DNA from: Gemmatimonadaceae bacterium
GTDB lineage: Bacteria > Gemmatimonadota > Gemmatimonadetes > Gemmatimonadales > Gemmatimonadaceae
Direction: 5' to 3'
Assembly (NCBI GenBank): GCA_051859245.1
Contig: JBHYGA010000004.1
Location: 96,001-160,000 of the forward strand
DNA length: 64,000 nucleotides
Positions 1-64,000 of this stretch are shown piece after piece. The notes under the pieces are model-generated. The model ran no database searches, was not told the DNA's origin, and saw only the letters and a program-made list of their open reading frames with translations. Position 1 is the stretch's first letter. Each line of letters opens with the position of its first letter. The translations under genes were made by a program, and so were the position numbers.

Positions 1-1648
1 CGCGGAGAAATCCTGCCGCCTGCTCAAACGCCTTGGCACCCAGACGCGGCACTTCCTTGAGTTCAGCGCGTGATCGCAACCCGCCGCGTGAATCACGCAG
101 CGACACAATCGCCTGTGCCAGCGACGGGCCAATGCCCGCCACATACGAAAGCAACGCGGCAGATGCCGTATTCACTTCTACGCCAACACGATTCACACAT
201 GACATCACCGTGTCATCCAGTCGCGATTTCAAACGCGGTTGATTGACATCATGCTGATACTGACCCACGCCGATGCTCTTGGGATCGATCTTCACGAGCT
301 CCGCGAGAGGGTCCTGCAAGCGACGGGCGATGGACACGGCGCCGCGCAACGACACGTCGAGCTCCGGGAACTCCGCGCGCGCGATGTCGCTGGCCGAGTA
401 TACGCTGGCGCCCGCTTCGCTCACCACCACCACCTGCGGTACGGGCGGGTCGAGTTCACGCAACGACGCTTTGACCAGCGTTTCGGTTTCACGACTGGCC
501 GTGCCGTTGCCAACAGCAATCAGGTCTGGCGTAAATCGCTGGACGAGCGCGCGCACCGCACCGGCAAATCGATCTTCCTGATGCAAGTACAAGGTGTCGG
601 TGTGCACCAACGCACCCGTTGCACTCACCACCGCAACTTTCACGCCGGTACGAAAGCCCGGATCGAATCCGATCACGCGCTTCTCGCCTGCGGGTGCAGA
701 CAACAGCAGCTGTTCCAGATTGCGTCCAAAGATCACGATCGCTTCATCATCAGCGCGCGTCTTGAGCTCAACCCGAAGCTCCACTTCAATCGCAGAAGCA
801 AGCAGTCGTTTGTACGCATCGGCGGCAACCAGCGTGAGCTGCGTGTGCGCACGGCGCTCCTCCGTCAGTTCGCGCGTCAGACGCCCCACAATCTGCTCGG
901 CCGGTGCCACGACTTGCCACTGCAGTTCACCCTCGGCTTCGCCGCGACGAATCGCCAGCATGCGATGGCTCGGAATAGTGCCCAGCGCTTCTTCAAAGTC
1001 GAAATAGTCCTTGAAGCGCGACGCATCGCTGGCCTTGCCCGTCATCACCACGCTTTTCACGCGGCCCTGCGCACGCGTGAGCTCGCGCACCCAGCCGCGA
1101 ACCACCGCGTCTTCGGCCACCTGCTCCGACAAAATGTCGCGCGCGCCCTGCAGCGCCGCAGCTACGTCCGGCACTTCGTCGTTCACGAACGTGGCCGCGA
1201 GTGCGTCGACCGCCGCGTCATCAACGGTTCCGTTCCACACTTGCTCCGCCAGCGGACCAAGTCCGCGTTCGCGCGCAATCATGGCACGCGTGCGCCGCTT
1301 GGGCTTGAACGGGAGATACAAATCTTCAAGCGCCTGCTTGCTGTCGGCTTTCAGGATGGTTGCCCGCAACGCGTCATCCAGCTTGCCCTGCTCCTCGATG
1401 CTGCGCAGAATCGCGGCGCGGCGATCCTCCATTTCGGTGAGGTATGCCGATCGCTCCTGCACGTCGCGCAGCTGTACTTCATCGAGCCCACCGGTTGCCT
1501 CTTTGCGATATCGGGCGATGAAGGGCAGCGTATTGCCTTCATCGAACAGCGCCAGCGTGTCCCGGACCTGCGCCGGCGTCAGCGAGAGTTCACGGGCCAC
1601 GCGCGCGACGATATCGGCGGCGGTTGGGGACGAAAGGACAGCGGGCAT
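1..1648 (-). CDS. tex: Tex family RNA-binding transcriptional accessory protein (runs off left edge)
   Basis: Not in the ORF track. Minus-strand translation from ATG 1648 gives MPAVLSSPTAADIVARVARELSL...LFDEGNTLPFIARYRKEATGGLDEVQLR...LEDLYLPFKPKRRTRA, the hallmark Tex N-terminal motifs. Confidence 0.95.
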   Translation of the reverse strand, partial: MPAVLSSPTAADIVARVARELSLTPAQVRDTLALFDEGNTLPFIARYRKEATGGLDEVQLRDVQERSAYLTEMEDRRAAILRSIEEQGKLDDALRATILKADSKQALEDLYLPFKPKRRTRAMIARERGLGPLAEQVWNGTVDDAAVDALAATFVNDEVPDVAAALQGARDILSEQVAEDAVVRGWVRELTRAQGRVKSVVMTGKASDASRFKDYFDFEEALGTIPSHRMLAIRRGEAEGELQWQVVAPAEQIVGRLTRELTEERRAHTQLTLVAADAYKRLLASAIEVELRVELKTRADDEAIVIFGRNLEQLLLSAPAGEKRVIGFDPGFRTGVKVAVVSATGALVHTDTLYLHQEDRFAGAVRALVQRFTPDLIAVGNGTASRETETLVKASLRELDPPVPQVVVVSEAGASVYSASDIARAEFPELDVSLRGAVSIARRLQDPLAELVKIDPKSIGVGQYQHDVNQPRLKSRLDDTVMSCVNRVGVEVNTASAALLSYVAGIGPSLAQAIVSLRDSRGGLRSRAELKEVPRLGAKAFEQAAGFLR

Positions 1649-1818
1649 GGGGCGTCGTGCGTAGGCAAGTCGAGTGAAGCAGGCGCGAGCACAGCCAGAA
1701 CTGCGCGCGCGGTGGCGAGGGCGCATATTGTGCCGAGCCGCTCGCGCGGGCAACGGCTTGACTTCCCCCGCGCATCGATCTTACCACGTCCGTATCCCAC
1801 CTCCGGAGAGTCATCCGC

Positions 1819-4419
1819 ATGCAGTTCCCGAGTTCGCCGAGCGCCATTCGCGCCTCGCGTTTTCCGCGTTTTACCACCTCGGCCGCACTCGCGGCGATGT
1901 GCGCAGCGTTCGCTCTGCCGGTCGCCGAGTCGCACGCGCAACCGCCATCGCTGCTGCCACCGCCCACACAAACGGTGCGTGTCAATCGCGCGAACTGGAC
2001 GCTGGCGGATCGTTTCAGCGTCGCGAACATGCGCAATCTCGCCTTCAGCACATCAGTGGCGCCTCGCTGGCTCGGTGAAACGGATTCGATGTTCTACAAC
2101 TGGCGCGACAAGAATGGCGGCACGTTCTACCTCGTAGTACCGACCACGCGTACCAAGCGTCCGCTCTTCGATCATGTGAAGCTCGCCGAAGAACTCTCGC
2201 GTTTGCATCGCAAACCGTACGAACCGGGAAAGTTGCCATTCACCACGCTCAACTTCACGAAAGACCACAAGAAGATTCGTTTCCAGGTGGATTCCACGCG
2301 CTACGAGTGGAATCTGGCCGCAGAAACGCTCTCCAGCCTTGGGATCTGGCGTCGCGACTCGGTAGCCGTGGACGAAGAACGCGAGCAGGGCGGTGGTGGT
2401 GGCGGACAAGGTGGACCCGGCGGCGCTCCCGAGTTCCGCAACTTTTCGCCCGACAGCACCGCGTTCGCCTTCGCGCGCGACCACAACCTGTTCGTGGTGG
2501 ACGTGAAAACCGGCGACACCGTGCAGCTGAGCACCGACGGTGCGAAGGACTACAGCTTTGGTTTTCGCGATACATCGACCACCAATCAACAACAGCAGCA
2601 GGACGACGATCAGCAGGACAATCAGAACACGCAGGGACAGCAAAGCCGCAGCCGCGATCCACGCGTGCGCGCCAGCGTGAGCTGGTCGCCGGATTCGCGT
2701 TCGTTCACCGTGCAGCGCAACGATTCGCGCAAAGTGAAGGAATTGTATTTGGTGAACGTACTGTCGAACCCGCGGCCAACGCTGAGCTCGTACAAGTACT
2801 CCATGCCGGGCGAAGCAGATGTGAGCCAGCAGGAGCTGTTCGTGTACACGCGCGGCGAGAAGACGCTGCGCAAGGTGCCCGTGGACAAGTGGAAAGATCA
2901 GCGCGTGAGCAACGTGCACTGGCCTGTCAAATCGGAAACGTTCCGACTGGTGCGACGCGATCGGTTGCAGCGCAACATGGAGCTGGTGGAAGTGAACACG
3001 GCCACGTTGGCCATGAAAACGCTGCTGACCGAGTCCGTTGAGAATGCGTTTCTTGAAATTCAGCCGGTGCGTTACGTCACGCGTGGTGGCGATTTTGTCT
3101 GGTTCTCCGAGCGCAGCGGCTGGGGTCACTACTATCTGTACAGTCATGATGGTACGTACAAGCGTCCGCTGACCAGCGGCATGTGGCGCGCCGAGAATGT
3201 GGTGGAGCAGGACACGGTGCGCGGCACGATGTTCATCAGTGGTGTAGGACGCGAGCCGGGACCGAACCCGTACCTGCGTCATACCTACCGCATGAACGGT
3301 GACGGTTCCGGCTTCACGCATGTCACGCCTGGCGCCTACGATCACGCAACGCGCGTGTCACCCACCAAGCGATTCATTGTTGACAACTACTCGCGCTCCG
3401 ACACGATTCCCGTTGCCGTCGTGCGCGATGCGGCCACGGGTCGCGTGGTGATGCCGCTGGAAGTAATGGATGACTCGCGCATTCGTGAAATGGGCTGGTC
3501 GCCACCAGTGCCGTTCACCACCAAAGCCGCCGATGGAACCACCGACATCTACGGCAACATGTGGAAGCCCGCCGACTTTGATTCCACCAAGAAGTATCCG
3601 ATCATTGCGTACGTGTATCCGGGTCCGCAAACTGAACAGGTCACAAGCGGATTCAGCACCGGCGGTGTGATGCAGCAGTTGGCGCAGCTGGGCTTTGTCG
3701 TGATTCAGATTGGAAACCGTGGTGGCACACCGCAGCGCTCCAACGCCTATCACAGCTTCGGCTACTACAACCTGCGCGACTACGCGTTGGCTGACAAAAA
3801 GACGGGTATCGAGCAGCTCGCCGCACGCCATTCATTCATCGACATTGATCGCGTGGGCATTTACGGTCACTCCGGTGGTGGTTTCCTTACGGCGGCCGCA
3901 CTCATGTTGCCGCCGTACAATGATTTCTTCAAAGTGGGTGTGTCGTCGGCCGGCAATCACGACAACAACATTTACAATCAGAACTGGAGTGAGCAGCACC
4001 ATGGACTGCGCGTGATCACCGAGCGTCGCGACACCACCCAGCGTGGTCGCACGAATGGCGGGAACGGTGGCGCGCGCACGCAGACGCAGACGCAGGGACG
4101 CAACGGCGCACGTGTCGTCGCAGTGGATGATTCCACGCGCTACGAAATCCGCGTACCCACGAACGCGGAGCTCGCGGAGAACCTGAAAGGCAAGCTGCTG
4201 CTCGTGCACGGCGACATGGACAACAACGTGCACCCCGGCAATACCATTCGTCTCGTCGACGCGCTCATCAAAGCCAACAAGCGCTTCGACATGATGATGC
4301 TGCCGGGCCAAGCGCACGGCTTCGGGCCCATGCAGCCGTACTTCAATCGCATGCTCATGGAATACTTCGCCGAGCACCTCATGGGCGATTACTACCGCGC
4401 CACGGCCGAGATTCGCTAA
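1819..4419 (+). CDS. Exported S9B dipeptidyl-peptidase IV family serine peptidase
   Basis: GGAGAG SD; signal-peptide-like N-terminus; KKYPIIAYVYPGPQ, nucleophile motif GHSGGG, HGDMDNNVHP, GQAHGF. Confidence 0.93.
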   Translation: MQFPSSPSAIRASRFPRFTTSAALAAMCAAFALPVAESHAQPPSLLPPPTQTVRVNRANWTLADRFSVANMRNLAFSTSVAPRWLGETDSMFYNWRDKNGGTFYLVVPTTRTKRPLFDHVKLAEELSRLHRKPYEPGKLPFTTLNFTKDHKKIRFQVDSTRYEWNLAAETLSSLGIWRRDSVAVDEEREQGGGGGGQGGPGGAPEFRNFSPDSTAFAFARDHNLFVVDVKTGDTVQLSTDGAKDYSFGFRDTSTTNQQQQQDDDQQDNQNTQGQQSRSRDPRVRASVSWSPDSRSFTVQRNDSRKVKELYLVNVLSNPRPTLSSYKYSMPGEADVSQQELFVYTRGEKTLRKVPVDKWKDQRVSNVHWPVKSETFRLVRRDRLQRNMELVEVNTATLAMKTLLTESVENAFLEIQPVRYVTRGGDFVWFSERSGWGHYYLYSHDGTYKRPLTSGMWRAENVVEQDTVRGTMFISGVGREPGPNPYLRHTYRMNGDGSGFTHVTPGAYDHATRVSPTKRFIVDNYSRSDTIPVAVVRDAATGRVVMPLEVMDDSRIREMGWSPPVPFTTKAADGTTDIYGNMWKPADFDSTKKYPIIAYVYPGPQTEQVTSGFSTGGVMQQLAQLGFVVIQIGNRGGTPQRSNAYHSFGYYNLRDYALADKKTGIEQLAARHSFIDIDRVGIYGHSGGGFLTAAALMLPPYNDFFKVGVSSAGNHDNNIYNQNWSEQHHGLRVITERRDTTQRGRTNGGNGGARTQTQTQGRNGARVVAVDDSTRYEIRVPTNAELAENLKGKLLLVHGDMDNNVHPGNTIRLVDALIKANKRFDMMMLPGQAHGFGPMQPYFNRMLMEYFAEHLMGDYYRATAEIR

Positions 4420-4446
4420 CGAGGCCAGTGCGCCAGGTCACACACG

Positions 4447-4483
4447 AACGCGGCCGGTTGTCTGATAGACAACCGGCCGCGTT
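4447..4483. terminator. Perfect 17-bp hairpin after the S9 peptidase (terminator or mRNA-stabilising stem)
   Basis: AACGCGGCCGGTTGTCT-GAT-AGACAACCGGCCGCGTT, ~27 nt after the stop codon; U-tract is short. Confidence 0.6.
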
Positions 4484-4719
4484 TCGCATGTCCTGCACCG
4501 GCAAGCACTTCCGCTTCGCTCCCGGCGCTCCGGTGGAGCGCCGGCACTACCCTCGTCGCCCAGAGTCGGAAAGCCGAATCGGGCAGGCCATTCATCAGGT
4601 ACCCCAAGAATGCGTCTGAGGTGTCATCTTGGCGTCATCATCCCTTGCAGTTGCGAAAGCACACGGCCACGTGCAGCGTGAGAGTTCCCACCGGCCCGTT
4701 TCTCGGCTCACGCCACGCC

Positions 4720-6501
4720 ATGACCACTTCAACGCCTTCTGCGGCCCCATGCGGGGCTCGACGCCACGCGCTGGTGCGATACCTCGCCATCGCGATGGTG
4801 ACCAGTTCGCTGGCCGTAGCGCCAACCCTCGCACAGGTCGTCGGTGCGCCGACTGCCCTGGCACCTGCGCTTCGCGAGGCTGCCGATAGTGTGGTTGCGC
4901 TATCACGCGGTTCCGCTGGCACCGTGGGGACCGCAGAGCAAGCCGACCAACTCCGTTCCGTGCAATGGCACCGCACGGATCGCATTGTGGCCATGCTTCG
5001 CGAGATCGACCCCAGCACCCTGCGAACGCGCAACGAGCAGCTGCTCTTTGACAACGTGCGGGAAACGCTGGCCGGCAGTGTTGCCGGCCGGACGTGTCGC
5101 ATGCACCTCTGGTATGCGCCGAATCCGTTTGCCGGTTGGCACATCAACGCGTCGAACTGGGCTCGCAACGTAGCGGTTGGTGACTCGGCATCCCGAGAGC
5201 ATGCGCTCGCGGCGCTGCGCGCCATTGCAAGTGCGGTGCAGCTCGAACGTGCGATGTTGCAACGCGGGCTCGACAGCGGCGTCGTCTCAAGTCAACAAGT
5301 GATCGCAGTTGCCATCCGGCAGTTCAACGATCTCATGCCGGAAGACGCACTCGCGTCTCCGCTTGCCGCCCCGCTCACACGCGATACATCACGCGCATTT
5401 ACTGCCGAGTTTCTGAGCGTACTGCGTGAGCGCGTGTATCCGGTCGCTCGCGAGTACACCACCTGGCTTGAAACGCATTATCTGCCGCGTGCACGACGCG
5501 ACGGCTCTTTGCGTACGCTTGAGAACGCCGGCGACTGCTATCGCGCCACAATGCGCGAGCGTACATCGTCAGACGCCGATCCCGAACTGCTCATGCAGGA
5601 ATCGCGCAGCGAGATTGATCGCATTACGCGTGCGCTTGCACCCATGATGCAGCGTCTCACGAATACCAACGTGTCGGACGGGGTGCGCGTGCTCAAGTCA
5701 GATGCACGCTTCACCTTTGCGTCGCGAGACAGCATACTCGCCGCGTATCGCACGGTCACAGAGCGTGCCGCAACGCGGATCGATCGTGTCATGGCCGGCT
5801 TCTTGGCGGAATCCGTCGTGGTGACTCCGTATCCCGAGTTTCAGGAGCGCGCTGGTCTGCCACCGAGCTATCAGCGTGCTCCGGATGATCGCAGCCGACC
5901 AGCGTGGTTTCTGATCAACCTCGCGAGACCCGAGCGAATGGCCGTCGCCAACGCCGTCGCACACGAGGCGTACCCGGGTCACCATTTACAACGCATCGCT
6001 GCGGCGCAGGCTACGAACATTCACCCGGTCATGCGCACCCTGAACGTGAGTGCATTCACTGAGGGATGGGGCATCTATGCCGAAGACCTCGGCGCGGAGA
6101 TGGGGTTGTACACCACGCCACTCGACAGTGTCGGACATCTCGTACATTTGCTCGACGTGGCCGTAGCGTATTATCTCGACGCCGGCACGCACATCAAAGG
6201 CTGGGACCGCAACACGCTTATCGATTCCATGTATGTGCTCGGCGGCCGCACACGTGCGCAAGCCGCGGACTACGCCGACCGGCACGCGGCAACGCCCGGA
6301 CAACTGGCCACGTACTACGTGGGCTATCGCGTGATTCGTTCCGCACGCGCGCGCGCCGAGGCGGCGCTTGGTGCAAAGTTCAGTTTGCCGCACTTCAATC
6401 GTGAAGTGGTGCGTCACGGCACCATCACACTGGCATCGCTCGGATCGAACATTGACGCATGGATCGCCAGTCAACGCGCCACTTCAGAGGGCTCACCATG
6501 A
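4720..6501 (+). CDS. DUF885 family exported protein (putative zinc peptidase)
   Basis: AHEAYPGHHLQ, AFTEGWGIYAE and PGQLATYYVG motifs; signal peptide. Start chosen at ATG 4720 (alternative GTG 4621). Stop overlaps next ATG (ATGA). Confidence 0.85.
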   Translation: MTTSTPSAAPCGARRHALVRYLAIAMVTSSLAVAPTLAQVVGAPTALAPALREAADSVVALSRGSAGTVGTAEQADQLRSVQWHRTDRIVAMLREIDPSTLRTRNEQLLFDNVRETLAGSVAGRTCRMHLWYAPNPFAGWHINASNWARNVAVGDSASREHALAALRAIASAVQLERAMLQRGLDSGVVSSQQVIAVAIRQFNDLMPEDALASPLAAPLTRDTSRAFTAEFLSVLRERVYPVAREYTTWLETHYLPRARRDGSLRTLENAGDCYRATMRERTSSDADPELLMQESRSEIDRITRALAPMMQRLTNTNVSDGVRVLKSDARFTFASRDSILAAYRTVTERAATRIDRVMAGFLAESVVVTPYPEFQERAGLPPSYQRAPDDRSRPAWFLINLARPERMAVANAVAHEAYPGHHLQRIAAAQATNIHPVMRTLNVSAFTEGWGIYAEDLGAEMGLYTTPLDSVGHLVHLLDVAVAYYLDAGTHIKGWDRNTLIDSMYVLGGRTRAQAADYADRHAATPGQLATYYVGYRVIRSARARAEAALGAKFSLPHFNREVVRHGTITLASLGSNIDAWIASQRATSEGSP

Positions 6502-7631
6502 ACAACCGTCGTGATTTTCTGCGCGCGTCCGCTCTGCTTGGCGGCGCCGCGCTCACCCGTGGTCTGCTGCCGCGCGTCGATCTGTTGAACGTTGTGCCAA
6601 CGCGCCCTGCAGCACGCGCACTCAAAGTGCTGGTACTTGGTGGCACCGGATTTATCGGACCGCACCTAGTGCGTCATCTCGTCGCGCGCGGGCACACGGT
6701 GTCCATTTTCACACGCGGCCGACGAGAAGCCGAACTGCCACAGTCCGTAGAGCGCCTCGTGGGCGACCGCGACGCGAAAGACGCCAACGGAAATCTCGCC
6801 GGCGACTACACCGCGCTGGCCGATCGCCGCTGGGATTTTGTATTCGACGACTCGGCGAACAACCCCGCCTGGGTGCAGCAATCCACGGAAGTACTGCGCA
6901 ACGCGGTCACGCGCTACCTGTTCGTATCGTCCACCGGCGTGTTCTATCCGTATCGCACCGTTGACATTACCGAGTCAACGCCGGTGCGCATGAGCATGAC
7001 GGAAGAAGCAGCGGACTCCTTCGGCGTCAACAAGTCCATCGCCGAAGCACGCACACGAGACGTATTTGGAGATCGCGCAATTGTGGTGCGTCCCACGTAC
7101 ATCGTCGGTCCTGGTGATGGCAGCGATCGATTTACGTACTGGCCCGTTCGACTTGCGCGCGGCGGCGAGGTGCTCGCGCCCGGCAAGCCTACTGATCGTT
7201 CACAGTTCATTGACGTGCGCGATCTGGCCGAGTTCATGGTGCACATTGCGGAGACCGGCGCAACGGGCACGTTCAATGTGGCGGGCCCCAGGGACACACT
7301 GACCTTCCCCGAGTTTCTCAACGCCGCGCGCGCCGCGATCAGTACACCAAGCACTCTCACGTGGGTGGACGACTACGATTTCCTCACGGAACAGAAGTTG
7401 ACCTTCGCCTGTCCGTGGGGTTTGCCGCGCGGCGATGTGCTTGGCATGATGGCCATCAGTCCGGCCAAGGCGATCGCCGCAGGCCTTACGTATCGCCCAA
7501 TCGAACGCACCGTGCGAGATACGCTGGCGTGGTGGAATACGCTCCCCGCTGATCGTCAGGCGCGCAATCGATTTGTGCTCACGGCGGAGCGGGAAGCCGA
7601 GATCCTCGCGGCGTGGAAGGCGCGGCGCTGA
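6498..7631 (+). CDS. NAD-dependent epimerase/dehydratase (atypical SDR) with Tat signal
   Basis: MNNRRDFLRASALLGG twin-arginine motif; VLVLGGTGFIG Rossmann motif; RPTYIVGPGD; QFIDVRDLAEF. Confidence 0.9.
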   Translation: MNNRRDFLRASALLGGAALTRGLLPRVDLLNVVPTRPAARALKVLVLGGTGFIGPHLVRHLVARGHTVSIFTRGRREAELPQSVERLVGDRDAKDANGNLAGDYTALADRRWDFVFDDSANNPAWVQQSTEVLRNAVTRYLFVSSTGVFYPYRTVDITESTPVRMSMTEEAADSFGVNKSIAEARTRDVFGDRAIVVRPTYIVGPGDGSDRFTYWPVRLARGGEVLAPGKPTDRSQFIDVRDLAEFMVHIAETGATGTFNVAGPRDTLTFPEFLNAARAAISTPSTLTWVDDYDFLTEQKLTFACPWGLPRGDVLGMMAISPAKAIAAGLTYRPIERTVRDTLAWWNTLPADRQARNRFVLTAEREAEILAAWKARR

Positions 7632-7772
7632 CCCGTCAGCACGCCAAAGGTACCCGCCTCAACCAGCGTGGTCGCTGCCGCGTATTTTTCAGGCGGTGCA
7701 TTTTGCCGCAGGCCTGACCTCATGGGCCGTGAGCCTCTGAAGTCGCTGTCCACTCATTTGGAGTCGCTGTCT

Positions 7773-9914
7773 ATGGTTCCGTCCGCTCTGCAGACGCTAG
7801 CTCACGCACGCGCCGCCCGCAGCCGCATTTACGCGGCGCTCCTGATGTCCGCAGCCGCGACGGCGTTACCGGCGGGTCTGCGTGCGCAGGACCGCCTGCC
7901 CTTCATGCCGGGCTACGCGCAGTTTCAGAAAATGCGCGGCGAGATCCCGAACGCGGTGCGTTCCGGCGCCATCACGCCAGTGTGGGAAGCAGACGGTCGC
8001 AGCTTCACCTACACCGCCGACGGCAAGCGCATGCGCTTTGACATCGCGTCGCGGTCGGCATCAGAAGCTCCGGCTGCCGGCGCGAATGGTGGTGCACGTG
8101 GCCCGGGTGGCCCGCGGGTGGAACGCGGACGTCAGGCCGAAGTCGCCTACACAGCGGACAGTGCACGCCGCGCGGTGCACCGTGATCGCAATCTGTACGT
8201 GCTCAATAAAGACGGAAGCGATGAACGCGCCGTGACGACCGATGGCAGCGCAGACAAGCGCATCAAGTACGGCACCGCCAGCTGGGTGTACGGCGAAGAA
8301 CTGGCACAAACCACCGCGATGTGGTGGTCACCTGACGGCAGCAAACTCGCGTACTATCGTTTTGATGAATCGCCGGTGCAGGACTATTTCCTGCAGCTGT
8401 CGCAGACAAAGATTCAGAGCACCATGGATACCGAAGCGTATCCCAAAGCGGGCAGCGCCAATCCGGTGGTTGATCTGTTCGTGTACGATGTTGCCACGAA
8501 CAAAAGTGTGCGCATTGATGTGCGCAGTGGCGCACCGTTTACCGACAGCACGGTTGGCCACTACGTCTATCGTGTGGGTTGGACACCAGACGGCAGCGCG
8601 ATCACGTTCAATCGCACCAACCGCCGGCAGAACGTGATGGAGTTTACAAGCTGCAGTCCAGCGAGCGGCGCGTGCCGTGCGATCGTGCGCGAAGAGTGGC
8701 TCGCCAGCTGGACCGACAATCGCCCCGACATTCGCTGGCTGGCCGACAATCAGCGTTTCATCTGGACATCAGAGCGCAACGGCTTCAAGAACTACTATCT
8801 GTATCACATGGACGGGCGGTTGCTCTCAACGCTCACGTCACACCCGTTCGAAGTGGCCGGCATTACGCGCGTGGATGAAAAAGCCGGACAGATGTGGTAC
8901 ATGGCGCGCAGCGGTGACAATCATATGAAGCTGCAGTTGCACCGCGTGTCGCTCTCGGGCAAGAACGACGTGCGTCTCACTGATCCGGCGTTCAATCACA
9001 CGGTCAATGTTTCGCCCGACGGCAAATACTTTGTTGATGTCGCACAAACGCACAACACGCCACCGGTGTCATCTGTTCGTGATGCCAACGGCAAGCTGGT
9101 CAAAGAACTGCTGCAAAGTGATGTGAGCAAAGCCACGGCACTCGGACTCAAGCCGGTGGAAATGTTCACCTTCAAAGCGGCTGACGGCGTGACCGAACTG
9201 CACGGCATGTTGCACAAGCCGAGCAACTTTGATCCGAGCAAGAAATATCCGGTGCTCGTGAGTGTGTACGGCGGCCCCGCCACCAACGGTGCACGCGAAA
9301 CGTTCAGTACACCCAACGCACTCACCGAATACGGTTTCCTTGTGCTCACGCTCGATGCACGCAGCGCGGCCGGTCGTGGCAAGAAATTCCTCGACGCGAT
9401 CTACGAAAGACTCGGCACCGTGGAAATTGACGACTTCGCGGCCGGCGTTCGCGAAATCGCCAAGCGTCCGTACGTTGATGGATCACGCGTTGGCGTGTTC
9501 GGCACATCGTACGGCGGTTACGCATCGGCCATGGCCCTGCTGCGTCACCCCGATGTATTTCACGCGGCCGCAGCCAGCAGCTCGGTCACCGATTGGCGTC
9601 ACTACGACACCATCTACACCGAACGCTACATGTACACGCCGCAGGCCAACGCGGCCGGTTACGATGCCGGTTCGGCGATGACCTACGCCGACAAGCTCAA
9701 AGGCCGTCTCATGATTTTCTACGGCACGGCCGACAACAACGTGCACCCGTCGAACAGCATGCAGCTCATCCAGGCCCTGCAGCGCGCCGGCAAGAGCTTC
9801 GATGTGCAGGTGGGACCGGATGTTGGCCACGCGGGACTGTCGCAGCCGCGCATGATGGAGTTCTTTATTGAACACCTCGTGCTGCCGCGCGCCGGCAACA
9901 CCGCCAGCAACTAG
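7773..9914 (+). CDS. Exported S9B dipeptidyl-peptidase IV family serine peptidase
   Basis: GGAG SD before ATG 7773; GTASWVYGEEL, WWSPDG, YPKAG, GTSYGG, YDTIYTERYM, GTADNNVHP. Confidence 0.93.
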   Translation: MVPSALQTLAHARAARSRIYAALLMSAAATALPAGLRAQDRLPFMPGYAQFQKMRGEIPNAVRSGAITPVWEADGRSFTYTADGKRMRFDIASRSASEAPAAGANGGARGPGGPRVERGRQAEVAYTADSARRAVHRDRNLYVLNKDGSDERAVTTDGSADKRIKYGTASWVYGEELAQTTAMWWSPDGSKLAYYRFDESPVQDYFLQLSQTKIQSTMDTEAYPKAGSANPVVDLFVYDVATNKSVRIDVRSGAPFTDSTVGHYVYRVGWTPDGSAITFNRTNRRQNVMEFTSCSPASGACRAIVREEWLASWTDNRPDIRWLADNQRFIWTSERNGFKNYYLYHMDGRLLSTLTSHPFEVAGITRVDEKAGQMWYMARSGDNHMKLQLHRVSLSGKNDVRLTDPAFNHTVNVSPDGKYFVDVAQTHNTPPVSSVRDANGKLVKELLQSDVSKATALGLKPVEMFTFKAADGVTELHGMLHKPSNFDPSKKYPVLVSVYGGPATNGARETFSTPNALTEYGFLVLTLDARSAAGRGKKFLDAIYERLGTVEIDDFAAGVREIAKRPYVDGSRVGVFGTSYGGYASAMALLRHPDVFHAAAASSSVTDWRHYDTIYTERYMYTPQANAAGYDAGSAMTYADKLKGRLMIFYGTADNNVHPSNSMQLIQALQRAGKSFDVQVGPDVGHAGLSQPRMMEFFIEHLVLPRAGNTASN

Positions 9915-9963
9915 AAAACGAGACCCGTGTGACCGCCGGACGATCTCAGGGGTTATCACTGCC

Positions 9964-10518
9964 ATGACCCCCACCGATGCCCAGATCGTTCGGCGCGTCC
10001 TGGGCGGTGACACGGAGGCCTTCCGGGGCCTCGTGGACCGCTACCACGACGACGCCGTGCGATACGCCACCCACCTGCTCGGCGACCACGCCGAAGCGGA
10101 AGACGCCGTTCAGGACACGTTCCTGCGCGCCTACCGCTACCTGGCGAGCTACCAGGAGCAGGACAAGTTTCGGGCGTGGCTCTGGCGCATTCTCGTGAAT
10201 CGCTGCCGTACGCGCCTCTCCGACCGTGCGCGACGCCCGGAACCGCGCGATTCGGCCGTCATCACCCAGCTCGTCGACGCCAACGCCGCCGCCCCTGACC
10301 ACGACCTCGACCGCGCCTTTTTGCGCGACGAGCTCGCTCAGGCGCTCGCCACCCTGCCCGCGGATCAACGCGAGGCGGTGGTGTTGCATTTCACGGAGGG
10401 GCTCTCCTATCCGGAAATGTCCGCCGTGACCGGCACCGGCGTGTCGGCGCTCAAAATGCGGGTCCATCGGGCCTGCGATCGACTGCGTACTCTGCTCTCG
10501 GATGTGATCCATGGCTGA
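9964..10518 (+). CDS. ECF RNA polymerase sigma factor
   Basis: AEDAVQDTFLRAYR, FRAWLWRILVNRCR (region 2); LPADQREAVVLHFTEGLSYPEMS...MRVHRA (region 4). Confidence 0.92.
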   Translation: MTPTDAQIVRRVLGGDTEAFRGLVDRYHDDAVRYATHLLGDHAEAEDAVQDTFLRAYRYLASYQEQDKFRAWLWRILVNRCRTRLSDRARRPEPRDSAVITQLVDANAAAPDHDLDRAFLRDELAQALATLPADQREAVVLHFTEGLSYPEMSAVTGTGVSALKMRVHRACDRLRTLLSDVIHG

Positions 10519-11200
10519 CGCCAATACGCCCCTGCTTCCGACCGAGCTTGAGGCCGCCTTCCGGCAGGCCGCGCCGGTTGATCAGGCCCGACGCGCCCGT
10601 TCGATCGACGCAATCATGGCGACGGTCACCACGCTACCCGCCCCGCGCCGCTGGTCATTGCCACCGTCCATGACCCGCTGGCGTCGCCGTGGCATGCTGG
10701 CGCCCGCCGGTGGCCTGGCCGTGACCGCCCTGATGGCCCTCTGGATGGGCGTCACTGCCCTCACCGATGTCTTCCAGCGGGGCTCATCGGCCGTGCTGGC
10801 CCGGGCCGAGTTCATTGGGGATACCGTGATCGCCCGTCTGGTCCCGGTGGTGGACGAAACACGTCTCGTGCGGGCGGGGGGCATGGCAGCCGCCCTCCAT
10901 GATACTTTGTACGACACGATGCGCATCGTCCGGTTCGCCCTGCGGGCACCGGAGGCGTCGCAGGTTACGTTGGTCGGCGCGGCGCCTGCCAATGTACCCG
11001 ATGCGCAGGAGTCCCGGATTTCGGTGGCGCGCGACATTGCCAGCGGACTCTGGGAAATGCGGACCGTACTGCCTCGCGATGCGGTGGCCAGTGCATTCGC
11101 ATTCGTGGTGGACGACGCGCAACGGATTCCGGTGCGCTCTCCAATGACTGTGCACTCCGTGTGGACACGCGAACAGGCATTGGGCGACACCGCGTTCTGA
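10511..11200 (+). CDS. Putative membrane anti-sigma factor with C-terminal CBM48/early-set-like domain
   Basis: Overlaps the sigma stop; one TM segment (GGLAVTALMALWMGVTAL); C-terminal VRFALRAPEASQVTLVG...GLWEMRTVLP...FAFVVDD resembles the CBM48 pattern. Confidence 0.65.
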   Translation: MADANTPLLPTELEAAFRQAAPVDQARRARSIDAIMATVTTLPAPRRWSLPPSMTRWRRRGMLAPAGGLAVTALMALWMGVTALTDVFQRGSSAVLARAEFIGDTVIARLVPVVDETRLVRAGGMAAALHDTLYDTMRIVRFALRAPEASQVTLVGAAPANVPDAQESRISVARDIASGLWEMRTVLPRDAVASAFAFVVDDAQRIPVRSPMTVHSVWTREQALGDTAF

Positions 11201-11229
11201 TCGCCCTTCTTCGTCTTCGTTCCTACAAC

Positions 11230-13566
11230 ATGTCTGAAACTGCTTCGCTCTGGCGCGGGCGCACGGCGCTCCTGGCCGCGCTCTCAGCGCTCACGCTTCT
11301 TATTGGCTACGGCGACCTGTGGCGCGGTGGCACCTCGATCTCGGCGCTGTGTCTTGCCATTGCATACGCTGGGTTGATTCCGGCCACGCTGATGTCGTTT
11401 GGCAAAGGTGAGTCAACAACACCCCGCGCCGACGAACGCTTCGCGAATGCGCCGTGGATACCAGCCGGCGTTGTTGCGCTCGCTTTGTTTCTGCTCTACG
11501 CGTTTACGCTCGGGCCGAGCACGGCCATGTGGGACACGAGCGAGTTCATTACGGCGGCCAAAGTTTTTGGTGTACCGCATCCGCCGGGCAACCCGGTGTT
11601 CGTCATTCTGGCGCACGCGTTTGGGTTGTTGCCGCTGCCTGTTGAGTATGGCGCACGCATCAATCTGCTCGCGGCCGTAACGAGCGCACTTTCGGCTGGT
11701 CTGTGGTTCCTGGTGGCAGATGGTGTGATGCGCACGTGGATCACGATCAAGTGGGCGCGCATCATGGCGTCGTCCACGGCCGTGCTCATCGGTGGTACCG
11801 CGTTCACGGTTTGGAATCAGAGCGTCGTGAACGAAAAAGTGTACTCGGTGGCGCTGCTCGGAGTCGCGGCCGTGAGCTGGCTCATGTTGCGCTGGAGCGA
11901 CTCACCTGACAAACCATCATCTGATCGTTACCTGCTCACAGCAGCCTATCTGATCGGACTCGGCTACGCGAATCATCCGGCCGGTTTTCTTCCGCTGCCC
12001 GCGGTTGGCTTGATTGTTCTGATGCGTCAGCCGTCGGTGCTGCTGCGCTGGCGCTTGCTGCTTGGTACGCTTGCGGTGGCGATTGTTGGCCTCACGCCGT
12101 TTGTTGTCATGCCGATTCGCGCGGCGCACGAACCGTACCTCAACAGCGGTGGTGTGTCAGCGTGTACCGACGGCATCAATGTGTCGTGTACGTTCAGCGC
12201 GGAGACATATCGTCGCGTGAAGGCGCACATTGACCGCGAACAGTATTCCGGTCACAACGTAGCGGAACGCAAGGCGCCGCTTACCGCGCAGTTCGGCATG
12301 TTCTGGCTGTACTTCAAGTGGCAGTGGTTCCGCGACGCGTACGGACAGGCACCGCAAGCACAGTCGTTGCTCGCGCTGCTCTTCTTCACGCTCGGCATTG
12401 TTGGCGGTGTGACACACTTCAGACGAGACCGACGAACATTCTGGTACGTGGGCGGACTCATGTTTACGCTCACGATCGCGCTCGTTGTGTATCTCAATTT
12501 CAAGTACGGACATTCGCAGGCGCCGGAACTTGGCAACAGCGTTGACCGCGAAGTGCGTGATCGAGACTACTTCTACTTGTGGACGTTCTCTCTGTGGGGA
12601 CTGTGGGCCGCGCTCGGACTCACCACACTGTGGGCATCGCTCGCTTCGCGACTGGGTGGTACCGGCGCTGTTTCAGATCGTGGACTTCGGTTGGCCACGC
12701 CGATCCTGTTGCTGGCCCTAATTCCTCTCGTTACCAACGCGATTGACGCGCCGCGCAACAAACACACGTTCACACGTGAATGGGCGCGCGACCTGCTCAA
12801 CTCGGTGGAGCCGTACGGCATTCTCATCACGAACGGCGACAACGATTCATTCCCGCTCTGGTACGCACAGGCGGTTGAAGGTGTGCGTCGTGACGTGATG
12901 GTTGCTGTCGTGCCGTACCTCGGCACCGAGTGGTACGCCCATCAGTTGCAGAACCGCAAGATCGAACCGTACGACAAGGAAGCAGGCCCGGCGCGTTATC
13001 GCGATCGTGAGTGGCCCATGCCAACCAAGCAGCTGTTGCCGCTCACGCGCGAAGAGATCGACGGCATTCCCCCGGTCGTCGGCTTGTCACAGCCACAGCG
13101 TTTTGTGCACGACGGCATGGACGTGACGATCAATCTCGACATGCTCATGCGCGACGAGCAGCTCGTGCTCTACATGATCAAGCACTCGTATCCCGAGCGC
13201 GGCATGTTCTTCTCGTTCGGCGGCTACGCATCACGCCTCGGCTTCGGCGACCACATTGTGAACTACGGTCTCGCGCAGAAGCTGGTGAGCACGCGGCCGG
13301 AACCGTCGCTGGCCTTCATCCCGCTGCGCGGCAACGAAGTGCTCGACGTGGAAGCCACGAAATCATTGTGGTCCGAGTACCGCGGTATGGACGCGCTGAT
13401 CGCCGAAAACGGTTGGGTCGACGACGCCTCGGCCGGCATTCCGGTGCTCTACCTGATCACTGGCCAATACCTCGCCGGTTCACTCGAAGCCGCCGGCGAC
13501 TCCATCGCCGCCGAAAAGATCCTCGCCAAGGTCGACACGATGGCGCAGCGTTCACGGATTCGATAA
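11230..13566 (+). CDS. DUF2723 / TMEM260-like multi-pass GT-C glycosyltransferase
   Basis: WDTSEFITAAKVFGVPHPPGNP, EVRDRDYFY and TNGDNDSFPLWYAQ motifs; about a dozen hydrophobic segments. Confidence 0.85.
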   Translation: MSETASLWRGRTALLAALSALTLLIGYGDLWRGGTSISALCLAIAYAGLIPATLMSFGKGESTTPRADERFANAPWIPAGVVALALFLLYAFTLGPSTAMWDTSEFITAAKVFGVPHPPGNPVFVILAHAFGLLPLPVEYGARINLLAAVTSALSAGLWFLVADGVMRTWITIKWARIMASSTAVLIGGTAFTVWNQSVVNEKVYSVALLGVAAVSWLMLRWSDSPDKPSSDRYLLTAAYLIGLGYANHPAGFLPLPAVGLIVLMRQPSVLLRWRLLLGTLAVAIVGLTPFVVMPIRAAHEPYLNSGGVSACTDGINVSCTFSAETYRRVKAHIDREQYSGHNVAERKAPLTAQFGMFWLYFKWQWFRDAYGQAPQAQSLLALLFFTLGIVGGVTHFRRDRRTFWYVGGLMFTLTIALVVYLNFKYGHSQAPELGNSVDREVRDRDYFYLWTFSLWGLWAALGLTTLWASLASRLGGTGAVSDRGLRLATPILLLALIPLVTNAIDAPRNKHTFTREWARDLLNSVEPYGILITNGDNDSFPLWYAQAVEGVRRDVMVAVVPYLGTEWYAHQLQNRKIEPYDKEAGPARYRDREWPMPTKQLLPLTREEIDGIPPVVGLSQPQRFVHDGMDVTINLDMLMRDEQLVLYMIKHSYPERGMFFSFGGYASRLGFGDHIVNYGLAQKLVSTRPEPSLAFIPLRGNEVLDVEATKSLWSEYRGMDALIAENGWVDDASAGIPVLYLITGQYLAGSLEAAGDSIAAEKILAKVDTMAQRSRIR

Positions 13567-13572
13567 TCCCCT

Positions 13573-13739
13573 AAGTTCTTTGCAGTTTTCGTGTTCTTCG
13601 TGCTTTTGTGTCCTTCCCGCCGCAGTTCCCCCAGCATTAGGAGCATCTGGGCTTAGCAGCCAGACGCTCTCCTAGTGCAAGGGAACTGCGGCGGGAAGGA
13701 CACAAAAGCACGAAGGACACGAAGAAGAGCAACAGACTT
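13573..13739. repeat. ~165-bp palindromic element between convergent genes (REP/MITE-like or bidirectional terminator)
   Basis: 13596-13630 is the exact reverse complement of 13681-13715 (35 bp), extendable to ~45 bp with two G:T pairs; the interior also pairs imperfectly. Confidence 0.9.
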
Positions 13740-13756
13740 TTTTTGGGGAACGGCGC

Positions 13757-14710
13757 TTACGGTGCGACAGCGATGCCGCGGATTGGAGTGGTGTTGGCTA
13801 CGCCACCGACCGGGAAGAGCGAGCCGCTCTGCAGATTCACTACGTAGAGCATTGAGCCGGTAAAGCCGCTTCCCGTAGTGAGTGTGGCGTAAGCGGTGCC
13901 AGTGTTGCCGGCGATATCAAAGCCAACGTCGCCCGTCGTGTTTACACCGAGTGGGCCGACCGTGGTGACCACTCCGTTATTGGGATCAGCGAGCGTGACA
14001 AGGGCATCGCGCGCGAAATCGATCGCGTACAGAACCGTTGTTGTCGCACCTGACACGCTGTTCGTGTACGCCGTACCACCAATGCTTGGTGTGCTGAGTG
14101 TACCCGGATCACCGAGTGCGTAGGTGAGTGCACCGTCCACTACCGCCACTGTACCATCTGTTGCGCCACCAAGACGCGGCACGAGACGCAGGTTCTGATT
14201 CAGGTTGCCGTGCAAGCGAATGCGATTCGGCACCGGATTGAAATCAAAGCCAAAACGCGTTCCTGCGAGCGCCGGCGTGAACGGCGTCGTGCCAACGGCT
14301 GTTGCCGCACCGCTCATCGTGTCGAGTGTGTAGATGCGGCTCGATGAACCAATCGCGTACAACCGTCCGTCCACCGGACCAAAATCAATGCCTTCCACTT
14401 TTTCGTTGGCCACGAGACCGGTGATCGCAACGCGACGACCAATCTGATCCGGACGCAGCGCGCCGAACGTGATCAGCATGTTCATGCTGTCCACGGCGTA
14501 AATCGTACGACCGTTGTTGTTGCCGGGCGCGCCAGCGGGGCCGCCGGGGCCAGCAGGGCCCGCCGGACCACCCGGACCCGTGGGGCCGGGAACGCCCGGT
14601 GTGCCTTGTGGACCCGTCGGACCTTCGGGCCCCGTTTCACCTTCGCACGCCATCGCCGAGAGGCAGAGGCCGAGCGTGAACAATCGAGTTGACCAGGACG
14701 AACGATGCAT
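13757..14710 (-). CDS. DUF4394 domain lipoprotein with N-terminal collagen-like repeat
   Basis: Signal ending LSAMAC; 14 Gly-X-Y triplets; [38 protein letters not shown] typical of DUF4394. Confidence 0.85.
14516..14641 (-). repeat. Collagen-like (Gly-X-Y)14 coding repeat
   Basis: [42 protein letters not shown]. Confidence 0.9.
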
Positions 14711-14804
14711 GACGAAGGCCTCCCTGTCGCAGTGCGACAATGCCGTGACGTGAACGAGCCAACGCTCGCACGCCTGCGGGCGCGCGAGTGTTCCGGGATT
14801 GGCT

Positions 14805-14832
14805 GTACGTCAGGTCATGCAGAACCGGATCT
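14805..14832 (-). promoter_or_regulatory. Putative SigK-like ECF promoter of the DUF4394 gene
   Basis: Minus strand AGATCC-N17-CGTAC; same pattern as the sites at 16085-16112 and 16138-16164. Confidence 0.55.
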
Positions 14833-14917
14833 GTCAGATCCGATTTGCTGACGTCACTGTGATGCAGCGCACGCGACACACGATCATTGACCGGTGCACC
14901 CGACACGCCCATACTCA

Positions 14918-15130
14918 ATGGATGACGCTCTCTCTTTTCCTCAACGCGGCACGCCTGTGAAAGGCGGCAAGAACGGCGCGGGCCGCCCGCGTCCAGCGAC
15001 CAAGGTTGAACCGACATCGCGGAAAGTCACCAAGAGTGCGAGCCGCGGGACGCCCAAGCGCGACTACGGGGCGATCGAGCGCGAAGTGCCCGTGCGCGCG
15101 CCCGATTCCAAGCCACCCAAACGCAAGTAG
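14918..15130 (+). CDS. Small basic hypothetical protein (70 aa)
   Basis: K/R/P-rich ORF whose stop lies 1 nt before the next ATG; no family recognised. Confidence 0.45.
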   Translation: MDDALSFPQRGTPVKGGKNGAGRPRPATKVEPTSRKVTKSASRGTPKRDYGAIEREVPVRAPDSKPPKRK

Positions 15131-15131
15131 C

Positions 15132-15404
15132 ATGTCACGCGCTTTCCTTCGTGACGACGCCGAAGGAGAGATGCCTCGGCGCAACTACGATCTGCCACCG
15201 CGAGACGATCCGGGTTATGATCGGGCTGCGGCACGCGCGTTGCTTGAAGCGGCGCGTGTTGGAGAGACGCAGCTCGCCGAACGTGCGACGGGTTATTACT
15301 GGGGCGAGCCATTGCTGCGTTCGTACGTGGAGGAGATGCTGGTCGCCGCCGAAAAGGCTGGCGACGACCGGCTCGAACAAGTGGCGCGGCGGTATCTGAC
15401 GTAG
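15132..15404 (+). CDS. Small hypothetical protein (90 aa) with MSRAFxxDD N-terminus
   Basis: MSRAFLRDDAEG start and helical-looking remainder; fills the gap between recognised genes. Confidence 0.65.
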   Translation: MSRAFLRDDAEGEMPRRNYDLPPRDDPGYDRAAARALLEAARVGETQLAERATGYYWGEPLLRSYVEEMLVAAEKAGDDRLEQVARRYLT

Positions 15405-15467
15405 TCACCCGGTGCCTTTGATGTACAACCCGAGGCGAAACGCGTTCACTCCACGTGTTTGCGCTGC

Positions 15468-16019
15468 TTAGTCCCGACGCGTCACCGCACCGTACTCGGT
15501 ACCGACATTGTCCGGCATCAGCACCCGATCAATCACGTGCACCACACCGTTGCTGGCTGGAATATCGGCAATGCGTACCGTCGCGTCGTTAATGCGCAGC
15601 GTGCCGTTGTTCGATCGGATGCGAAGCGGCTCACCCGCGACCGTATTCGCTGAACGCACCGTGCGAGCCTGCGCTGCCGATACGCGTCCGGCCACCACGT
15701 GATACGTGAGAATGGTGCGCAGCTGCTCGCGGTTCTCCGGCTGCAGCAAGTCACTCACGGTGTTTGCGGGCAATCGCGAAAACGCGTCGTCTGTTGGTGC
15801 AAACAGTGTGAACGGTCCGCGACCGAGCAACGTTTGCGTGAGTCCCGCCGCCTCAACCGCCGCGAGTAGCGTGTTGAAGAGGCCAGCCTCTTTCGCGACC
15901 TGCGGAATGCTTGGAGACGCGGGCGCGGTCGAGCGTGCGGGGTGTTGCGCCTGAGCCTTGAGCGGAAATGCGAATGTGATGGCGGTGGTAACGAGGGCAG
16001 CAGCGATGCGACGGTTCAT
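15468..16019 (-). CDS. Exported fasciclin (FAS1) domain protein
   Basis: GGAG SD then MNRRIAAALV signal; FNTLLAAVEAAGL, FTLFAPTDDAF, ILTYHVV, ASNGVVHVIDRVLMP. Confidence 0.95.
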   Translation of the reverse strand: MNRRIAAALVTTAITFAFPLKAQAQHPARSTAPASPSIPQVAKEAGLFNTLLAAVEAAGLTQTLLGRGPFTLFAPTDDAFSRLPANTVSDLLQPENREQLRTILTYHVVAGRVSAAQARTVRSANTVAGEPLRIRSNNGTLRINDATVRIADIPASNGVVHVIDRVLMPDNVGTEYGAVTRRD

Positions 16020-16084
16020 GACTGGCTCCAGGATGGTGACGGGTTGACCGATCCACACGCGGGATCTTGTGGGGACGCGGTGCA

Positions 16085-16112
16085 GTTCGTTTCTCAGGAG
16101 CCATCTGGATGC
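16085..16112 (-). promoter_or_regulatory. Putative SigK-like ECF promoter of the fasciclin gene
   Basis: Minus strand GCATCC-N17-CGAAC, ~65 nt upstream of the ATG. Confidence 0.6.
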
Positions 16113-16137
16113 AGTCAGGAGGCTTCTCAGAGACCGT

Positions 16138-16164
16138 GCATCCGGGTAACCCTCGCCGTCGAAC
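16138..16164 (+). promoter_or_regulatory. Putative autoregulatory ECF promoter of the sigma/anti-sigma operon
   Basis: Plus strand GCATCC-N16-CGAAC, back-to-back with the fasciclin site. Confidence 0.6.
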
Positions 16165-16214
16165 ACTCCGTAGTGAATCCAAACACTCCCCTCGCGCGGT
16201 CGCATCTGACATTG

Positions 16215-16820
16215 GTGACCACGACTGACTCAACTGTTGCGGCGTCCACCGCGCCGCTGTTGCCACGCGTCGCCAACGGCGATGAGTTTGCCGTGCGCGA
16301 AGTGGTCGCGCGTTACGGCCCGCTGATCTGGTCACTCGTGCGTCGCTGGTCACCAGACACAAATGACGCCGAAGACGCCGTGCAGGATGTGTTCGTTGAT
16401 CTGTGGCGAAGCGCCGCGCGATTTGACGCAACACGATCTACGGAAGCCGGTTTTGTTGCCATGGTGACCCGTCGACGTTTGATCGACCGACTGCGCAAGC
16501 GGCAACGCGCCATCGAGTTTGAACCACTCTCTGAAAACGTCGATATGGCGGTGGATCAGGAACCTGATATCGATCGCGGCGTGCGCATTGAACGCGCTCG
16601 TGAGGCGTTGCGCGCGCTGCCGCCAGCGCAGCGCACCATGCTCGAGCTCTCACTGCTGCACGGCCGCACACACGATGAAATCGCGCGCGAGACCAACACG
16701 CCGCTCGGCACGGTCAAGTCACACATTCGACGCGGACTGCAACGCGCGCGTGATCTGCTCGCCAACGATTCAAGTAGCAATGCAACATCAGTACGCGATG
16801 TGGACGGTGATCCGTTATGA
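16215..16820 (+). CDS. ECF sigma factor, SigK-like
   Basis: DAEDAVQDVFVDLWRSAARFD, RRRLIDRLRK, GRTHDEIARETNTPLGTVKSHIRRGL. Start uncertain (16173-16215). Confidence 0.9.
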   Translation: MTTTDSTVAASTAPLLPRVANGDEFAVREVVARYGPLIWSLVRRWSPDTNDAEDAVQDVFVDLWRSAARFDATRSTEAGFVAMVTRRRLIDRLRKRQRAIEFEPLSENVDMAVDQEPDIDRGVRIERAREALRALPPAQRTMLELSLLHGRTHDEIARETNTPLGTVKSHIRRGLQRARDLLANDSSSNATSVRDVDGDPL

Positions 16821-17599
16821 ACACTCCAGGTGATAGCATGCACGATCCATCAGATTCTCAGCGTCCACCACACTCGGCAGACGAAACACACGAGCTGTTG
16901 CTTGGCGAGCTGACGGCCGCACTCGCGGCCGAAGCGTCATCGCCACTCGACGCGCTGCCGGAGTCCGCGTCGGCGCGCGCCGTGCACGTGGGCGAAGCGA
17001 TGGTGCGTGCGCAGAATGCGGCGCGCGGTGTTACGCCGGTGCGTGGCGTTTCCAGTGGTGAGCCGGTGCGCTTGGCAGATGCGCGCACAGGATCGGGCGT
17101 GCGCACCTTCGCTGCGTGGAGTGGCTGGTTGGCCGCGGCGGCAATGCTGGCCGTTGTTGTGCGTGAACCACGTGAAATCGTTGCGCCGTTGCCCGTTGTT
17201 TCAACCGCCGCCATGCTGCACGACTCGCTCGCGGCGTCAGACAGTTCGTCGGTGCAACTGGCGTGGACAGCCACCGGTGATTCCACCGCGCTCGCCGCCG
17301 AGGGCGATGTCGTGTGGAGTGGCGGCGCGCAGCGTGGTGTGATGCGCATTGTCGGTCTCGCGCCCAACGACCGCAGCAAGTGGCAGTATCAGCTCTGGAT
17401 CTTCGACAAAAAACGTGACCAGCGTTATCCGGTCGACGGCGGCGTGTTCGACATTCCGGCCGGCAGCCGCGAGGTGTATGTGCCAATCGACGCGCGTGTG
17501 CCCGTTGATGAAGCGACGCTGTTTGCGGTGACGATTGAGCCGGCTGGCGGTGTGGTGGTATCAACGCGTGAGCGTATTGCGTTGACGGCGGGGTTGTAG
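16817..17599 (+). CDS. RskA-like anti-sigma-K factor
   Basis: ATGA coupling to the sigma; TM WSGWLAAAAMLAVVV; C-terminal QYQLWIFD...PVDGGVFD...LFAVTIEPAGG. Confidence 0.85.
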   Translation: MNTPGDSMHDPSDSQRPPHSADETHELLLGELTAALAAEASSPLDALPESASARAVHVGEAMVRAQNAARGVTPVRGVSSGEPVRLADARTGSGVRTFAAWSGWLAAAAMLAVVVREPREIVAPLPVVSTAAMLHDSLAASDSSSVQLAWTATGDSTALAAEGDVVWSGGAQRGVMRIVGLAPNDRSKWQYQLWIFDKKRDQRYPVDGGVFDIPAGSREVYVPIDARVPVDEATLFAVTIEPAGGVVVSTRERIALTAGL

Positions 17600-17604
17600 A
17601 CGCG

Positions 17605-18861
17605 TTAGTTCACACCCACCAGGCGGAACCTCGCGACTTGCGGCTCGCCGTTGGCGCCCTGCACCACCGCCCACACGGCGCTGCGCGTGAAGACGGGCGC
17701 CGGCCGATTTCCAAACTCCTCCGGCACAGCAACGGTCCCGAGAAACGTGCCGTCTTCTTCGAAGACGTCGAACGTGCGCCGCTCGGTGTAGCGCAGAACG
17801 ACGCCGTTGTCGTCGGTCTCGGGCGTAGCACGTTCAACTGCAGCGCCGGCACGCAGTACCCACACACGACCGTCCTTCGCGGCGAACAGTTGTTCGAAAG
17901 CAGGTTTGGTATCCGGAATGGGCACACCGTTCCACGTCCACGAGGAATCGAGCCAACGCATGCCTGCAGTGACGCGTTCAGTTTCCTGCGCGCGTTCGTT
18001 GTCTGCAACACGTTCGGCCGGTACATCGCGTTCGATCCGAAGCAGGCGCTGTGGTTGCTGCAGGGTGATGCGATACGCATCCGAGTTGCCAGACACGAAG
18101 TAGCCGCGCGGATGCCAGGCCCACTGCGATGACGTCGTCCACGGCACCGGCAAACTCGCGTTGTTATTCCCTCGGCGCGCGGTGACTTGTTCGCGTGCAG
18201 CGCTTTGCACAGGCAGTGCGAGCGTGTCGATCACGGCACCGTTTGGCGCAATGCGCACTAGGGCCATGGCTACGTTGTTGATGTCGGTGATTTCACGCGA
18301 TGGTTGCAGCGTGAGCAGCGTATCACCATTCACGAACAGCGGCTCTCGCGATCTCCACTGTCCCGAGATCACAGACCATGTGGCAGTCGGCGTGCCGTCG
18401 GGCGAAAACTTCTGCATTCGCGCATTGCCCGGATCACGCGCCACAACATCCCCATTCGAAAGCACCGCGAGCCCCGCGTCTGGCGACCGAAACTCTCCGG
18501 GCCCTGCGCCATCGCGTCCCCAGTCGGCGAGGTGCACACCGGTGCTGTCGTACACACTAACGCTTCGCGCCTGTCCATCAAGCACGAGCAGACGACCACT
18601 CGCGTCGACGGCAATCGCATTGATGCTGCCAAACATGTAGCGTTCATCGCCGTCTTCCACGCCGATGGTCAGGTCGCGGACGAGCGCGGCAGAGTCACCC
18701 CACGTTGATCCTGAGATGGTGCGCACAACCGTCGTGTCACCGCGCCGGGTGCGGGATTGTACCAGTTCCTTGGAAACGGCAGTGTCTGACGGCTGGCAGG
18801 CGAGCGTCAGAGCGGCGACGGCGAGCGCAACGACTCGGGTGTACGGAAAGACGTGATTCAC
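17605..18861 (-). CDS. 6-bladed beta-propeller lipoprotein
   Basis: Lipobox LTLAC; GRDGAGPGEF motif; GTG 18861 overlaps the upstream TGA. Confidence 0.8.
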   Translation of the reverse strand: MNHVFPYTRVVALAVAALTLACQPSDTAVSKELVQSRTRRGDTTVVRTISGSTWGDSAALVRDLTIGVEDGDERYMFGSINAIAVDASGRLLVLDGQARSVSVYDSTGVHLADWGRDGAGPGEFRSPDAGLAVLSNGDVVARDPGNARMQKFSPDGTPTATWSVISGQWRSREPLFVNGDTLLTLQPSREITDINNVAMALVRIAPNGAVIDTLALPVQSAAREQVTARRGNNNASLPVPWTTSSQWAWHPRGYFVSGNSDAYRITLQQPQRLLRIERDVPAERVADNERAQETERVTAGMRWLDSSWTWNGVPIPDTKPAFEQLFAAKDGRVWVLRAGAAVERATPETDDNGVVLRYTERRTFDVFEEDGTFLGTVAVPEEFGNRPAPVFTRSAVWAVVQGANGEPQVARFRLVGVN

Positions 18862-20006
18862 CTGGTCAACGCAACCGGCTTCTCCAACGCAGTCCACGTA
18901 CAGCCTTCAGACGAAACCATGAATCGTCGCTGCGTTGCGCGCACCGTGCCATCATCGTGCACCGTACGCGCAAGCAGCAGCACGGTATCGCCGCTGAACA
19001 CAACGCGTGCGAGATCCACGGACGGAAACCGAATCGGCTCGTCAACACACGCTCGGCTGAGGTCAGCCGAGACAATGCTCGCCCAGTACGTCGTGTTTGA
19101 GTACTCCACTTGTGTAGGCGCTTGCACAAAGTCGGTATCCGCGTGCACCACGAGATAGCTGCCGTCCGACAACTGCGTTACACCCATGGAGAGTGACGCG
19201 AGAAAACGATCCGTCTCGGCCGTAAGCGCGGCATTTTGTTCAATCAGGTCAGCCGGCACACCGAGTCGCTGTCGACGCGGCAGCGTCACAAACGACTGCG
19301 CCACACCGGCGGCATCAGTGACATACAGTCGATTGTCCGACGGCATGAGCGCGACCCAGCCATCGCCGTGTGGTGCCAGCGACGGCTCGCCACCGCGTGA
19401 ATACGCCGAGGTACTTTGCGCAATCAGCGTCGGCGCTGCGCCCCACCGATCAAGCGAATCGGTAGCAAGCACCCATCGAACGAATGGCTGCGCATCGAGC
19501 GTGACCGGCATGAACACCGTGTCGCCGCGAATACGCCACTGCTGTCCCGCGAAGAACCGGAATGGCATGGGCACTTCGCGTTGCAACGTACCGTCGGCGA
19601 TGCGAAGCACCACGATTCTGTTGCGCTGCGGATCCATACCGGCGAGCAACGTGTCGCCCGGCAGTGGGATAATCGCCGAGACACGACCGAACTCACCCGG
19701 CCCGCCGCCTGGTCTGCCGAGCGCTCGGACCAGCTCACCGCTGGGCGAGAAATGCAGCGCCGTCGTGCGAAAATCGAGCAGTATGGAGCCGTCTGCGAGC
19801 ACCGCCTGCGTGCGCCCGTTCAGGAACGGCATGGTGTCCGGAATGGCGAGTTCCGTGCTGTCGAGTTGCGTAACGAGCGGCGATTCGCGCGGCGGTGCCT
19901 CAGGACCGCAGGCTACGATCGTCGACGTCAAGAGCGCCGTCGTGGTCACGCGAAGCGCCGGTCTGTTGCACCGCCCTCGTCTGCGCAAATGGCCTGCGAG
20001 CGTCAT
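18858..20006 (-). CDS. 6-bladed beta-propeller lipoprotein
   Basis: Lipobox-like IVAC; GRPGGGPGEF motif. Confidence 0.75.
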   Translation of the reverse strand: MTLAGHLRRRGRCNRPALRVTTTALLTSTIVACGPEAPPRESPLVTQLDSTELAIPDTMPFLNGRTQAVLADGSILLDFRTTALHFSPSGELVRALGRPGGGPGEFGRVSAIIPLPGDTLLAGMDPQRNRIVVLRIADGTLQREVPMPFRFFAGQQWRIRGDTVFMPVTLDAQPFVRWVLATDSLDRWGAAPTLIAQSTSAYSRGGEPSLAPHGDGWVALMPSDNRLYVTDAAGVAQSFVTLPRRQRLGVPADLIEQNAALTAETDRFLASLSMGVTQLSDGSYLVVHADTDFVQAPTQVEYSNTTYWASIVSADLSRACVDEPIRFPSVDLARVVFSGDTVLLLARTVHDDGTVRATQRRFMVSSEGCTWTALEKPVALTR

Positions 20007-20083
20007 GTTTGCATGGCTTGAGCGAGGTGCAAAACGAAAGGTGCCAGTTGTACACGAACCTTCGGAACAACTCAGCGGTCACT

Positions 20084-21133
20084 TCACGTCCGAAGGCGAC
20101 GCGGAACAACAACCCTCGCCTTGGTGGCACCCCGACTATCCACGACCAGCAAGTGTGTTTCATCCTTCTCACTTGCGACAGCGAGCTCCACCCACATCTC
20201 GCTGTTCGGGCCGCCTGTAAACCGCGTGAAATGCGGGAGCGTGGTGGGAAGGTTGGAGCGCGCATACATGGCGCGCACCCGTTCGCGTGCGGCGTCACTC
20301 GTCGCGTTTTCCAGCGCTGCGGCGCGACGAGTTTCGACAATCCCTGGAGTGAGCGCAGCTGGTGCATTCGAAAGCCGCAGCGTACGCTCGGTTGCACCAT
20401 TCACGTTCACCACGCGGATTGCACCAGTGCGTGCGTTGCCAATCCAGAATGAGTTGCCCGAAACGCCCGTCACGAGCAAACTGCCGAACGCAGAACCCAC
20501 GATGCCCGGTTCACCATTCGCCGCGGCATAGCCAAACATCTCCAGCGACGGCACCGAGCCTATCGACACCCAGCGCTTCGTAACGCCTGTTGAGTACACA
20601 CCAAGCGGCAGCGAATCAACGCGAGACTGACCAGCACCGAGTGGCGCAACAACGCGGAATCCGCCTACCGCCGCCAGTACATGCCCACTCGGCGTCCGAA
20701 GCAGCGGATTCAGCGACGCGGGCGCTCCCGGTGCACCACCCAGCGCGAATCGCGATGTGCCGCCGTTGAGCGTGAAGACGTGAACTTGCGCCGTTCCCGG
20801 CGGTTGCTCCAGAACGAACACACTGTCGGCCGACGTACTGACCGCAAAGTTGCGCGCGTCGAACTCACCCGGACCACGTCCGCGTCTGCTGCGTCTGGCC
20901 ACGAATGCGCCGTTGGCGTCAAACACGCGCACTTCGTTCACGCTGCCATCAACAACGATCAGATGTCCCGTTTGCAAACGACCGGAGATCGCGCGAGAGA
21001 AGATCGTCTCGTCCTTCGCGTCGCTTCCGAGTGTGCTAGTTGGCGTGCGCGATACATGCCAGGATGGCTGCGCGCTGAGTTGCTTGGACACGGCCAGCGC
21101 CGCCAGTACGGAAATCACTGCGAGCTGTCGCAT
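20084..21133 (-). CDS. Exported 6-bladed beta-propeller protein, possibly C-terminally truncated
   Basis: Signal MRQLAVISVLAALAV...SAQ; RRGRGPGEF motif; ends at VVVPRRLRT, short of the last strands seen in the paralogs. Confidence 0.7.
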   Translation of the reverse strand: MRQLAVISVLAALAVSKQLSAQPSWHVSRTPTSTLGSDAKDETIFSRAISGRLQTGHLIVVDGSVNEVRVFDANGAFVARRSRRGRGPGEFDARNFAVSTSADSVFVLEQPPGTAQVHVFTLNGGTSRFALGGAPGAPASLNPLLRTPSGHVLAAVGGFRVVAPLGAGQSRVDSLPLGVYSTGVTKRWVSIGSVPSLEMFGYAAANGEPGIVGSAFGSLLVTGVSGNSFWIGNARTGAIRVVNVNGATERTLRLSNAPAALTPGIVETRRAAALENATSDAARERVRAMYARSNLPTTLPHFTRFTGGPNSEMWVELAVASEKDETHLLVVDSRGATKARVVVPRRLRT

Positions 21134-21358
21134 GAGAATAGTCGTGAGTGACGAGAGTCTTCGATGGGCGATCAGGCCGCAACGAGGAAAGCCCTCCGCA
21201 GACGCTATTCCCCTGCACATACTCTGTCCAGCCTGACAGCGAGCATATCCGCGACGGGCGATTGACTATCGATTCAGCTTGCGACAGGTGCCCTTGACGC
21301 CCCCGCTCCCGCACGGAACTTCCCCGCCATACCCGTTCCCTGCCTCGGAGCTATACGC

Positions 21359-24300
21359 ATGCAACTTGTTCGCCGTTTGACGCTCGCCCTCGCAACACTC
21401 GCGCTCGCCACCACACCACTTGCCGCACAACCCGGCGTACGCGGCTTCTACCAACACCCAACACTGCACGGCGAAATCATCGTGTTCGCGGCCGAAGGCG
21501 ATTTGTGGCAAGTCCCCGCCACCGGCGGGCTCGCCCGTCGCCTTACCTCACACCCCGCCGAAGAATCACATCCGGTTGTCTCACCCGACGGCACCACGCT
21601 CGCCTTCACCGCGCGCTACGAAGGGCAAACGGAGGTGTACACCATGCCACTCTCCGGCGGACTGCCCACGCGTCGCACGTGGGAAGGTGAAGCGTCACTC
21701 GCTACCGCGTTCACACCAAACGGTGAACTGGTCTACACGACTACGAAATACAGCGGCATTCCCAAACCGCAAATGGTGCGCATGAACCTGAGCGATCACG
21801 TGCGCACACTCATTCCACTCGCCGGCGCGAGTGAAGGCCACTACGACGCAAGTGGACGCGCGCTCTATTTTGTGCGCCCTCACTTTCACAACAACGTCAC
21901 CAAGCGCTACACCGGCGGCTCGGCGCGCAATGTGTGGGTGTTTCGCGACGGCGCGACAGAAGCACAACGCGTGACACCCGAGTGGCGCGGCGAATCGCAC
22001 ACCCCACTCTGGTTCAACGCGCGCGTGTATTTCGTCACCGATCGCGACGGCACCATGAACATCTGGTCTGTCACCGAAAGCGGCGGCGACCTGCAGCAAC
22101 ACACACGGCACAGCGGATGGGATGTCATCCGTCCGTCCATGCACAACGGACGCATTGTGTATCAGAACGGCGCCGATCTCTGGCTGCTCGACACGCGCAC
22201 CAACAACACGCAGCGCGTCGACATCACGATCGCCTCAGACCTGGATCAGCTACGCCAGCGCTGGGTGAGTGAACCGCTGCAATATTTGTCATCAGCGCAT
22301 CTGTCGCCCACGGGCGATCGTGTGGTGCTCACATCTCGCGGACGCGTATTCGTCGCGCCCGCCGGTCCCGGCCGACTTGTACGTGCCTCGCTCAAGGATT
22401 CCGTTCGCTACCGCGACGCCGTGTTCATGCCCGACGGCAAATCGCTGCTCGCACTCTCCGACGAACGCGGTGAACTGGAGTTTGCGAGTGTGCCCGCCAA
22501 CGGTGTTGGCACCGACAGCTTGCTCACACGCGACGGCACCGTGCTGCGTTTTGAAGGCACACCCAGCCCCGACGGTGCGTGGATTACCTGGGCCGACAAC
22601 AACAACGACTTCCATCTGCGCAACCTGCGCACCGGTGAAGTGCGCAAACTCAATCTCAACACCGAAGGCGTTGGCGATCGCAGCTGGTCACCCGACAGTC
22701 GTTACCTCGTGTGGGAGCACGTGGAACGCAACACGTTCACGCGTCTCATGCTGTACGATGTAGCCGCCAATCGCTCCACGCCGCTCACGAGCGATCGTGT
22801 CAACTCGTTCAGCGCGGCCTGGGATCCCAAAGGCGACTTCCTCTACTTTCTCTCCGACCGAAATCTGCGCACCAGCGTCGGATCACCGTGGGGCGCGCGC
22901 CAACCCGATCCGTATTTCGATAAACAGATCGAGATCTACCAGCTCGCGCTGCGCACCGGTGTTCGTTCACCATTCCGCGCCCCCGACGAACTGCACGCGG
23001 CCACCGACACCGCCGCACGACCAGCCAACAGCACAACCGCACCCGCCGCCCGACCAACCGCACGTCCCGACATTCGCATCGACACCGCGAACATCATGCG
23101 GCGCATTGACCGCGTGCCCGTACCGGCCGGCAACTACTCGCAGCTCTATACCAACGCCGACGCACTCTTCTATCTCGCGCGCGGCGAATCACGCACTGAT
23201 GTACACGCGCTGCGACGCGCGCACAAAGCTGAAGCGGTACCTATTGTAGAAGGCGCGCGAACCCTCGAACTCTCGCGTGACGGCAAGAAACTGCTCGTGC
23301 GACGCGCCGATGCACTGCACGTAGTCGACGCACGCGCCGTCAAACCCGGCAACATTGCCGATTCACGCGTGGACCTCTCCGGCTGGCGTTTTGCCATCGA
23401 TGTGCGCGACGATTGGCGCCAGCTCTTCACCGACGCGTGGCGCCTTGAACGCGACTACTTCTACGATCCAGGATTCCACGGCATCGACTGGGCCGCCACG
23501 CTCGCCAAACACCAGCCGCTCGTTGAACGCATCACCACGCGTCAGGAACTCTCCGTCCTCATCGGCTGGATGGTGGGCGAACTTTCCGCCCTGCACACCT
23601 CGGTTGGCGGCGGCGACCTGCGCCGAGCGCCCGACATTGTCAACACCGCATCTCTTGGCGCACATCTCGTGCGCGAACCCGCCCGCGGCGGGTATCGCAT
23701 TGCGCGCATCTACGAAGCAGATCCCGACTATCCGGACCAGCGCGCACCACTCGCCGATCCGTATCTCGACATTGCAGCCGGCGATGTGATCACCGCCGTA
23801 AACGGCGTGCGCACACTCGACGCACCGGACATTGGCGAACTGCTGCGCGATCAAACCGGCAAACAGGTGCTGCTCACCATCGCACGCGGCAGCAACACAC
23901 GCGATGTGGTCACAACACCCATCGGCAACGAAAGCAATCTGCGCTACACCGACTGGGAACTCTCCCGTCGTCGCACGGTGGAAGCTGCGAGCAACAACAC
24001 CATGGGGTACGTGCATCTGCGCGCCATGGGAGCGGACGATGTGAATCAGTGGTACCGAGAGTTTTATCCGGCGTTCAACCGACAGGGCCTGATCATTGAC
24101 GTGCGTCAGAATCGCGGCGGTAACATTGATTCGTTCATTCTCGACAAACTCATGCGCAAAGCGTGGATGTACTGGAAGGGTCGCGCCGCTGAGCCCACAT
24201 GGAACATGCAGTACGCATTCCGTGGTCACATGGTGGTGCTCGTTGACGCCGAAACCGCGTCAGATGGTGAAGCCTTTGCCGATGGATTCCGCCGGCTTGG

Positions 24301-24616
24301 CATGGGCGTGGTGATCGGCACACGCACGTGGGGCGGCGAAATCTGGTTGAGCGGTGTGAACACACTAACTGACGGCGGTGTGGCTCGCGCGCCGATGACC
24401 GGTGTGTACGGCCCCGAGGGCAAGTGGCTCATTGAGCAGATCGGGGTGATTCCCGATATCGAAGTGGACAACCTGCCGCACGCCACCTTCAACGGAAAAG
24501 ACGCGCAGCTCGAAGCCGCGATCGCGCACCTGAAACAGAAAATCGCCGAGGATCCCCGGGAGGTCCCAAAGCCCCCGGCGTATCCACGCGTGGCGTTTCC
24601 CTATCCGCCGCGCTAG
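21359..24616 (+). CDS. Tricorn protease homolog (S41B), exported
   Basis: Signal peptide; beta-propeller repeats (SPDG, WSPDS); GELSALH, PDZ-like region, DVRQNRGGN, TASDGE, GTRTWGG, PDIEVDN. Confidence 0.95.
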   Translation: MQLVRRLTLALATLALATTPLAAQPGVRGFYQHPTLHGEIIVFAAEGDLWQVPATGGLARRLTSHPAEESHPVVSPDGTTLAFTARYEGQTEVYTMPLSGGLPTRRTWEGEASLATAFTPNGELVYTTTKYSGIPKPQMVRMNLSDHVRTLIPLAGASEGHYDASGRALYFVRPHFHNNVTKRYTGGSARNVWVFRDGATEAQRVTPEWRGESHTPLWFNARVYFVTDRDGTMNIWSVTESGGDLQQHTRHSGWDVIRPSMHNGRIVYQNGADLWLLDTRTNNTQRVDITIASDLDQLRQRWVSEPLQYLSSAHLSPTGDRVVLTSRGRVFVAPAGPGRLVRASLKDSVRYRDAVFMPDGKSLLALSDERGELEFASVPANGVGTDSLLTRDGTVLRFEGTPSPDGAWITWADNNNDFHLRNLRTGEVRKLNLNTEGVGDRSWSPDSRYLVWEHVERNTFTRLMLYDVAANRSTPLTSDRVNSFSAAWDPKGDFLYFLSDRNLRTSVGSPWGARQPDPYFDKQIEIYQLALRTGVRSPFRAPDELHAATDTAARPANSTTAPAARPTARPDIRIDTANIMRRIDRVPVPAGNYSQLYTNADALFYLARGESRTDVHALRRAHKAEAVPIVEGARTLELSRDGKKLLVRRADALHVVDARAVKPGNIADSRVDLSGWRFAIDVRDDWRQLFTDAWRLERDYFYDPGFHGIDWAATLAKHQPLVERITTRQELSVLIGWMVGELSALHTSVGGGDLRRAPDIVNTASLGAHLVREPARGGYRIARIYEADPDYPDQRAPLADPYLDIAAGDVITAVNGVRTLDAPDIGELLRDQTGKQVLLTIARGSNTRDVVTTPIGNESNLRYTDWELSRRRTVEAASNNTMGYVHLRAMGADDVNQWYREFYPAFNRQGLIIDVRQNRGGNIDSFILDKLMRKAWMYWKGRAAEPTWNMQYAFRGHMVVLVDAETASDGEAFADGFRRLGMGVVIGTRTWGGEIWLSGVNTLTDGGVARAPMTGVYGPEGKWLIEQIGVIPDIEVDNLPHATFNGKDAQLEAAIAHLKQKIAEDPREVPKPPAYPRVAFPYPPR

Positions 24617-24692
24617 TTATCGGGAGAGCCCTATCCAAGCACGGGCGTTTCCATCCGGACGCCCGTCCCCCCGCGTGTTGGAGCACCCTTCC

Positions 24693-25895
24693 ATGACCGC
24701 ACCCACTGCCCCGCAGCTGTCGCTCGACACTCTGCAGCACGGCGCCACGGCATTACGTAATCAGGTAATTGCCTGGCGGCGCCATTTGCATCAGCATCCG
24801 GAAGTCTCGTTCAACGAACATGGCACGGCGCAGTACATCCATGATGTGCTGTCTGCGCTGCCGAATCTCAACATCTCGCGTCCAACGGCTACGAGTGTTG
24901 TTGCACGTCTGGTTGGACGCGACGCGGGTCGCACCATCGCGGTGCGCGCGGATATTGACGCGCTCCCGATTGAAGAAGAAGCCGACGTACCGTGGCGTTC
25001 ACAAAACCGCGGCGCCATGCACGCGTGCGGACACGACGGACACACCGCCATCGCGCTCGGCCTTGCCACGCTGCTCTCAGCGCATCGTGATCAACTCGCA
25101 GGTGAAGTCCGATTCGTTTTTCAGCACGCTGAAGAGCTCGCACCCGGTGGCGCGGAAGAGTTGGTGAACGCAGGCGTGATGGACGGCGTGGACGAAGTGA
25201 TCGGATTGCATCTGTGGGCCTCCATGCCAACCGGTCGCATGGGCCTGATCAGCGGTCCGGCCATGGCCGCCCCTGACACGTTCCAGTGCACCATTACCGG
25301 TAAAGGTGGACACGCTGCGATCCCGCACGACACCGTCGATCCGATCGCGATCGGTGCACAGGTCGTGACGGCGCTACAGCAAGTGGTATCACGTATGGTC
25401 GATCCGCTTGATCCGTGCGTGGTGTCGATCACGCAGTTCATTGCCGGTACCGCGTTCAACGTGATCCCCAACTCGGCGTATCTCTCGGGTACCGTACGCA
25501 CGTTCAATGCTGAACTACGCAAGCAGATTCCGCAGCGTATGGAGCGATTGATTCGCGGCATTGTCGAAGGATTTGGCGCCACCTGTGAGTTCACGTACGA
25601 GCTTGGATATCGGCCGGTAGTCAATGATCCGGCACTCACGGCAAGACTCACCGATGTCGCCGCACGAACATTCGGCGAAAACGCAATAGAACCAATGCGA
25701 CCCAGCATGGGCGGCGAAGATTTTTCAGCGTATCAACAACGGGCCCCTGGCGTCTTCGCGTTCATCGGCGCGGGCAATGTGCCGGAAGGCATCACCTTTC
25801 CGCATCACCATCCGCGCTTCAGCATCGACGAACGCTCGCTCGACATCGGACTGCGCTACATGGTGGCCGCCACGCACGACTTGCTCACTGCGTGA
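24693..25895 (+). CDS. M20D family amidohydrolase
   Basis: RRHLHQHPEVSFNE, RADIDALPI, MHACGHDGH, FQHAEE, GKGGHA, MGGEDF, PHHHPRF. Confidence 0.95.
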   Translation: MTAPTAPQLSLDTLQHGATALRNQVIAWRRHLHQHPEVSFNEHGTAQYIHDVLSALPNLNISRPTATSVVARLVGRDAGRTIAVRADIDALPIEEEADVPWRSQNRGAMHACGHDGHTAIALGLATLLSAHRDQLAGEVRFVFQHAEELAPGGAEELVNAGVMDGVDEVIGLHLWASMPTGRMGLISGPAMAAPDTFQCTITGKGGHAAIPHDTVDPIAIGAQVVTALQQVVSRMVDPLDPCVVSITQFIAGTAFNVIPNSAYLSGTVRTFNAELRKQIPQRMERLIRGIVEGFGATCEFTYELGYRPVVNDPALTARLTDVAARTFGENAIEPMRPSMGGEDFSAYQQRAPGVFAFIGAGNVPEGITFPHHHPRFSIDERSLDIGLRYMVAATHDLLTA

Positions 25896-26143
25896 CCAGC
25901 GAGCCACATACCAGCCGACCGTGGCGATGGCTTGCTGCGCTCCCCGCCACGGGCATTGTCATGGCCCCGTTCGTTGCCAACCGCGTCGAGCCGTTTGTAC
26001 TCGGCCTGCCGTTTTTGCTTGCGTTCATTACCGGCTGGGTGTTGGTCACCTCAGCGGTGATGGCGCTGATTTTCATACTCGACGAGCGCGCGGACGCACG
26101 AGCGAATACACTCGCTGACCAAGGCGTCAACCACCGCGCATGA
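25892..26143 (+). CDS. DUF3311 small membrane protein (symporter accessory subunit)
   Basis: PFVANRVEPFVLGLPF motif; two TM segments; overlaps both neighbours by 4 nt. Confidence 0.85.
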   Translation: MTSEPHTSRPWRWLAALPATGIVMAPFVANRVEPFVLGLPFLLAFITGWVLVTSAVMALIFILDERADARANTLADQGVNHRA

Positions 26144-27591
26144 TCATCTCACTCTCGCTGCTCGGCTTCACACTGTTGCTCGCACTCGGCCTCTGCGTCA
26201 GCAAAGCGCGCAACATGTCGCTCGAACAGTGGAGTGTAGGCGGACGCGGCTTTGGCACGATGCTCGTGTTCCTGCTGCTCGCCGGCGAGATCTACACCAC
26301 GTTCACGTTTCTCGGCGGCAGCGGCTGGGCATACGGAAAAGGTGCGCCCGCGTTTTACATCATTGCGTATGGTTCCATTGCGTACATCATGTCGTACTGG
26401 CTGCTGCCGGCCATCTGGCGACGCGCGACCGAATGGCGCGTCGTCTCGCAAGCCGAGTTCTTTGCCAAAGCCTACAACTCACGCGCTCTCGGCAATGTCG
26501 TGGCGATTGTCAGCGTGATTGCCCTGATTCCCTATCTCGTCCTGCAACTCAAGGGACTCGGCATCATTGTTTCCGAGTCGTCGTACGGTGCAATCAGCAC
26601 CACAATGGCCATCTGGATTGGTACCGCCGCGGTGGTCACGTACGTGGTACTCGCCGGCATTCACGGCTCCGCCATGACCGCCGCCATCAAAGACGTGCTC
26701 GTGCTCGTTGTGGTCGTAGGACTTGGCATTGCACTGCCTGTGTCGTTGCACGGCGGAATCGGCCCGATGTTTGAACAGATCGCGCGCGAACGTCCTGAGT
26801 TTCTCACGCTGCCGGCGCAGGGGCTGTCACCAACCTGGTTCATGAGCACAGTGCTGCTCACCGTGTGCGGATTCTACATGTGGCCGCATACGTTTGGCTC
26901 AGTTTTTTCGGCAAAAGACGCGCGTGTTTTCAAGCGCAATGCGGCGCTGATGCCGCTGTATCAACTCATCTTGCTGTTTGTGTTTTTCGTGGGTTTTGCC
27001 GCACTGCTGAGTGTGCCGGGTCTGGAAGGGAGCGACGCCGATCTGGCGCTACTTCGCATCACACGCGAGACCTACGGACCGTTTGTCGTGGGCATCGTAG
27101 GCTCCGCAGGCTTGCTCACTGCGCTTGTCCCTGGATCCATGATTCTCATGGCCACGGCCACACTGCTGGCACGCATGCTGCGGCCTACCGTGAACGGCGC
27201 CGGCGGCGCATCCATCACATTTGCGCGCCTGCTCGTACCGGTCGTGGCGGCAGTTGCCTTGTTCTTCACGTTTCGTGGCGGCGACACACTGGTCACGTTG
27301 CTGCTGATGGGCTACGCACTCGTCACGCAGCTGTTTCCGGCGCTGATCTCCGCGTTGTGGCCGAAAGCGCGCGTCACCGCAGCGGGCGCGATCAGCGGAA
27401 TACTTGTGGGCGTGGCCGTGGTTGGCATTGTAACGCTATCGGGTACCACCGTGGCAACACTGCTGCCGAGTTGGCCTGTGTATGTGACTGACCTGAACAT
27501 CGGCGCCTTGGCGCTGCTGCTCAACATCGTCACCATGTTTGTGGTCAGTCGCGTTGCGGGGCGGCGCGTACTCGCCGCGCAGCCCGCGTAA
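26140..27591 (+). CDS. Sodium:solute symporter (YhjB/MctP-like)
   Basis: WSVGGRGFG, AGEIYTTFTFLGGSGWAY, PYLVLQLKGLG, FYMWPH; about 13 TM segments. Confidence 0.93.
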   Translation: MIISLSLLGFTLLLALGLCVSKARNMSLEQWSVGGRGFGTMLVFLLLAGEIYTTFTFLGGSGWAYGKGAPAFYIIAYGSIAYIMSYWLLPAIWRRATEWRVVSQAEFFAKAYNSRALGNVVAIVSVIALIPYLVLQLKGLGIIVSESSYGAISTTMAIWIGTAAVVTYVVLAGIHGSAMTAAIKDVLVLVVVVGLGIALPVSLHGGIGPMFEQIARERPEFLTLPAQGLSPTWFMSTVLLTVCGFYMWPHTFGSVFSAKDARVFKRNAALMPLYQLILLFVFFVGFAALLSVPGLEGSDADLALLRITRETYGPFVVGIVGSAGLLTALVPGSMILMATATLLARMLRPTVNGAGGASITFARLLVPVVAAVALFFTFRGGDTLVTLLLMGYALVTQLFPALISALWPKARVTAAGAISGILVGVAVVGIVTLSGTTVATLLPSWPVYVTDLNIGALALLLNIVTMFVVSRVAGRRVLAAQPA

Positions 27592-28209
27592 CTAGAAAAT
27601 TCGTTCCGCTTCTTCCGCGCGAAACAACACCGCATCACGCTCGAGCAACGCGCGGCTGCCTTCGTCGAGTGGTTCACGGCGATTGGACGGCGCACCAACG
27701 TCTACGAACAGCGTTTTGAGCGCCGCCCGCTGCGCTTCGTCGTACGAGAGCGCTTGCGGCGTCACAGCCAGCGCGCGCAGCCACGCACCCACGATCGGAT
27801 GTGCCAACACACTGCTGCGTCCTTCCGCCGTGGACTCAGCGACCGCACGTGCCAGCTCAGCGAGACACTGACTCACGGCAACAAGCGCCTTACGCTCCAC
27901 TTCGTTGGCCGGTTCGCCAGCCAACAGTGCCCGCGCTGCCTGCGCGCGGGCGCGCAGCAGACTCATGTCGTCAAAGAAGCGCAGCAGTTCATTCACACGG
28001 CGCACAGACGCGCGTTGCGCCACGCGCTGCTGCATCAACCGGAAACCCAGAAAGCCAACCGTAAGCAGTGATGCGATCAACAGCGCCCGCGTGGCGCCCT
28101 GAATTGCGCCCGTGGCCATGCCCTGCATAAGCGGCAGCACCACGCTGATGGTCGCGCTGAGCAACAGCAGGCGATAAAGCGGGCGCGACTTTCGTTGTGT
28201 GATGGCCAT
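27592..28209 (-). CDS. Hypothetical membrane protein
   Basis: 205-aa ORF with two N-terminal hydrophobic segments; its stop abuts the symporter stop. Confidence 0.6.
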   Translation of the reverse strand: MAITQRKSRPLYRLLLLSATISVVLPLMQGMATGAIQGATRALLIASLLTVGFLGFRLMQQRVAQRASVRRVNELLRFFDDMSLLRARAQAARALLAGEPANEVERKALVAVSQCLAELARAVAESTAEGRSSVLAHPIVGAWLRALAVTPQALSYDEAQRAALKTLFVDVGAPSNRREPLDEGSRALLERDAVLFRAEEAERIF

Positions 28210-28315
28210 GACGAGGCGGGACGAGATAGAGGCCCGCCGAAGCGCGGGCTTTCCGGAAGGACGACCCAGCGGTGTGGCGCGGAACAGCAGCGCATCACGC
28301 GACCGGCCCGCTTCG

Positions 28316-31060
28316 TTACGGAATCAGTCTCGCGACGTCCGCATCAGCGCGGATCGGGGAAAAGTCTCGTACCGTTTCGCTCGGAAACCATGGCCAGCGC
28401 GTGTACCCCTCGCGCTGCGCTTGCTCCAGCAGGGATGCGGCACGCGCCGATTCGCCGCGAACGGCCGCCATACGCGCGAGGAACGTGGTGTATTCTCCGC
28501 GCGCATATCTCGGCGGGGCCCCGAGCGCTCGCTGCGCTTCCGCGTGGCGATTCAGTCGCGTGAGCACAACGGCGTGCCAGCCACGGTAGCGCAAACGATC
28601 GGGAAAGAGCGTAACCAGCTCACGATAGATGCGCTCCGCTTCACGATCATTGCCCAGTTGGTACTCCGCGTTGCCAAGCCACGCCAGCACGCCACGGTCT
28701 TCCGGTTCGAGTGCCTGACGTTCACGCAGCCATCGCACCGCTTTGCTAAAGTATGCGTTAGCCCGCGCCGTATCCTGCTTCTCCAATCGCGCTTCTCCGG
28801 CCACCACGAGTGCCGCGCCGTACGACCAGTACACATCGGCTGGCAATCGGGAGAGTGAATCGAGCAGCAAATCGACCTGCGCAAGTTTTCCACCGGCAAC
28901 AAGGGCGCGTACGGCAAAGATTTCGGCCGCTCGGTTCTGCGGATAGCGTCGACGCATCTGCGTGGCGGCGACGAACTCGGCATCATGCTGGCCAAGCAGG
29001 TGATGCGCGTGCGCAATTTGCGTCCAGTACGACGACCAGCCGCGCATGAGTCCGCGATCCGGATCAACCCCTTCCAGGGCCGCGAGTGCTTCTTTCGGCC
29101 GATTCATGGCCAGTGCGTGATGCGCCACGCTGTATTCAGCGCGCAATCCGGGCGAAATCGAAGCCGCTGTTCGAATGGCCTGCAGCGCGCGCTCACCATC
29201 ACTCTGCAGCAGCGCACTGAGATGTGTGGTCATGGCGTCGGCGTACGGCGTGAGTCGTGTTCGCCGTGCTTGCAGCATACTCACGAGCGTATCCGTCCAT
29301 TCGAGTTCGCCGGTATTCCAATGTCCCATCGCGGCAAAAATGAGCGGCGCCAGAAACGTCGTGTCGCGTGCGTACGCTGCACGTAACTCGGTTGCGGCTG
29401 CGCTGTACTGCTGGCCAGTGTACAGCTCAAGGCCACGATCGAACGAGCGATACGCTTCGTACGTTGGTGGGACCTGCCCGATCGCTGATGGCGCAAGCAC
29501 ACGATCGTCGAGCTGCAAGGCCACAAAACCTTGCAATCGATCGCGCATCATTCGCATGAGCAACGAAAGCGAATCGCGATGTGCTTCGAGTGCGGGAAGC
29601 GCACCAAGGCTGCGGCGCTGTCGTGCGTCATTCACCGCCAGCTGCACACGAATTGAGTCGCCCACCAGATAGTAACTGCCACTCACGACCGTTGCAGCCG
29701 CTGCTTCACGCGCCAGCGCGGTGACGACATCAAATGATACGGCGTCATCAGATTGCTCGGCGGCTGAACGCACGCTCGCCCACGGTACCACGGTCACCGC
29801 ACCGGTCTCTTCCAGCCCTTGCGTGAGCCAATCGCTGGCCAATCGCCCCCACACGGTGAGTGTGGAGTCGCCCGTTTCATTCTGCAGTGGCGCGACAGCC
29901 ACCGGCATGGGCAATCGCTCATTGCTCACTACAGGCACATCGCGCGATTGCCACCACGCCGACGCGCCCGCACCGATCAGCGCCAATGTACCAACCGCAA
30001 ACAGCACGCGCGAGCGTGAACGCGGCGGCACCTGCACCTGCGTGACCGCGTGCGATGCGCCACTCATCGCGTCGAGTGCGGATACAATCTCCCGCGCCGA
30101 TGACGGTCGATCCGCCGCGTCAATCGACAGACATCGGTTGATCAGATCTGCCAGCGTGACCGGAACCGTGCGTTCATCGAGTGCACCGCGCTCCGCGATG
30201 CCCGCGAGTGTTTCTGTCGCGACGAGTCCCCACGCATACACATCGGAGCGTTCGTCAACGCGTTGACCCGACGCCTGCTCCGGCGACATATACCCGGGCG
30301 TGCCAATCGCGTGACCCGCGTCTGTTTCGTGACGAAGGCGCGCACCACCCTGAGATGCCGCGCGCTTGGCCACACCAAAGTCGAGCAGATACGCATGCCC
30401 GCCCGCACAAAGAATATTGTCGGGCTTGAGATCGCGATGAATCACGCCGCGGCTGTGCGAGTGCGCGAGCGCATCCGCTACATCGCGCAACAGTGGAATC
30501 CCCTCACTCATCGGCAATGCGCCGCGCGCGTGCAACCGCTCGCGCAGCGTCTCGCCGTCGATGTGTGGCATCACGTAGTACAGCAGTCCGTCCGCATCGC
30601 CGGAATCAATCAGCGCGAGAATATGCGGATGTGACAGTCGCGCCGCGATGCGCACTTCCTCGTGGAAGCGACGCGCGCCAAACGCACGTGCAACCACCGG
30701 GTCGAGCACCTTGATCACAACGTTGCGATCGTGCTTGAGTTCACGCGCCAGAAACACCGTCGCCATGCCGCCGCGACCGAGTGTTCGTGAGATCACGTAG
30801 CGGTCATGCAGCGCCGGCCGCAGACGCTCAAGCAATGTGTCGCCCTGCGGCACGGGTTGTGCCACCTGTTTGTCCAGCACACCGAAGGGTTCATCGTGCG
30901 CCGCGAGCATGCGCAGCAAATCATCACGCAACGATTGATCATGCGACGTACGTTCGGTCACCCACGCGGACCGCTCGACCGGATCGAGATCAATCGCGTG
31001 ATCAAACAGGTCAGCGAGCTGGCGCCAACGATTCGGCGCGTCGCCGTCTTGCGCAGCCAC
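28316..31060 (-). CDS. Hanks-type Ser/Thr kinase with TM segment, TolB-N-like and TPR regions
   Basis: LGRGGMATVF, VVIKVL, HRDLKPDN, DFG, GTPGYMSPEQ, SDVYAWG; TM VLFAVGTLALIGAGASAWW; helical repeats after it. Start GTG 31060 just downstream of the sigma stop. Confidence 0.92.
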   Translation of the reverse strand: MAAQDGDAPNRWRQLADLFDHAIDLDPVERSAWVTERTSHDQSLRDDLLRMLAAHDEPFGVLDKQVAQPVPQGDTLLERLRPALHDRYVISRTLGRGGMATVFLARELKHDRNVVIKVLDPVVARAFGARRFHEEVRIAARLSHPHILALIDSGDADGLLYYVMPHIDGETLRERLHARGALPMSEGIPLLRDVADALAHSHSRGVIHRDLKPDNILCAGGHAYLLDFGVAKRAASQGGARLRHETDAGHAIGTPGYMSPEQASGQRVDERSDVYAWGLVATETLAGIAERGALDERTVPVTLADLINRCLSIDAADRPSSAREIVSALDAMSGASHAVTQVQVPPRSRSRVLFAVGTLALIGAGASAWWQSRDVPVVSNERLPMPVAVAPLQNETGDSTLTVWGRLASDWLTQGLEETGAVTVVPWASVRSAAEQSDDAVSFDVVTALAREAAAATVVSGSYYLVGDSIRVQLAVNDARQRRSLGALPALEAHRDSLSLLMRMMRDRLQGFVALQLDDRVLAPSAIGQVPPTYEAYRSFDRGLELYTGQQYSAAATELRAAYARDTTFLAPLIFAAMGHWNTGELEWTDTLVSMLQARRTRLTPYADAMTTHLSALLQSDGERALQAIRTAASISPGLRAEYSVAHHALAMNRPKEALAALEGVDPDRGLMRGWSSYWTQIAHAHHLLGQHDAEFVAATQMRRRYPQNRAAEIFAVRALVAGGKLAQVDLLLDSLSRLPADVYWSYGAALVVAGEARLEKQDTARANAYFSKAVRWLRERQALEPEDRGVLAWLGNAEYQLGNDREAERIYRELVTLFPDRLRYRGWHAVVLTRLNRHAEAQRALGAPPRYARGEYTTFLARMAAVRGESARAASLLEQAQREGYTRWPWFPSETVRDFSPIRADADVARLIP

Positions 31061-31062
31061 GG

Positions 31063-31665
31063 TCAGCCGCCTTCGCGCCCGTGTTCGGTCGCGTTTCCTG
31101 CCGTGAGCGAGGCGTGCAACCACGCACGCGCTTTCGCCCAGTCGCGCTGCACTGTACGCGTTGTCACGTTGAGCGCCTGCGCGATCTCTTCTTCCGTGCA
31201 GCCGGCAAAGAATCGCAGCTCCACCACCTGACGCAGACGCTCATCCTGCGCACCGAGGAGCGTGAGTGCGTCATCAAGCGCAATCAGTTCATCCGGCGAC
31301 ACTGCAGGCTCTCCATCGGGAACAGTCAGGAACGGTTCAGCCTTGTGCGCCGTGCGTCGACGTCGAGCATTGTCAACGAGGACCTGTCGCATGGCACGGG
31401 CCGCGATCGCCAGAAAGTGCGCGCGGTTGGCGCTCTCGGGCGCTGATCGTGCAAACAGCTTGAGGTACGCTTCATGCACGAGCGCGGTTGGCTGCAACGT
31501 GTGACCAGGCGCTTCGCGACCGAGCAAACGATTGGCAATCTGTCGCAGCTCGTCGTACACGAGCGGGTACAGTTCTTCGCGCGCGTGATGATCTCCCTGC
31601 CGTACTCGGTCAAGGAGAAGCGTGACGTGACCGCTGGCCGCAGATTCGTCGGGGAGTGACGGCAT
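31063..31665 (-). CDS. ECF43-type (kinase-associated) sigma factor
   Basis: VYDELRQIA, HTLQPTALVHEAYLKL, NRAHFLAIAARAMRQVLVD, VVELRFFAG, RTVQRDWAKARAWL. Confidence 0.92.
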   Translation of the reverse strand: MPSLPDESAASGHVTLLLDRVRQGDHHAREELYPLVYDELRQIANRLLGREAPGHTLQPTALVHEAYLKLFARSAPESANRAHFLAIAARAMRQVLVDNARRRRTAHKAEPFLTVPDGEPAVSPDELIALDDALTLLGAQDERLRQVVELRFFAGCTEEEIAQALNVTTRTVQRDWAKARAWLHASLTAGNATEHGREGG

Positions 31666-31769
31666 GGCATCGGGGGCGACGTGTCTGAACCGTTCAGTCG
31701 GGGCGACATGTCGGGATTTCCGGACACGAACCGCAATATATGTAGTTCACCCGAGCCCACACCACCTCC

Positions 31770-33506
31770 ATGTTCACCAGCATCTGCCGTCCTGATCAAT
31801 CCAGCCGACTGGTACGATATATGCTGTGTAGCGTGGTGGCGATCGCGCCGGGTTCCGTGTCCGACGTCATGCCACTGTATCGTGATCTTGGCGATCATCG
31901 GTACGTCATCACCACGGCGAATCCACTGGCGCAGCGCTATTTCGATCAGGGCATGCGACTCGCCTGGGCGCTCGAGCGCGTGGAGGCGCGGCGCTCCTTC
32001 GCGACGGCCGAACAGCTGGATCCGTCCTGCGCCATGTGCGCGTGGGGCGTCGCGTGGATGCTGCGCACCGAAGCCATGGCGCGGCAGCTGGACCATGAAA
32101 GCGCGCTCGTTCGCACCGGCCTCCCGGCACCACCATCCGATTGGGCAGACACGATCGCCGGGAGCGAAGAACGCGCGGGTGATGTTCGCGAAGCGCTCGC
32201 GCACGACGCGTTGCTTCGCGCGCAGCGTCGAATGCGTCGTCTCGCACCGCGCGAAGCCGCGCTCATTCGTGTCACCGCTGAATCGTTCGCACCCGGCGTA
32301 CGTCGTGCCGAAGCATGGCACGGTTATGCCACCGCATTGGCGCAACTCGCCGAAACGTTTCCCGACGATGACGAGCTGCGCGTACTCCACGCGGAGGCGC
32401 GGCTGCTGGCGCGCGGCAGTGCGTTGTGGCCACTGTCATCACGAGCAAACGTACGGATGTCCAGCAGCCTCGGATCCGACCTGCGAATAGTGCAGCAGGA
32501 TCTGGAACGCGTACTGGCACGCTCGCCGTCCCACCCTGGCGCATGCTTGCTCACGGTGCACCTGCACTACTGGCTGTCTCCCGAACGCGCAGTCGACTGC
32601 TCAGAACGACTGGTTGAACACACGCCCCGACTCGCGCGCGCCACGCTGTTGCAGAACAACCTGTACATCCGCACGGGACGGTATCGCGAAGCAGTACGCG
32701 CGGGGGAACGTGCGCTCCAGGCCGTCGCCGGAAGCTGGGGTGATGCCGCCTCGTTTGCGCTGCTGCGCGAAGACGCGCAGACACGGGCCGCGATGCTGCA
32801 CACGCACGCGTACGCGGCCATGATGAGTGGCCAGAAGCGCGTGGCCGTGGCGTCTGCGCGCGACGCAGCGCGCATTGCGGCAAGTCTGTCGCGTGAAGAA
32901 CAGTGGTGCGAATCGTCGTTGGTGCTCACCACCACAACGTTGGCTGCCTTCGGTGATTGGAACGCGGTGCTCGCTGAACCGATTCCGGCATCGTCAACAC
33001 CCTTTGCACGCGCGTTGGCGATGTATGCACGTGGCGTGGCCTTTGCCGCGAGACGCCGCACCTACGACGCCGAACTTTCATTGGGCGCACTACGCGATCT
33101 CGCACGCAGAGTGCCCACCACGCTGCAACGCGACATTATTCGCCTCGCCGATCACGCGCTCCAGGGCGAAATCGCACTTCGCCTCGCACGTCCAAGCCTG
33201 GCCGTCACCTACTTTGAGCGCGCCGCTGTGATGCAGGATCAGTTGGCCCCACATGCAGCCCTCGTGTGGCCATACCCTGTTCGCCAGGCACTCGGCATGG
33301 CACTGCTTGCCGCCGGTCGTGCCGCCGACGCTGAACGTACGTACCTGGATGATCTCTCGCAGCATCCGGACAACGGATGGTCGTTGCTTGGCCTTTCTTT
33401 CTCACTGCACGCGCAACGTCGCACCGATGAAGCACGACGGGTGCACGAGCGTTTCGCCACAGCGTTCGCCGATACCGACGTTACGATTCCCGGTTCGCGC
33501 TACTAG
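31770..33506 (+). CDS. Exported TPR-repeat protein
   Basis: AQRYFDQGMRLAW, LDPSCAMCAWGVA, PYPVRQALG, HPDNGWSLLGL; start could be 31821. Confidence 0.8.
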   Translation: MFTSICRPDQSSRLVRYMLCSVVAIAPGSVSDVMPLYRDLGDHRYVITTANPLAQRYFDQGMRLAWALERVEARRSFATAEQLDPSCAMCAWGVAWMLRTEAMARQLDHESALVRTGLPAPPSDWADTIAGSEERAGDVREALAHDALLRAQRRMRRLAPREAALIRVTAESFAPGVRRAEAWHGYATALAQLAETFPDDDELRVLHAEARLLARGSALWPLSSRANVRMSSSLGSDLRIVQQDLERVLARSPSHPGACLLTVHLHYWLSPERAVDCSERLVEHTPRLARATLLQNNLYIRTGRYREAVRAGERALQAVAGSWGDAASFALLREDAQTRAAMLHTHAYAAMMSGQKRVAVASARDAARIAASLSREEQWCESSLVLTTTTLAAFGDWNAVLAEPIPASSTPFARALAMYARGVAFAARRRTYDAELSLGALRDLARRVPTTLQRDIIRLADHALQGEIALRLARPSLAVTYFERAAVMQDQLAPHAALVWPYPVRQALGMALLAAGRAADAERTYLDDLSQHPDNGWSLLGLSFSLHAQRRTDEARRVHERFATAFADTDVTIPGSRY

Positions 33507-35398
33507 CCCTGCGCGGCACGCTGCGCCGCCTCGGAACGCAGTGTCGCATCATCCCATGCCTCGTCGCGCAATGGTTCGGCATTCGGACCGAACTCACGCT
33601 GCAGGTCGTCTTCGAGAGCGCGAATATCGCCGCGAAGCCGATCCACATACGTGGACATTTCAAGTCGCGTGGCCGCAAGGTTGCGCACAATCAGTTCGTC
33701 CTGACGGCGAAACGACTGCGCCAGCCGATGCGCGTGATGACGCGGTGTTCCGAGCACCGCTAGCGCATCCCGCCCCAGACGAAGCGCGGTGTCCGTCGTA
33801 TCACGATAGACATCATCGATACCGGCCTGCAACAGCTCAAAGGTCCCGGAGCGACTCACCGCGCGAGCAAGCACTCGAACCCTTGGATATCGCTCACGCA
33901 CCACTTTCGCGAGCGTGAGTGTTTTTTCATCGTCACCAAGCGCAATGATCAGCAGGCGCGCGCGTTCTATGCCGGCCGAGTGCAACAGCTCGAGACGCGA
34001 GGCATCGCCGTAGTACACATCCAGACCAAGTCGCCGTAACAACTCCACGCGATCGGAGTCACTTTCGAGCACGACTGGGCGAATTCCCTGTGAGCGAAGC
34101 AACCGGCCGATGGTGCTACCGAACTGTCCGAAACCGGCGATGATCACGGCGGACTCATCGTGAATCTCGTCGGCGGCACGCGACACAGCACGCGGTGTGC
34201 CAATGCGTGGGACAATCAGACGCTCGTACGCCAACAACATGATCGGCGTGGTCGCCATCGACAGTGCAATCGCAGCAACGAGTACGCTTGCCACGGGCGC
34301 CGGCAGCACCGCGTTCTGACTGGCGTACGAGAGCAGCACAAAGCCAAACTCGCCGCCCTGCGCCAACGCTACCGTAAACAACAGATTCTGGTCGAGTCCC
34401 ATACGGAACACCCGACCAAGCACAAACAACACCAGCGCCTTGCAGAGCACGAGCGCCGCCACCAGGGCACCAACCGTCATGGCCTGTTCGCGAACGAGCG
34501 CAAAATCAATACTTGCACCAACCGCCAGAAAAAACAGACCGAGCAGCAAACCCTTGAAGGGCTCGATATCGCTCTCGAGCTCATGGCGGAACTCACTCGT
34601 GGCCAGCACCACGCCGGCCAGAAACGTGCCGAGCGCCGGACTCAAGCCTACGAGCTGCATCAGAAGCGCAATGCCGATCACAAGCAGCAAAGCGGCCGCC
34701 GTAAATACCTCACGCAACCGTGTGCGAGCGAGGAAGCGGAACATTGGCTGCACAACCAGCCGTCCGCCCAGCACCACACCGGCAACCGCTCCCAGCACCG
34801 CGATCGCGCGTAACCATGCGGGCGCGGAATCAATCCATCCAGCGTGCGCGCCATCCACCGTGGGGGGCACCACACCCGGTGCGGCGAGCAGCGGCAAGAG
34901 CGCAAGCATGGGAATCACGGCCAGATCCTGGAACAGCAGTACCGCAAACGCCCGCTGACCAGCGTCACTTTTCATATGTCCGCGTTCAGTCAACGACTGC
35001 AACACAATCGCCGTGGAGGACAGTGACAGGATCAGTCCGATTGCCACCGCACTTTGCCATGACTGTTCAATGCTGAGCGCAATGCCAACGGCCACCGCGG
35101 TGGTACCAACCACTTGCAGCCCGCCCATACCGAGCAGCGTACCACGCAATCGCCACAACAGCGAGGGCTGCAGCTCAAGACCAATCACAAACAGCATCAT
35201 CACCACGCCAAACTCGGCGAAGTGCAATAGATCCTGGGTGTCGTTGCCAATCAGCGCCAGTCCGAACGGACCAATGGCAACACCAGCCAGCAGATATCCC
35301 AACACGCTGCCAAGCCCGAGCCGAGAGGCAATAGGCACGACCACGACGGCTGCGGCCAGAAACACGAACGCCTGAAAGAGCAATCCGCCGTCGCTCAT
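33503..35398 (-). CDS. kefC: KefB/KefC-type K+ efflux antiporter (CPA2 + KTN domain)
   Basis: GLGSVLGYLLAG, LSSTAIVLQ, FQDLAVIP, RHELESDIEPFKGLLLGLFF, IIAGFGQFG, YYGDASRLELL. kefB versus kefC cannot be resolved by eye. Confidence 0.9.
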   Translation of the reverse strand: MSDGGLLFQAFVFLAAAVVVVPIASRLGLGSVLGYLLAGVAIGPFGLALIGNDTQDLLHFAEFGVVMMLFVIGLELQPSLLWRLRGTLLGMGGLQVVGTTAVAVGIALSIEQSWQSAVAIGLILSLSSTAIVLQSLTERGHMKSDAGQRAFAVLLFQDLAVIPMLALLPLLAAPGVVPPTVDGAHAGWIDSAPAWLRAIAVLGAVAGVVLGGRLVVQPMFRFLARTRLREVFTAAALLLVIGIALLMQLVGLSPALGTFLAGVVLATSEFRHELESDIEPFKGLLLGLFFLAVGASIDFALVREQAMTVGALVAALVLCKALVLFVLGRVFRMGLDQNLLFTVALAQGGEFGFVLLSYASQNAVLPAPVASVLVAAIALSMATTPIMLLAYERLIVPRIGTPRAVSRAADEIHDESAVIIAGFGQFGSTIGRLLRSQGIRPVVLESDSDRVELLRRLGLDVYYGDASRLELLHSAGIERARLLIIALGDDEKTLTLAKVVRERYPRVRVLARAVSRSGTFELLQAGIDDVYRDTTDTALRLGRDALAVLGTPRHHAHRLAQSFRRQDELIVRNLAATRLEMSTYVDRLRGDIRALEDDLQREFGPNAEPLRDEAWDDATLRSEAAQRAAQG

Positions 35399-36039
35399 GG
35401 TGAGTCTCCGAGTGCGACGCTGAAATCCGCGTTGATGCGCGTCAATGTCTCGGCCGCGTCAAAGCGTACGTGTCCGTCGCGCAACGCACGCAACAGGCGT
35501 CCATAGTCTGCTGCGGCATGTGCCAGATCCACATCGGATAACACGTGCGTTCCGTGCACAACAAATGGCGGCAGCCAGCGCATGCCGCACAGTTGCGCGG
35601 TTTGCTGCAGCGGCGCGAGCAACTGCTGCACCGTATGTCGGTTGCGCCCACTTTCCTGATAGGCCTGCTCACCACCGCCAGCGCTGACGGCATGACACCA
35701 TACCTTGCCCTGCAACGCGTGGCCCGTGCGCCCGTAGGCCCAGCCGTGCTCGAGCACCAGATCCTGCCATTGTTTCACGAGTGGTGGCGTGCTGTACCAA
35801 TAGAACGGGTGCTGCCACACGACCACATCATGCGCGAGCAGCAGCTCCTGCTCCCGCTTGATGTTGACATCAAAATCCGGGTACGCGTCGTACAGATCAT
35901 GCACCGTGATGTGGTCAACCGCATGCGCAGCGGCAAGCAGCGCGTGGTGCACGCGCGAATGGTGCGCCGCTGGATGCGCGAACAGCACCAGCACACGCTG
36001 CGTTGCATCAGGTGAACGCTTGCGCGCGACGTCGTTCAC
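35395..36039 (-). CDS. kefF: KefF/KefG-type flavodoxin-like NAD(P)H oxidoreductase
   Basis: VLFAHP, DLYDAYPDF, EQELLLAHD, HPFYWYSTP, VLEHGWAYG; stop overlaps the kefC ATG. Confidence 0.88.
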   Translation of the reverse strand: MNDVARKRSPDATQRVLVLFAHPAAHHSRVHHALLAAAHAVDHITVHDLYDAYPDFDVNIKREQELLLAHDVVVWQHPFYWYSTPPLVKQWQDLVLEHGWAYGRTGHALQGKVWCHAVSAGGGEQAYQESGRNRHTVQQLLAPLQQTAQLCGMRWLPPFVVHGTHVLSDVDLAHAAADYGRLLRALRDGHVRFDAAETLTRINADFSVALGDSP

Positions 36040-36041
36040 AA

Positions 36042-36890
36042 TCAGGCACCCAGTTTGGCAGCACAACGCCGACAATAGAGGGCGTCGGCGCGGTGCCCTT
36101 CGGCGCCGCAGTCGGGACACGCGGTATTCGTCACAGGCTCACGCGCGGTACGGGTGAGCTCCGATGTCACGATGCCGGTTGGCACTGCAATCACGCCGTA
36201 TCCCAGCAGCATCACGAGCACCGCGAGAAAGCGACCAAGCGGCGTAATCGGCGCCACATCACCGTAGCCCACCGTCGTCAGCGTCACAACCGCCCAGTAC
36301 ACCGAGGTTGGGATATCAGTGAATCCACTCGCCGGACCTTCTACGAGATGCATGAGTGCGCCAACAATCACCACGACCGTACTGACCGTGAATAAGAAAA
36401 TGGTGATCTTGCGACGACTCGCAATCATGGCTTGCCACAGCTCTGACGATTCCGCGAGATACGCTGACAGCTTCAGAATGCGAAACACACGCAACATGCG
36501 GAGAATCCGCACCACCGCGAGCCCCTGCGCACCTGGAACAATCAGGCTCAGGTAGGTGGGCAGAATGGCGAGCAGATCCACCATGCCGTAGAAGCTGCGC
36601 ACGTAACGCCACGGCTTCCGCACGGCGAACAATCGCAACACGAACTCGCACGTAAACAGCAGCGTGAACGCCCACTCCAGCAGGTAGAACGTGCGGAAGT
36701 GTTCAGCCTGCACCGCTTGTACGCTTTCAATGAGTAAAACGGCGACGCTGGCCAGAATACTCACGAGCAGCACGAGATCGAACGTGCGGCCAGCGCTCGT
36801 GTCCGCTTCGAAAATGATGTCGTGCAGGCGCCGTCGCCACGGCGCAATCGGGTATTGCGGGTCCTGATCGTGCGGCAAGTGCTCCGTCAT
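36042..36890 (-). CDS. Voltage-gated-type potassium channel (ion transporter)
   Basis: S4-like RILRMLRVFRILK; selectivity filter TLTTVGYGD; C-terminal CxxC...CxxC. Confidence 0.93.
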   Translation of the reverse strand: MTEHLPHDQDPQYPIAPWRRRLHDIIFEADTSAGRTFDLVLLVSILASVAVLLIESVQAVQAEHFRTFYLLEWAFTLLFTCEFVLRLFAVRKPWRYVRSFYGMVDLLAILPTYLSLIVPGAQGLAVVRILRMLRVFRILKLSAYLAESSELWQAMIASRRKITIFLFTVSTVVVIVGALMHLVEGPASGFTDIPTSVYWAVVTLTTVGYGDVAPITPLGRFLAVLVMLLGYGVIAVPTGIVTSELTRTAREPVTNTACPDCGAEGHRADALYCRRCAAKLGA

Positions 36891-36912
36891 CGCGTGCAAT
36901 ACCCCAGGCGAT

Positions 36913-37419
36913 CTAGGTGAACAGTGGCGCTACAGCAACGGCATCGATGGAGCGAGCATCGCCCGTTACCACTCGCCGATGTGTATCCAACTGTCCGAGA
37001 TGGTAACCGAGATGCACGGCGAGGTGCAGCAAGAAAATCCGCGTGTCTGGATGTCGCCCGCCGAGCGCAACGGGAAATGGAGCATCAAGCTGAGCCGGTT
37101 CGCAGGTCGCGAACGCTTGCTGAACTTCCGCGATCGTCGCATCAACGAGAGCGCGCAACTCCTCGCGGGGAACGTCGCGACGAGAGAACTCGACATCACG
37201 CTCACGTATGTACCCGCTGTGCCCCAGCGCGGCGCCAATAAACCCTCGCAAATTGCCGGCCAGATGCAGCACCAGCGTACCACCGCAGTTGCTCATGCCC
37301 GGTACCGTGCGCCACGGCCCTTCGTCATCGTTGTACGCGTCGATTTCCCGCCCAACGGCCTGCAAGTCGCGCACAAAGATGCGGACGAGATCATCGAGTA
37401 GCGCGCGTGACGCATCCAT
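36913..37419 (-). CDS. DinB-like / DUF1572 protein
   Basis: SNCGGTLVLHLAGNL, RERDVEF, HLAVHLGYHLGQ. Confidence 0.85.
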   Translation of the reverse strand: MDASRALLDDLVRIFVRDLQAVGREIDAYNDDEGPWRTVPGMSNCGGTLVLHLAGNLRGFIGAALGHSGYIRERDVEFSRRDVPREELRALVDATIAEVQQAFATCEPAQLDAPFPVALGGRHPDTRIFLLHLAVHLGYHLGQLDTHRRVVTGDARSIDAVAVAPLFT

Positions 37420-37421
37420 GT

Positions 37422-37622
37422 TCAGCTCGTTCGCGGCGGATACATCGCCTCATCGAGCGGCGCCGCTTCGTCAACCAGCATGATCGGAATCCCGTCGTGC
37501 ACCGAATACACGAGCTTCGATTCGCGGCACACCAGCACTTCCGGCGGGCCAGGGTAGTACTCAAGCGGCGCCTTGCTTTTCGGGCAAACCAGCAGCGCCA
37601 ATAAATCCGGGGACAGCGTCAC
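37422..37622 (-). CDS. Trm112 family (YcaR-like) protein
   Basis: GGAG SD, GTG start; LLALLVCPKSKAPL...LVYSVHDGIPIMLVDEA. Confidence 0.9.
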   Translation of the reverse strand: MTLSPDLLALLVCPKSKAPLEYYPGPPEVLVCRESKLVYSVHDGIPIMLVDEAAPLDEAMYPPRTS

Positions 37623-37696
37623 AGTGTTCTCCAGGAGACAGTCAAACAACCTGACGCAATCTGATGGCAGGCACCGCTCAGCCGCCACCTCACGCC

Positions 37697-38689
37697 TCAT
37701 GAACCTCGCCGCGGCAACGCCAGGGGCACAGAGAGAGCGTCAATCCAGTCGCCGTACGTCGCGAGCGCCTGTTGCCGTGCGGCCGCGCGCGAGAGAAACA
37801 CATCATGCACGGCCTGCGCGATCGGAACCTCCGTGACCGAACGACCAAGTTGTGGCACCGCGCGGTGCATCTGCTCGACATTCAGCACGCCATCGCACAC
37901 ATGCATGCGATCGTCCCAACCACGCACTTTGAGGGATTCTGCACTGCGCAGCAACAGTACCGGAACGCCGATAGCGAGCCCTTTCGCCACCTGCGCGTGG
38001 CCCGCACGCACCGCACGCATCCAGCCCGCGTAGGCAGGAAATCCGCGTTCCGGCTTCCAGCGCAAATCAAACGTCCATTCGCCGCGAAAATCGCGGTGCA
38101 GACTCTGCACATACGCCGGCGAGAGCACGCCAGGAATCGGCAAGGTGGTGAGCACGCGGCCGATGGTCGTAACCGCAAGCAGCGCGGCGCGCTCCAGCAC
38201 ACTCGCGTTGAAGTCCATGAACGGACTGTTCAACACCAAGGCCTGCACGCGATCGCGCGATGCGCCGTTGTGCATGTACAGCGCAGCGGCGAGGCCGCCG
38301 GTGGAGTGACCGGTGAGGCACAGGAGCCGGTGGCCCGGCTGCGACGTGATCACGGCAATCGCAAGCGTGATTTCCTGATCATACTCGCGCAGGTCACGCA
38401 CAAAGTACGGTCGATTGCCCGCGCGCAGTGAGCGGCCGGAACGCCGCAGATCCAGCGCGTACACATCCCACCCGCGCGCGTTCAGAAAGTGTGCGACGTG
38501 CGCGTGAAAGAAGTAGTCCACAAAACCGTGCACGTGCAGCACCGCACGACCATTGCCGTTTCGCGCGCGCTTTCGTACCAGCGTGGCGACCAGCGTACCA
38601 TCGTCTGCGCTGGGCAGCGGCATCGTCACGGCTTCGAATCCGGCGAGCACCGGATCCAGCACCCAGCTCACGATTGGCGCGTCGCTCAC
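37697..38689 (-). CDS. Alpha/beta hydrolase (lysophospholipase-like)
   Basis: HVHGFVDYFFH, DLRRSGRS, GHSTGG, LNSPF, HDVFLS; GTG start overlaps the mog stop. Confidence 0.9.
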   Translation of the reverse strand: MSDAPIVSWVLDPVLAGFEAVTMPLPSADDGTLVATLVRKRARNGNGRAVLHVHGFVDYFFHAHVAHFLNARGWDVYALDLRRSGRSLRAGNRPYFVRDLREYDQEITLAIAVITSQPGHRLLCLTGHSTGGLAAALYMHNGASRDRVQALVLNSPFMDFNASVLERAALLAVTTIGRVLTTLPIPGVLSPAYVQSLHRDFRGEWTFDLRWKPERGFPAYAGWMRAVRAGHAQVAKGLAIGVPVLLLRSAESLKVRGWDDRMHVCDGVLNVEQMHRAVPQLGRSVTEVPIAQAVHDVFLSRAAARQQALATYGDWIDALSVPLALPRRGS

Positions 38690-39261
38690 GCGGTCGCGGT
38701 CCCGCTCTCCGCGCGCGGCCCACGCACCGGGGCGCGGTCCGAGTTGGTAAAGGTTGATCCGCCAAGTAGGCGCAACGCGGGGGCAACGCCCGCCCAGATC
38801 GCAGACAGACACACTTCGATCGACGCCGGTTTGCCTGGCAGGTTCACAATCAGCGACGTGCCGCGTGACCCGGCCACTTGTCGCGAAAGAATCGCCGTAG
38901 GAACCGTACGCAGTGATTCCGTTCGCATCGCTTCACCAAAGCCGGGAAACAGCCGCTCGCACACCGCCATGGTTGCATCCGGTGTCACATCGCGAATCGC
39001 GGGTCCGGTGCCACCCGTGGTGATGATCAATCGACACTGATGCCAGTCGGCAAGCTCCAACAACGTGGCTTCCACCATGGCGCGATCGTCTGGAATACAC
39101 CGGTACATTTCGGTAAAGGGCGACGCGATCCAGCGTGACAACACATCACGGATGGCCGCCCCCGAGAGATCCTCGTACGTGCCAGCTGCCGCGCGATCAG
39201 AGACCGTCACAATACCAATGCGCATCGAATCAACGGGGACCTGTTCCATCACCGCGCTCAC
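38686..39261 (-). CDS. mog: Molybdopterin adenylyltransferase
   Basis: IGIVTVSDRA, YEDLSG, TTGGTGPAIRDVTPDAT, PGFGEAMR, ILSRQVAG, NLPGKP. Confidence 0.93.
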   Translation of the reverse strand: MSAVMEQVPVDSMRIGIVTVSDRAAAGTYEDLSGAAIRDVLSRWIASPFTEMYRCIPDDRAMVEATLLELADWHQCRLIITTGGTGPAIRDVTPDATMAVCERLFPGFGEAMRTESLRTVPTAILSRQVAGSRGTSLIVNLPGKPASIEVCLSAIWAGVAPALRLLGGSTFTNSDRAPVRGPRAESGTATA

Positions 39262-39443
39262 CCGTTGGCGCGACGAGAAAAAAACATGGCCAGCCCGACA
39301 TCACTCACGGCCACAAACATGATCATGGCACCGACTACGTAGTTCTGTCGTGCCGCCATGAAGTACACACCGAGCAACGCGAGCAACAACGCGGAGCCGA
39401 GCAACATGAGGGAGAGCATGCGAAATCGCGGGTTCGACATCAT
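39258..39443 (-). CDS. Small two-TM hypothetical protein
   Basis: 61-aa hydrophobic ORF whose stop overlaps the mog start (GTGA). Confidence 0.6.
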   Translation of the reverse strand: MMSNPRFRMLSLMLLGSALLLALLGVYFMAARQNYVVGAMIMFVAVSDVGLAMFFSRRANG

Positions 39444-39495
39444 GCAGTCGGGTGTGCGGTGAAGGGCGTGGACGCCTCGCACCGCGAGGCAATGA

Positions 39496-41832
39496 TCAGA
39501 GATGTCCGACGCTGAATCGCAACTGCACGCTGCGACCCGGAGCATCGGCAAACTCCTTGTAGCGACTAAGGAACGGACGATACCGCTGATTCGTCAGGTT
39601 CCGAACGACCACATCAACATGCACGGGTCCGCGCGCGGTGGCGAGCGCTACACCGGAACTCGCGTGCCACAACGTGAACCCCGACGGGGCGATATCAATC
39701 GGATCCAGACGTGACTGCGTCGCATGCGACTCGCCGTGGAGCCGAACATACGGCAAGGCAGACCCCGGCAGCCATCCGCCACGCTGGCGCCCCGGATCCG
39801 TGATGCGCACCCCCCACGTGGCGCGTGCTGGCGGCACGAACGTGAGCGGGATGCCGGCCGACCGATTGTCACCGAGCGTCAGGTCCGCGCCAGCGTCGAG
39901 CGTGAGCCAGCGCGTGGGCTGCACCGTGGCGGCCACCTCGCCGCCGCGCAGCCAGGCGTTGCCCTGCACGACCTCCAGCGAATCAAACACGCGGCCAGTG
40001 GTGGCAAACGGACGCAGATAGATGTAGTTCCGCACCTGGTTCGAGTAGACACCCGCATCGAGCGTGAACGAACGCTGACGCACGCGCACACCAACATCTG
40101 CATTGAGCGACGTTTCCAGATCGAGCTGCAGATTACCGCGTTCGTAGGCCCGCGTGCCTTCATGGAATCCGTTCGCAAACAGTTCGTTGTACCACGGCGA
40201 ACGGAAGCCGCGCGCCACCGCAACCACGAGTGCGACATCGTCTCGCAGCGCGTAGGTCGCGCCGAGGTTGCCGCTCCACGTATTCCACGTGCGACGCGTT
40301 GGTTCGAGCGCGAGGACCGCATCTCGCTCGGCCGCGACCGTGCGTGAATCCCATCGCGCACCAACACTCAGTGTGAGTTTGCCGAGCGTCGCCTGCTCGT
40401 AGCCGTAGAGCGCAAGGTTGTTCGCTGAGGCATTCGGAATAAGCGTGCTGGTTCCGGATTTTCTGAACGACTGTCCCATCGCGGCGACACCCAGCATGCC
40501 TTGCCATTCACCACCAAATGCGTTGCGCACTTCGGGCAACCAATGCGCGGTGAGCGTGCCAGTGTGCGCGGTCAGGCCGAGCACATGGTCGTCTGCGTCG
40601 ACGGCGTCAAACTCACGCCGCACATTGCGCTCGCCCGCCAGATCAAGCTCCACGCGACCGTCGCGTACCGGCACACGCCATTCGAGTTTGGCCCGATCAC
40701 TCACAATGCGCTGATATCCTGAATAGCCGGGTGCCGCGATCGGATCGTCGTAGATTTCAATGCGTTCACTTCGGCGTGAAAGACGCGTGGACACACTGCC
40801 CCAGCGCCCTCGTACGCCAGCCGCGCCTTGCGCATTGAACGTTTCATTTTCGGTGTTGAGCAACGCGCCATCGGGCGTGCGCATGTCACCCATCGCCCGA
40901 CCCGTCATTGATGCGCGCCAGCCGAGCGAACCAGCGCCGCCTTCCAGCGTGACCGTGGCTTCAGGACCGCGCAGATTCGCGTCGTAGAGCGCCGCAACAC
41001 CGGTCGTCATGAACGGTGCGCGACCGGTGGCATCGGGCAGCGCACGCGCAATCACATTCACAACGCCACCCAGCGCGTCAGAACCGTACAACACACTCGC
41101 GGGTCCCTTGATGATCTCAATGCGTTCCGCATCGCGCGTTTCGAGATTCGGAGCGTGATCCGTTCCCCACTGCTGACTTTCCACGCGCTGTCCATTGTCG
41201 AGCGTGATCACGCGCTGCGACGACAGACCGCGAATCACCGGCTTGCCGATGCCCGTTGTCATGCTGATCGAACGAACGCCGGCCACCGGTTCAAGCGTCT
41301 CACCGAGCGATCGTCCCTGCGCCTCGCGCAGCGGTTCACCGCCCAGCGTGGCCATGGCTTGCGGCGCCGTGAGCGGAGTGGTCGCGCGCGGACTCGCGCT
41401 CACCTGCACCGCACTCAGCTCGACGCGGCCCTCGCGCAGCGTAATGCGCAATCGCTCCGGTGCACTGTCCACGCGAATCGTCTGCAAGGCCGGCGCGTAG
41501 CCAATGCGCATCACCGACAGTCGGTAACTGCCGGCCGGCACAGCGCCGAACACAAACCGGCCGTCCGCGCCAGTAATGATGTGTCGCTGCAGCTCCACGA
41601 GCTGCACGCGGGCGCCGGTAATGGGTGTGCCATTCTCCTCAAGCAGCACACCGCTCACGGTGCCGGGTGCGAGTACCGGCTGCTGGGCGGCCACGCCTGA
41701 CGGGATTGCGTGGGCCACACTGGCGAGCGCCGAAAGCGCCAGCGCCGAAAGCGCGAGCAGGCCGAAACCAGCCATCAGACCGACCACGAGCGGGCGGCGG
41801 CGACACGAGCGAACGAGTGGAGACAAAACCAT
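39496..41832 (-). CDS. TonB-dependent receptor, probably for a divalent metal
   Basis: N-terminal carboxypeptidase-regulatory-like domain; GKPVIRGL, ERIEIIKGPASVLYGSDALGGVVNVI plug motif; ELFANGFHEGT; C-terminal PGRSVQLRF. Confidence 0.92.
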   Translation of the reverse strand: MVLSPLVRSCRRRPLVVGLMAGFGLLALSALALSALASVAHAIPSGVAAQQPVLAPGTVSGVLLEENGTPITGARVQLVELQRHIITGADGRFVFGAVPAGSYRLSVMRIGYAPALQTIRVDSAPERLRITLREGRVELSAVQVSASPRATTPLTAPQAMATLGGEPLREAQGRSLGETLEPVAGVRSISMTTGIGKPVIRGLSSQRVITLDNGQRVESQQWGTDHAPNLETRDAERIEIIKGPASVLYGSDALGGVVNVIARALPDATGRAPFMTTGVAALYDANLRGPEATVTLEGGAGSLGWRASMTGRAMGDMRTPDGALLNTENETFNAQGAAGVRGRWGSVSTRLSRRSERIEIYDDPIAAPGYSGYQRIVSDRAKLEWRVPVRDGRVELDLAGERNVRREFDAVDADDHVLGLTAHTGTLTAHWLPEVRNAFGGEWQGMLGVAAMGQSFRKSGTSTLIPNASANNLALYGYEQATLGKLTLSVGARWDSRTVAAERDAVLALEPTRRTWNTWSGNLGATYALRDDVALVVAVARGFRSPWYNELFANGFHEGTRAYERGNLQLDLETSLNADVGVRVRQRSFTLDAGVYSNQVRNYIYLRPFATTGRVFDSLEVVQGNAWLRGGEVAATVQPTRWLTLDAGADLTLGDNRSAGIPLTFVPPARATWGVRITDPGRQRGGWLPGSALPYVRLHGESHATQSRLDPIDIAPSGFTLWHASSGVALATARGPVHVDVVVRNLTNQRYRPFLSRYKEFADAPGRSVQLRFSVGHL

Positions 41833-41851
41833 GGATGAGTGTTTCCTAGAA

Positions 41852-41877
41852 GGTTATTTAGGATACACTAAATCACC
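41852..41877. promoter_or_regulatory. DtxR/MntR/SirR-like operator upstream of the TonB receptor
   Basis: AT-rich palindrome GGT-T-ATTTAG-GATACA-CTAAAT-C-ACC, 20-45 nt upstream of the ATG. Confidence 0.65.
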
Positions 41878-41910
41878 CGCGCGCCTCGGGCAAGTCCCGG
41901 CCCCGCCAGC

Positions 41911-42987
41911 CTAGTCGAATCGTGGGCGCGCGTGGCGTGTCACACGCCAGCGGCCGTCGTCCAGACGCTCCGCCAGATACACCGACTGCGCGCCCAGGCC
42001 GACCACACGGTGGTAGAGCGGCACGCTCACATCGTGCGTCTCGGCGACACCCGGCCGAAACACTGTGTACCGCTCTTCCTGACGGGGCGACGCCTGCGTC
42101 CGCCAGGTCCACACCTCGCCATCGCGCGCCGCCCGCGCTTCGATGAAAGGCCCTTTGGTGGGCGCGTACTGAATGGCGTCCTGCGCCACAGATGGTCCCG
42201 CTGGCAGGCCGCGCAGGAAGCCCTTGTCCGCGTCGGTACTGCGAATCGCCGCGTAGGCGCGTGGACCACCAATCGTCTGCGACCCGTCGGGCATCCGGTA
42301 GTCGATCTGATGCGGTCCACCGCGCGCAATCCAGACGGTGCCGTCGGCCAGCACCCCCCACAAGTCACGCGGTGCGTACTCCGGTGGCGCCACGTATGAG
42401 CGCTGCCCCATCGGAATGGTCACCGTGGCTTTGGGCACATGAATGCGGGCAATTGTATCCACCGTGTTTCCGGACACACGAACCAGCGGCACCGAATCAT
42501 TGCGGGCCGCGCTCGACAACGCCGACACCAGGGCTCCGAGTGTGTCACGGCGCACCAGAAACTGATCCACTTGCTCCGGAATGGTAAACACAGAATCGGC
42601 CGCGCCGTCACGTGCAAATCCCACCATCCGCTTTGCCACGCCGTCGAGTGCAACAACACCGCCGTCACGCGCATCCATCACCGCAAAGGGCATGCGAAAC
42701 TGACCCGGAGCATTGCCGAGTGCGCCAATCGTATCCGCCGTTGTTGACTCACCGAATGTTGCGCGCAGCAATCCGGGCTGTTGGTACAACGCAATCCACA
42801 CACGTCCGTCCACGTCTTCATGCAGTTCTTCCACCTCCGCGACAATCAGCGGCGCCGCGTCGGTGAACGACAGCGCAACGGCCGCCGGCTCGGGGTTCGT
42901 GACGGATGTGTCGGACGCCGAATTGTCTGCACAGGCGACAAGCGCGAGGCAGAGCACCAATGGTACAACGCGAGTACGCAGCATCAT
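41911..42987 (-). CDS. 6-bladed beta-propeller-like lipoprotein
   Basis: Lipobox LVAC; GALGNAPGQF variant of the GxxGxGPGEF motif. Confidence 0.75.
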   Translation of the reverse strand: MMLRTRVVPLVLCLALVACADNSASDTSVTNPEPAAVALSFTDAAPLIVAEVEELHEDVDGRVWIALYQQPGLLRATFGESTTADTIGALGNAPGQFRMPFAVMDARDGGVVALDGVAKRMVGFARDGAADSVFTIPEQVDQFLVRRDTLGALVSALSSAARNDSVPLVRVSGNTVDTIARIHVPKATVTIPMGQRSYVAPPEYAPRDLWGVLADGTVWIARGGPHQIDYRMPDGSQTIGGPRAYAAIRSTDADKGFLRGLPAGPSVAQDAIQYAPTKGPFIEARAARDGEVWTWRTQASPRQEERYTVFRPGVAETHDVSVPLYHRVVGLGAQSVYLAERLDDGRWRVTRHARPRFD

Positions 42988-43055
42988 CTATCCGGGAAGT
43001 TCGATACGGTGCGGCACACTCACGGCCGCACATCTGAAAAGCAGCACGGCAGGAC

Positions 43056-43742
43056 TCACCGCGTCCAGCGTCGCACCGGGCTGGTGGTCCGGCGTGTGCC
43101 CGCCAGCAACGCGACCATCACCAACACGCACGCCGCCACGATCGCGCCCAGGAACGCCTGACGCGCCACACCAAACCGCGCGCGCGAAACCGTATACGCT
43201 TCGCGCGTGACACGTACCTGCAACGCCACCAGTTCACGCAGTGACTGACTGAACGCATCAAACGCGGGGAAAAAATCGCCGTTGATAAAAGGCGTGAGCG
43301 TTGTGCGATCCGATGCCACCAACGTGTCCTGCAGTCGCTGCGCGACCACAAAACCATGTTGGATGGTCGGCGTGATCTGCACAACAAGTGTTGATTCAGC
43401 AGGCGTGAACCACGTGTGCAGGTACGCGCTCCACGACGATTCCGCACGCTCGCGTGCGCTACGCACGGCGATCACGGCGCTGTCACGCGACACCAGTCCA
43501 CGGTCGACCTTCACCGCCATATCGACCAGCGTGTGTGTCATGTCATCATTGACCGTGTGCAGCAACGCCAGCGCTTCAACACGATCATGAAACACGCTTT
43601 CGAGACTGCGCAACGAGAGCCCAAGAAAACCCCACGCGAGCGCCGTCGTCACGAGCACCACGGCCAGCAAACCAACCAGCGCCGACGGCAGCCGTCGTTC
43701 AGCTGAGAGGCGTGCACGTGAAGAAGCAACGGGAGCAGTCAT
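43056..43742 (-). CDS. Stand-alone four-helix-bundle (4HB_MCP-like) sensor membrane protein
   Basis: TM - SLESVFHDRV...WSAYLHTWFTPAE...LRELVALQVRV - TM, followed by only ~13 residues. Confidence 0.7.
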   Translation of the reverse strand: MTAPVASSRARLSAERRLPSALVGLLAVVLVTTALAWGFLGLSLRSLESVFHDRVEALALLHTVNDDMTHTLVDMAVKVDRGLVSRDSAVIAVRSARERAESSWSAYLHTWFTPAESTLVVQITPTIQHGFVVAQRLQDTLVASDRTTLTPFINGDFFPAFDAFSQSLRELVALQVRVTREAYTVSRARFGVARQAFLGAIVAACVLVMVALLAGTRRTTSPVRRWTR

Positions 43743-43747
43743 GGCAT

Positions 43748-45091
43748 TCAGTAGCGGGCCAGATAACGATCAAGCTCCCAGCGCGTGACTTGCATGTGAT
43801 ATTCGCGCCACTCCGTTCGCTTCGCCGCCAGAAAATGCTCGGTCACATGGTCACCAAGCGCGTTCGTCAGCACTTCGTCTTTCTCCAGTTCATCACACGC
43901 TTCGTCGAGCGTGCGTGGCAGATCGTCAATGCGCAGACGACGACGTTCACGGTGCGACATTTCCCAGATGTTCGCGTGCACGGGTTCGCGCCAATCGGCT
44001 TCCGTGCGCACACCGTCAAGCCCCGCCGCCAGCATGGCCGCGAGCGCGAGATACGGATTGGCACTTGGATCCGGCGTGCGCAACTCAAGCCGCGTGCCGC
44101 TGCCGCGACGATCAGGCACACGAATCATCGGCGAACGATTGCGCAGTGACCACGCCGCGTGCACTGGCGCCTCAAATCCCGGCACCAGTCGTTTGTACGA
44201 ATTCACGATCGGATTCGTAATCGCGCACAACGCGCGTGCGTGACGCAACAATCCGCCAATGTAGTGCAGCGCCGTGATCGACAACTCCCACTCACGTTGC
44301 GGATCCCAGAATGCGTTTTGTCCATGACGAAACAGCGACTGATGGGTGTGCATGCCGCTGCCGTTCTGCCCGACAATCGGCTTGGGCATGAACGACGCAA
44401 ACAGTCCAAACTGTCGCGCCACTTGTTTGACCACGAATCGGAACGTGGCGATGTTGTCCGCCGTACGCAGGGCATCGGCGTAGCGGAAATCAATTTCATG
44501 TTGACCGTGCGCGACTTCGTGATGCGCACCTTCCACTTCAAAACCGAGCTGCTCGAGCACGTCCACAATTGCCCGTCGCGCTTCTTCACCCAGATCCATG
44601 GGCGCGAGGTCGAAGTAACTGCCGACATCGTGCGTGGTCGTGGATGGCCCACCATCGGCCGTGGCTTTGAACAAGAAGAACTCGGCTTCCATGCCCGCGT
44701 TCATGGTGAAACCAAGCTCGGCGGCGGCTGCGATCTGACGTCGTAGCACACCGCGGGGGTCACCCGCGAATGGTGTACCGTCCGGGTGATTCACATCGCA
44801 GATAAGGCGCGCCACGCGCGCCGCCGGATCGCCCCACGGATACACCTGAAACGTGCTCAGATCCGGCGCGAGCAGCATGTCGGACTCTTCCACGCGCACG
44901 AATCCTTCAATGCTCGAGCCATCGAACAGGATGTCGCCCTTGAGCGCCTTCCTGAACTGCGACGACGGAATCTCCACATTCTTGATCACGCCAAGAATGT
45001 CCGTGAACTGCAAGCGCAGAAAGCGAACCTGCTGCGAGTCGGCCAGTTCGAGAATGTCGCTCGCGGTGGCACCGCTCAAATCAGCGGGCAC
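43748..45091 (-). CDS. glnA: Glutamine synthetase type I family
   Basis: RLQFTDILG, FDGSSIEGF, EAEFFLF, HHEVAHGQHEI, FMPKP...NGSGMHTHQS, NSYKRLVPGFEAP, RLELRTPDPSANPYL. Start approximate (GTG 45091). Confidence 0.92.
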   Translation of the reverse strand: MPADLSGATASDILELADSQQVRFLRLQFTDILGVIKNVEIPSSQFRKALKGDILFDGSSIEGFVRVEESDMLLAPDLSTFQVYPWGDPAARVARLICDVNHPDGTPFAGDPRGVLRRQIAAAAELGFTMNAGMEAEFFLFKATADGGPSTTTHDVGSYFDLAPMDLGEEARRAIVDVLEQLGFEVEGAHHEVAHGQHEIDFRYADALRTADNIATFRFVVKQVARQFGLFASFMPKPIVGQNGSGMHTHQSLFRHGQNAFWDPQREWELSITALHYIGGLLRHARALCAITNPIVNSYKRLVPGFEAPVHAAWSLRNRSPMIRVPDRRGSGTRLELRTPDPSANPYLALAAMLAAGLDGVRTEADWREPVHANIWEMSHRERRRLRIDDLPRTLDEACDELEKDEVLTNALGDHVTEHFLAAKRTEWREYHMQVTRWELDRYLARY

Positions 45092-45230
45092 GAGGGATCG
45101 GGGAGTGCGGGGCACGAGCCTGGGAGAAGGGCGAAGCAAGCAGGCGGCGCATACAAGGCGCCGATCACACTCTAGAACCTGCCGATCATCAATGGAAGTG
45201 CGCGGGCCGCTCGCCTAACTTCCGGGTCAC

Positions 45231-46025
45231 ATGACTGCTTCGACTTCGCCTTCGACCGGGAGCCCTCTTGGCCCTGGCAGCTTCTGCGCCGCTTGCGGTG
45301 CCCCTCTTTCAGCCGGCGCCCGCTTCTGCCACCGCTGCGGCACGCCAGCCGGTGAGGGCGTGCCGATCGCCCGCGCCGTAGCCGCCGGTGCGCCAGGCAC
45401 GGGCGGTGGCCTCGCGGGCGTCCTGCCGTGGGGCGTGGCCTTCGTTGCGCTGATGGCGCTGGTGGCCATGGTGGCCGGCCGCAACTTCGGCGCGGCCAAG
45501 GGCAGCGCCATCGACGGCTCCGCCAACGCGCTCCCCACGCAGGCCATCGACGGTCCGGCCCTGGGCGGCGCCGCACCCGGAAGTGGACCCCGGGCGCCCG
45601 ACATTGCGAATATGACGCCTGAGGAACGGGCTGACCGGCTCTATGAACGCATCATGGGCTATGACGAGCGCGGGGCGCGCGACTCCGTCCTCATTTTTGC
45701 GCAAATGGCGCTGCCGGCGCACGAACTGCTTGAGAACATCGATCTTGACCGGCGCTATCACGCCGGGCGCATCGCCGAAGCGGCCGGACTTCCCGATATG
45801 GCGCTCGCGCAGTCGGACACCATTCTCCGCACCGACGCCAACCATTTGCTCGGCATCATTTTGGGCATCCGCGCCGCACGGCTGAACAACGATGAGGCGC
45901 GCGCGCGCGACTACGAACAGAAACTGCTGCGCGTGATCGATACGGAAACGGCGCGTCAGCTGCCCGAGTACGAGCAGCACCCGGCTGAGATCCGATTAGC
46001 CCTTGAACGCGCGCGCCAGAAATAA
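45231..46025 (+). CDS. Zinc-ribbon membrane protein with helical C-terminal domain
   Basis: FCAACG...FCHRCG zinc ribbon; TM VLPWGVAFVALMALVAMVA; helical C-terminus. Confidence 0.8.
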   Translation: MTASTSPSTGSPLGPGSFCAACGAPLSAGARFCHRCGTPAGEGVPIARAVAAGAPGTGGGLAGVLPWGVAFVALMALVAMVAGRNFGAAKGSAIDGSANALPTQAIDGPALGGAAPGSGPRAPDIANMTPEERADRLYERIMGYDERGARDSVLIFAQMALPAHELLENIDLDRRYHAGRIAEAAGLPDMALAQSDTILRTDANHLLGIILGIRAARLNNDEARARDYEQKLLRVIDTETARQLPEYEQHPAEIRLALERARQK

Positions 46026-46028
46026 GGC

Positions 46029-48713
46029 ATGACCGGCGCCGCTGTGATCCGTGAGCGGCGCGAGCTCGACGCACTGCTGCAGCTGGCGCGCGAAATGGCC
46101 AGCGGCACGCCGAGCACACGACGTGTGCTCGAACAGCTCGCCGAAACGGCGCAGGAGTTCACGCAGTCGGAAGGTGCCTGCGTGCTCGAGCTGCGCGACG
46201 ATGTGTATCATGTGGTCGGACCGTCCGGCATCGCATTGCCGTACGACGGACAGTCATTTCAGATCATGCCTGCGCCGTCAATCTTTCGTGAAGTGCTGGC
46301 CACGGGTACCGTGGTGCTGACAAACGATGGCCAGAACGATCCGCGTGTTGATCCGCGCTTTCGAAATGCGCTGCGTATTCGTCATTTGGCCGCAGCGCCG
46401 ATCGTGCTTGAGGGTCGCATTGATGGTCTGCTGGTGCTGCTCAACTCGGCGCAACCGGGTGGCTACAGCGCGAGCGACGCGTCGCTGTTGCAAAGACTGG
46501 CGGAGTTCAGTGCGGTCGCGCTGCGCGACGCGCATCTGGTGCAGCGCGCCGAGCGTGCCGCAGCCGATGCGCAGGCGCGCGCGCATGAAGCGGCGATCGC
46601 CTCGCGCCGACACGCCGTGCTGGCACGTACGGCCGACGCCCTCGCCAATGCCGGCACACCCGATGCCGTATACCAGCGCATCAGCAATATCATGAGCGAG
46701 TTGCTCGGCGCGGGTGGCGTGGCGATCTACGACGTCAATGTTGATACGCGCACGGTAAAGTTGTCCTTCCAGACGGGCATCGGGACGATGGATCCCGAAA
46801 CCGTGGTGCGTCTGTTCTGGAAAACCCGGCTCGCCGACGTCGTACTGGCCGGCGTGCCGGCGTTCGTGGACGACATGCTGAAGGGCACCGAGGTTGAGCT
46901 CGCCGTTACCGAACCCATGCGGCGCGCTGGGATTGGAGCGTTGGCGTTGTTGCCACTGCGCGTGGATGGTCGCGTGATTGGCTCGATCGGCATTCGCTTT
47001 CTTGGCACGCGTGAGTTTGACGCGGCCGAGCGTGCGTTTCTCGAATCGTTCTCGTCGCAGGTGGCGGTGGCGCTGCGCAATGCGCAGCACGTCAGCGACC
47101 TGCAGGATCGCGCTGAACGGCTCGACAATCTCGCGCGCGAGCGTGAAATCGAACAGCAGCGTGCAGAGGCAGCGGCCGATGTCGCGCGCACCGCGCTTGC
47201 GCATGGTGGTTTGCTCGCCGGCGTGCAATCGCTGCTTGGAATTCTTGAGCGCATTGTGCCGTCGTCAGGCAAAGCGATTGGTGTGGCGCGTGCGCGAGAC
47301 GGTCGTCTCGAATACGTTGGCGCGCACGGATCGCTCGCGTCATTGCTCGGACATCGTCCAGCTGGCCTGCGCGGGGTGCTTGGCATCACACCGGACGGAC
47401 TCCCGATTGAGCTGGAGAGTCTGCGAAGTGAAGCGCCAGCGCCGTTGCGCGACGCTGTGCCGGATGAGCGCGCACTCGTGCTGCCGCTCGTGGCCCGTGA
47501 CCGCGCCCTCGGCGTGTTGCTCGTGAGCGCCACGCCGGACGCCATGTGGAGCCACACGCAACGCGAAACGCTGGAGCGCGTCTCCGCATCACTCGCGCTG
47601 GCTATTGACGCCCTGCTGCTTGATGAAGAAGAACGTCAGGCGCGCGAACGCGAGGTCATGCTCGCCACAGCGCTGACGACGCTCGATCACCCCGTGTTTA
47701 TTGTTGAAGGCAACATCGTGCGTTATGCCAATCCCGCCGCGGCACGCGAGTACGGCTGGAGCACGGGAGAGTTGATTGGTCGACCGTTCAGCGACTTTGT
47801 CGCCTCTGATCAACCGTACAGCGGCGACGATTTACTCGTGTCAGCAGAACACGAAATCGAACCGCGCGATCATAGGCATCGCCGTCGCGATGGCAGTGAG
47901 TTTGCCGCCGTGCTCACGGTGAGCCGCTTGCGCTCTGAAGCCGGTCAGACAACGGGCGCTGTTGTTTCCGTGCGTGATGTGACGCGCGATCGTGCGATTG
48001 CGGAGCAGCTGCGCCATTCTGAAAAAATGATTGCGCTCGGCGAACTCGTGGCCGGCGTTGCCCACGAAATCAACAATCCGCTCACCGGCATTTCAGCCTT
48101 TGCGGAGTTGTTGTTGGAAGACGCGCTCTCTGATGAACATCGCGAATCCGTGCAGCTGATCAAGCGCGAAAGCGATCGCGCCACGGCGGTGATTCGCGAT
48201 CTGCTCATTTTTGCGCGCAAAGCCGACGCGGCAACCGGTCCGGTTGATATCAACGAGCTGGTCGAGCAAACACTGCGACTGCGCGCGTACACAACGCGTG
48301 CGCTCGGTGTGACGGTCGATCTCGACCTCGATCCGTCGCGGCCCCATGTGGAGGGCGACGCGCAACGGCTGCAGCAGGTGTTGCTCAATCTCGTGGTCAA
48401 CTCGGAACAGGCCATGCACGGACGGGAGACTCGAATACTCTCCCTGCACACACGCGTCGATGGGGATCAGGTCCGCGTCATCGTGGGCGACACGGGCTCC
48501 GGCATGTCGGCCAATGTGAAGCGTCGATTGTTCGAACCGTTTTTCACCACCAAGCCGCTTGGCGTGGGCACCGGCCTGGGGCTGAGTGTGAGTTACGGCA
48601 TTGCGCAGACGCACCGTGGCACACTCGAGGTGCAATCTGAGGAGAACGTTGGTACATCGATTACTCTGACTCTGCCGGTCCTGCCGCCACCCGATTTTGA
48701 TCCCCAGACTTGA
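46029..48713 (+). CDS. Cytoplasmic multi-GAF/PAS histidine kinase
   Basis: About three GAF-like segments; PAS YANPAA...RRRDGSEF; H-box AGVAHEINNPL, N-box QVLLNLVVNS, DTGSGM, FEPFFTTK, GTGLGL. Confidence 0.93.
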   Translation: MTGAAVIRERRELDALLQLAREMASGTPSTRRVLEQLAETAQEFTQSEGACVLELRDDVYHVVGPSGIALPYDGQSFQIMPAPSIFREVLATGTVVLTNDGQNDPRVDPRFRNALRIRHLAAAPIVLEGRIDGLLVLLNSAQPGGYSASDASLLQRLAEFSAVALRDAHLVQRAERAAADAQARAHEAAIASRRHAVLARTADALANAGTPDAVYQRISNIMSELLGAGGVAIYDVNVDTRTVKLSFQTGIGTMDPETVVRLFWKTRLADVVLAGVPAFVDDMLKGTEVELAVTEPMRRAGIGALALLPLRVDGRVIGSIGIRFLGTREFDAAERAFLESFSSQVAVALRNAQHVSDLQDRAERLDNLAREREIEQQRAEAAADVARTALAHGGLLAGVQSLLGILERIVPSSGKAIGVARARDGRLEYVGAHGSLASLLGHRPAGLRGVLGITPDGLPIELESLRSEAPAPLRDAVPDERALVLPLVARDRALGVLLVSATPDAMWSHTQRETLERVSASLALAIDALLLDEEERQAREREVMLATALTTLDHPVFIVEGNIVRYANPAAAREYGWSTGELIGRPFSDFVASDQPYSGDDLLVSAEHEIEPRDHRHRRRDGSEFAAVLTVSRLRSEAGQTTGAVVSVRDVTRDRAIAEQLRHSEKMIALGELVAGVAHEINNPLTGISAFAELLLEDALSDEHRESVQLIKRESDRATAVIRDLLIFARKADAATGPVDINELVEQTLRLRAYTTRALGVTVDLDLDPSRPHVEGDAQRLQQVLLNLVVNSEQAMHGRETRILSLHTRVDGDQVRVIVGDTGSGMSANVKRRLFEPFFTTKPLGVGTGLGLSVSYGIAQTHRGTLEVQSEENVGTSITLTLPVLPPPDFDPQT

Positions 48714-48794
48714 CTCGGCGTTTCCGTTCAAGTACTAGGGGGTGCATGGTTTTGGTGCAGAGTTGTTTTCGACGTTACCCGAGAGGAGGCGGTC

Positions 48795-49820
48795 ATGCCG
48801 CGCAGTGACGAAGTATTCGGAGAGGATCCGTTTCTCCAGAGCGATCAGCCAGTCGCTCGCCTTGATGGCTATGGCGGCTCCTACGATGACGACGAGGAGG
48901 AGGACAGTTACCGGATTCCCGATGAGGAAGACGGCAACGGCCTCTGGGATAGCGCGGACGACTCGGATGACGATGAGGACGAGGATTACGGCGTCACAGA
49001 AACCGAGGAAGAGGAGGACGACGTCGAGGAAGAGGAAGACATCTTTGGTCGTCCTCCGGCTCGCCGTGGCCGTCCGCCTGGACGCACCAAGACCGCCGTT
49101 CCGTTGATCGTGGAAGACGAGGTCGAAGCCGATGACGATCTCGGCATCGACGATACCGACGACCTTGATGACGACGGCGCGGACGACCTCGAAGACGACG
49201 AAGACGGTGTGGATGACGAAGATCTCGGCGACGAGGATCTGGGCGACGAGGACGACGGTCCGCCGATGAAGGCCCCGAAGGCGGCCAAGCCGCCCAAGGC
49301 GCCGCCTGCGCCCAAGCCGGCGCCCAAGGCGGCGCCGGAGCCGAAGCCTGCCCCGGAGCCGAAGCCGGCGCCGGCACCAAAGCCAGCGCCCGCACCCAAG
49401 CCGGCTCCGGCCGCGAAAGCGCCAGCGCCGGTGAAGGCCGAAGCCAAGGCCCCGGCCAAGGCGGAACCGAAATCAGCCGCCAAAACTCCGGCCAAGGCCC
49501 CCGCCAAAGCACCCGCTAAGGCACCTGCCAAGGCCGCAGCGAAGGCTCCGGCCAAGGCTCCGGCCAAGGCTCCGGCCAAAGCGCCAGCCAAGACACCGGC
49601 GAAGGCTCCGGCCAAACCGGCGGCCAAGCCGGCTGCCAAGGCACCTGCGAAAAAGGCGGCGCCGGCCAAGAAGGCCGCGCCGATGAAGAAGGCCCCGGCC
49701 AAGAAGGCACCGGTCAAAGCAGCAGCAGTGAAAAAAGCGGCCCCCAAAAAGGCCGCCGCGAAGAAGGCGCCGGCGAAGAAGCCCGCCGCAAAGAAGGCCG
49801 CCAAGCCAAAGCGTCGCTGA
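48795..49820 (+). CDS. Disordered protein: Asp/Glu-rich N-half with AT-hook, histone-H1/AlgP-like Lys-Ala-Pro C-half
   Basis: Strong GAGGAGG SD; D/E runs, PARRGRPPG, then PKPA/KAPA/PAKK repeats ending KPKRR. Confidence 0.85.
49268..49810 (+). repeat. Degenerate 12/15/18-nt coding repeats ([15 protein letters not shown])
   Basis: For example AAGGCTCCGGCC three times in tandem near 49542-49577. Confidence 0.85.
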
Positions 49821-49893
49821 GACGCGGCCTGGTCAGCACTCTCAGCCGCCCGATCACGGAGCAACCCGGGGTCGGGCGGCGTAGTATTCCGAT

Positions 49894-51435
49894 ATGACGC
49901 CAAGCGTGATACCTCCTGTTGAGCGGCTGGACGAAGCGCCGCTCTCGCGACGCGTCCTCGACGCGCTCCCGCTCACCGTGTACTCCGTCGACCTCGAAGG
50001 TCGCATCACGGCGGCCAATCGTTCGTGGTCGCGTTTTGCGTCGGACAACGGCGCCGAAGAACTGGCGGCCGAAGCAGAAATGATCGGCTGCTCGATTTTT
50101 GCCGCGATGGCCGACGACGCGTCGCGCGAGCAGATCGAACGGGCGATGACCCTGCTTCGGGAAGAGCGGGTGCCCATGGTGCGCTGGGAGTTTCCCTGCT
50201 CGTCGCCCGAAGAAGAGCGCATTTTCCTGATGCACATTTCGGCGCTGTCCGGGCCGGACGGTGTGGACGGATTCGTTTTTTCGACCGTCGACATCACCGC
50301 CAGCCATCGCTCGCGCGAAGCCCTCATCGAAACGGGTATCGCGCTGTCGCACGCGATCGATGTTGGCCGCGTGTACGAAGAAGTGTCGCGTCAGGTGCGT
50401 CGCGCCGTCCCGAGCACCGGCGTGGTCATTGCGGTCGCTGATGACGAGACGGCGGCGATTCGCATCGTGCATCGATGGGGGTTTGGTTCGGCCGGGAACG
50501 GCGCCGCGCTCGAGACGCGACTGATGCCGTCGTGGCTGGAGGCGCTGGCCGGCGGCAGGGTGGTGCTACGCGAGGTAGAAGGGCGACTCGAACTGACCGT
50601 GCCCCTCACGAGCGCCGAGGGAGTGCTTGGCGCCATCACGCTCGTCACCGAGGCCCTCGACTCCGCGCAGCAGCTCGACGAAGCAGAACGCGTCATTTCG
50701 GTGATCGCGGCGCAGACCGCGGTGGCGATTGAGCGCGCCTGGCTGGTGCGGCGCGTGGAGCATAAGCGCCGACTCGAGGCCATTGGTGAGGTGGCGGCCG
50801 GTGTGGCCCACGAGCTGCGAAATCCACTGTTTGGTATCTCCTCGGCCGCTCAGTTGCTGCGCTTTCGGGCCCGCGAAGATCCGGTGGTGGAAAAAAACGT
50901 GCTTCGGATTCTGCGCGAAGTTGATCGCCTCAACAAAATGGTGACGTCGCTCCTGGACTTTGGCCGGCCAGCCACGGCCCATCTGCAGCCGGGTGATCCT
51001 GAGGCGCTGTGGGACGAGGTGCTGGAGGCAGAGCACGATCGGTTGTCCAACTCGGGGCTCAAGCTTCGTCGCACGCGCCCTGAACAGCCCGTTCGGTGCC
51101 TCATTGATGCGGAACAACTCCGCCAGGTCTATCTCAACATCCTGGTCAACGCCGTCGACGCCGCTCCGTCCGGAAGCGATCTGATCCTGACCTCTGGTTT
51201 GCTGCCGAACGGTAGCTGGCGTTGTCGCCTTACCAACGGTGGCCCCGCCATCCCACCCGAGGTTCTGCCACACGTCTTCGAGTTTTTCTACAGCACCAAG
51301 CCTGGCGGCACCGGTATCGGCCTGGCGCTCTGCCAGCGCATTCTCGACGAGCATGGCGGCTCCATCAACATCGACTCCGCACCCGAGATGGGAACCACAG
51401 TCACGCTGGCGCTTCCGCCCACGGCGGCCTCGTGA
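49894..51435 (+). CDS. PAS/GAF histidine kinase
   Basis: PAS VDLEGRITAANRSW; AGVAHELRNPL, QVYLNILVNA, FEFFYSTKPGGTGIGL; TAGTAT-N6-ATG suggests a leaderless start. Confidence 0.93.
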   Translation: MTPSVIPPVERLDEAPLSRRVLDALPLTVYSVDLEGRITAANRSWSRFASDNGAEELAAEAEMIGCSIFAAMADDASREQIERAMTLLREERVPMVRWEFPCSSPEEERIFLMHISALSGPDGVDGFVFSTVDITASHRSREALIETGIALSHAIDVGRVYEEVSRQVRRAVPSTGVVIAVADDETAAIRIVHRWGFGSAGNGAALETRLMPSWLEALAGGRVVLREVEGRLELTVPLTSAEGVLGAITLVTEALDSAQQLDEAERVISVIAAQTAVAIERAWLVRRVEHKRRLEAIGEVAAGVAHELRNPLFGISSAAQLLRFRAREDPVVEKNVLRILREVDRLNKMVTSLLDFGRPATAHLQPGDPEALWDEVLEAEHDRLSNSGLKLRRTRPEQPVRCLIDAEQLRQVYLNILVNAVDAAPSGSDLILTSGLLPNGSWRCRLTNGGPAIPPEVLPHVFEFFYSTKPGGTGIGLALCQRILDEHGGSINIDSAPEMGTTVTLALPPTAAS

Positions 51436-52751
51436 CCCTGAGTGTGTTGGTCGTAGACGACGACGAGACAGTACGCGAGACGCTGGTGGAGTTTTTCGAA
51501 ACGTTTGGTTACACCGCCCGAGGCGCGGGCACGGCGTCGAGCGCGCGTGCGATGGCGGCGGAACACGCGCCAGACGTTGTCTTGCTCGACCTTCGATTGC
51601 CTGACGCGAGTGGATTGGTGCTGCTCGATGCGCTGCGCGCTGACGACCCGGACATTGGCGTTATCGTGCTCTCAGGCTTTGCCGATGTGCCCACAACGGT
51701 CGGCGCCATGCAGCGCGGTGCCGTGGATGTGCTCGAAAAGCCGGTGGATCTCGAAGCCCTCGCCGCATCGGTTGAGCGTGCGTCGGAGCGCGGTCGACTC
51801 AGGCAGGAGCTGGCCGTACTCCGTGCTCGCGATCGCGGGCGCGATGCCCCGTCTGATGGTTCGCTCCCGAACGCGAGTCTGCCCCGAACGTTTGAGCAGC
51901 TGGTCGAGCTGGCGGCGCGCAACCCTGACGCGCCCGTGCTGCTGCAGGGGGAAACCGGCACGGGAAAGGGGTACGTGGCCCGGCAGATCCATGATCGATC
52001 GACCCGGCGCGACGCGCCATTCGTGGAGATCAACTGCGCCTCGCTCACCAGCACCTTCTTTGAAAGCGAACTGTTTGGGCACGAGCGCGGTGCGTTCACC
52101 GACGCGCGAACGGCCAAGCGCGGCCTGCTCGAAGTAGCCGGCGACGGAACGGTCTTTCTTGACGAAGTGGCGGAGATGCCTCTGGAAGTGCAGCCCAAGC
52201 TGCTCAAGGTGATCGAAGACCACAGTTTTCGGCGCTTGGGCGGCACGACAACGCTTCGGTCGTCCGCCCGGCTTCTGGTGGCAACGAACGAACCGCTGCG
52301 GGAGGCCGTAGAAGCCCGTCGGTTTCGTCCAGACCTGTACTACCGCCTGCAAGTTCTCACGATTTTACTGCCACCATTACGTGATCGTCGTGACGAAATA
52401 GCGACACTCGCCGCGTCATTGCTGCCCAGGGGGGCTTCTCTGTCGCCATCAGCATTGCACACGCTGATGGAATATCCGTGGCCCGGCAACATCCGTGAAC
52501 TGCGCAATACGCTGTGGCGCGCCAGCATTCTGTCCGACGGCGCGCCAATTCGCGCCGAGCATCTGGGACTGAGCACGTCAGTGGCGCCGGCAGCGTCGGA
52601 GACCGCAGCCTTGAGCCTGGCGGAGGCGGAACGGCGCGCCATCCAGGCCGCGCTGGCCTCCGCCGAGGGCAATCGCACGAAGGCGGCGGCGCTGCTGGGA
52701 GTCGCTCGCTCCACACTGATTGAGAAGCTCAAGCGACATCCCGAGCTGTGA
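51432..52751 (+). CDS. NtrC-family sigma-54-dependent response regulator
   Basis: VLVVDDD/LLDLRLP receiver; GETGTGK, ESELFGHERGAFTDA, FLDE, FRPDLYYRL, WPGNIREL, Fis-type HTH; GTG start overlaps the kinase stop. Confidence 0.95.
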   Translation: MTLSVLVVDDDETVRETLVEFFETFGYTARGAGTASSARAMAAEHAPDVVLLDLRLPDASGLVLLDALRADDPDIGVIVLSGFADVPTTVGAMQRGAVDVLEKPVDLEALAASVERASERGRLRQELAVLRARDRGRDAPSDGSLPNASLPRTFEQLVELAARNPDAPVLLQGETGTGKGYVARQIHDRSTRRDAPFVEINCASLTSTFFESELFGHERGAFTDARTAKRGLLEVAGDGTVFLDEVAEMPLEVQPKLLKVIEDHSFRRLGGTTTLRSSARLLVATNEPLREAVEARRFRPDLYYRLQVLTILLPPLRDRRDEIATLAASLLPRGASLSPSALHTLMEYPWPGNIRELRNTLWRASILSDGAPIRAEHLGLSTSVAPAASETAALSLAEAERRAIQAALASAEGNRTKAAALLGVARSTLIEKLKRHPEL

Positions 52752-52813
52752 CCTGGCCAGCGCGTGTGTCCGCGCACCGACCCGTCGTCACCCAACCACA
52801 CGCCTCACAGAAC

Positions 52814-52844
52814 CGACCGGAATCAGATGACCGATTTCCGGTCG
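52814..52844. promoter_or_regulatory. Inverted repeat, candidate enhancer (UAS) for a sigma-54 activator, or terminator
   Basis: CGACCGGAA-N13-TTCCGGTCG, ~110 nt upstream of the -24/-12 element. Confidence 0.45.
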
Positions 52845-52952
52845 TTTGTGGATTTCTCCGTACGAAAACCGGCCGCAAAAAAAATCACTAATGTGATGTT
52901 GTCTTCGCGTAAGTAGATCAAAGACAACTGTTTACCTGCTGCAGCGCATTTG

Positions 52953-52967
52953 TGGCGCGAATCTCGC
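52953..52967 (+). promoter_or_regulatory. Putative sigma-54 (-24/-12) promoter
   Basis: TGGCGCG-AATC-TCGC keeps the invariant GG-N10-GC; ATG follows 13 nt later. Confidence 0.55.
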
Positions 52968-52980
52968 GCTATCAGTCACC

Positions 52981-53430
52981 ATGAGCAAAGCCGACTGGAA
53001 GCGAGTGCTGGTGGTAGAGGACGAGCAATCGATCCGGGACATCTTGGTGGAGCTGTTTGACGTGGAGGGGAACGCGCTTGTCGCTGCCCAGTCACTGCCA
53101 GACGCCCTCGAGGCGCTACGCACGCAAACGTTCGATTTCATCGTGACGGACTTGCGGCTCGGCGGAAAGCGGGATGGTGGGCTCCAGGTGATGGCGATGG
53201 CTGGAATGGTGAGCCACGAAGCTACGGTTCTGGTGCTTACGGCGTACCCAGATGACGCCAACCGTCAGGCGGCTCATCGGTTGGGCGCGCTGCATTTTCT
53301 GGAGAAGCCAGCGGATCTGCATGTCATCGCCACCTTGGCGAATGAGTGCGGTGTGAGTACGGCGTTTGGAGCGAGCGAGCGCGAGGTGATTCGGCGCGAG
53401 ACGGTGCCGGGATTGAGCGCCGTCAGCTGA
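52981..53430 (+). CDS. Single-domain response regulator
   Basis: VLVVEDE, IVTDLRL, VLTAY, FLEKP. Confidence 0.9.
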   Translation: MSKADWKRVLVVEDEQSIRDILVELFDVEGNALVAAQSLPDALEALRTQTFDFIVTDLRLGGKRDGGLQVMAMAGMVSHEATVLVLTAYPDDANRQAAHRLGALHFLEKPADLHVIATLANECGVSTAFGASEREVIRRETVPGLSAVS

Positions 53431-53596
53431 GCTCGGCGCGCTGTTGATGCGACTGATGTGCCAACGAAGGTTCACGGCACCGGAAGTGGTTGTCAGGTCT
53501 GTTCCGCGGGGTGGTGGTGATACTGGGGAGTGTCACGTGGGCGGCCTGGCAACTTCTGGTGTGCGAAGAACTCGACGGTTTCAGTCGCCGAACGGC

Positions 53597-54334
53597 TTAC
53601 GCGTTGCGGCGCAAATATTGGATCCGACCGAATGTGTGGTCGTAGAGCGCGCTCAGCGAGCCGAGGCCCTCCAGTACCAACCGGAACTGGCGCACGCCTG
53701 GTTGTGCCAGATCAGCGTCGAGCAGTGCCAGTTCCTGCTTCAATCGCTGCTCAAGGCGCCGACTGAGCGCCGCGGCCGTCTCGTTGGGCTGCGCGTAAAT
53801 CGCCTCCCCAACCCGAACGAAGCATTCGGCGCGCTGGTCCAGTCGGAACTCGTACCGAACGGCCACGGGAACGAGCGGCACTTCGGGAATCGAACGCGCG
53901 AATCGCGCCATCAGCGATCGGAATACCAGCGGCGTGCGCGCCGGCAGCAGTTCACCCTGCGGCAGCACCCAGAGTGTGCGCGACGGGCCGCCGGTAAGCA
54001 GCGCGTTGGCGTAGGGCGGAAGGGCGCGCAGGTCGTCCAGCCGATCCGTGGTAATGCCGAAGCAACCCAGTCGGCGAAAGAACGGGTACCGCTGCAACTC
54101 TTCGCCGCGGAACAACCCGTACGCGTCGCGCCCCAAAACGGAGCGCGACAAAAACAGCGTCAGGATGGGGTCCCACCAGGCGCTGTGATTCAGGAACGCA
54201 ATACTCGGCGCCGGGCCGTCCGGAAATGGGACGCCCCCAAGCCACACACGAGCAAAGGCTCGGCGCAGCAGGAATCGGAAGTAGCGCGCCGCCGCACGCT
54301 CCGCCATGGGGAGCTTTCGCGCCTCGAGCAGCAT
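53597..54334 (-). CDS. Lysophospholipid acyltransferase (PlsC-like) family protein
   Basis: NHSAWWD (HX4D), FFRRLG, VLPQG, VPVAVRYEF; start chosen at ATG 54334. Confidence 0.85.
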   Translation of the reverse strand: MLLEARKLPMAERAAARYFRFLLRRAFARVWLGGVPFPDGPAPSIAFLNHSAWWDPILTLFLSRSVLGRDAYGLFRGEELQRYPFFRRLGCFGITTDRLDDLRALPPYANALLTGGPSRTLWVLPQGELLPARTPLVFRSLMARFARSIPEVPLVPVAVRYEFRLDQRAECFVRVGEAIYAQPNETAAALSRRLEQRLKQELALLDADLAQPGVRQFRLVLEGLGSLSALYDHTFGRIQYLRRNA

Positions 54335-54524
54335 GTCTCGACGATGCGTCAGACGGGCCGGGAACGCAATGCACAAACCGTTCTCGGTGCACGCCTCTTG
54401 CACTGGTCGGGTTCTGCCGCGACAGTGGCAGGATCTTTTCCATGGGGCTTTGCATTGAGCGTGTGGAGGTCTCCGGCGTCCCCCGATCTGCCATCTCACT
54501 CACATCTTCACTCTTTCTCGATCC

Positions 54525-55070
54525 ATGGCTGACTCTCCGGTCTCGCTACTCCGTGCCCACTCGCGTCACGCTCCGTGGAACGCGCGCGGACTCGCCTCAC
54601 ACGCCTCAGCGCTCGTTGACGCCGCCGGAATGCGACCGACGAATGCGTCGGCACGCGCCATGCCGAGTGCACGCGCCGTGCGCTTTTACGTGGCGAACGG
54701 TTTGCTTGATCGACCGGAAGGCGCGGGCACGGCCGCGACCTACGGCTATCGGCATCTGTTGCAGTTACTTTCCATCAAGATTCGTCAGCGCGAAGGACAA
54801 ACGCTCGACGCCATCAAGCAGGAGATGCGCGAGGTCACGGGCGACGCACTGGAGCGTCGTGTCGCCACGTCGCTCACTCCCGCGCTCATGCTGAACGGTA
54901 ACGGCACCACCACCACGAGCGATGCGCCGGCCACGTGGCGACGCTTGCCGATCAGCGATGGTGTTGAGATTCATGTGCGTGATGATTCTCCGGCGGCGCG
55001 CGAAAGTGTGCTGCTCGCAATGCGTGAAGCGGTGCGTGGCGCTGTGGGCCGCGCACAAATCCCCGACTAA
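54525..55070 (+). CDS. MerR-like HTH protein
   Basis: PSARAVRFYVANGLLDRPEG...YGYRHLLQLLSIK...GQTLDAIK; C-terminal WRRLPISDGVEIHV. Confidence 0.85.
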   Translation: MADSPVSLLRAHSRHAPWNARGLASHASALVDAAGMRPTNASARAMPSARAVRFYVANGLLDRPEGAGTAATYGYRHLLQLLSIKIRQREGQTLDAIKQEMREVTGDALERRVATSLTPALMLNGNGTTTTSDAPATWRRLPISDGVEIHVRDDSPAARESVLLAMREAVRGAVGRAQIPD

Positions 55071-55085
55071 ATCACCCCTACCTCG

Positions 55086-56687
55086 ATGCTCCGCGTCCTG
55101 GTCACTGATGACATCGACGCGGAAGGCGTCGCGCTGTTAGCTGCTGAACCGCTGTTGCAGGTTGATGAAGTGGCGACACTCCCGGTTGCGGAACTCCACG
55201 CGCGCATCGGCGACTACGATGCGATCGTGGGTCGCAGCGCCACGCGCATCACGCGTGAGCTGCTTGAGCGCGCACCTAAACTGCGAGTGGTTGGACGGGC
55301 CGGCGTTGGCGTGGACAACATCGCGATTGATGTTGCCACCGCACTCGGCATTGCGGTCATCAATGCACCAGCTGGCAACACCGTGGCCGTCGCTGAACTG
55401 GTGTTTGGTGCGCTCATTGGATTGCTGCGCCAGATCCCGCGCGCCGCTACCGGCATGGCCGATGGCAAGTGGGAACGCGCCGACTTGCTCGGCCGCGAGC
55501 TCAAAGGCAAAACACTCGGCATTGTAGGACTCGGTCGCATTGGCAGCGAAGTCGCGCTGCGTGCGCACGCTTTTGGCATGCCTGTCATTGCCTACGATCC
55601 GTATATCGGCGACGAACGCTTCACCACCCTGCGCGTGCAACGCGCGGCCACGCTCGACGAGTTGATCGGCGAAGCAAATATTGTCACGGTACACACGCCG
55701 CTCACCGAAGAAACCCGCGGCATGATCGGCAAAAAGCAGCTCGATCATTTGCAACCGCGGTCGGTAGTGGTAAACATGGCGCGCGGGGGAATTATTGACG
55801 AAGACGCGCTCGTGGCGGCGCTCCACGCGAATCAGTTGCGTGGCGCCATCATCGATGTGTTCACGAGCGAGCCGCTGGCCAAGGATCATCCACTCCGCAC
55901 CGCGCCGAACACGCTGCTCACGCCGCACCTCGGTGCGAACTCCATCGAAGCGCAGCGCAACGTTGCGAAAGACGTCTGCCTCGGAGTGCGTGACGCATTG
56001 CTGCGCCAGGATCTTTCGCGCTCGATCAACGTTGCCGCGTCCGCTGGCGACTGGACCGATCTCGCGCCGGCCATGTTGCTGGTGCGTCGCTGCGCGGCCG
56101 TTGCACGCGCGCTGCTGGCCGATCAGGGCACGCGCGCCATCACGCAGCTCACGGTACGCTGTGGTCCCGCGCTCGCGGGTGGCAGCAGTGCGTTGTTGTC
56201 GTCGGCCGCCGTTGGTGCGCTCGAAGGCGTGCTCGAAACCGATCGTCTGAATCTGATCAACGCGCGCACACTGGCCGATGCGCGCGGCATTTCACTGTCA
56301 GTGGGCGTATCGGCGGAGCTCGGACATCCGCGCGCGGTGGAAGTATCGCTTGGCGGTGGCATGCAACAACTCACCGTGGCCGGCATTGCCACGCCCGATT
56401 CGCTGCGCCTGACACGCATTGGTGCGTTCCATGTAGACGTGAACCCGAGGCAAACGTTGATCGTGCTCACGAACCACGACGTGCCGGGTGTCATCGGTCG
56501 CGTGGGTACCGTGCTCGGCGAAGCGAAGGTCAACATTGCCGAGTACCACCAGGCGCGACTCGCACAGGGTGGTGATGCACTCGCGGCGATTACGGTAGAC
56601 GGAACGGTAGATGACTCCACGAAGCAGGCGTTGCTGGCGCTGCCCGATGTGCGTTCGGCCTCGATCGTGCAGTTGCGGGACAAGTGA
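55086..56687 (+). CDS. serA: D-3-phosphoglycerate dehydrogenase (long type with ASB and ACT domains)
   Basis: GRAGVGVDNI, NAPAGNTVAVAE, GLGRIG, NMARGG, TPHLGANSIEAQ, ACT NHDVPGVIGRVGTVLG..VNIA. Confidence 0.95.
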   Translation: MLRVLVTDDIDAEGVALLAAEPLLQVDEVATLPVAELHARIGDYDAIVGRSATRITRELLERAPKLRVVGRAGVGVDNIAIDVATALGIAVINAPAGNTVAVAELVFGALIGLLRQIPRAATGMADGKWERADLLGRELKGKTLGIVGLGRIGSEVALRAHAFGMPVIAYDPYIGDERFTTLRVQRAATLDELIGEANIVTVHTPLTEETRGMIGKKQLDHLQPRSVVVNMARGGIIDEDALVAALHANQLRGAIIDVFTSEPLAKDHPLRTAPNTLLTPHLGANSIEAQRNVAKDVCLGVRDALLRQDLSRSINVAASAGDWTDLAPAMLLVRRCAAVARALLADQGTRAITQLTVRCGPALAGGSSALLSSAAVGALEGVLETDRLNLINARTLADARGISLSVGVSAELGHPRAVEVSLGGGMQQLTVAGIATPDSLRLTRIGAFHVDVNPRQTLIVLTNHDVPGVIGRVGTVLGEAKVNIAEYHQARLAQGGDALAAITVDGTVDDSTKQALLALPDVRSASIVQLRDK

Positions 56688-56715
56688 AGAACTTCACGCG
56701 GCTTTTGCGCGAGTC

Positions 56716-58152
56716 GTGAGCGGAGTATCCTTCGCGCACGATGCGCTGACGACCGACATTGATGTGCGTCGAGCCTACGCTCGCGACGTCTCTGGGTTGG
56801 AGCTTGTGGCTGATGCCATCGCACGTCCGCGCTCAGTGGCTGAGGTTGCCGATGTGCTCGCAGCCGCGCATGCCTCGCGCACGTGTGTTACGCCCGCCGG
56901 ACTCCAGTCGAGCACCACCGGTGCGTCGATCACCGATCATGGCGTACTGCTTTCGCTCAGCGCGCTCAACCGTGTGTTGGATGTTGACCCGGTGTCTCGC
57001 ATGATTCGCGTAGAAGCGGGTGCGCGCGTGGCCGATGTACGTCGAGCCGCCGAGCATGCGGGACTGTTGTTTACGCCCGATCCCACGAGTGAAGAAGAGA
57101 GCACGATCGGCGGCGCGATTGCGTGCAACGCCAGCGGGGCGCGCTCGTTTCGTTATGGCGCCACACGCGCGCATGTTCGTGCACTCACCGTGTTGCTCGC
57201 GAATGGGGAACGAATGGACGTGCGCAGACCTGCGCTCGAAAAAAACACCGTGGGTTTTCCCATGGCGCACGATCCGGTGGACTGGTTTGTTGGCAGCGAA
57301 GGAACGCTCGGCGTGGTGGTCGAAGCCGAACTGGGTTTGCTGCCGTTGCCGGAGCGTGTGGTGGGACTCGCGATACCCTTTGCCAGCGAGCACGATGCGT
57401 TGGCGTTTGTTGTCAGCGCACGCGAAGCAGCGTACGGCGGCGGCCATGCGAGTGACGTACCCGTGCACTCGGCCGCTGTGGCGCCTCGCTGTCTGGAATA
57501 CTTTGACGGCCGTGCGGTAGAACTCGTGCGGGCGCACGATACACAGGTACCCTGGAGCCACCACGTTGGCGCGATTGTGTACACGGAAGACGCCGGCGAC
57601 CACGCGCACGATACCGACGCCGCACTTGATGGCTGGTTGGCGCTCGGCGAGGCGCACAACGCGCTGACCGGTGATATTCGCGTGTATGACGGCGAGGCGG
57701 CGCTGGCCGATGCGCGCCGGCTTCGGCATGCCGTACCGAGCACCATGAACGAACGCGGCGCGCGCTATCGTGCGGATGGCGGACGCAAGGTGTCGACAGA
57801 CTGGGCGGTGCCGTATCGTGCGCTCGCCGGTGCCCTGGACATGGCGCATGCGCTGGCAGATGCCGCGGGCATTGAGCGGTCGGTCACTTATGGACACGCT
57901 GGCAACGGGCACCCGCACCAGAACTTCATTGCGCGAAATGCCGAGGAGCTCGCGCAACTTGAGCGTGTGCTGTACGACACACTCACGCGCGTGGTGCAGA
58001 TGGGCGGCACGGTCGCGGCGGAGCACGGCATTGGCAAGCTCAAGCGCAAGTGGCTGCCACTGCAGATGTCGCGCGTGCAACAGGATGTGATGCGATCGCT
58101 CAAGCACGCACTCGATCCGCATGGATTGTTGGCGCCGGGGAATGTGTTGTGA
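56716..58152 (+). CDS. FAD-linked 2-hydroxyacid dehydrogenase (GlcD/D2HGDH-like, VAO family)
   Basis: PDPTS, STIGGAIACNASG, GSEGTLGVV, YGHAGNGHPH, AEHGIGKLK, DPHGLLAPG; start uncertain (in-frame GTG 56716). Confidence 0.9.
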   Translation: MSGVSFAHDALTTDIDVRRAYARDVSGLELVADAIARPRSVAEVADVLAAAHASRTCVTPAGLQSSTTGASITDHGVLLSLSALNRVLDVDPVSRMIRVEAGARVADVRRAAEHAGLLFTPDPTSEEESTIGGAIACNASGARSFRYGATRAHVRALTVLLANGERMDVRRPALEKNTVGFPMAHDPVDWFVGSEGTLGVVVEAELGLLPLPERVVGLAIPFASEHDALAFVVSAREAAYGGGHASDVPVHSAAVAPRCLEYFDGRAVELVRAHDTQVPWSHHVGAIVYTEDAGDHAHDTDAALDGWLALGEAHNALTGDIRVYDGEAALADARRLRHAVPSTMNERGARYRADGGRKVSTDWAVPYRALAGALDMAHALADAAGIERSVTYGHAGNGHPHQNFIARNAEELAQLERVLYDTLTRVVQMGGTVAAEHGIGKLKRKWLPLQMSRVQQDVMRSLKHALDPHGLLAPGNVL

Positions 58153-58177
58153 GGAACAGTGCGCCGTGGGCGAACAC

Positions 58178-58858
58178 ATGAGTGGCAACACGACGGCTCG
58201 GCCGGCCTTTGCGAGTGTCGTGTTTGACGCGGATTCGACGCTGGCGGCCATCGAGGGCATTGACTGGCTTGGTGCGCGCCGTGACGCTGCGGTTTCCGCG
58301 CAGATCGTTGAACTCACCAATCGGGCCATGGACGGCCACGTACCACTCGATCAGGTGTATGCCAATCGCGTGGCGCTCATTCAACCAACGCGTGATGAGC
58401 TTCGGCTGTTGGGTGAAGCGTACATTGCACATGTTGTTCCCGGTATGGCGTCACTCGTTAGAGAGCTGCACGCGTTGGGTGTGCGCACCGCAATCGTGAG
58501 CGGTGGCATTCGTGACGCGTTGCTTCCGCTCGCCGCGCATCTCGGTGTCGCGCACGACAGCGTGCACGCGGTCGATCTCACGTCGTCTGCGAACAATGAT
58601 CTGCTGGATGCGTTGCTCGGCGAGCAACCGTTGGCTACGCAGCGGGGCAAGGTGCAGGTTGTAGAGCAGCTGTTGCGAAACGGCACGATCGTCCCGCCGG
58701 TCGCGATGATCGGTGACGGTGCCACCGATGCGGCGGTTCGTGAAGTTGTGGCAACGTTTATTGCATTTACCGGCGTGGTTCGGCGCGCGAGTGTTGTAGG
58801 CGTGGCCGATCATGAGGCCGTTGATATCAACGCACTACGATCGCTACTGCTCACATGA
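58178..58858 (+). CDS. serB: HAD-IB phosphoserine phosphatase
   Basis: FDADSTL..IEGID, LTNRAMDG, IVSGG, GK, IGDGATD; located in the serA operon. Confidence 0.85.
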   Translation: MSGNTTARPAFASVVFDADSTLAAIEGIDWLGARRDAAVSAQIVELTNRAMDGHVPLDQVYANRVALIQPTRDELRLLGEAYIAHVVPGMASLVRELHALGVRTAIVSGGIRDALLPLAAHLGVAHDSVHAVDLTSSANNDLLDALLGEQPLATQRGKVQVVEQLLRNGTIVPPVAMIGDGATDAAVREVVATFIAFTGVVRRASVVGVADHEAVDINALRSLLLT

Positions 58859-59955
58859 CCTTCGGACACTTTTTTCTACCTGGCCCAACGGATGTGCGCG
58901 CGGCAGTGCTCGCCGCGCAATCGGGACCAATGCTGCCGCATCGCGGCGCCGAGTTTGAAGCGCTGTTCGCAAACATTCAGCGTGGGCTCAAGTTGGTGTT
59001 GCGAACCGCGCGTCCGGTTTACGTATCAACGTCATCGGCGACGGGATTAATGGAAGCGGCCGTGCGTTGCGCGAAGCCGGGCCCGATTCTCTCGCTGGTG
59101 AATGGTGCATTCGCCGAGCGCTTTGCAGATGTCGCGCGCTCGTGCGGTCGTGACGTGACCGTACTTGAAGCGAAGTGGGGCGATATCGTGCCACTCGAAC
59201 AGGTCGAGGCGGCGCTGCGCGGTGGTTCGTTTGCCGCGGTTACGGTGGTGCACAGTGAAACGAGTACTGGTGCGCTCACGCCGCTGCCAGAGTTGGCGGC
59301 GCTGTGCAGCCGCTACGGTGCGCTGTCACTGGTGGACTCTGTCACGGGCGTCGCCGGCGCACCGATTGAGACCGACGACTGGGCGCTTGATTTCATTTTT
59401 ACCGGCTCGCAGAAAGCACTGGCGTTACCGCCTGGTCTCGCGTTCGGCGTGGCGAGCGAGTGTTATCTCGCCACCGCGCACGAATCACCAAACCGCGGTC
59501 GCTACTTCGATGTGTTGGAGTTTGAGCAGTACGTGCACAAAAATCAGACGCCCAATACGCCCGCGACGTCGCTACTCTACGCAACCGCAACGCAGCTGGA
59601 GGCGATTGCGCACGAAACGATGGTGGCGCGCTGGCAGCGTCATGCTGACATGGCGGCGTACACCAACGCGTGGCTGGAGGAAACGCGCGACGCGCTCGGT
59701 GTCGCGCTGTGCACGCAGGCCCGCGAAGGAGAACGGTCACCAACGGTCACGTGTGTCGCGTTGCCGCCTGCCATTCGTGGCGAGGATGTCGTGCGCGAAA
59801 CCGCTGCGCGCGGTTTCGTGATTGGCGGTGGCTACGGCAAGCTGAAAGCCTCGGCCTTTCGCATCGGTCATATGGGCGATCACACCGTGTCTGGCCTGAC
59901 CGATTGTCTGCATGCGGTGCGCGACGCATTGTCTCTACTGAGTACACGGAGCTGA
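58855..59955 (+). CDS. Class V PLP aminotransferase (serine-pyruvate/alanine-glyoxylate type; probable SerC substitute)
   Basis: FLPGPT, SSATGLMEA, VHSETSTG, VDSVT, GSQKALALPPG, TPNTP, FRIGHMG. Confidence 0.9.
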   Translation: MTFGHFFLPGPTDVRAAVLAAQSGPMLPHRGAEFEALFANIQRGLKLVLRTARPVYVSTSSATGLMEAAVRCAKPGPILSLVNGAFAERFADVARSCGRDVTVLEAKWGDIVPLEQVEAALRGGSFAAVTVVHSETSTGALTPLPELAALCSRYGALSLVDSVTGVAGAPIETDDWALDFIFTGSQKALALPPGLAFGVASECYLATAHESPNRGRYFDVLEFEQYVHKNQTPNTPATSLLYATATQLEAIAHETMVARWQRHADMAAYTNAWLEETRDALGVALCTQAREGERSPTVTCVALPPAIRGEDVVRETAARGFVIGGGYGKLKASAFRIGHMGDHTVSGLTDCLHAVRDALSLLSTRS

Positions 59956-59956
59956 G

Positions 59957-60679
59957 ATGTCTGAGTATCAGGGCAAACTTGTCGTACTCACCGGCGTTGG
60001 TCGCAAAGGTCAGGCCGGTGAAATGATCGCGCGCATGTTCGCGGAACGTGGCGCGGCACTCGCGCTGCTTGATGTCGCGCCTGACGAAGTCAACGCGCGC
60101 GCCGACGATCTGCGCGCCGCTGGTTTTGTGGCCACGGCACACGCCGGTGATCTCAGCAACGCGGATGAAGCCGTGCGCATCGCACAGGCGGTGCTCACCG
60201 CGCACCCGTCCGCGAATGGCGCGGTGCACGCACTCATCAACGCCGCCGGCGGATTTGGGATGACCGGCCCGCTCGACACGAGTGATCCCGCCGGCTGGCG
60301 CAAAATGTTCACCATCAGCGCCGACACCGCGTACTGCGCCACACGCGCCTTTCTGCCGGCGCTCAGAAGCGGCAAGGGTTCAACCGTCTACTTCGCCTCA
60401 ACCGCGTCATTGCCGGGTGGCAAAGCGGGCGGAATGGCCGCCTACGCCGCTGCCAAGAGCGCCGTGGTCACGCTCATGCGCAGCGTGGCGCAAGACGAAC
60501 GCGCACACGGCGTGCGCGCAAACGCAATCGCACCGGTCGCGATTCGTACCGCAGCCAACGTGGCGTCCATGGGCGAGAAGGACAATTACGTGGATCGCGA
60601 GTCCGTGGCCGATGTGCTGCTTTTTCTGTGCAGCAACGCTGCGCGCAACGTGAGTGGGCAGGTGATAGAGTTAGCCTAG
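59957..60679 (+). CDS. Short-chain dehydrogenase/reductase
   Basis: TGVGRKGQAG, INAAGG, YAAAK, VRANAIAP, VSGQVI. Confidence 0.9.
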   Translation: MSEYQGKLVVLTGVGRKGQAGEMIARMFAERGAALALLDVAPDEVNARADDLRAAGFVATAHAGDLSNADEAVRIAQAVLTAHPSANGAVHALINAAGGFGMTGPLDTSDPAGWRKMFTISADTAYCATRAFLPALRSGKGSTVYFASTASLPGGKAGGMAAYAAAKSAVVTLMRSVAQDERAHGVRANAIAPVAIRTAANVASMGEKDNYVDRESVADVLLFLCSNAARNVSGQVIELA

Positions 60680-60690
60680 CGCGTCAGGGA

Positions 60691-61167
60691 CTACGACGGT
60701 TTTACTACCATCACCCACACCGCCACCACCAGCGGTACGGTTGCCACAACACCCCATCGCAGCCAGCGTGTTGCGTCGCGGCGATAGTCGTCAGGAATCT
60801 GCCCCCCGTTCGCAAACGTGCGCGCTGCACGCGCCTGACGAATCTGCGCCGGCAACAACACGAACATCCAGAGTAAAGCGGAGCCCACGAACAACAGTTG
60901 GCCCCACACCAGCCAACTCGTGCTGAACAGCGCGAGACCGCCAACGTACGCCGCACCATAGCCGCCAATCACGATCATCGCGATGCCGCTGGCGGTGAGC
61001 CACCAGTCGGTGAGCGTGACCAGTCGCTGTGCGAAGGCGACGATTCGTGGATCCCGCGTGCGATCCGCCATCACTTTCCACACCGCCGTCGCGATCGCAT
61101 TTCCCAACAGCACGACCACGCCCAGCACGTGCACTGCTTTGCAAGCCGCGTACAACGCAACGTTCAT
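60691..61167 (-). CDS. DUF2269 family membrane protein
   Basis: KAVHVLGVVVLLGN, LTDWWLT, four TM segments, C-terminal WVMVVKP. Confidence 0.85.
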   Translation of the reverse strand: MNVALYAACKAVHVLGVVVLLGNAIATAVWKVMADRTRDPRIVAFAQRLVTLTDWWLTASGIAMIVIGGYGAAYVGGLALFSTSWLVWGQLLFVGSALLWMFVLLPAQIRQARAARTFANGGQIPDDYRRDATRWLRWGVVATVPLVVAVWVMVVKPS

Positions 61168-61275
61168 CGGTGTGGCTCTCCCATCGTGTGGCGACCGGCG
61201 ATTACCTGCTGAAACGTACGACAGAATACCTCGCCCCTCTGGCGCCGTCTCGCTGTCCTCCCCAAATTCGCCCGG

Positions 61276-62139
61276 ATGACTCTTGCCGCGCGTCGGCGAC
61301 CGGCCGTTCGCGGAGTAGTGCTCGATCGCTCCCTCGAGGCCTTGCCGCTATTCCGGCTGAGTGACTCAGCCGACGACTCGCCCGTCGCCTTCACCGCCGA
61401 TAACGGCGGCCGATGGCGTGTAATCGCGGCCCCCGATGATCGCCTGCCAGGCACGTTCGATCAGGACGTGTACGTAGAGATCCTGCACCGCTGGCAGGAA
61501 GCGGGCACCCCGGCCGACGGCGCCGTCTCCTTCACGCTGCACGCGTTTCTACGGTCCATGGGTCGCCGCGCCGACGGACGCACCTACGAGCAGCTCCGCG
61601 GGGCGCTCACGCGCCTCGAACGCACCACGCTCGAGTCCAATGGCGCGTATTGGACCGCCGCGTCAGGCGACAGCCCTGAGATGTCGTTTACGCTGCTCTC
61701 CAGCGTGTCCGTACAGCGTCGACGCGCCGCCGAACGGGAGCAAATGAACCTCTTCGCCAATCTGGCCACTGGCGAGCCCGGAGACGCGCGCGTGGTGCTC
61801 TCACCCACGCTGCGCGCCAATCTGTTTTCGCGCCATGTGGTAGCGCTGTCGCTTTCACGCTACCACGCGCTCTCGTCGCCCGTGGCACGCCGGCTCTACC
61901 GTCTGCTTGAAGTAGCCCGCGCCGAGGGGCGCCTCTCGTGGCGCGTGCCGCTGGAACGGCTGGCGGAGCAGCTACCGCTCTCGCAGCGCTACCCGTCGCA
62001 TTTGCAGCGCGTGCTGCAGCCGGCGCATGAAATGCTACTCTCCGCCGGCCTCGTACGCGATGTCGCCGTGCGGCAGTATGACCGCACGTGGTTCGTGGAC
62101 TACGTGCTGTCGATCCGCCCACGTGAGGATGTAGAGTAG
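61276..62139 (+). CDS. Plasmid-type replication initiator protein (RPA/RepA-like, tandem winged helix)
   Basis: LPLFRLS, LPGTFDQDVY, FTLHAFLRSMGR..DGRTYEQLRGALTRL..TTL, YHALSSPVARRLYRLL resemble RPA-family Rep patterns. Confidence 0.75.
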   Translation: MTLAARRRPAVRGVVLDRSLEALPLFRLSDSADDSPVAFTADNGGRWRVIAAPDDRLPGTFDQDVYVEILHRWQEAGTPADGAVSFTLHAFLRSMGRRADGRTYEQLRGALTRLERTTLESNGAYWTAASGDSPEMSFTLLSSVSVQRRRAAEREQMNLFANLATGEPGDARVVLSPTLRANLFSRHVVALSLSRYHALSSPVARRLYRLLEVARAEGRLSWRVPLERLAEQLPLSQRYPSHLQRVLQPAHEMLLSAGLVRDVAVRQYDRTWFVDYVLSIRPREDVE

Positions 62140-62254
62140 CCCAACCCCTCGCGGGTTTGATTCGGACGGCCATGATTTGGTGACGTCCCGCCACGTGTGC
62201 ACCGCCATCATATCACATCGCAGCTCACTGACACCAACGCCTGCGCCGCTCGCG

Positions 62255-62292
62255 TTGACATGTGAATCACATGCAAGCATGTTTGTCACATG
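62255..62292 (+). promoter_or_regulatory. Sigma-70 promoter with overlapping palindromic operator of the TA operon
   Basis: TTGACA-N17-CATGTT-N6-ATG; palindromes CATGTGA-A-TCACATG and ACATGC-AA-GCATGT. Confidence 0.7.
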
Positions 62293-62520
62293 CCAAAGAT
62301 GATCCAGATTCGACACGTACCCGATGCACTCCATCGGAAACTCAAATTGCGCGCCACCGAGGCCGACATGACCCTCTCCGATTACATCAAGGCTGAGCTC
62401 GAACGCATGGCCGAACGCCCCACGCTCGGCCAGATCGCCGCTCGCCTCGGCGCGCTCGAACCCGTCGAGTCGGATGAGTCTGTCGTACACATGCTGCGCG
62501 AGGCTCGAGAGGAACGGTGA
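62290..62520 (+). CDS. FitA/VapB-like ribbon-helix-helix antitoxin
   Basis: MIQIRHVPDALHRKLKLRA...MTLSDYI; overlaps the toxin start. Confidence 0.88.
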   Translation: MPKMIQIRHVPDALHRKLKLRATEADMTLSDYIKAELERMAERPTLGQIAARLGALEPVESDESVVHMLREAREER

Positions 62521-62945
62521 TTGCACCGGCCGTCGCATTTCCGCGCAGTTCGACCGTGGTGCTCGATGCGTCGGTGGTCGTTGAGCTGCTCCTGAACTCA
62601 GCGGCCGGCAAGAGCGCTATGGCGCGCCTTCTCACTGATCAGGCCGAGCTCCACGCACCTGAACTGCTCGACGTCGAAGTGCTGCACGTCATGCGGCGAC
62701 TTGTCCGAAACGGTGTCATGAGCGAACCGCGCGCTCATCAGGCGATAACGGTGCTTGATGCGCTGCCCCTCACGCGACATGCGCACGGCGCGCTCACGCG
62801 CCGCTGCTGGCAACTGCGCGCCAACCTCTCGGCCTACGATGCCACGTACGTCGTGCTAGCCGAGGGGCTGGGTGCAACGCTGCTCACACGCGATGCCGGC
62901 CTTGCTGGCGCACCCGGAATCGCGGCGCCGATTGCCTTGGTGTAA
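62517..62945 (+). CDS. vapC: PIN-domain toxin
   Basis: VVLDASVVV, APELLDVEV, NLSAYDATYVVLAE, LLTRD. Confidence 0.9.
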   Translation: MIAPAVAFPRSSTVVLDASVVVELLLNSAAGKSAMARLLTDQAELHAPELLDVEVLHVMRRLVRNGVMSEPRAHQAITVLDALPLTRHAHGALTRRCWQLRANLSAYDATYVVLAEGLGATLLTRDAGLAGAPGIAAPIALV

Positions 62946-63109
62946 CGAGCGTCGAGAGACCATCAAGGGACCAAACCGCGGAACTGGCAACATTCGTGGG
63001 GGTCACAACGTCTAATCCCTAAGACCTTGTGCTTTTTCGCAGAGCTCCGCAGGATGCATGGTGATGCACGCGCGCGAGTTCGCGAATTCCCTTCTGTTTT
63101 GAGGCCCGC

Positions 63110-64000
63110 ATGACCCGATTCCGCAAAACCGCCCTGGTGGCCGGTTTCCTCGTGGTCCCCGTGCTCGCTGGCGGCTTCGCGCTGCAGGCGCGCGACGTGC
63201 GCGGCGGGGCGCAGCTGCTCGATCAGGTGCTCACGTTCGTCCACATGCGCTACGTCGATACGCTCGACGCCAACGCGCTGTACGAAAAGGCCGCGCGCGG
63301 TCTGGTCAAGGAACTCGGCGACCCGTATACCGAGCTCTTCACGCCGAAGCAGATGGAAGAGTTCACCCGCAATACCAACGGCCGATACGCCGGACTCGGC
63401 ATGGAAATCACGCCGATCGGCAACTACGTCACCGTCGGCAAAGTCTTTCCGGATACACCGGCGGAACGCGGCGGTGTGATGGAAGGCGACGCGATCGTGC
63501 AGATCGACACCTTCCCAGCCCGCGGCTGGACCACACAGCAGGTGCAGAACAAGCTGCTCGGTGTGCCGGGCACACAGGTGCGCGTGACCTTCGGTCGCCC
63601 CGGCGTGCCGGAGCCGATCACCATGAACTTCCGCCGCGCCGAAGTGAAGGTGCCGGCCGTGCGGTACACGCTCATGCTCGATGATCGCACGGGTTACATC
63701 CCGATTGAGCGCTTCAGCGAAAACACCACCACCGACGTGGCCAACGCCGTCGAGTCGCTCAAGGCGCGCGGCGCCAAGGGCATTGTGCTCGATGTCCGTG
63801 GCAATCCGGGCGGCATTCTGGATCAGGCCATCTCCACCACGAACCTCTTCCTCCCCGCGGGCAAGGAAGTGGCCAGCGTTCGTGGCCGCGGCGACGTGCA
63901 GAACTTCATCTCGGAAAATCAGCCGATCGCGGCGGACATCCCTCTGGTGGTGCTCACCGACGGTTACTCCGCGTCGGCTTCGGAAATCGTGGCCGGTGCA
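63110..64000 (+). CDS. ctpA: S41A carboxy-terminal processing protease (runs off right edge)
   Basis: Not in the ORF track. ATG 63110 gives MTRFRKTALV...YVD...LGDPYT...YAGLGMEI (PDZ)...LDVRGNPGG...SASASEIVAGA. Confidence 0.92.
   Translation, partial: MTRFRKTALVAGFLVVPVLAGGFALQARDVRGGAQLLDQVLTFVHMRYVDTLDANALYEKAARGLVKELGDPYTELFTPKQMEEFTRNTNGRYAGLGMEITPIGNYVTVGKVFPDTPAERGGVMEGDAIVQIDTFPARGWTTQQVQNKLLGVPGTQVRVTFGRPGVPEPITMNFRRAEVKVPAVRYTLMLDDRTGYIPIERFSENTTTDVANAVESLKARGAKGIVLDVRGNPGGILDQAISTTNLFLPAGKEVASVRGRGDVQNFISENQPIAADIPLVVLTDGYSASASEIVAGA

What the first reader, a model, noticed from the sequence alone, without database searches (positions are those of the whole stretch)
48795..49820. 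Chromatin-like protein fusing a polyacidic tract, an AT-hook and a histone-H1-like tail
Seen: 341 aa with no obvious folded domain. Residues ~1-155 are D/E-rich, interrupted by one PARRGRPPG (RRGRPP at 49062-49079). The remainder is almost only K/A/P repeats, and the gene has a strong SD. Known: RGRP is the AT-hook core; HMGA and Myxococcus xanthus CarD combine AT-hooks with an acidic region; KAPA/PAKK repeats occur in H1 tails, AlgP and HupB; free polyacidic proteins such as prothymosin-alpha chaperone H1. Inference: this may be a nucleoid protein carrying its own acidic DNA mimic in cis, i.e. an auto-inhibited or condensate-forming DNA compactor. Ser/Thr residues inside the acidic runs ([21 protein letters not shown]) could tune it. 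It sits between two histidine kinase genes.
Basis: partly seen in the sequence, partly recalled or inferred. Interest (0 to 1): 0.72.

Follow-up and report, generated by a model that had tools for sequence, protein, structure and literature searches.

The report
Gemmatimonadaceae-wide acid–basic histone-like protein
This is a real, unnamed single-copy gene found in nearly all genomes searched from one bacterial family (Gemmatimonadaceae); it encodes a protein predicted to be unfolded, with an acidic half and a histone-H1-like basic half, that likely packs DNA, and most of these bacteria also lack one of the two HU-type DNA-packing proteins their relatives carry.

Summary
In detail: 341 aa, residues 1-154 net -62, one RRGRPP, and a 92% K/A/P tail (net +48). 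The gene defines an unnamed family. A profile finds it in 113 of 120 genomes of the window's family (Gemmatimonadaceae), nearly always single-copy, and in none of the other families searched (0/305; 0/139). A dedicated TTGAC-N17-TA promoter precedes 98 of 102 copies. The syntenic gene of G. phototrophica is transcribed steadily at about rpoB level. No Pfam/NCBIfam family and no predicted fold. (1) The hook is optional: RGRP in 35/102, a GRP core in 51/102. (2) What is conserved is an acidic domain studded with aromatic motifs, not plain polyacid. (3) The kinases are incidental neighbours. New clue: most family genomes have one HU/IHF gene (32/40), whereas sister families mostly have two. The one well-assembled genus lacking this gene keeps HU. 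Best reading: a stand-alone HMGA/H1-like nucleoid protein whose acidic half damps its basic half in cis and probably docks a partner. DNA binding is untested. New variant of a known kind; interest 0.62.

The parts
48710..48738 (+). Dedicated promoter-like motif TTGACT-N17-TACTAG; near-consensus -35, -10 lacking the usual last T; overlaps the stop codon of the upstream kinase
   Evidence: TTGAC-N16-18-TA motif within 350 nt upstream in 98 of 102 family loci (31 of 33 genera) and in 0 of 95 control windows further upstream (also 13). The generic scan does not call it. Start site not mapped.
48784..48789 (+). Shine-Dalgarno AGGAGG
   Evidence: GGAG or GAGG in 100 of 102 loci (starts were chosen partly by SD score, so this count is not independent)
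48795..49820 (+). The gene, 341 aa, predicted disordered acid-hook-acid-basic polyampholyte
   Evidence: family
48795..49049 (+). Family-defining acidic-aromatic domain, residues 1-85 (consensus MPRGDE..F.DRDD..GYGGG.SYDDDDE.GGW......LWDS.ED....DLFG)
   Evidence: alignments A3 and A4; [LI]W[DE] in 101/102, [YF][DE][DE] 102/102, G[YF] 97/102, DLFG-type 77/102; no Pfam, NCBIfam or PDB family
49050..49091 (+). Single AT-hook-type motif [14 protein letters not shown], residues 86-99
   Evidence: invariant in 12/12 own-genus copies with synonymous codon variation; RGRP in 35/102 members (8/33 genera), RRGPGRP in 16; lies 4-10 residues after DLFG in 43 of 48 measurable cases
49113..49256 (+). Second acidic block, residues 107-154; present in the own genus and a few others only
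49257..49817 (+). Histone-H1-like tail, residues 155-341 (PAPK/APAK/KKAP repeats, ending KRR)
   Evidence: 92% K/A/P; 12-36-nt tandem arrays; 97 of 97 complete members end with at least 2 basic residues in the last 3; in some genera the tail is K/R/G/S-rich instead
49882..49896 (+). TAGTAT six bases before the ATG of the downstream kinase: probable separate leaderless promoter
   Evidence: TAnnnT-N5-7-ATG within 200 nt downstream in 40 of 102 loci (no shuffle control); inference
54525..55070 (+). MerR-like HTH gene; the most constant neighbour across the family (context, not part of the gene)
   Evidence: Pfam MerR_1, E 4e-7; in the downstream flank of 60 of 97 loci, 26 genera, within 300 nt in 42

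Best explanation
It is a family-wide single-copy gene for a protein predicted to be disordered that likely acts as a nucleoid-associated, H1/HMGA-like DNA binder: the lysine-rich tail would coat and compact DNA, the optional AT-hook would bias it to AT-rich tracts, and the acidic half would fold back on the tail and loosen or tune that binding. The fixed aromatic motifs in the acidic domain likely form a docking surface for a basic partner or stickers for self-association; the partner is unidentified. It would supply general DNA packing in a family where the canonical HU has been lost repeatedly. Shown: gene reality, conservation, block charge design, own promoter motif, distribution, HU counts. 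Inferred: every biochemical step.
For: (1) The tail composition matches H1-like tails whose peptides bind DNA (AlgP, PhaF; PMC9239181 passages). (2) The order acidic segment then RGRP is that of the DNA-binding C-terminus of CarD, which can be replaced by HMGA, H1 or the H1 tail (PMC8156234, PMC4374960 passages). This family varies naturally the same way: hook present or absent, at least 6 changes on a weakly resolved tree, basic tail always kept. (3) Housekeeping profile: 113/120 genomes, 112 with one match; conserved promoter motif; the syntenic G. phototrophica gene GEMMAAP_RS20755 runs at about 550 cpm/kb against rpoB about 510 (my arithmetic from log2 cpm), with |log2FC| < 0.5 across light, O2 and Ca/Mg. 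(4) HU: one PF00216 match in 32/40 family genomes, at least two in 83/97 of the sister family f2 and 63/63 of the other families. The missing paralogue is the HU-type gene near tdk/gcvH. On an RpoB tree of 30 genomes the gene is gained at the family root and lost once, in genus g183, which keeps HU; HU changes 6 times. (5) D/E tracts are known to auto-inhibit in cis and speed target search in HMGB1 (PMC10250230 abstract). Total D/E and K/R co-vary (rho 0.57, n=97; genus means 0.44, n=33).
Against: No binding, localisation or peptide data. This copy is net negative (-14) and the family ranges from -25 to +37, unlike AlgP (+55). The hook is missing or reduced in 51/102. Charge co-variation has only 2 independent pairs on supported branches (p 0.5) and no within-genus test is significant. 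The HU link is one gain and one loss: 13 of 17 HU-retaining genomes also keep the gene, 3 fragmented genomes show neither, and 14/97 f2 genomes have a single PF00216 match without this gene. The genome has other H1-like candidates (121-aa K/R protein, K/A/P-SWIB protein), and in G. phototrophica a small gene annotated 'histone' is about 7 times more expressed per kb (about 3660 cpm/kb). The most conserved part is the acidic-aromatic domain, which points to a protein partner rather than to DNA.
Confidence: 0.5

Rival explanations
1. Transcription co-factor: the acidic-aromatic domain binds RNA polymerase or another basic protein (like CarD, the delta subunit or an acidic activator), and the tail only anchors it on DNA.
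For: The conserved residues are aromatic anchors in an acidic chain; mRNA level is about that of rpoB; architecture equals the CarD C-terminus; the genome's sigma-70 proteins are short.
Against: No CarD/CdnL partner domain in the genome, only one match in a 1142-aa Mfd-sized frame. Short sigma-70 frames also occur in the f2 and f3 genomes checked, which lack the gene. No partner identified.
Confidence: 0.22
2. Polyanion-handling condensate protein: the tail binds RNA or polyphosphate rather than the chromosome; the acidic half and aromatic/GYGG stickers keep it soluble and drive self-coacervation.
For: AlgP, with a similar tail, localises to polyP granules (PMC9239181); AT-hooks can bind RNA (PMC11354804 passages); the diblock charge pattern is extreme and near neutral (82/97 within +/-20); aromatic residues are confined to the N-terminal part (median 6 against 0).
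Against: No polyP, ribosomal or RNA-metabolism gene among the 22 commonest neighbours; does not explain the HU pattern. Not exclusive of the best explanation.
Confidence: 0.16
3. Dedicated partner of a neighbouring regulator: a DNA-mimic anti-repressor of the MerR-like HTH protein (as acidic CarS is for MerR-type CarA) or an output of the adjacent kinases.
For: The MerR-like gene is downstream in 60/97 loci; it or the PAS kinase follows in 91/97. The CarS precedent is in PMC8156234.
Against: The upstream kinase abuts the gene in only 3 of 12 own-genus loci and the downstream kinase is present in 35/97. The MerR-like gene and the HD-GYP-type regulator flank an apparently empty slot in two f2 genomes. 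The gene has its own promoter motif and is expressed about 3 times more than the downstream kinase.
Confidence: 0.08
4. Low-complexity artefact, shadow ORF or neutral repeat expansion.
For: Repeats are unstable and annotators disagree: in published genomes the slot is called truncated or on the opposite strand; 10 of 10 intact proteins are absent from the 15-billion collection.
Against: Purifying selection, conserved start, SD and promoter motif, 113/120 genomes, transcripts from the syntenic gene.
Confidence: 0.02

Closest known systems
Myxococcus xanthus CarD, C-terminal HMGA-like domain
   Same: Disordered acidic segment followed by RGRP hook(s); hooks and H1 tails are interchangeable there (PMC8156234, PMC4374960; passages read)
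   Different: No CarD_TRCF RNAP-binding domain in cis or as a separate CdnL; one hook or none instead of four; long K/A/P tail; stand-alone core gene
Eukaryotic HMGA1/2
   Same: Predicted fully disordered; AT-hook plus acidic region
   Different: HMGA has three hooks (PMC11354804 passages) and a C-terminal acidic tail (PMC4482583, search listing); here the acid is N-terminal and 85-155 aa long, with an H1-like tail; no sequence homology detected
Bacterial H1-like proteins: AlgP, PhaF, chlamydial Hc2, Burkholderia NF038053, mycobacterial HupB tail
   Same: K/A/P repeat tail of about 100-200 aa
   Different: AlgP and PhaF are strongly net positive with a helical N-domain; here an acidic domain roughly cancels the tail. 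Profile scores are far below cut-off (HC2 E 1.6, NF038053 E 0.06, one member each)
HMGB1 acidic tail; prothymosin-alpha with H1 (the latter recalled, no call)
   Same: D/E tract able to neutralise a basic DNA-binding region
   Different: Both halves are disordered and in one chain; bacterial; carries conserved aromatic motifs
HU/IHF (PF00216)
   Same: Proposed role only: general DNA packing
   Different: No HU fold or sequence similarity; the genome keeps one IHF-beta-like member

Membership tests
AT-hook motif | GRP core flanked by basic residues and often Pro (PMC11354804) | tested here: met
   [13 protein letters not shown], residues 87-99; invariant in 12/12 own-genus copies
AT-hook motif | Pfam AT-hook profile match | tested here: inconclusive
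   No AT-hook hit at E<=10 for the 31-aa piece or 11 members; the tool's filters drop weak short matches
AT-hook motif | [quoted passage not shown] | not testable with these tools
   needs EMSA with distamycin competition
HMGA proteins | Three AT-hooks | tested here: not met
   one RGRP at most in the N-terminal 140 aa; none in 67/102
HMGA proteins | Acidic tail at the C-terminus | tested here: not met
   acidic block is N-terminal in all members; all 97 complete ones end basic
HMGA proteins | Intrinsic disorder | tested here: met
   prediction only: pTM 0.15, no secondary structure beyond 4 residues in the N-terminal 105 aa; tail judged by composition
CarD | N-terminal CarD_TRCF RID domain (PF02559) | tested here: not met
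   no Pfam hit; the genome's only match lies in a 1142-aa frame
CarD | Acidic segment followed by basic hook/H1 region | tested here: met
Bacterial H1-like proteins (AlgP/Hc2/NF038053) | K/A/P-rich repeat tail | tested here: met
   92% K/A/P over 187 aa; 19-92% across members
Bacterial H1-like proteins (AlgP/Hc2/NF038053) | Curated profile score above cut-off | tested here: not met
Bacterial H1-like proteins (AlgP/Hc2/NF038053) | Strong net positive charge | tested here: not met
   -14 here; -25 to +37 in the family
Bacterial H1-like proteins (AlgP/Hc2/NF038053) | DNA binding and nucleoid localisation | not testable with these tools
   no data
HU/IHF | PF00216 domain | tested here: not met

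The most novel reading that the evidence does not exclude
Gemmatimonadaceae invented a fold-free chromatin protein, an H1/HMGA analogue carrying its own acidic chaperone or DNA mimic in one chain, which made canonical HU dispensable across most of an abundant bacterial family and was overlooked because gene callers and ortholog clustering mangle it.
Probability: 0.2. Interest if true: 0.85.

Novelty: new variant of a known kind. Interest (0 to 1): 0.62.

Why it matters
If true, a whole bacterial family packs its chromosome partly with a disordered acid-basic protein instead of HU. Gemmatimonadota have an unexplained chromosome layout for which a nucleoid-structure cause has been proposed (PMC11237797), though that layout is phylum-wide and this gene is family-restricted. 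About 100 natural variants (hook or none, single or double acid block, K/A/P or K/R/G/S tail) give a ready series for testing how acidic tracts tune basic disordered DNA binders, so far studied mostly in eukaryotic proteins. Cultured, non-pathogenic strains exist. The gene is also a near-universal family marker that current annotation misses.

Tried and rejected
Family libraries: no Pfam, NCBIfam or PDB assignment; the weak hits are compositional. Word-indexed homolog searches gave 1 and 7 proteins, none named beyond 'hypothetical'. The 1.84-billion search gave 78 clusters; of 9 search hits printed (6 from that search), 7 lose the basic tail by frameshift or chimerism, 1 is intact and 1 (P0079) is unrelated. 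ESM Atlas: one homologue gave no usable feature hit and TM < 0.4 matches to its chimeric tail; two further queries did not complete. RNA runs: no RNA holder listed, so no reads were laid. Complex prediction of residues 1-86 with the IHF-beta-like dimer: no answer, score 0.00, not evidence either way. A coarse-grained simulation timed out without output. Charge-matching as co-evolution is not established. A 'replacement for sigma region 1.1' idea was dropped because short sigma-70 frames also occur in f2 and f3. A 'detached CarD tail' idea was dropped: no CdnL (113). The neighbour table had a coding bug and was redone. The E<=1e-22 HU search misses most f2 copies (4/17), so 17/120 is a lower bound and f2 figures come from PF00216 counts. 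The distribution of the small histone-like gene was inconclusive. Rows dropped: L088 and L108 (frame breaks) and 3 contig-cut members from the charge statistics; also L057 (uncertain start) from the tree and alignments. Earlier scan findings: none found. Literature: no description found in searches; subscription journals are not covered, and the CarD/H1 paper PMC2726384 was not held.

Full report
1. Observation. The ORF 48795-49820 (+) encodes 341 aa exactly as described. Residues 1-154 carry 71 D/E and 9 K/R; residues 155-341 are 92% K/A/P with 52 K/R; net charge is -14. RRGRPP is at 49062-49079. It is the only positively scoring frame of five overlapping ORFs, and its charge segregation (SCD -53.4) is the most extreme of 3363 crudely called proteins in the genome. 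AlphaFold2 with 51 aligned N-termini gives pTM 0.15. No Pfam, NCBIfam or PDB family fits.

2. A family-wide gene. The N-terminal 106 aa found relatives in 17 of 40 related genomes. A profile (A1) then hit 89 of 95 genomes of the window's family, one match each, and 0 of 305 from eleven other families of the phylum. Two of the six misses proved to carry a divergent copy in the usual slot. A broader profile (A4) hit 113 of 120 family genomes, 112 with one match, and 0 of 139 genomes of other families in the class. These are 'not found in those searched'. Of 32 titled records with homologs, 31 are Gemmatimonas, Gemmatimonadaceae, Gemmatimonadales or Gemmatimonadota; one 3-kb contig titled Thermoleophilia is probably mis-binned.

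3. Anatomy across 102 members in 33 genera. The constant parts are an 80-90-aa acidic domain with fixed aromatic motifs (G[YF] 97, [YF]DD-type 102, LW[DE]-type 101, DLFG-type 77 of 102) and a basic tail ending in K/R (97 of 97 complete members). The hook is optional: RGRP in 35, RRGPGRP in 16, RRGR[KR] in 12, none in 39. Where measurable it lies 4-10 residues after DLFG in 43 of 48, and it changes state at least 6 times on a weakly resolved tree of 96 rows. In the own genus the 15-residue hook block is invariant in 12 of 12 while all 15 codons vary, so it is under selection there. The second acidic block (107-154) is lineage-specific. Total D/E and K/R co-vary (rho 0.57; genus means 0.44), but only two independent pairs exist and no within-genus test is significant.

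4. Signals and neighbours. A TTGAC-N17-TA motif precedes 98 of 102 copies against 0 of 95 control windows; its -10 mostly lacks the final T. The kinases are incidental. The upstream kinase abuts the gene in 3 of 12 own-genus loci and the downstream one follows in 35 of 97 loci. A MerR-like HTH gene downstream (60 of 97) and a response regulator of apparent HD-GYP type upstream (41 of 102; label from my reading, not from a family scan) are more constant. In two sister-family genomes the slot between those two genes shows no acidic or lysine-rich ORF.

5. Expression and annotation. No RNA run was listed for this stretch (no evidence). In the published G. phototrophica tables the gene in the same slot (glnA, zinc-ribbon, GAF kinase, regulator, X, PAS kinase, sigma-54 regulator) is GEMMAAP_RS20755, 358 aa, 'hypothetical'. 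I assign it by synteny and size only. From log2 cpm I compute about 550 cpm/kb, against rpoB 510, rplB 1340, IHF-beta 1130 (365 in a second data set), upstream regulator 320 and downstream kinase 160; all fold changes are below 0.5 log2. In Table S2 of PMC11237797 the slot is a hypothetical protein (GAU_0198), a truncated call (GEMMAAP_01415), or an opposite-strand call plus a 124-aa 'histone' (HKW67_14495/14500), each with 0 orthologs. Ten of ten intact proteins are missing from the 15-billion collection; the cause (start choice or low-complexity filtering) is unknown. This probably explains why the family has no name.

6. The HU clue. The genome has one HU/IHF-family gene, IHF-beta-like. So do 32 of 40 family genomes, whereas 83 of 97 in the sister family and 63 of 63 in the others have two or more (my count from the table). 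The second paralogue in relatives is an HU-type gene near tdk/gcvH, absent from that locus here. Of eight family genomes with two matches I inspected six: three hold an HU of that type, one a duplicate fragment, two unrelated copies. In the matched 120-genome sample 17 keep a recognisable, often lysine-tailed HU (lower bound). Thirteen of these also have the gene. Four lack it, including all three well-assembled g183 genomes, whose slot shows no such ORF or promoter motif. Three fragmented genomes show neither. An RpoB tree (30 genomes, quick mode) puts the gain at the family root and a single loss in g183, nested among HU-keepers; HU changes six times. This fits redundancy, not strict replacement, and rests on very few events. 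Against it, 14 sister-family genomes have one PF00216 match without the gene, and other H1-like proteins exist in the genome, one probable counterpart being about seven times more expressed.

7. Mechanism. Most likely (0.5) a nucleoid-associated H1/HMGA-like protein. The tail would bind DNA electrostatically, the hook would add AT preference in a GC-rich genome, and the acidic domain would compete in cis and offer aromatic docking motifs. Precedents: the CarD C-terminus has the same acid-then-hook order and tolerates an H1 tail (PMC8156234, PMC4374960: passages); KPAA peptides bind DNA (PMC9239181: passages); D/E tracts auto-inhibit HMGB1 (PMC10250230: abstract). Rivals: transcription co-factor (0.22), RNA/polyP condensate protein (0.16), partner of the MerR-like neighbour or kinases (0.08), artefact (0.02). 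All biochemical steps are inferred.

8. Membership and novelty. It works like the CarD C-terminus, HMGA or H1-like proteins but fails membership in each: one hook or none, N-terminal acid, no RID or HU domain, near-neutral charge. Ten literature searches found no description; subscription journals are not covered. Papers seen: PMC11354804, PMC8156234, PMC4374960, PMC9239181 (passages); PMC11237797 (abstract, sections 7 and 9, supplement rows); PMC11406998 (supplement parts 1 and 8 and rows); PMC9862903 (supplement rows); PMC10250230 (abstract); PMC4482583 (search listing). PMC2726384 was not held; the supplement store gave no answer, so other files may bear on expression. Prothymosin-alpha and the RNAP delta subunit are recalled, not tested. 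Verdict: new variant of a known kind, interest 0.62.

Noticed in passing
family-wide; window 48710-48738: The conserved promoter motif has a near-perfect -35 but a -10 usually lacking the last T (TACTAG, TATTCA, TATTGG), in a genome with no CdnL/CarD and three short sigma-70 proteins; which sigma reads it is open.
   Followed up: partly
phylum sample; own locus G000:C5:59858-66715: Gemmatimonadaceae mostly keep a single IHF-beta-like HU/IHF gene; the HU-type paralogue near tdk/gcvH is patchily lost, and several retained copies have gained lysine-rich tails (L165, L166, L172, L173).
   Followed up: yes
L260:1501-1863 (G000:C8:90752-91117) and L262:1501-1968 (G000:C4:1021216-1021686): A 121-aa KKAT/RKT-repeat protein with no Pfam family, and a K/A/P-tail SWIB/MDM2 protein: further chromatin-like candidates in the same genome.
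   Followed up: partly
L261:1501-2028 (G000:C1:1182354-1182884): A free polyacidic ORF (85% D/E over 60 aa, no Pfam family), a possible trans-acting counterpart for basic proteins; start codon uncertain.
   Followed up: no
L270 (G190) and L275 (G068): Sister-family genomes encode a non-syntenic 110-130-aa protein with a Trp/Gly N-terminus, Pro-rich linker, K/A tail and basic end but no acidic block; analogue or very distant relative.
   Followed up: partly
L088:1506-3881: A one-base frame change inside the repeat tail fuses this gene in frame to the downstream PAS kinase (792 aa); assembly error or slippage not resolved.
   Followed up: partly
G000:C1:827524-830010, C8:79002-81101, C7:154098-154907: K/A/P tails are also appended to a topoisomerase-I-like protein (N-terminal), a 699-aa protein and a 269-aa protein; labels from sequence reading only.
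   Followed up: no
window 49847-49896: A GC hairpin followed by TAGTAT six bases before the kinase ATG recurs in own-genus loci; the downstream kinase is probably leaderless and separately transcribed.
   Followed up: partly
L127 (JAOPYQ010000017.1): A 3-kb contig titled Thermoleophilia carries the gene; probably a mis-binned Gemmatimonadaceae fragment.
   Followed up: no
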